In this document: positions 1-6,002 of the stretch, piece after piece
Position numbering within the stretch: the stretch's first letter is position 1
How the letters are laid out: each line of letters opens with the position of its first letter
Source of the DNA: a virus
IMG/VR virus record: IMGVR_UViG_3300020950_000017
Length of the DNA stretch: 6,002 nt
Reading direction: 5' to 3' (one strand)
The notes under the pieces: generated by a model
What the model saw: only the letters and a program-made list of their open reading frames with translations
What the model was told of the DNA's origin: nothing
Databases searched by the model: none
Position numbers and translations under genes: made by a program

Positions 1-113
1 AAGGCGTTAGAATCAACGCTGACGAAAGTTGAGCCGCTTAAAAGATCGTCAATTCTCACCACATTATTAGGCTGAATAAGAACAGGTGGTCGGTTTGCTT
101 CCGGTCTATACAT
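1..113 (-). CDS. Partial duplicate (first 37 codons) of the G-position protein, created by the terminal overlap. Not an independent gene.
   Basis: ATG at 113..111 equals the ATG at 5974..5972. The sequence is identical to 5862..5974. Confidence 0.9.
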   Translation of the reverse strand, partial: MYRPEANRPPVLIQPNNVVRIDDLLSGSTFVSVDSNA

Positions 114-141
114 CTATCTAGTTCCTGCGAAAATTGACGCT
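1..141. repeat. Terminal direct repeat, copy 1. It is identical to 5862..6002 and marks a circular genome linearised with an assembly overlap (unit length 5861 nt).
   Basis: Read by eye: 1..141 (aaggcgttagaatcaacgctgacg ... gaaaattgacgct) recurs base for base at 5862..6002, offset 5861. The repeat carries the F-stop / G-position-start junction (cat|cta at 111-116 = 5972-5977). Confidence 0.95.
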
Positions 142-1382
142 TGCGGTTTCGGAATGTATCGCTTGGCGAGGATGTTAATCATCAGTTGGGCTCGCCAGTG
201 TGCGAGTTGCGTTGTCTGGAAAGCCTCATCGTATTCATCGGAATCTACATAACGGAAATCTGATTTACTCTTTCCTGTGTTTTTTGAAAAGAAAGGAAAT
301 CCATCCAAATCATCGTATTGCTTATCTACATAAGTGGGATGTTCTCTGAGCCAATCGCCGTATGGCCGCATTCCAATATCATTACTGCCGTTGTGCCTAA
401 AAAAATCATCCACGGATATCGTCTGAGGTGGTTCTGCTTCAAGAATATTATAATCACCAGCCCACTCCTTATAACTCGGATTAACTTTGCCATCCAGATA
501 ATGCTTCTCATCGTCGAAAATAGTCGGGTAGCGAACTAACGCCATCACCCAGAGAGTTCCGTGCTCGTTGAAGTATTTATGAGGCATACGCATACCGCCG
601 AGTGCCATAGATTTTCCGGCATATTGTCCTAAATTGTCATTGCCTGTGCCATCCACATCCGAGCCACTCATCCAAAAGGAAGTTTTCCAGACCAACTGCG
701 GCCGTTGGTCGGCGTCTATATTCACACCGGACTTCCATCCTTGTTTAAGGACATCAGTATAGCGGCGAGCATACCACTCGCGTTGTCTTTCAGTTTTAAG
801 GTGTGCCTTTTGCTTTTCTAAATCAAGTAATGACAGAGTATTTGAATTAACATCTACATCGGTATCCGAACTCACCACATTACCATCAATTGTTGCCGAC
901 CACATACGAGGTAGCCATCCACACTTATAGCCGTGATCGCTTGCGTCTGAGTTAGCACTAGGTAGATAGTCATCAGCGACAATATCACCATCGGCGGTAG
1001 GTGCTCTAAAGTATCGATTCCAAATCTGGTTATAGCCTGCGACAACCCAGAGTGGCAATGTGCCGAGCTCGTGGCAAGCAAGATAAGGACGCAAGTCAGA
1101 GTTTGTTACTCCTTCAAAAGTCTTGGATTCATCATTGCCATCTTTAATGAAATCTACAAAATCATCGCCGTAAATGTGTCTGTGAGGAACATAAAAGGCG
1201 AATAGATCCACTTTGCTATCAATAATCAATTCACGGCGGAGAGGAGCAAGTCGCCAGATACCAGCCAAATCAATATTCATCGAATCTCCGGGCAAAACTG
1301 GAATACGGGAAAGTGTCTTGAGCCGTCCCATTGCTCCAAGAGTGAAGCATAAATGATTAAGATTAAATGCGTTGCGTTCCAT
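114..1382 (-). CDS. F: Major capsid protein, phiX174 F family, 422 aa
   Basis: Long ORF. The N-terminal block HLCFTLGAMGRLKTLSRIPVLPGDSMNIDLAGIWRLAPLRRELIIDSKVDLFAFYVPHRHIYG matches the recalled phiX174 F block HLGFLAGQIGRLITISTTPVIAGDSFEMDAVGALRLSPLRRGLAIDSTVDIFTFYVPHRHVYG. Also DADQRPQLVW..SGSDVDGTG..LGQYAG matches DADNRPLLVM..SGYDVDGTD..LGQFSG, and EHGTLWVMALVRYP matches EHGTMFTLALVRFP. The size is close to phiX F (about 426 aa) and well short of gokushovirus VP1 (above 500 aa). The ATG at 1382 overlaps the upstream stop (TAATG). Confidence 0.95.
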   Translation of the reverse strand: MERNAFNLNHLCFTLGAMGRLKTLSRIPVLPGDSMNIDLAGIWRLAPLRRELIIDSKVDLFAFYVPHRHIYGDDFVDFIKDGNDESKTFEGVTNSDLRPYLACHELGTLPLWVVAGYNQIWNRYFRAPTADGDIVADDYLPSANSDASDHGYKCGWLPRMWSATIDGNVVSSDTDVDVNSNTLSLLDLEKQKAHLKTERQREWYARRYTDVLKQGWKSGVNIDADQRPQLVWKTSFWMSGSDVDGTGNDNLGQYAGKSMALGGMRMPHKYFNEHGTLWVMALVRYPTIFDDEKHYLDGKVNPSYKEWAGDYNILEAEPPQTISVDDFFRHNGSNDIGMRPYGDWLREHPTYVDKQYDDLDGFPFFSKNTGKSKSDFRYVDSDEYDEAFQTTQLAHWRAQLMINILAKRYIPKPQASIFAGTR

Positions 1383-1903
1383 TAGCGTATTCTTTTCATT
1401 TCCGTATGCGTTTTTTCAAAGTAGCGTTTATCATCATTCCCAACATTAGATATATGTATCCATTCATTATATTCGTTTATAGCTACATCAAAATGAAATA
1501 AATTAGTATGTAGTTCCTCATGCTTCAATTGACAAGCGTATATCTGCTCAGCAACCCAGTTAATAGATCGATTTGGAACTATAAAATCGACAGCATTACC
1601 ATATGTATGTTGGCTCGTCAGCGTACCACCAACAAAAGCATTAAGAGTAGTACAACGATAGCCAGAAGTTATCACTACAGGCAAACCTAAATAATCACGC
1701 AATGGGTCTAGTGTGTATGTAGTCAATCGCACTAAACTATTAAAAACCTCAATCGGCTGGGTATCCGATTCGTCCGGAAAATTCTTTATGCCTTTCTGGT
1801 GTGCGGTGCGGGACCGGAACAATTCGTCAAGGCTGAAGTAGTCAGATAACCAAGTGTCATTGCTACCAAAATCCTTAGGCGATAATGGCTCTGTTTTAAT
1901 CAA
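1382..1903 (-). CDS. Zinc D-Ala-D-Ala / L-Ala-D-Glu type peptidase, M15 family (endolysin-like cell-wall hydrolase), 173 aa, probable TTG start
   Basis: M15 signature ITSGYRCTTLNAFVGGTLTSQHTYGNAVDF (SGYR..N..GG...SxH-x6-D) plus the distal WIHIS histidine. Predicted Zn ligands are H99, D106 and H150. No N-terminal signal peptide or TM segment. There is no in-frame ATG until residue 168. The TTG at 1903..1901 lies 9 nt downstream of GGAGG (1917..1913) and overlaps the J stop (TTTTGA). Its stop overlaps the F start (TAATG at 1384..1380). Confidence 0.85.
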   Translation of the reverse strand: MIKTEPLSPKDFGSNDTWLSDYFSLDELFRSRTAHQKGIKNFPDESDTQPIEVFNSLVRLTTYTLDPLRDYLGLPVVITSGYRCTTLNAFVGGTLTSQHTYGNAVDFIVPNRSINWVAEQIYACQLKHEELHTNLFHFDVAINEYNEWIHISNVGNDDKRYFEKTHTEMKRIR

Positions 1904-1983
1904 AACCGAATCCCTCCTACTATATTAGTTCTCTTGCCACCGCCTCGGCGAGAGGCTCGCTTGCTACTAGGCTTCCGGCTCAT
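1900..1983 (-). CDS. J: J-like small basic DNA-binding / packaging peptide, 27 aa (MSRKPSSKRASRRGGGKRTNIVGGIRF). Not in the supplied ORF track.
   Basis: Hand translation from the ATG at 1983..1981 to the TGA at 1902..1900. It has 9 basic and 0 acidic residues in 27. The C-terminal NIVGGIRF resembles the recalled phiX174 J C-terminus (..LWYVGGQQF) and the G4 J end (..LWYVGGTQY). GAGGT (1997..1993) lies 9 nt upstream of the ATG. It sits between D and the capsid module, as in phiX174. Confidence 0.8.
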   Translation of the reverse strand: MSRKPSSKRASRRGGGKRTNIVGGIRF

Positions 1984-2012
1984 TTTTTTGCGACCTCTAG
2001 AAAAGCGACGCT

Positions 2013-2483
2013 TCACTTGGCTTTCTCCACCGCGTGCTCGATCATGTACTTACCGTCTTTATTGAATAACTTTTGATACTCCTTATACTCACCAGAACTT
2101 GCTAACAGAACAAGTCCGAACAAACGGGAGGGGCTAAACTTAGAAGGCGAATCATCACGAACAGCGACATCTACATCCAAATACACGCCCTGCATATAGC
2201 TACACGCCGCCATATAATTTACTGGAGCAACAAACATTGCTATTATTGCTGCCAAATACTCAGCACAGAGATCCATCTGGGGAAGGCCTTGGGCAGACAT
2301 ACTGCCACCAATGAGCGATTGAAGCGTTCTACAAACTGAATGTTTATCGGTCGACATCCATACCTTATTACCAGTCAAAAGCTTAAAGTCGTCAGGGTTA
2401 ATTCCCAATCCTTGGATACCGTGAGCCTTCGCAGTCTGAGCTACTACACTCATCGCACTTAAACAAATTGCGTTATCTTTCAT
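2013..2483 (-). CDS. D: External scaffolding protein, phiX174 D family, 156 aa (the open frame extends to a TTG at 2567, but the ATG at 2483 is preferred)
   Basis: INPDDFKLLTGNKVWMSTDK matches recalled phiX D LTEDDFDFLTSNKVWIATDR. YLAAIIAMFVAPVNYMAACSYMQG matches FIAAVIAYYVHPVNIQTACLIMEG. From the ATG at 2483 the DDF motif falls at residues 30-32, against 31-33 in phiX D, and the length is 156 aa against 152. GGAG (2495..2492) lies 8 nt upstream. The ATG overlaps the upstream stop as ATGA (2483..2480). Confidence 0.9.
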   Translation of the reverse strand: MKDNAICLSAMSVVAQTAKAHGIQGLGINPDDFKLLTGNKVWMSTDKHSVCRTLQSLIGGSMSAQGLPQMDLCAEYLAAIIAMFVAPVNYMAACSYMQGVYLDVDVAVRDDSPSKFSPSRLFGLVLLASSGEYKEYQKLFNKDGKYMIEHAVEKAK

Positions 2484-2761
2484 TGTGATTTCTCCAATAG
2501 TTTTAATCCTTTGTTGCTTCGGACTTGATTGGCAAACATTCTTATTATGTGTTCCGATTCCAAGCAAGCATACTCTAGATTCAATTCGGCTTGACGCACC
2601 GCGTCAGTCGGATGATCTAGCTCAGACTTAAAAAAATCAGAGCGAGCCGAGTGTAAAACATCCAACGCGCTCTGAATAGCGACAGCGACCTTGCCAAGCT
2701 CATCTAAAGAGCGAGGACAAAGCAAATCATCTGCCGAAGGGTTGAGGTTAATATGATTCAT
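2480..2761 (-). CDS. Hypothetical acidic 93-aa protein at the position of phiX174 gene C (DNA maturation). The assignment is by synteny only.
   Basis: The ORF runs from the ATG at 2761 to the TGA at 2482..2480 and is coupled to D by ATGA. It lies between Rep and D and is similar in size to phiX C (86 aa). I see no sequence similarity to the recalled phiX C, and there is no clear SD upstream. Confidence 0.6.
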   Translation of the reverse strand: MNHINLNPSADDLLCPRSLDELGKVAVAIQSALDVLHSARSDFFKSELDHPTDAVRQAELNLEYACLESEHIIRMFANQVRSNKGLKLLEKSQ

Positions 2762-2767
2762 AGCTCT

Positions 2768-2795
2768 ATATTACCAAATCAGCAAAAGCTGTCAA
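2768..2795 (-). promoter_or_regulatory. Candidate sigma70-type promoter: -35 TTGACA (2795..2790), 16-nt spacer, extended TGn, -10 TAATAT (2773..2768)
   Basis: The minus strand reads TTGACAgcttttgctgatttggTAATATagagctATG. The -35 is a perfect match, TG sits one base upstream of the -10, and the -10 matches 4 of 6 positions including the key A2 and T6. The Rep stop TGA (2794..2792) lies inside the -35. The predicted transcription start falls at or next to the A of the ATG at 2761. Confidence 0.45.
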
Positions 2796-2877
2796 GTGCC
2801 GTGATAGATATTAGCTGAACCGCCAAAAACAGGGACACTGAGACTATTAGGATTAAAATTAAATCTTGATTCCACAT
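2779..2877 (-). CDS. Candidate 32-aa single-pass hydrophobic peptide (MWNQDLILILIVSVSLFLAVQLISITALDSFC), overprinted on the Rep 3' end at the position of phiX174 gene K. Not in the ORF track.
   Basis: Hand translation of the third minus-strand frame: ATG at 2877..2875, TGA at 2781..2779. GAGGTG (2889..2884) lies 6 nt upstream of the ATG. Residues 6-28 form an uninterrupted hydrophobic stretch. The ORF starts 24 nt after the B-like stop and ends 18 nt before the C-position ATG. Confidence 0.35.
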   Translation of the reverse strand: MWNQDLILILIVSVSLFLAVQLISITALDSFC

Positions 2878-4240
2878 CTGCTACACCTCTACCAATTACC
2901 TTAAAACCTGCCGTGAGTTTTGAGCTCATCGGGCGTATCGATTCCAAAGAACTCAGCTGGTTGCGGAGTGGTCTCATCTTTGTTATACATCTGGAAGGCG
3001 GTAGCAATGTCGCCTTCGGCTTTATAGCCATCAATAGTAAATGTATTCGTCTCGGCTTCATCCGACTCAACATCACCTTCACCATCAGCCTCTTTATTAA
3101 TCTTGTTGGTATCCAGCGATCGAACATCTGTATCGGGATTCTGTTTAATCTCATCAGCTGTAGTATCTGGGTTTGCGTTAGTTTGTTGAGAATCGCTTTC
3201 AGCTGATTCAATCCGTGATTCCGAGTTTGTCTTAATCTCCATAACTTCTTACCTCCAGATAAATCTAAGTCTTGATCTTTGACTAAATATTTAACTACAT
3301 AATAACAGATTGCTCTTATATCGCTAGTCTTAATTGCGGAGTAGTTGCCAAGCTCATCCCTAGCGACCGGAAAACGCCAGCCCAGCTTACTGTATGGGTC
3401 ATCAGCACTTGTTCTCACAGCAATTGGCGAGCTAAATCCATAGTTCCAGTATTCTTTAAGTTCCTGTATCTCACGCAACGCAGGTGCGGGCGGATGTGTT
3501 GAAGTATAGCTAAAACGAGAATTAGGATCACGCCAGCCAGCTGGCAAAGCCTTAAGCCACATTAAACAATGTATATGAAGGCGACCAGTCTCACTGCCTC
3601 TCTCTACACAGGCGAAGTAAGTAAGCACCTCAGGTTGATTCTGTGCTTCTCTAACCGAGCCATATACTTCAATCTGAACGGCTCTTTTCACCTTTCTTAT
3701 ATGATTACGCCAACATCTGCTACCCTTCTCAAACACTTTGTCTAGGTGCTCTGGAGCGACCGTGAGAGTATTGAAAATGGGATACCATCCCTGATGTCTC
3801 TTTTCAAATGCCTCACAAACAAGCCTAAACATAGCTTGGCCGTTACTTGCCTTCCTAGCTTGCTTGGCTACTAAGTGCCAAAATATGGCGTCTACGCCTT
3901 TCTTCCGGCTGCGGTGAGGAGCGTAGAAGCCAAATAGTGCCTCACAGTGGGACTGGTGATCGGGATACTCTTTGAATAAATCTGTTAATTCTGCTGACAT
4001 TATACGGCGGTGGTCCATAAAATCAGTAATATCAAGTCGGCAAAACTGAAACGAGTTATAGTAGTCATATAGACGCTGGAGATGGTTGAATATTGAAGGA
4101 TCGGTGCCAGAGGCTTCGGCGTGACAATAGAGGACACGCAAACGGTTTTCAAGCCGTCTGAATAGCTGATAGGTCCGGTCTTGGAAGTATGACCGTGCGA
4201 AAGGGCCTTCTTTACTTTTTGAGTTGCTTGCGGATTTCAT
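2792..4240 (-). CDS. A: Rolling-circle replication initiator (HUH endonuclease), phiX174 gene A family, 482 aa from the ATG at 4240 (the open frame extends to a TTG at 4351, 519 aa)
   Basis: Motif 1 is GWYPIFNTLTV (phiX GWFIVFDTLTL). Motif 2 (HUH) is GRLHIHCLMW, with HIH = CATATACAT at 3577..3569 (phiX GRLHFHAVHF). Motif 3 is YYVVKYLVKDQDLDL, with paired tyrosines 4 residues apart (phiX FYVAKYVNKKSDMDL). AAGGAG (4250..4245) lies 4 nt upstream of the ATG at 4240. FARSYF, 14 residues in, resembles the phiX A N-terminal MVRSYY. Confidence 0.9.
   Translation of the reverse strand: MKSASNSKSKEGPFARSYFQDRTYQLFRRLENRLRVLYCHAEASGTDPSIFNHLQRLYDYYNSFQFCRLDITDFMDHRRIMSAELTDLFKEYPDHQSHCEALFGFYAPHRSRKKGVDAIFWHLVAKQARKASNGQAMFRLVCEAFEKRHQGWYPIFNTLTVAPEHLDKVFEKGSRCWRNHIRKVKRAVQIEVYGSVREAQNQPEVLTYFACVERGSETGRLHIHCLMWLKALPAGWRDPNSRFSYTSTHPPAPALREIQELKEYWNYGFSSPIAVRTSADDPYSKLGWRFPVARDELGNYSAIKTSDIRAICYYVVKYLVKDQDLDLSGGKKLWRLRQTRNHGLNQLKAILNKLTQTQILQLMRLNRIPIQMFDRWIPTRLIKRLMVKVMLSRMKPRRIHLLLMAIKPKATLLPPSRCITKMRPLRNQLSSLESIRPMSSKLTAGFKVIGRGVADVESRFNFNPNSLSVPVFGGSANIYHGT
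2901..3242 (-). CDS. B: Internal scaffolding protein, phiX174 B-like, 113 aa, encoded entirely inside Rep in another frame
   Basis: GGAGGT lies 8 nt upstream of the ATG at 3242. The protein is acidic, polar and low in complexity. Its C-terminus FQMYNKDETTPQPAEFFGIDTPDELKTHGRF matches the recalled phiX B C-terminus IYARFDKNDWRIQPAEFYRFHDAEVNTFGYF, which is the capsid-binding aromatic tail. The B-within-A nesting is the same as in phiX174. Confidence 0.8.
   Translation of the reverse strand: MEIKTNSESRIESAESDSQQTNANPDTTADEIKQNPDTDVRSLDTNKINKEADGEGDVESDEAETNTFTIDGYKAEGDIATAFQMYNKDETTPQPAEFFGIDTPDELKTHGRF
4010..4039 (-). other. Viral-strand origin of rolling-circle replication (30-nt Rep recognition and nick site) inside the Rep gene. 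The predicted nick is between G4033 and A4032 on the minus strand.
   Basis: The minus strand reads CGACTTGATATTACTGATTTTATGGACCAC. The recalled phiX174 ori is CAACTTGATATTAATAACACTATAGACCAC. By hand count, 22 of 30 positions match with no gaps, including the ACTTG|ATATTA nick core and the terminal GACCAC. It lies in the same reading-frame context (RLDITDFMDH against QLDINNTIDH). Confidence 0.8.
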
Positions 4241-4355
4241 CAATCTCCTTGCTATTTTGAATGTAGCGACACAAACCAACAGCAAAACGAGCTGAGGCTT
4301 GTATAAGAGGGATGAAGGTGACGAGCTTGGCAATGTATTTAACAGTATCAAACAT
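4212..4355 (-). CDS. Candidate 47-aa small protein (MFDTVKYIAKLVTFIPLIQASARFAVGLCRYIQNSKEIDEIRKQLKK) filling the H-to-Rep gap and overlapping the Rep start by 29 nt. Not in the ORF track.
   Basis: Hand translation: ATG at 4355..4353, TAA at 4214..4212. AAGGAG lies 7 nt upstream, directly after the H stop (TAA AGGAGTATATTG ATG). It has a hydrophobic core (residues 8-29, interrupted by K10 and R23) and a charged helical tail. It is in a different frame from Rep. Confidence 0.45.
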   Translation of the reverse strand: MFDTVKYIAKLVTFIPLIQASARFAVGLCRYIQNSKEIDEIRKQLKK

Positions 4356-4367
4356 CAATATACTCCT

Positions 4368-5309
4368 TTATTTATTGAATGGAAGTTTGGGTTGTTGAGG
4401 AGTAATCTTAGGAGATTCTAAGTCAAACTTAGGACGAGGCTTACGCTTCTTAGTGGCTCGCATTAAAGACTTAGCACTAGAAACAAAACGAGAACCATAG
4501 CCAGCAATTCCGATAGGAAGCAAAGCAGTTAGCGTCTTAAATGTATCTTGCCAAGGAATTGATGAGCCATTATCAAAGATTGAAAAAGCGGGCGTAAGAT
4601 AGCCAAGTTCAGTCTTTTTGACATCCGCACGAGACTTAGCCTCAGCCCAAAGCGATTCAGCGTATTTAATATTACCATTATGAGCTTCTGTAATAGCACG
4701 AGCCATCAACAGTTGAGATTCACGAGTTAGTTTTTTGAGCTCAGGTGCGAGTTTTTGTGCGATAGCATTAGCCTCTTGGCGAGCTTTTTCAGATAAGCCG
4801 TAATTAAGTGCTATTTTACTATCTACTAAATCACGACGAACAGAGACTTGAGTATCCCAGTCTTGTGTGTCTTTACCTTCCAAATGAGCCGTTCCTCCAA
4901 CAGTCGCATTGCGTCCTACTGATACGCCGGCCGCAGTGACTTGAGCTCTTGCGTTAATTCTGGCAATTTTTTCTGATGTCCGTAATTTTTCTCTTTCCAG
5001 TTGTGCTCCAAGACCACGAGCACCAACACCGCTACCCGATGAGCCAAGTCGTTCCCACGGATTCGTGCCGGGATATAATTTATTAAATGTATTAAGAAGT
5101 TTATCATCTGCCGTTGGAATACCAAGAATGCGTCCTCCTTGCGATACAAGCTGATTACTAATTAAATCTGAGCCAGCCTGTTGAGTTGACGCACCGAGCG
5201 ACTTGCCAAACGCCGATCCGCCAAGTGCTCCGAGTGCTCCGGAAAGCTTGCCAAAGAAACCGCCACCAGCGATCTTGGAAGCACCTGCTGAAAAAGGACC
5301 TACAGGCAT
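4368..5309 (-). CDS. H: DNA pilot (minor spike / ejection tube) protein, phiX174 H-like, 313 aa
   Basis: It follows the G-position gene as in phiX174 and is similar in size (313 aa against 328). The N-terminus is glycine-rich (AGASKIAGGGFFGKLSGALGALGGSAFGKSLG), like phiX H. YPGTNPWERLGSSGSG matches recalled phiX H FPELNAWERAGADASS. The central region is long, Q/A/E/K-rich and helical. The start overlaps the upstream stop (TAATG at 5311..5307). Confidence 0.85.
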   Translation of the reverse strand: MPVGPFSAGASKIAGGGFFGKLSGALGALGGSAFGKSLGASTQQAGSDLISNQLVSQGGRILGIPTADDKLLNTFNKLYPGTNPWERLGSSGSGVGARGLGAQLEREKLRTSEKIARINARAQVTAAGVSVGRNATVGGTAHLEGKDTQDWDTQVSVRRDLVDSKIALNYGLSEKARQEANAIAQKLAPELKKLTRESQLLMARAITEAHNGNIKYAESLWAEAKSRADVKKTELGYLTPAFSIFDNGSSIPWQDTFKTLTALLPIGIAGYGSRFVSSAKSLMRATKKRKPRPKFDLESPKITPQQPKLPFNK

Positions 5310-5974
5310 TATCTGGTAGGAACAAAAGTGGGGAAGTCTTTGTTATAGGCGTAGAGTGAGAGGCTACATCGTAAGTTAGATATATTGGTAGTGCCATTCG
5401 TGGAAACATAAGCGAATAAAATAACCACATTTTCGGAGGAAGCTACTGAATTATATATAATCGGAGTGGGTGGCAACGATAAAGTGTGTATGCGTGAGTT
5501 CTCATAGTTAATGCCAGGCAACAAGTGGTAATCAGTTATCCGGTTGATCTCCTCGTTCCAATTGCTGACACCAGCTTTCAAGTTCGCCGATGAACGCTGA
5601 CCCAAACCAAAACCAAGTGTATGAAAACTGGCTCCATCATCCTGCCTATAATGAAGAGTAGCGGACGCCATCAAGTGCCTTGGATTAAAACCTTTACGCT
5701 CTAAGGCTGGAAGAGAAAGCCAAGTCCCAAAGCTAACATTCTTACCGGCAGACAACGAACGAGCCGGCTCCATTGTATAATTGATTGATCTAAATAGATC
5801 GGTGTTAGTGGGCGGGTTATTAAACTCAATATCGTTAATCAACAAAGGGCTAAAAGTCTCAAAGGCGTTAGAATCAACGCTGACGAAAGTTGAGCCGCTT
5901 AAAAGATCGTCAATTCTCACCACATTATTAGGCTGAATAAGAACAGGTGGTCGGTTTGCTTCCGGTCTATACAT
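5309..5974 (-). CDS. 221-aa structural protein at the major-spike (phiX174 G) position. The spike role is inferred from synteny and composition only.
   Basis: A full ORF that wraps the circular junction. Its ATG (5974) directly follows the F stop (TAGATG), with AGGA 9 nt upstream, and its stop overlaps the H start. Composition is rich in S, T, N and V and looks beta-rich. I recognise no similarity to the recalled phiX or G4 G proteins (175-177 aa). Confidence 0.6.
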   Translation of the reverse strand: MYRPEANRPPVLIQPNNVVRIDDLLSGSTFVSVDSNAFETFSPLLINDIEFNNPPTNTDLFRSINYTMEPARSLSAGKNVSFGTWLSLPALERKGFNPRHLMASATLHYRQDDGASFHTLGFGLGQRSSANLKAGVSNWNEEINRITDYHLLPGINYENSRIHTLSLPPTPIIYNSVASSENVVILFAYVSTNGTTNISNLRCSLSLYAYNKDFPTFVPTR

Positions 5975-6002
5975 CTATCTAGTTCCTGCGAAAATTGACG
6001 CT
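5862..6002. repeat. Terminal direct repeat, copy 2 (identical to 1..141). It contains the last 8 sense codons plus stop of F (5975..6002) and the first 37 codons of the G-position gene.
   Basis: Base-for-base identity with 1..141 on visual comparison. Confidence 0.95.

Follow-up and report, generated by a model that had tools for sequence, protein, structure and literature searches.

Phage phiX174 lyses its host with a single gene product, E, an inhibitor of MraY whose gene is overprinted in D, and the two-scaffold lineage that encodes D has been described as one that takes up no new genes. In the window analyzed here, a 6,002-nt stretch of viral DNA, an earlier note had recognized an M15 peptidoglycan peptidase gene between J and F of a phiX-type genome and had found no gene for E. 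The locus raises the questions of what such an enzyme does in a phage of this kind, how long it has been there and whether it took the place of E.

A peptidase gene between J and F of a phiX-like genome

The window covers a complete circular microvirus genome of 5,861 nt with its genes on the minus strand, in the order A(B)-C-D-J-[peptidase]-F-G-H, which is the phiX layout. The assignments of C, G and J were made by position, size and composition only. The principal genes are as follows:

114..1382, minus strand: F, major capsid protein, 422 aa (Pfam Phage_F, 1.6e-59)
1382..1903, minus strand: M15_3 (LAS-fold) zinc peptidoglycan peptidase gene, 173 codons, predicted from Pfam, PHROG, AlphaFold2 and Foldseek
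1900..2016, minus strand: J-like small basic DNA-binding protein, 38 aa, GTG start, aligning with the J ORFs of relatives
2013..2483, minus strand: D, external scaffolding protein, 156 aa from the ATG at 2483 (Pfam gpD, 2.7e-15; PHROG 1386, 6e-30)
2792..4240, minus strand: A, replication initiator (PHROG 713, 5e-62; Pfam REP_ORF2-G2P / Phage_GPA)
2901..3242, minus strand: B-like internal scaffolding ORF within A, 113 aa (codon-permutation test, p = 0.001)

The neighbors of the peptidase gene, D and F among them by profile matches, were as the earlier note had described them. The J ORF aligned with those of two relatives, L035 and L037, and, in Vibrio phage WS1, with an ORF that is likewise small and basic; all of them have the C-terminal motif GGxR(F/A/M) in common. 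Homologues of the B-like ORF, also of 113 aa and ending in ..NGRF, were found in L035, L037 and L039, and the B-equivalent ORFs of two other relatives, L045 and L052, gave weak Pfam Phage_B matches. The 221-aa ORF directly after F, in the G position, had subclade homologues that were 28–32% identical and no Pfam or PHROG match. Based on comparison with the A gene of L035, the start of A is probably the ATG at 4240, which is preceded by AAGGAG.

The presence of the external scaffold D and the matching A(B)-C-D-J-F-G-H order place the phage among the D-encoding microviruses of phiX type (Kirchberger Family 1 / Suborder I, which comprises the Bullavirinae and the 'pequenovirus-like' genomes), on the 'pequenovirus-like' side. 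The description of the genome as phiX-type held for its gene order and for D, but the genome lies outside the Bullavirinae proper. Its F is about 37% identical to those of the Bullavirinae/phiX group and 43–48% identical to those of the 'pequenovirus'-like sister group, with whose genomes it clusters in the F tree; its D is about 30% identical to Bullavirinae D, and there is no E-like ORF in D. A scan of genome contigs with an alignment of F revealed no prophage relatives from which a host could be assigned.

Analyses of the predicted peptidase bore out its family assignment, and we consider it nearly certain, on sequence and modeling grounds, that the ORF encodes an intact M15_3 peptidase. 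The protein matched Pfam Peptidase_M15_3 (PF08291; E = 9e-19, 68.1 bits against a cut-off of 23.2, profile positions 2–107 of 108), a family that is MEROPS M15A-like (clan MD / LAS enzymes), and PHROG 894, 'endolysin' (1.7e-28). The active site that the earlier note had proposed was present:

1454..1609, minus strand: zinc-ligand codons H99 (1609..1607), D106 (1588..1586) and H150 (1456..1454), from alignments

These three residues were invariant in alignments of 7 and of 55 sequences, as were S80-G81-x-R83, N88, S97-x-H99, E144 and W148, and G92 and G93 were at least 90% conserved in the larger alignment. The core aligned to the SGYR..VGG..SxH..D motif of a zinc DD-peptidase of solved structure (1LBU). 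The same structure was the best PDB match in Foldseek (E = 3.7e-4, TM 0.53) of a confident AlphaFold2 model (pLDDT 83.4, pTM 0.79); further matches were to Hedgehog N-domains, LysECD7, LdcB, VanXYc and the RB49 peptidase, and viral M15A endolysins, marine microvirus peptidases among them, matched down to 7e-9. The predicted fold is that of the Streptomyces DD-carboxypeptidase and of many tailed-phage endolysins.

The gene is closely fitted between its neighbors. As the first ATG of the ORF comes no earlier than codon 168, the peptidase must use a non-ATG start, and the signals around it were read as follows:

1903..1901 and 1384..1382, minus strand: TTG start and TAA stop of the peptidase gene
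1913..1918, minus strand: strong Shine-Dalgarno AGGAGG, 9 nt upstream of the TTG, within the 3' end of J
1900..1903, minus strand: TTGA overlap of the peptidase TTG (1903..1901) with the J stop TGA (1902..1900)
1380..1384, minus strand: TAATG overlap, the peptidase TAA (1384..1382) sharing one base with the F ATG (1382..1380)

The AGGAGG is encoded by the conserved VGG codons at the C-terminus of J, and in L037 and L039, which have no peptidase, the equivalent GGAGG stands before the GTG start of F. The overlaps form a chain from C through F, comprising ATGA (the C-like ORF and D), GTGA (the D stop and J start), TTGA and TAATG, with no intergenic DNA in J-peptidase-F. No terminator was found between these three genes, and the counts of promoter-like and terminator-like signals were not above those in shuffled sequence. 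From this arrangement the peptidase is predicted to be translationally coupled to J and to F.

Protein E and the age of the peptidase gene

The earlier claim that D holds no E analogue stood when non-ATG starts were included: the longest off-frame minus-strand ORF in D, with ATG, GTG or TTG starts, was 22 aa. This is shorter than the medians of 38 and 30 aa obtained after synonymous-codon shuffling (p = 0.93 and 0.85), and the same search recovered the E gene in ID52, which served as the positive control. A codon-permutation test identified no alternate-frame ORF longer than expected by chance except B in A. Every relative has hydrophobic ORFs in the +1 frame of F, G and H, but T-rich third codon positions would be expected to produce these, and they were rejected as evidence for E-like genes.

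The earlier note had proposed that the lysis strategy was swapped, the peptidase standing in for E. The peptidase-less L037 and L039, however, have no E-like ORF in D either (longest 0 and 33 aa), so a simple exchange is not supported. The absence of E characterizes the subclade as a whole and shows no complementarity with the presence of the peptidase. E itself is an invention peculiar to its own lineage. A lysis factor besides the peptidase must exist.

The distribution of the gene indicated that it is not a newcomer. L035 and L036 have a full-length homologue at the same site (D-J-M15_3-F), and L041 and L042 have only its C-terminal part, just upstream of F. Because these same-site homologues occur in relatives whose F is only 55–60% identical, the peptidase is old in the lineage, which is at odds with its description as inserted or foreign. 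L037 and L039 lack it, though they are nested among carriers in the F tree, (WIN,(L035,(L041,(L037,L039)))), in which WIN is the window and the bootstraps are 100/100/95/90. In the peptidase phylogeny, which like the F tree is a neighbor-joining tree of few taxa, the window and L035 proteins were sisters (94.5% bootstrap), and only these two have about 18 extra residues at the N-terminus and an insertion within the protein. The topology of the F tree implies that the gene was gained once, long ago, and lost once afterward, which would correspond to a single acquisition at the base of the subclade, probably from a tailed phage, followed by loss in one branch.

The phylogeny had been proposed as a route to the donor, and none could be named from an exhaustive homologue search of 1.84 billion representatives. 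The L035 protein was the sole full-length match in that search, with 46% identity, and all other matches had at most 51% local identity and E around 1e-19. A word-indexed search with the peptidase as query returned only the peptidase itself, and an IMG/VR scan with it gave no match. The nearest non-microviral homologue lies within a phage-like contig of about 43 kb. The gene was absent from about 30 other D-encoding genomes. L045, which represents a second D-encoding lineage, has a different M15-clan peptidase (M15_4) at another site, and a Pfam survey of 47 accessory ORFs of D-encoding relatives found no lysis enzyme beyond it. The duplicate contigs were identical to each other, leaving no microdiversity for dN/dS.

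Base composition had been offered as a weak hint of foreign origin, on the basis of hand counts (184 G+C of 480 and 79 of 240) that proved exact. Computed over the whole genome, composition was not uniform, and the peptidase gene was its lowest-GC 522-nt stretch, at 38.3% against a mean of 43.7%; the minimum elsewhere, in non-overlapping windows, was 39.5%. The low GC is therefore real, but the inference of foreign or recent origin is not sustained, because diverged relatives have the same dip at the peptidase. Recent transfer was accordingly rejected as its cause, and the dip is better regarded as a stable property of the gene.

Role of the peptidase and its candidate partners

By analogy with characterized homologues, the peptidase probably has its role in host lysis. 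The best explanation, to which we assign a probability of roughly 0.6, is that it acts in lysis in the manner of an endolysin and depends on a partner that damages the membrane. A homologue in Burkholderia phage KS9, 36% identical, lies within a holin-endolysin-Rz/Rz1 cassette. Roux et al. (2012) reached the same conclusion on lysis for the peptidases of other microviruses (PMC3394797), and Gp7 of phage Ebor demonstrates that a peptidoglycan hydrolase from a microvirus can have enzymatic activity (PMC11980548).

The need for a partner follows from how the protein begins. The first 40 residues are hydrophilic, with a best Kyte-Doolittle mean over 19 residues of -0.36, which indicates that there is no Sec or SAR-type signal and agrees with the earlier reading of the sequence. 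No holin or spanin gene lies beside the peptidase gene, whose flanks are J and F, and no recognizable holin, spanin or signal sequence was found in the genome. We propose that the peptidase would be produced at a low level from the late D-J-F message, owing to its TTG start and coupling to J, and that, having no export signal, it would reach the wall only once another phage protein had damaged the inner membrane. This damage may be caused by s47, the sole conserved non-core candidate. The two small ORFs considered as partners were:

4212..4355, minus strand: s47, basic ORF of 47 aa between H and A, borderline transmembrane, from homologues and hydropathy
2779..2877, minus strand: s32, ORF of 32 aa, strongly hydrophobic, spanning the end of A where phiX has gene K (hydropathy 2.78)

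Homologues of s47 were present in all five lineages of the subclade, with and without the peptidase, and the family has hydropathies of 1.4–2.1, a conserved proline and a net charge of +3 to +6. It had no Pfam or PHROG match, to known holin and lysis families or to any other, and its gene is not adjacent to that of the peptidase. The Shine-Dalgarno and ATG of A lie within the 3' end of s47, and part of the conservation of s47, that of its NSKEID motif, may reflect these overlapping translation-start signals. We put s47 forward as the partner of the peptidase only tentatively, and think it less likely than not. The other ORF, s32, is a weak candidate for a membrane protein. Chance alone would be expected to give genomes of this group hydrophobic off-frame ORFs, and s32 matched no known holin family in Pfam or PHROG. 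It was dropped as a conserved partner as it has no sequence homologue in relatives.

The relatives without the peptidase are pertinent to a different reading, which we think rather unlikely: that the enzyme is an accessory giving faster lysis or a wider host range, and that lysis is chiefly due to a small protein from another locus, s47 or an unrecognized ORF, which attacks the membrane or blocks cell-wall synthesis and acts alone as phiX174 E does. Both the enzyme and an E-like ORF in D are absent from L037 and L039, yet they keep s47/s54, and each has one further small ORF located between H and s54. Because both have lost the gene and presumably still lyse their hosts, the peptidase would be dispensable in at least one genetic background, a point against the endolysin reading. 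In addition, s47 is like single-gene lysis proteins in its size, its charge and the proline within its hydrophobic segment. However, its hydropathy is borderline and it matched no known lysis family, and the catalytic residues of the peptidase have been retained across 40–45% divergence in F in a 5.9-kb genome with little space to spare.

Returning to the endolysin reading, a specific two-part form of it, in which s47/s54 (basic proteins of about 50 aa) opens the inner membrane for a cytoplasmic M15 endolysin, is in our view unlikely. If it were true, L037 and L039 would show an enzyme naturally replaced by new small hydrophobic ORFs between H and A, s47 would represent a previously unrecognized holin-like or single-gene lysis family, and the subclade would be a compact natural system for the gain, loss and replacement of lysis modules in the smallest DNA phages.

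It is very improbable that the peptidase acts instead at entry, a few copies traveling with the virion or pilot protein and opening the peptidoglycan locally for DNA delivery. Fusions of M15A domains to Gp5-like tail-tip proteins are known from tailed phages, and a trace of Ebor Gp7 was detected in virions (PMC11980548). However, the peptidase consists of a catalytic domain alone and has no module for structure or for binding the capsid, the T=1 capsid has little spare room, the closest characterized homologues are in lysis cassettes, and relatives manage without the enzyme. Moreover, phiX-type phages deliver their DNA through a tube of H protein with no hydrolase.

We find it scarcely credible that the ORF is a recent, possibly decaying passenger with no role in the phage cycle and with its low GC a trace of transfer: although it is the lowest-GC stretch of the genome and is missing from about 30 other D-encoding genomes, the same gene, site and GC dip occur in relatives with F only 55–60% identical, its catalytic residues are all intact, it is tightly coupled to J and F, and no full-length homologue of more than 46% identity exists among the 1.84 billion representatives. 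Together, these data confirmed the observation made in the earlier note and partly supported its interpretation.

Comparison with known lysis systems

M15_3 peptidases are documented outside the Bullavirinae, where the earlier note had mentioned M15 enzymes, in the Gokushovirinae and Alpavirinae (Roux et al. 2012, PMC3394797) and in microvirus Families 2, 7, 14 and others (Kirchberger et al. 2022, PMC9239249). They occur also in bajarodmic viruses and in the marine microviruses mar50-59. As such enzymes have been documented since 2012, the discovery is incremental; no peptidase was reported for the D-encoding Family 1 in the microvirus literature covered. The other microvirus enzymes are small single-domain proteins of the same Pfam family (that of bajarodmic virus 28 is 37% identical) with the same inferred role, a horizontally acquired endolysin in an ssDNA phage of roughly 5–6 kb with no recognized holin. 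Their genomes differ in having a VP1-VP2-VP4 layout without D and the G spike, whereas here the gene occupies the J/F site in the phiX order, and their peptidases have neither the N-terminal extension of about 18 residues nor the insertion of the window and L035 proteins. Gp7 of Ebor (Tainavirinae) is likewise an accessory microviral muralytic enzyme of about 146–173 aa, active on peptidoglycan (PMC11980548); it comes from a different microvirus lineage without D and is likened to the window peptidase by role and size.

Tailed-phage M15A/M15_3 endolysins (KS9 gp23 and those of Pseudomonas phage PaBG and Bacteroides phage B124-14) are 33–42% identical over the whole catalytic domain and have the same zinc ligands. 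Unlike these enzymes, of which KS9 gp23 lies in a holin-endolysin-Rz/Rz1 cassette, the peptidase described here is encoded in a structural-gene operon, apparently coupled to J and F, with no holin or spanin neighbors. The only solved structure found by sequence was that of the Streptomyces albus G zinc D-Ala-D-Ala carboxypeptidase (1LBU; E = 1.7e-4), which shares the SGxR..N..GG..SxH..D core and is 18% identical over the fold; this bacterial enzyme is secreted and carries an additional N-terminal domain that binds peptidoglycan, which the window peptidase does not have.

The system closest in genome plan, that of phiX174, has the same gene order and D gene and performs the same task, host lysis, with E, whose mechanism and gene are entirely different. 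Host lysis by microviruses outside the phiX group is poorly understood, and here a D-encoding lineage has stably held an endolysin gene of tailed-phage type. Its close relatives with and without the peptidase offer a natural comparison, and with a short list of candidates (s47 and s32) and a synthesizable 5.9-kb genome, how an endolysin with no signal crosses the inner membrane is testable in this phage.

A peptidase gene embedded between J and F

Nucleotides 1-141 of the window are an exact repeat of nucleotides 5862-6002, which indicated that it represents a circular genome (5,861 nt) together with a terminal redundancy. A Logan contig from SRR15015748 matched the window. All the real genes are carried on the minus strand, in an order identical to that of phiX174 except for one additional gene.

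Genes of the window and the basis for their assignment
4240..2792, minus strand, A; PHROG 713, 5e-62
3242..2901, minus strand, B-like, overprinted in A; 113 aa, acidic, ends ..THGRF; codon-permutation test, p = 0.001
2761..2480, minus strand, C-like; position only
2483..2013, minus strand, D; Pfam gpD, 2.7e-15
2016..1900, minus strand, J-like; 38 aa, basic
1903..1382, minus strand, peptidase; PF08291, 9e-19; PHROG 894, 1.7e-28
1382..114, minus strand, F; Pfam Phage_F, 1.6e-59
5974..5309, minus strand, G-like; immediately after F (stop at 114) across the circle junction
5309..4368, minus strand, H-like; weak pilot-protein PHROG match

The B-like ORF, which has 113-aa homologues in three related genomes (L035, L037 and L039), is internal scaffold-like. 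Between A and C, and so located upstream of the block C-D-J-peptidase-F, is the best promoter-like site of the coding strand (2768-2795, minus strand; TTGACA, 16 nt, TG-TAATAT); the total count of such sites was not above chance. An imperfect direct repeat of 33 nt (73% identical, 2691-2723 and 3345-3377, beginning TTGCCAAGCTCATC) is probably due to chance.

The first ATG in the peptidase ORF occurs only at codon 168. At 1903 a TTG overlaps the stop codon of J (TTGA) and is preceded, 9 nt upstream, by AGGAGG within the conserved VGG codons of J, while the TAA stop shares one base with the start of F (TAATG). Together with the C/D (ATGA) and D/J (GTGA) overlaps, these junctions indicated that the peptidase gene is one link, with no spacer, in a series of late genes coupled in translation. 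Expression would be expected to be low, as would suit a lytic enzyme, given a weak start codon and coupling to a small upstream gene. In relatives lacking the peptidase the GTG start of F uses the same GGAGG in J, which identified the J/F junction as the precise point at which the peptidase gene was gained or lost.

Family and predicted fold of the peptidase

The zinc peptidase assignment made in the earlier note, with H99, D106 and H150 as ligands, was borne out by the match to the Pfam Peptidase_M15_3 profile and by the invariance of all three residues in an alignment of 55 sequences, in which S80, G81, R83, N88, S97, A104, D139, E144 and W148 were invariant as well. The PHROG matched is annotated as "endolysin". 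The AlphaFold2 model was confident (pLDDT 83.4, pTM 0.79) and placed the peptidase in the LAS fold. Its top structural match in the PDB was the Streptomyces zinc DD-peptidase 1LBU, also the only solved relative found by sequence search, followed by Hedgehog N-domains, LysECD7, LdcB, VanXYc and the RB49 L-Ala-D-Glu peptidase. In a viral structure library the model matched M15A peptidases of tailed phages and marine microviruses.

Age of the peptidase gene in the lineage

The nearest GenBank genomes were the Eel River basin "pequenoviruses" (F 43-46% identical; Bullavirinae F, ~37%). Among D-encoding genomes taken from GenBank, IMG/VR and metagenomes, ~30 in all, none had a homologue of the peptidase. 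Closer relatives, found in a large protein collection, formed two groups. Among those with the peptidase, L035/L036 (F 60% identical) have the order D, J, M15_3 (175 aa), a 47-aa ORF and F, and L041/L042 (F 55%) show the peptidase C-terminus (..NEYNEWIHI..), where the sequence ends, and next to it a 52-aa ORF and then F. In L037/L038 (F 59%) and L039/L040 (F 57%) D is followed by J and directly by F.

In the bootstrapped neighbour-joining tree of F, (WIN,(L035,(L041,(L037,L039)))), with WIN the window and supports of 100, 100, 95 and 90, the peptidase carriers were paraphyletic; the simplest history suggested by this topology is a single gain at the base and a single loss in the common ancestor of L037 and L039. 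Identity between the peptidases of the window and L035 is 44%; the two were sisters among 61 M15_3 proteins (94.5% bootstrap), and an N-terminal extension (~18 residues) and an internal insertion are confined to this pair. When 1.84 billion representatives were searched exhaustively, no protein but that of L035 matched over its full length (3e-29), the rest being near 1e-19. The nearest homologues outside the lineage were in tailed-phage contigs, and no donor could be named from these results.

The G+C counts made by hand in the earlier note were confirmed exactly by recounting. No other 522-nt stretch of the genome is as low in GC as the peptidase gene (38.3% versus 43.7%), and the dip is common to relatives (L035, 39.0% versus 43.3%; L042, 37.4% versus 43.4%). 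The homologues at the same site in diverged relatives, the sister peptidases and the common GC dip indicated that the gene is old in the lineage rather than newly inserted, and the reading as a recent foreign insertion is not supported as stated.

Neither the window nor the genomes without the peptidase have the ORF of 47-52 aa between peptidase and F (MEQL..AQAIF.AEALVGH..; L035:2496-2639, L041:110-268, L042:196-354), a distribution indicating gain after the window lineage split off and loss along with the peptidase.

A Pfam survey of 47 accessory ORFs of D-encoding relatives identified no other wall hydrolase save a Peptidase_M15_4 in L045, a concatemer of a ~6 kb D-encoding microvirus (F 47% identical). 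This gene lies between A/B and C (4134-4571, with repeats at 10172 and 16209) and represents an independent acquisition, at a different site from that of the window gene; M15-clan peptidases were thus taken up at least twice by the D-encoding lineage. In L051 the corresponding site carries an ORF of 180 aa that had only a weak SprT-like match. A further D-encoding microvirus (L052, a 23.4 kb contig from SRR23272327; F 46%) is integrated beside hflX, mazG and recX, and its MazG shares 84% identity with the protein from Sneathiella MAGs, indicating that such viruses can be prophages of Alphaproteobacteria.

Lysis without an E-like gene

The absence of an analogue of E, the phiX174 lysis protein overprinted in D, held when any start codon was allowed: the longest off-frame ORF in D was 22 aa, shorter than the medians obtained after shuffling (38 and 30 aa), and a permutation test on the alternate frames of the window recovered B-in-A alone (p = 0.001). 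The same kind of scan found E in coliphage ID52 as a +1-frame ORF (hydropathy 2.79). Since the peptidase-less L037 and L039 likewise have no E-like ORF in D, the proposal that the peptidase was swapped for E is not supported as stated; the enzyme and the absent E are both real. Several pequenovirus-like genomes (L006, L010, L011, L028, L031) contain long hydrophobic +1-frame ORFs of 83-148 aa inside D, continuing into J in L006 and L011; these ORFs may be analogues of E in phages other than the enterobacterial ones.

The peptidase probably acts as an endolysin, by analogy with its homologues, one of which (KS9 gp23) is flanked by a holin and Rz/Rz1. Its N-terminus is hydrophilic, in agreement with the lack of a secretion signal noted earlier, and without an export signal it needs a membrane breach to act. 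A candidate membrane partner that would open the way is s47, a 47-aa ORF between H and A (4355..4212, minus strand). No other non-core gene is conserved across the subclade. The s47 family (47-54 aa) combines a moderately hydrophobic (borderline) segment bearing an invariant proline with a basic C-terminus (net charge +3 to +6). Each of the five lineages of the subclade has a homologue, whether or not it carries the peptidase. Rather than a partner, s47 could be the main agent of lysis and the peptidase an accessory. Some of its conservation may be due to overlap with gene A, whose ribosome-binding site (AAGGAG) and ATG are encoded by the last codons of s47 (NSKEID).

Between H and s54, their 54-aa counterpart of s47, L037 (742-888) and L039 (3081-3197) each carry one additional small ORF. 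The two are unrelated, and that of L039 is strongly transmembrane (hydropathy 3.3); these ORFs are possible replacement lysis genes. In L043 (3580-4255) and L044 (1207-1899), both with F ~49-50% identical, three ORFs occupy the H-A interval, encoding a 42-aa transmembrane protein, a putative lipoprotein of 113-116 aa with a lipobox-like LLSSCG, and a 56-60-aa product; together they are a possible cassette for lysis or exclusion. A very hydrophobic 32-aa ORF of the window (2779-2877, minus strand) spans the end of A, at the place that gene K has in phiX. It could have arisen by chance, since relatives yielded no sequence homologue.

The first report of microvirus M15_3 peptidases dates from 2012 and is that of Roux et al. 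(PMC3394797), who argued for an endolysin role in gokusho- and alpaviruses, and Ebor Gp7 provides an example of an active wall hydrolase from a microvirus (PMC11980548). Kirchberger et al. (PMC9239249) listed M15_3 peptidases for many microvirus families; their Family 1 (Bullavirinae and pequenoviruses) is described by D and spike, with no peptidase named. Our literature search, outside which lay the original pequenovirus paper, found no report of a peptidase in a D-encoding microvirus. To the known microvirus M15_3 cases the window adds a useful series of peptidase gain and loss, and a candidate partner.

Follow-up and report, generated by a model that had tools for sequence, protein, structure and literature searches.

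An external scaffold gene and a J-type packaging peptide in a complete, phiX174-related microvirus genome with a putative M15 endolysin

Do the genes at positions 1900-2483 of the viral record IMGVR_UViG_3300020950_000017 encode an external scaffolding protein (D) and a basic DNA-packaging peptide (J), and what kind of microvirus carries them? A sequence-only reading of this DNA had recognised strongly diverged homologues of both, had regarded them as restricted to the Bullavirinae and had proposed a deep-branching relative of the two-scaffold microviruses. The overall interpretation favoured here, in which we have high confidence, is that D and J belong to a complete circular microvirus of Family 1/Suborder I, from the pequenovirus-like part of this group and not from the Bullavirinae, which would assemble in the manner of phiX174 and would achieve lysis by an acquired M15_3 peptidase.

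The window, i.e. the whole stretch of 6,002 nt that was analysed, was found to be a complete circular genome of 5,861 nt (about 5.9 kb) with a terminal redundancy of 141 nt. The direct repeat at positions 1..141 is identical to 5862-6002 (141 nt at 100% identity in a repeat search) and represents assembly redundancy of the circle. An independent Logan contig was identical to the JGI contig and circularised to the same 5,861 nt. All genes described below are located on the minus strand, with the order A(B)-C-D-J-[M15 peptidase]-F-G-H on the circle. The coding fraction is 99%, with intergenic DNA of ~42 nt in total; the sequence-only reading had mentioned neither this coding density nor the M15 peptidase gene nor the missing E-like overprinted gene. 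When the complete window was compared by megablast with 50,697 phage records, no match was obtained, and the genome therefore does not represent a described species. No match was obtained for the genome in Rfam, and a promoter/terminator scan yielded sites no more numerous than in shuffled sequence. Using D and F patterns, prophage relatives or a host were found in none of 185,579 representative GTDB genomes, and a metagenome scan returned a single partial contig only. The nearest relative found is a metagenomic genome of about 5.57 kb with the same gene order (L026-L028; ENA ERZ27241712, ERZ27241711, ERZ23493460; L028 in the following). Its proteins are identical to those of the window genome at 56% for F, 53% for D, 42% for A, 41% for J, 35% for H (E 9e-41), 33% for the 113-aa B over its full length (E 2.6e-14) and 28% for the G-position protein (E 1e-14).

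The external scaffolding gene D

Gene D (2013..2483) encodes a protein of 156 aa. It begins with an ATG that shares bases with the stop of the preceding gene (ATGA), and GGAGA is located 8 nt upstream. Against Pfam the protein scored 57.6 bits with PF02925 gpD (gathering cut-off 25, E 1.8e-15), the PHROGs search assigned it to phrog_1386 (4e-30), and a PDB sequence search matched 1al0 and 1tx9, gpD chains of solved phiX174/alpha3 structures (E 7e-15). The AlphaFold2 model, calculated from a 76-sequence alignment (pLDDT 84.5), comprises eight helices in the all-helical gpD fold. The structure comparison proposed with the sequence-only reading was carried out with this model: the best seven matches in the PDB were all gpD chains, the following match having an E of 1.9, and superposition on 1al0_4 gave a TM of 0.74/0.79 and an rmsd of 3.2 A. 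Residue G60 aligns with G61 of phiX D and is invariant in a 7-sequence alignment; in phiX174, G61 is the kink glycine of helix 3 that permits several D conformations. By sequence, profile and predicted fold, the ORF at 2013-2483 was confirmed as the predicted gene for the external scaffold D, and the first of the two supposed homologues is thus present.

A word-seeded search of 5.8 billion proteins with D returned only the query itself; an exhaustive HMMER search returned 609 clusters (50% identity) of D-like proteins. The top match of the latter, P0002 (5,520 aa with 24 "D-like" stretches), was discarded as a spurious hit to a eukaryote-type repeat protein.

The interval between D and F: peptidase and J-type peptide

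Two genes are located between D and F. The larger one (1382..1903, 173 aa) encodes a Peptidase_M15_3 protein and putative endolysin, with 68.1 bits against Pfam PF08291 (cut-off 23.2, E 9e-19) and the endolysin family phrog_894 as PHROGs match (1.7e-28). The zinc motif (H-x6-D...H) is intact, SQHTYGNAVD being aligned with SRHMYGHAAD of 1lbu and the downstream His being found in EWIHIS. The gene overlaps its neighbours at both ends, the TTG start with the J stop (TTGA) and the stop with the F start. The zinc peptidase, whose TTG is a weak start codon, would be coupled translationally to J and F, and the breakdown of peptidoglycan late in infection is the most likely function of the putative enzyme. 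For microviruses, an endolysin role of M15_3 peptidases has been proposed (PMC3394797). Genes of the same Pfam family are found in Gokushovirinae, Alpavirinae and Amoyvirinae (e.g. bajarodmic virus 28, PQ006262), and the presumed endolysin role would be common to them and to the 173-aa peptidase; those M15_3-bearing microviruses are, however, without D and G and show a gokushovirus-type gene order, whereas here a D-bearing genome carries the gene. The peptidase cluster is reported to connect Families 3-6, 8 and 10 to Suborder II, Family 1 being unmentioned there (PMC9239249). In the phage collection, the homologue with the highest score was a microvirus peptidase (37%, E 1e-19), and no relatives of the M15 gene were found in IMG/VR.

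An E-like gene overprinted in D was sought in the alternative frames. The longest open stretch covers 43 codons compared to 113 in phiX, and the largest such ORF with a start codon within D encodes 22 aa. The peptidase lacks a signal peptide as well as a membrane segment, and a holin was not recognised in the genome. Judged from the sequence, the peptidase gene was probably acquired horizontally and would stand in for the overlapping lysis gene of phiX174; it is the one unusual feature of the genome. The sister genome L028 is without M15. There, D, J and F follow one another directly, the J stop overlaps the F start, and H is followed by a 39-aa transmembrane ORF of which the window genome has no equivalent. 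The D-F interval of the pequenoviruses, also without M15, contains small ORFs, many of them with hydrophobic segments.

Small hydrophobic ORFs were also recorded in the window genome. A candidate of 32 aa (2779..2877) occupies a K-like position, overprinted on A at its 3' end and directly behind the B stop. GAGG precedes it by 8 nt, and it holds the most hydrophobic 19-mer among all coding-strand ORFs. It is not claimed as a gene, since the sister genome L028 has no counterpart. Another small hydrophobic ORF comprises 38 aa (3531..3415).

Alternatively, the M15 gene could have resulted from chimeric assembly or be a non-lytic passenger, and lysis could depend, as in phiX174, on a small membrane peptide that escaped recognition. 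The gene was absent from all of the about 40 other D-bearing genomes examined, the nearest relative L028 included, and its GC content of 37.6% lies below the ~44% found genome-wide, both of which would fit a foreign insert of either kind; nevertheless, the identical JGI and Logan contigs both circularise to 5,861 nt, and a chimeric join would not yield a gene that overlaps J and F at its ends. A role as passenger would agree with the missing export signal, with the small hydrophobic ORFs of 32 and 38 aa and with the small membrane-type ORFs that relatives bear in the D-F interval or after H, but the catalytic zinc motif is intact, a 99%-coding genome of 5.9 kb is unlikely to retain 522 nt of useless sequence, and M15_3 genes have repeatedly been acquired in other microvirus families, where they are read as endolysins (PMC3394797; PMC9239249). 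Altogether we consider the chimera or passenger unlikely and prefer the acquired endolysin.

The smaller gene of the interval, J (1900..2016), encodes 38 aa ending in NIVGGIRF. It starts with a GTG that shares bases with the D stop (GTGA), with GGAGA 7 nt upstream. The peptide contains 16 K/R and no D/E. As J-type we defined peptides of about 20-45 aa, highly basic and without acidic residues, encoded between D and F and with a hydrophobic GG tail. The profile search suggested by the sequence-only reading, significant for D (1.8e-15), was not significant for J: no Pfam or PHROGs family was matched at E<=1, a home-made J profile HMM gave 2.1 bits after a bias of 21.3, which was not significant once composition was corrected, and BLAST against the J proteins of phiX, G4 and alpha3 yielded E values of 0.6-1.6 only. 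These three results are those expected if the ORF were no J homologue, being a chance frame or an unrelated basic peptide that fills the gap between D and F. Having lost significance after composition correction, the profile HMM was replaced by a test of signature plus position. Among the 228 stop-to-stop segments of the genome, the 38-aa ORF is the sole one with a GGxxx-stop ending; it is also the only ORF that combines this ending with a K/R-rich tail. In 19 related genomes the combination occurred 17 times compared to ~1.2 expected, and all but one of these cases were small basic coding-strand ORFs of the kind found in the D-F interval. Of the 16 relatives examined for this, 15 carried a small basic ORF with a GGxxx-stop ending in the D-F interval, and the J-position ORF of L028 matched at 41% identity with an E of 1e-5. 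The tail shares its C-terminal VGGxxF with WYVGGQQF of phiX174 J, and GGIRF recurs in the J-type peptides (VP8/ORF8) of gokushoviruses (phiMH2K ...RGGIRL, Chp2 ORF8 ...RGGIRF). Together with the Shine-Dalgarno site and the start overlapping the D stop, these data make a chance frame or an unrelated peptide very unlikely. By signature, position and the L028 match, the 38-aa ORF was confirmed as a predicted J-type packaging peptide, and the second supposed homologue is present as well.

Placement among the microviruses

The homologues of F, H, B and Rep (A) and the phiX-like gene order, which the sequence-only reading had reported, were corroborated by Pfam, PHROGs and BLAST. Gene A (2792..4240; ATG at 4240, frame open from 4351) encodes an HUH rolling-circle replication initiator of 482 aa, with matches to phrog_713 (5e-62) and to Pfam REP_ORF2-G2P and Phage_GPA. 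Its HUH motif reads GRLHIHCLMW compared to GRLHFHAVHF in phiX, its tyrosine pair YYVVKYLVK compared to FYVAKYVNK. The phiX origin sequence CAACTTGATATTAATAAC was absent from the genome at <=3 mismatches, and therefore the origin was not located. The internal scaffolding protein B (2901..3242, 113 aa) is overprinted inside A; it matched Pfam Phage_B weakly (E 0.029), and its C-terminus ...QPAEFFGIDTPDELKTHGRF resembles phiX ...QPAEFYRFHDAEVNTFGYF. Between H and A, a small conserved gene, orf47 (4212..4355), overlaps the A start and has AGGAG 7 nt upstream. Gene calls of the Logan assembly include it, and L028 has a 52-aa ORF in the corresponding position that is 49% identical (E 3e-13). The pilot protein H (4368..5309, 313 aa) has a glycine-rich N-terminus, matches the pilot protein family phrog_1471 (6e-4) and is 32% identical to phiX H over 102 aa (E 1.5e-6). 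The major capsid protein F (114..1382, 422 aa) was identified with Pfam Phage_F (1.6e-59) and is 46-48% identical to pequenovirus-like F.

For the G- and C-position proteins, the lack of similarity to phiX proteins noted before was borne out. The C-position protein (2480..2761, 93 aa) is a positional analogue of phiX C only; no significant match was found in Pfam, PHROGs, NCBIfam, Bullavirinae or relatives, it is not alignable with its L028 counterpart, and the C position in relatives is occupied by unrelated small ORFs. The G-position protein (5309..5974, 221 aa) starts in the terminal repeat, directly after the F stop on the circle. A word-seeded search of 5.8 billion proteins found only itself, and a search with a profile of G-position proteins retrieved five proteins only. 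The profile of the pequenovirus G-position proteins matched at 4e-9 (hhalign probability 92.5%), pointing to a homologous family. The AlphaFold2 model, derived from a 5-sequence alignment, was all-beta and jelly-roll-like at low confidence (pLDDT 48.8); Foldseek with this low-confidence model returned generic jelly-roll proteins, with phiX G at rank 22. As there is no sequence link to phiX G and the model is of low confidence, the protein is a probable spike mainly by its position.

Among known relatives, the Eel River Basin pequenoviruses (Bryson et al. 2015; KP087943, KP087947, KP087951, KP087957), IMG/VR UViGs and Ciona MH572352 are circular, of 5-6 kb and organised as A(B)-C-D-J-F-G-H like the window genome. 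The pequenoviruses were its best matches in the phage collection, with F at 43-48% and D at up to 36%, and they possess unannotated J-type peptides with the same GGxxx-stop ending. They differ in an F identity of only about 45% and in a weakly supported grouping. In neighbour-joining trees of F the window genome and L028 were sisters with 95% support, and the deeper position of this pair among the pequenovirus-like lineages received 12-38% bootstrap. With gokushoviruses, which the sequence-only reading had suggested for inclusion in the phylogeny, as outgroups, the D-bearing clade was supported by 100% of bootstraps; Bullavirinae, L018 and a Vibrio phage formed a clade with 94-99% support, in which the window genome was placed in 0/500 bootstraps. 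The F of L011, a misplaced long branch, was left out of later F trees.

With the Bullavirinae (phiX174, G4, alpha3) the genome shares the D fold (TM 0.74-0.79 to 1al0) and glycine kink, the C-terminal motifs QPAEF...F of B and VGGxxF of J, the HUH and YxxKY motifs of A, the gene order and junctions at which stop and start overlap. It differs by identities of 27-37% (F 35-37%, D 29-33%, A 27-28%), by the missing overprinted E, by G and C without detectable similarity, by the M15 peptidase between J and F and by almost no intergenic DNA (~42 nt). The strong divergence from phiX174, G4 and alpha3 was thus seen as claimed, and identities above 80% to a described member of the Bullavirinae were not observed. 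That the genome belongs to the Bullavirinae proper, as a fourth genus of phiX/G4/alpha3 type, is hardly credible: although the gene order agrees and homologues of D, J, B, F, H and A are present, its F and D identities stand against 66-82% among the three genera (F within the subfamily 66-72%), the F clade of the subfamily excludes it, overprinted E and sequence homology of G or C are missing, and its best matches are the pequenoviruses.

The restriction of D and J to the Bullavirinae, assumed before, did not hold. Pequenovirus records from the Eel River Basin already annotated an external scaffolding protein in 2015, D-bearing microviruses were also reported from Ciona guts (PMC6116155) and among Vibrio phages (PMC9431446), and D-like proteins amount to the 609 clusters mentioned above; J-type peptides occur in gokushoviruses. 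D-bearing microviruses are grouped as Family 1/Suborder I (PMC9239249, Kirchberger et al. 2022), for which an external scaffold and a spike are hallmarks, pequenoviruses included (PMC9239249). Of these hallmarks the window genome shows the external scaffold D, and its phiX-type F clusters with the D-bearing clade. Hence, the idea of a deep-branching relative stands insofar as the genome lies outside the Bullavirinae, but not as a unique deep root of the two-scaffold viruses: because D-bearing microviruses outside the Bullavirinae have been known since 2015, with D-like clusters in such number, the genome adds a further long branch to a bushy radiation that was known before, the already described sister group of phiX174. 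Its expected use for tracing how the dual scaffold arose was not confirmed, since many such lineages are known, all with both scaffolds, and the genome alone does not show this origin.

Proposed assembly scheme and biological meaning

The following likely assembly scheme is modelled in each step on phiX174, whose proteins are 27-37% identical. The internal scaffold B would prime pentamers of F, with which the pilot protein H and pentamers of the G-position protein would then associate. D would coat the shell from outside, the kink at G60 giving it several conformations, and would hold the pentamers together as a procapsid. The A protein would use its HUH motif, together with the YxxKY tyrosine pair, to nick the origin and would feed single-stranded DNA into the procapsid. 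J may enter with the DNA, neutralise its charge and displace B, while its hydrophobic C-terminal VGGIRF tail may anchor it to F. On maturation D would be shed. Being complete and very compact (99% coding), the genome extends the sister radiation of phiX174, which is poorly sampled. Used along with its sister, 56% identical in F, it offers a comparison point for conserved D, B, J and F residues in the two-scaffold system, such as G60, E75 and N89 of D, the QPAEF...F tail of B and the GGxxx tail of J.

Regarding lysis, we tentatively propose, as a possibility somewhat short of even chances, that this is the first recognised phiX-type (Suborder I) lineage in which lysis would be brought about by a horizontally acquired M15 endolysin, encoded exactly between J and F, and not by a small membrane peptide such as the overprinted E. 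As the sister genome L028 is without M15, the gene would have been gained recently and in this lineage only. If true, the E-type "protein antibiotic" lysis would be an invention specific to the Bullavirinae, and the D-F interval would be a swappable slot for lysis or accessory genes throughout the D-bearing lineage. The peptidase would also be a test case for a signal-less endolysin that works without a recognisable holin, and a phiX-type virus with an enzymatic endolysin and without E would provide a natural test case for lysis swaps in single-stranded DNA phages.

Genome form and layout

An exact 141-nt direct repeat at the window ends (1-141 = 5862-6002) and an independent Logan assembly contig, which is identical to the window and circularises to the same length, indicate a complete circular genome of 5,861 nt. 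Every gene is carried on the minus strand, in the coding-strand order orf47, A (with B inside), C-position ORF, D, J, Peptidase_M15_3, F, G-position ORF and H. Neighbouring genes abut or share 1-4 nt (ATGA at C/D, GTGA at D/J, TTGA at J/M15). About 99% of the circle is coding; the non-coding part amounts to approximately 42 nt in all, namely a 30-nt gap separating A from the C-position gene (2762-2791) and a 12-nt gap separating H from orf47 (4356-4367). In contrast, phiX174 and G4 possess J-F, F-G and H-A intergenic regions, to which the window genome has nothing comparable. The phiX origin sequence was absent from the window, and neither a viral-strand nor a complementary-strand origin was located there. 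Promoter-like sites in the window were in total no more frequent than in shuffled sequence. The best sigma-70-like site (2768-2795, minus strand; TTGACA, 16 nt, TG-TAATAT, 10/12 matches) ends 6 nt before the ATG of the C-position gene.

External scaffold and J peptide

The 156-aa product of gene D (2483..2013) scored 57.6 bits against Pfam gpD (E 1.8e-15), well above the gathering score of 25 bits, and matched phrog_1386 of the PHROGs (4e-30) as well as the phiX174 and alpha3 gpD crystal structures (E 7e-15). An AlphaFold2 model based on an alignment of 76 D-like sequences was all-helical (pLDDT 84.5). Its top seven PDB matches were all gpD chains (best 1al0 chain 4, TM 0.74/0.79, rmsd 3.2 A), and the next match had an E of 1.9. 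The D homologue proposed in the sequence-only reading is thus present, by sequence matches and by predicted structure in comparison with phiX174 D. Residue G60 was found aligned with G61 of phiX D, known from phiX genetics as the kink enabling several D conformations. An exhaustive HMMER search with the window D yielded 609 clusters (50% identity) at E<=1e-3 and 163 at E<=1e-10. Its top "D-like" match (P0002, 5,520 aa) was discarded as spurious, being a eukaryote-type repeat protein in which D residues 56-87 are partially matched 24 times over.

The 38-aa ORF at 2016..1900 contains 16 K/R and no acidic residues; it starts at a GTG overlapping the stop of D, 7 nt downstream of a GGAGA. No match was obtained in Pfam or PHROGs, and the score of a purpose-built J HMM was lost to composition correction. 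A GGxxx-stop ending is common to all known J peptides and to the J-position ORFs of the relatives, and among 228 stop-to-stop segments of the window only this ORF carries it. In 19 related genomes the combination of GGxxx-stop and K/R-rich tail was observed 17 times versus about 1.2 expected, 16 of these cases being small basic J-type peptides on the coding strand; the J-type ORFs of the relatives are sited between D and F. Although generic profile tests fail, the signature, the D-F position and 41% identity to the ORF in the J position of the metagenomic sister genome (L028; E 1e-5) confirm the ORF as J at the sequence level, as had been proposed. The same kind of tail ends peptides of the gokushoviruses phiMH2K (L024, 3516-3632; ...RGGIRL) and Chp2 (ORF8, L025, 3010-3144; ...RGGIRF), both closer to the window VGGIRF than the phiX VGGQQF. 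This shared GGxxx-stop tail suggests that gokushovirus DNA-binding peptides and J form one pan-microvirus J/VP8 peptide family.

Remaining genes and placement among microviruses

The homologues of F, H, B and Rep recognised earlier were recovered: F (1382..114) matched Pfam Phage_F (1.6e-59), A (4240..2792) matched phrog_713 (5e-62), and H (5309..4368) was 32% identical to phiX H over 102 aa (E 1.5e-6). A shows the HUH motif GRLHIHCLMW (phiX GRLHFHAVHF) and the tyrosine pair YYVVKYLVK (phiX FYVAKYVNK). B (3242..2901; 113 aa), overprinted within A, shares a C-terminal QPAEF...G-x-F tail with phiX B and was 33% identical to the sister-genome B over all 113 residues. Also the missing similarity of the C- and G-position proteins to phiX proteins was upheld. 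For the C-position protein (2761..2480; 93 aa) no relative was detected in Pfam, PHROGs, NCBIfam, Bullavirinae or the related genomes. The G-position protein (5974..5309; 221 aa), whose start directly follows the F stop when the genome is read as a circle, retrieved only itself among 5.8 billion proteins and could be linked to phiX G neither by sequence nor by profile. It was detected by a pequenovirus G-position profile (E 4e-9; hhalign 92.5%) and was 28% identical to its sister-genome counterpart (E 1e-14). Its beta-rich, low-confidence structure model (pLDDT 48.8) matched jelly-roll proteins generically, with phiX G at rank 22; a G-like spike is plausible.

No nucleotide-level match was found in 50,697 phage records. 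The best protein matches in the phage collection were Eel River Basin pequenoviruses (F 46%, D 36% identity). Identities to the Bullavirinae were 35-37% for F, 29-33% for D and 27-28% for A, compared to 66-72% (F) and 77-82% (D) among the three Bullavirinae genera. The strong divergence from phiX174, G4 and alpha3 was therefore substantiated. In neighbour-joining F trees rooted with gokushovirus VP1, the D-bearing genomes all fell into one clade (100% support). Bullavirinae, the related genome L018 and a Vibrio phage formed a clade with 94-99% support, with the window inside in 0/500. The window paired with the sister genome (95% support), the position of this pair among pequenovirus-like lineages receiving only 12-38%. 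The sister genome (L026-L028) is the nearest relative found, with the same gene order and identities of 56% (F), 53% (D), 42% (A), 35% (H) and 49% for orf47 (4355..4212; 47 aa, between H and A), here against a 52-aa ORF at the same site (E 3e-13). orf47 overlaps the A start and has a strong AGGAG site 7 nt upstream; its N-terminal half is amphipathic or hydrophobic.

The premise that D and J are restricted to the Bullavirinae does not hold, and Creasy et al. are among the earlier sources against it. D-like proteins make up the 609 clusters, and D occurs in pequenoviruses, whose GenBank records annotate an external scaffolding protein, and in Vibrio phage PG19 with gpD (PMC9431446). J-like peptides are spread wider than D, being present in the two gokushoviruses. 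Suborder I/Family 1 comprises Bullavirinae, Klebsiella prophages and pequenovirus MAGs, and its hallmarks are the external scaffold and the spike (Kirchberger et al., 2022; PMC9239249). The window is a divergent D/J-bearing microvirus outside the Bullavirinae, in a known populous radiation. Of the proposed deep branching, divergence and the position outside Bullavirinae stood and unique depth did not; the window does not by itself reveal the origin of the D/B dual-scaffold system.

M15 peptidase and candidate lysis genes

Between J and F, the window encodes a 173-aa Peptidase_M15_3 (1903..1382; Pfam 9e-19, phrog_894 endolysin 1.7e-28) with an intact zinc motif, SQHTYGNAVD. The gene begins with a TTG that overlaps the stop codon of J and is preceded by GGAGG 9 nt upstream; its stop overlaps the F start, and its region has the lowest GC of the genome (37.6% versus about 44%). 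The gene adjoins the interval 1900-2483 flagged in the sequence-only reading and was not mentioned there. Neither an M15 homologue nor the zinc motif was found in the other D-bearing genomes fetched (45 loci, about 40 distinct genomes, sister included), and J and F of the sister genome adjoin each other, the stop of J overlapping the start of F. Judged from these comparisons, the M15 gene looks like a lineage-specific insertion. The best-scoring homologue in the phage collection came from bajarodmic virus 28, a gokushovirus-type microvirus (37%, E 1e-19), in line with the peptidase exchange reported among microvirus families (PMC9239249, PMC3394797), where Family 1 is not listed.

No E-like frame overprinted in D was found in the alternative frames of 2013-2483: the longest open stretch was 43 codons versus 113 in phiX174 D, and the largest start-codon ORF 22 aa. 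Small hydrophobic ORFs are present in relatives instead, sited either in the D-F interval or downstream of H. In pequenovirus-like relatives (L001, L009-L016), the D-F interval contains 1-3 small ORFs, of which many show a transmembrane-like segment; examples are families of 47-48 aa (L009/L010/L015) and 46-49 aa (L011/L012/L013/L016) and ORFs of 59 aa (L001/L014); in L028 a 39-aa transmembrane ORF follows H (1568-1687). These are candidates for non-overprinted lysis peptides; the one checked in the public record, from L001 (KP087957), is annotated as hypothetical protein. We infer that the D-F interval serves this lineage as its slot for accessory and lysis genes. A 95-aa ORF with lipoprotein-like signal (…ILTFLSGC…) was observed in the A-D interval of KP087943 (1558-1845).

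The M15 protein carries no export signal. An extremely hydrophobic 32-aa ORF (MWNQDLILILIVSVSLFLAVQLISITALDSFC; 2779-2877, minus strand) is overprinted on the A 3' end, 24 nt after the B stop and with GAGG 8 nt upstream, where gene K lies in phiX174. As L028 yielded no counterpart, this may be a chance ORF. Speculatively, the conserved orf47 and the non-conserved 32-aa ORF are candidate partners for membrane crossing of M15. The putative M15-for-E lysis arrangement would be a modestly novel variant.

Follow-up and report, generated by a model that had tools for sequence, protein, structure and literature searches.

Gene K of phiX174 and alpha3 (PF12283, phrog_1713) is a small gene located past the end of B, with its start 86 nt ahead of the A stop (in phiX174, K starts at position 51 and A ends at 136; alpha3 K has the same overlap). 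It is started by TGATG coupling, runs into C and encodes a charged protein of 53–56 aa (15 charged residues in phiX K) with a best 19-residue Kyte-Doolittle mean (KD19) of 0.6–0.9. Nonsense mutations in K carried no fitness cost (10.64898/2026.07.25.740675). The gene is probably dispensable in phiX174. In the holin–endolysin cassettes of dsDNA phages, a small membrane peptide is combined with an endolysin, and holins typically have a charged, usually basic, cytoplasmic tail. M15_3 peptidases, which are endolysin-like, are already known in Microviridae (Roux et al. 2012, PMC3394797). Gene E of phiX174, which encodes 91 aa with a transmembrane (TM) helix and a basic C-terminal tail, lies out of frame in the core gene D and originated by a shift of T-rich third codon positions to middle bases (PMC8227390). 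The single-gene-lysis (Sgl) genes of ssRNA phages vary freely in position and sequence between phages, and about 10% of the TM-bearing candidates lysed E. coli in a published screen (10.1101/2023.10.16.562596). The Eel River Basin pequenoviruses, the named genomes closest to the one described here, have been proposed as Suborder I; the published survey leaves out overprinted genes as not verifiable by computation, and these are unassessed outside Bullavirinae (Kirchberger et al. 2022, PMC9239249). A limited literature search found no paper describing a membrane peptide at the position of gene K (the K slot).

A micro-ORF overprinted on the end of Rep

The stretch of DNA analysed here (the window, 6,002 nt) is a complete circular phiX-type microvirus genome of 5,861 nt with a 141-nt terminal repeat. 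The minus strand carries every gene: Rep/A (482 aa, 2792–4240), a B-like internal scaffold gene in the +2 frame of Rep that ends GRF-TAA (2901–3242), a C-position gene (93 aa, 2480–2761), D, J, the M15_3 peptidase (1382–1903), F, G and H. The same phiX-type gene order is found in the Eel River Basin pequenoviruses (KP087947.1, KP087957.1), with a capsid identity of 43–46%.

The original prediction described an unlisted 32-aa frame at the 3' end of Rep and named no strand. It is present on the minus strand, with its ATG at 2877 and its TGA at 2779, and encodes exactly the peptide given; the plus strand across 2779–2877 is full of stops. The micro-ORF starts 24 nt past the stop of the B-like frame, which ends at 2901, lies in the +1 frame of Rep, overlaps the Rep end by 86 nt and extends past the Rep stop with its last 13 nt. 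Its Shine-Dalgarno (SD)-like GAGGTG is located at 2889–2884, 6 nt ahead of the ATG as had been predicted, and pairs with the anti-SD at −7.1 kcal/mol (Rep −7.3, D −6.4) in a start region that is almost unstructured (−1.8). The bases of the micro-ORF are identical to those of a Logan contig from a sponge metagenome, the one public run with this genome and probably its source; the contig is not an independent sample.

Hydropathy scales, the only TM predictor used and applied with their generally known values, predict a single-pass membrane peptide with one helix at residues 6–28 (2794–2862) and a KD19 of 2.78, compared with 2.79 for phiX E and 0.92 for phiX K. The 23-residue uninterrupted hydrophobic span claimed for the peptide holds insofar as these residues are uncharged; the span does contain three Ser, one Gln and one Thr. 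As had been stated, the peptide has no basic residues (K+R = 0, D+E = 2), and it is without a basic flank to set its topology. A homo-tetramer prediction gave no answer (score 0.08). Two further readings were rejected: the peptide is not a lipoprotein, as its sole Cys is the final residue and a lipobox is absent, and the micro-ORF is not an N-terminal extension of C, as the frames differ both in the window and in the related genome L007. Searches with the peptide by phmmer against 1.84 billion representatives, by tblastn against GenBank phages and in Pfam and the ESM Atlas found no homologue, which for 32 low-complexity residues shows little; PHROGs returned a single non-significant match (E 0.43).

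The proposed position of phiX gene K was borne out, since frame and offset are the same: each is a small ORF in the +1 frame of A that begins past the B stop and 86 nt short of the A stop. The idea that the peptide resembles K in being small and hydrophobic was not, as K is not TM-like and shows no sequence match with the micro-ORF peptide. BLASTP of the peptide against phiX K gave no alignment, and membership of the Bullavirinae K family (PF12283) was rejected, with no Pfam match at E ≤ 1 for the peptide and 3e-41 for phiX K itself. The manner of initiation differs too. Whereas K is coupled to B, the B-like gene of the window ends TAA-GG without a TGATG, and the micro-ORF has its own SD, ends 17 nt before C instead of running into it and encodes nearly nothing other than one TM helix. 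In its design it rather resembles, to judge from its sequence, an overprinted membrane peptide of the E type located in the K slot: it shares with phiX174 E the out-of-frame location in a core gene, an equally hydrophobic TM helix and the derivation of middle bases from T-rich third positions, and differs from E in host gene, length, the missing basic tail and the absence of any similarity. It also has the sequence features of Sgl genes, being small, out of frame within a core gene, and equipped with a TM segment and a plausible start.

Across approximately 30 phiX-like genomes, ORFs often occupy the +1 frame of the A tail: K in Bullavirinae and others elsewhere. In L001, L022, L027–L029, L038 and L039, an ATG coupled to the B stop opens a C-sized ORF of 82–101 aa, which has its start site in common with K. 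In KP087947.1 (L045; Eel River pequenovirus c15438), an unannotated 80-aa ORF (1205–1447) preceded by the SD AGGAG starts 65 nt before the A stop, takes up the 177-nt gap ahead of the next gene, to which TAATG couples it. Its product has a signal-like N-terminus ending in the lipobox LSAC and an acidic tail, and is likely a lipoprotein. This ORF and the micro-ORF are both SD-led, membrane-targeted by prediction and located in the same slot, with no evident sequence likeness (the two were not aligned). The repeated use of the slot, including the membrane-directed product of KP087947.1, raises the prior that a well-formed ORF in it is a gene.

A sigma70-type promoter (TTGACA-16-TAATAT, 2768–2795, with TTGACA at 2795 and TAATAT at 2768) overlaps both the Rep stop and the final codons of the micro-ORF, and was found in all six clade loci checked. 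Its −10 box ends 6 nt ahead of the C ATG in the window, L003, L018 and L020, which suggests a leaderless C mRNA in these genomes, and the promoter probably drives C. Since it lies at the 3' end of the micro-ORF, the latter must be read from an upstream transcript and not from one that begins at this promoter and continues toward the M15 gene.

Relatives and the chance background

Four Rep clusters with 41–49% identity yielded complete or near-complete genomes. The window and its relatives form a fully supported clade in which the window branches earliest; in the capsid tree L007 and L010 are sisters, and the window and L007 are not. Further searches with Rep, the capsid, D and a 47-aa gene of the clade (see below) in viral, metagenome and genome collections found no additional clade members. 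In L007/L017 (Rep 45% identical), AGGAGG lies 8 nt ahead of the ATG of a hydrophobic 40-aa +1 ORF (KD 2.07), which starts 89 nt ahead of the Rep stop and has a TAA that overlaps the C ATG; the L007 variants are identical across this region. In L003 and in L018/L006/L020 the corresponding frame lacks a start and shows no strong hydrophobicity, and in L010 it is broken by stops. The original prediction had named a frame interrupted in relatives as evidence against a gene, and this was found in part: the start is absent or the frame broken in two of the three related sponge-phage lineages, while L007 has an equivalent ORF. A scan of five clade genomes returned no off-frame TM ORF that passed strict thresholds (ATG, SD ≤ −7 and KD ≥ 2.0) other than those of the window and L007. 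The Rep ends of L018 and L020 also differ (487 versus 479 aa) in spite of a near-identical Rep, and the end of L020 matches that of L003, suggesting recombination around the Rep/C junction.

The Rep tails of the window and L007 (35 residues each) align without gaps and with the best score of all pairs. In a set of overlapping tests on this one pair from four lineages, with thresholds set after the data had been seen, the +1 peptides compared in the Rep register had 8 of 28 residues in common, where recoding predicts 3.7 (P = 0.014; P = 0.026 given that both frames are open). Third positions were identical in 16 of the 28 codons of the overlap, compared with a fraction of 0.40 in single-coding Rep at this saturating distance (P = 0.05); at identical residues 7 of 8 were identical (P = 0.02), and at differing residues the effect was not significant (P = 0.2). 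The SD and ATG of the two ORFs are offset by about one codon and do not use the same bases, and BLASTP gave no alignment between the two peptides. Taken together, the pair offers moderate support for a selected gene that two lineages have kept and two have lost, a reading we consider somewhat favoured. The micro-ORF was probably present in the clade ancestor and then lost twice, the alternative being two gains.

The strongest rival explanation is that the micro-ORF is a chance by-product of T-rich Rep third positions and has no selected function. In the +1 frame, the middle base of a codon is the third base of the host-gene codon, so that T-rich third positions remove stops from this frame and add Leu, Ile, Val and Phe. 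The same caution had accompanied the original prediction, rightly, as this effect explains much of the hydrophobicity of the micro-ORF: after the B stop, T occupies 20 of 35 Rep third positions. The excess of T in the Rep tail is not significant (P = 0.07 for the window and 0.67 for L007), a point against a selected gene. Gly/Arg and Asp/Asn codons supply SD-like and ATG motifs, and the TTGACA promoter box dictates the C-terminal residues of the peptide. The window genome holds eight other hydrophobic off-frame stretches, and 93 kb of single-coding sequence from 24 phiX-like genomes contained 108 hydrophobic +1 ORFs, of which 44 had some SD and 7 passed the strict thresholds. About 26% of such genomes are thus expected to hold a strict ATG-SD-TM ORF in the +1 frame somewhere. 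One of the seven lies in phiX174 (L014) itself, where a 38-aa +1 ORF that is not annotated starts at 1272 in F with an ATG, an SD of −8.5 and a KD of 2.21; it is a useful negative control for SD-led hydrophobic +1 ORFs. In phiX, 71 cryptic ORFs proved dispensable (PMC6883844). As hydrophobic +1 frames are common in T-rich genomes, the micro-ORF alone is weak evidence, and its value comes from its position and its relatives.

For a given 105-nt window, the background probability of such an ORF is 0.008 (strict) or 0.05 (lenient), and the probability of one match among three other lineages by chance ranges from 0.02 (strict) to 0.14 (lenient). When each Rep tail was recoded synonymously, 0.019 of the trials yielded a strict ORF and 0.12–0.14 a TM ORF with some SD. 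The L007 ORF could then be a second coincidence aided by shared Rep residues, in line with the absence of the ORF from two of three related lineages and with the lack of homologues in the databases searched. Against chance stand the recurrence at one site defined a priori, the peptide similarity and third-position conservation above the null, and the repeated use of the K slot in the family. On these grounds chance is a possible explanation that has to be taken seriously, and we lean towards the reading that the micro-ORF is a selected and translated gene.

Possible roles of the peptide

If the micro-ORF is a gene, ribosomes would initiate at the internal GAGGTG/ATG on the mRNA carrying A and B, and the product would be a 32-aa single-pass peptide of the inner membrane. 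Its codons would have taken their middle bases from the T-rich third positions of Rep, the route by which such membrane peptides arise, phiX E among them. The weakest step is the next one, namely that the peptide would act on the envelope of the host and play an accessory part in phage release or yield, either by binding a host membrane protein or by weakening the membrane in the manner of Sgl peptides. It would be interchangeable with other small membrane peptides of the clade and would not be an obligatory holin of the M15 peptidase. As far as its sequence can tell, the role of the peptide is probably that of a lysis or yield accessory; the full reading, a real, dispensable gene with a role in envelope or release, is plausible and is put forward tentatively. 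A still more ambitious version, in which the K slot is a recurrent birthplace of unrelated envelope-targeting genes and the micro-ORF peptide a working lysis factor, alone or aiding M15, of a phiX-type phage that has no gene E, is doubtful.

The original prediction had linked the peptide to the presence of an endolysin in a genome without gene E. In keeping with this premise, the M15_3 peptidase has no obvious signal, and D contains no E-like gene, the best +1 stretch (22 aa, KD 1.63, without SD) having been rejected as one. The genome would thereby resemble a dsDNA-phage cassette in having a small membrane peptide and a signal-less peptidoglycan peptidase, and the peptide could be a dedicated holin whose oligomers in the inner membrane let the enzyme out to the cell wall. 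The TM segment is as hydrophobic as that of phiX E, the tree permits both micro-ORF and M15 to be ancestral, and dsDNA prophages have M15 genes linked to holins (PMC3394797). However, the proposed partnership was not supported by comparison with the relatives. The window, L003 and L018 carry M15, which the complete genomes L007 and L010 lack, and all four combinations with the micro-ORF occur (both in the window, M15 only in L018 and in the complete genome L003, the ORF only in L007, neither in L010), which makes an obligatory pair unlikely. Moreover, unlike dsDNA-phage holins, the micro-ORF is not adjacent to the peptidase, from which it is separated by about 900 nt and located upstream of the late-gene promoter; it is not co-inherited with it, has no charged tail, basic or otherwise, at its C-terminus and no family match. 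A better conserved amphipathic gene is present in all lineages, and in L003 a further 47-aa gene lies next to M15. A dedicated holin is thus improbable.

Equally hard to sustain is a translational relay, in which the short ORF permits re-initiation at C on the long A/B transcript and the peptide is incidental: in the window C lacks a usable SD (−2.8) and starts 17 nt past the micro-ORF stop, and the ORF stop overlaps the C ATG in L007 and KP087947.1, but C has a conserved promoter, which in the window and in the ORF-less L003 and L018 is placed to give a leaderless transcript, and in L007 C has an upstream GGGAG, so that we regard this explanation as quite unlikely.

Several other small genes of the clade are candidates for a membrane function. 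A basic amphipathic gene of 47–54 aa between H and A is found in every clade member (window 4212–4355, minus strand, 47 aa; L003 1736–1900; L018 1596–1754; L007 1050–1214; L012 1684–1842), with 30–49% identity and eight invariant residues. It has no family match, is conserved regardless of M15 and, from its sequence, is the most consistently conserved membrane-active candidate, competing with the micro-ORF for a membrane or lysis function. The M15-less genomes L007 and L010 each have one strong ATG-led TM peptide, at different places, resembling the free replacement seen among Sgl genes. In L012 (1571–1687, equivalent to L010 3081–3197), an SD-led 38-aa gene past H encodes a strong C-terminal TM helix (KD 3.32) and is a candidate for stand-alone lysis in a genome without M15. 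L003 carries a 47-aa gene coupled directly 3' of the M15 peptidase (4796–4939) and a 49-aa hydrophobic +1 ORF overprinted on M15 (4315–4464, SD −5.6), both of which are candidate M15 partners in that genome.

For the selected, translated micro-ORF that we favour, conservation is patchy, the phage is uncultured and there is a real chance of a codon-bias artefact. The finding bears on the exit of phiX-like phages that have no gene E from their hosts. Should the peptide be produced and functional, it would count as a new small protein acting on the envelope, perhaps through a cell-wall or membrane target that is itself new, and one reading-frame slot would have been refilled with unrelated membrane genes.
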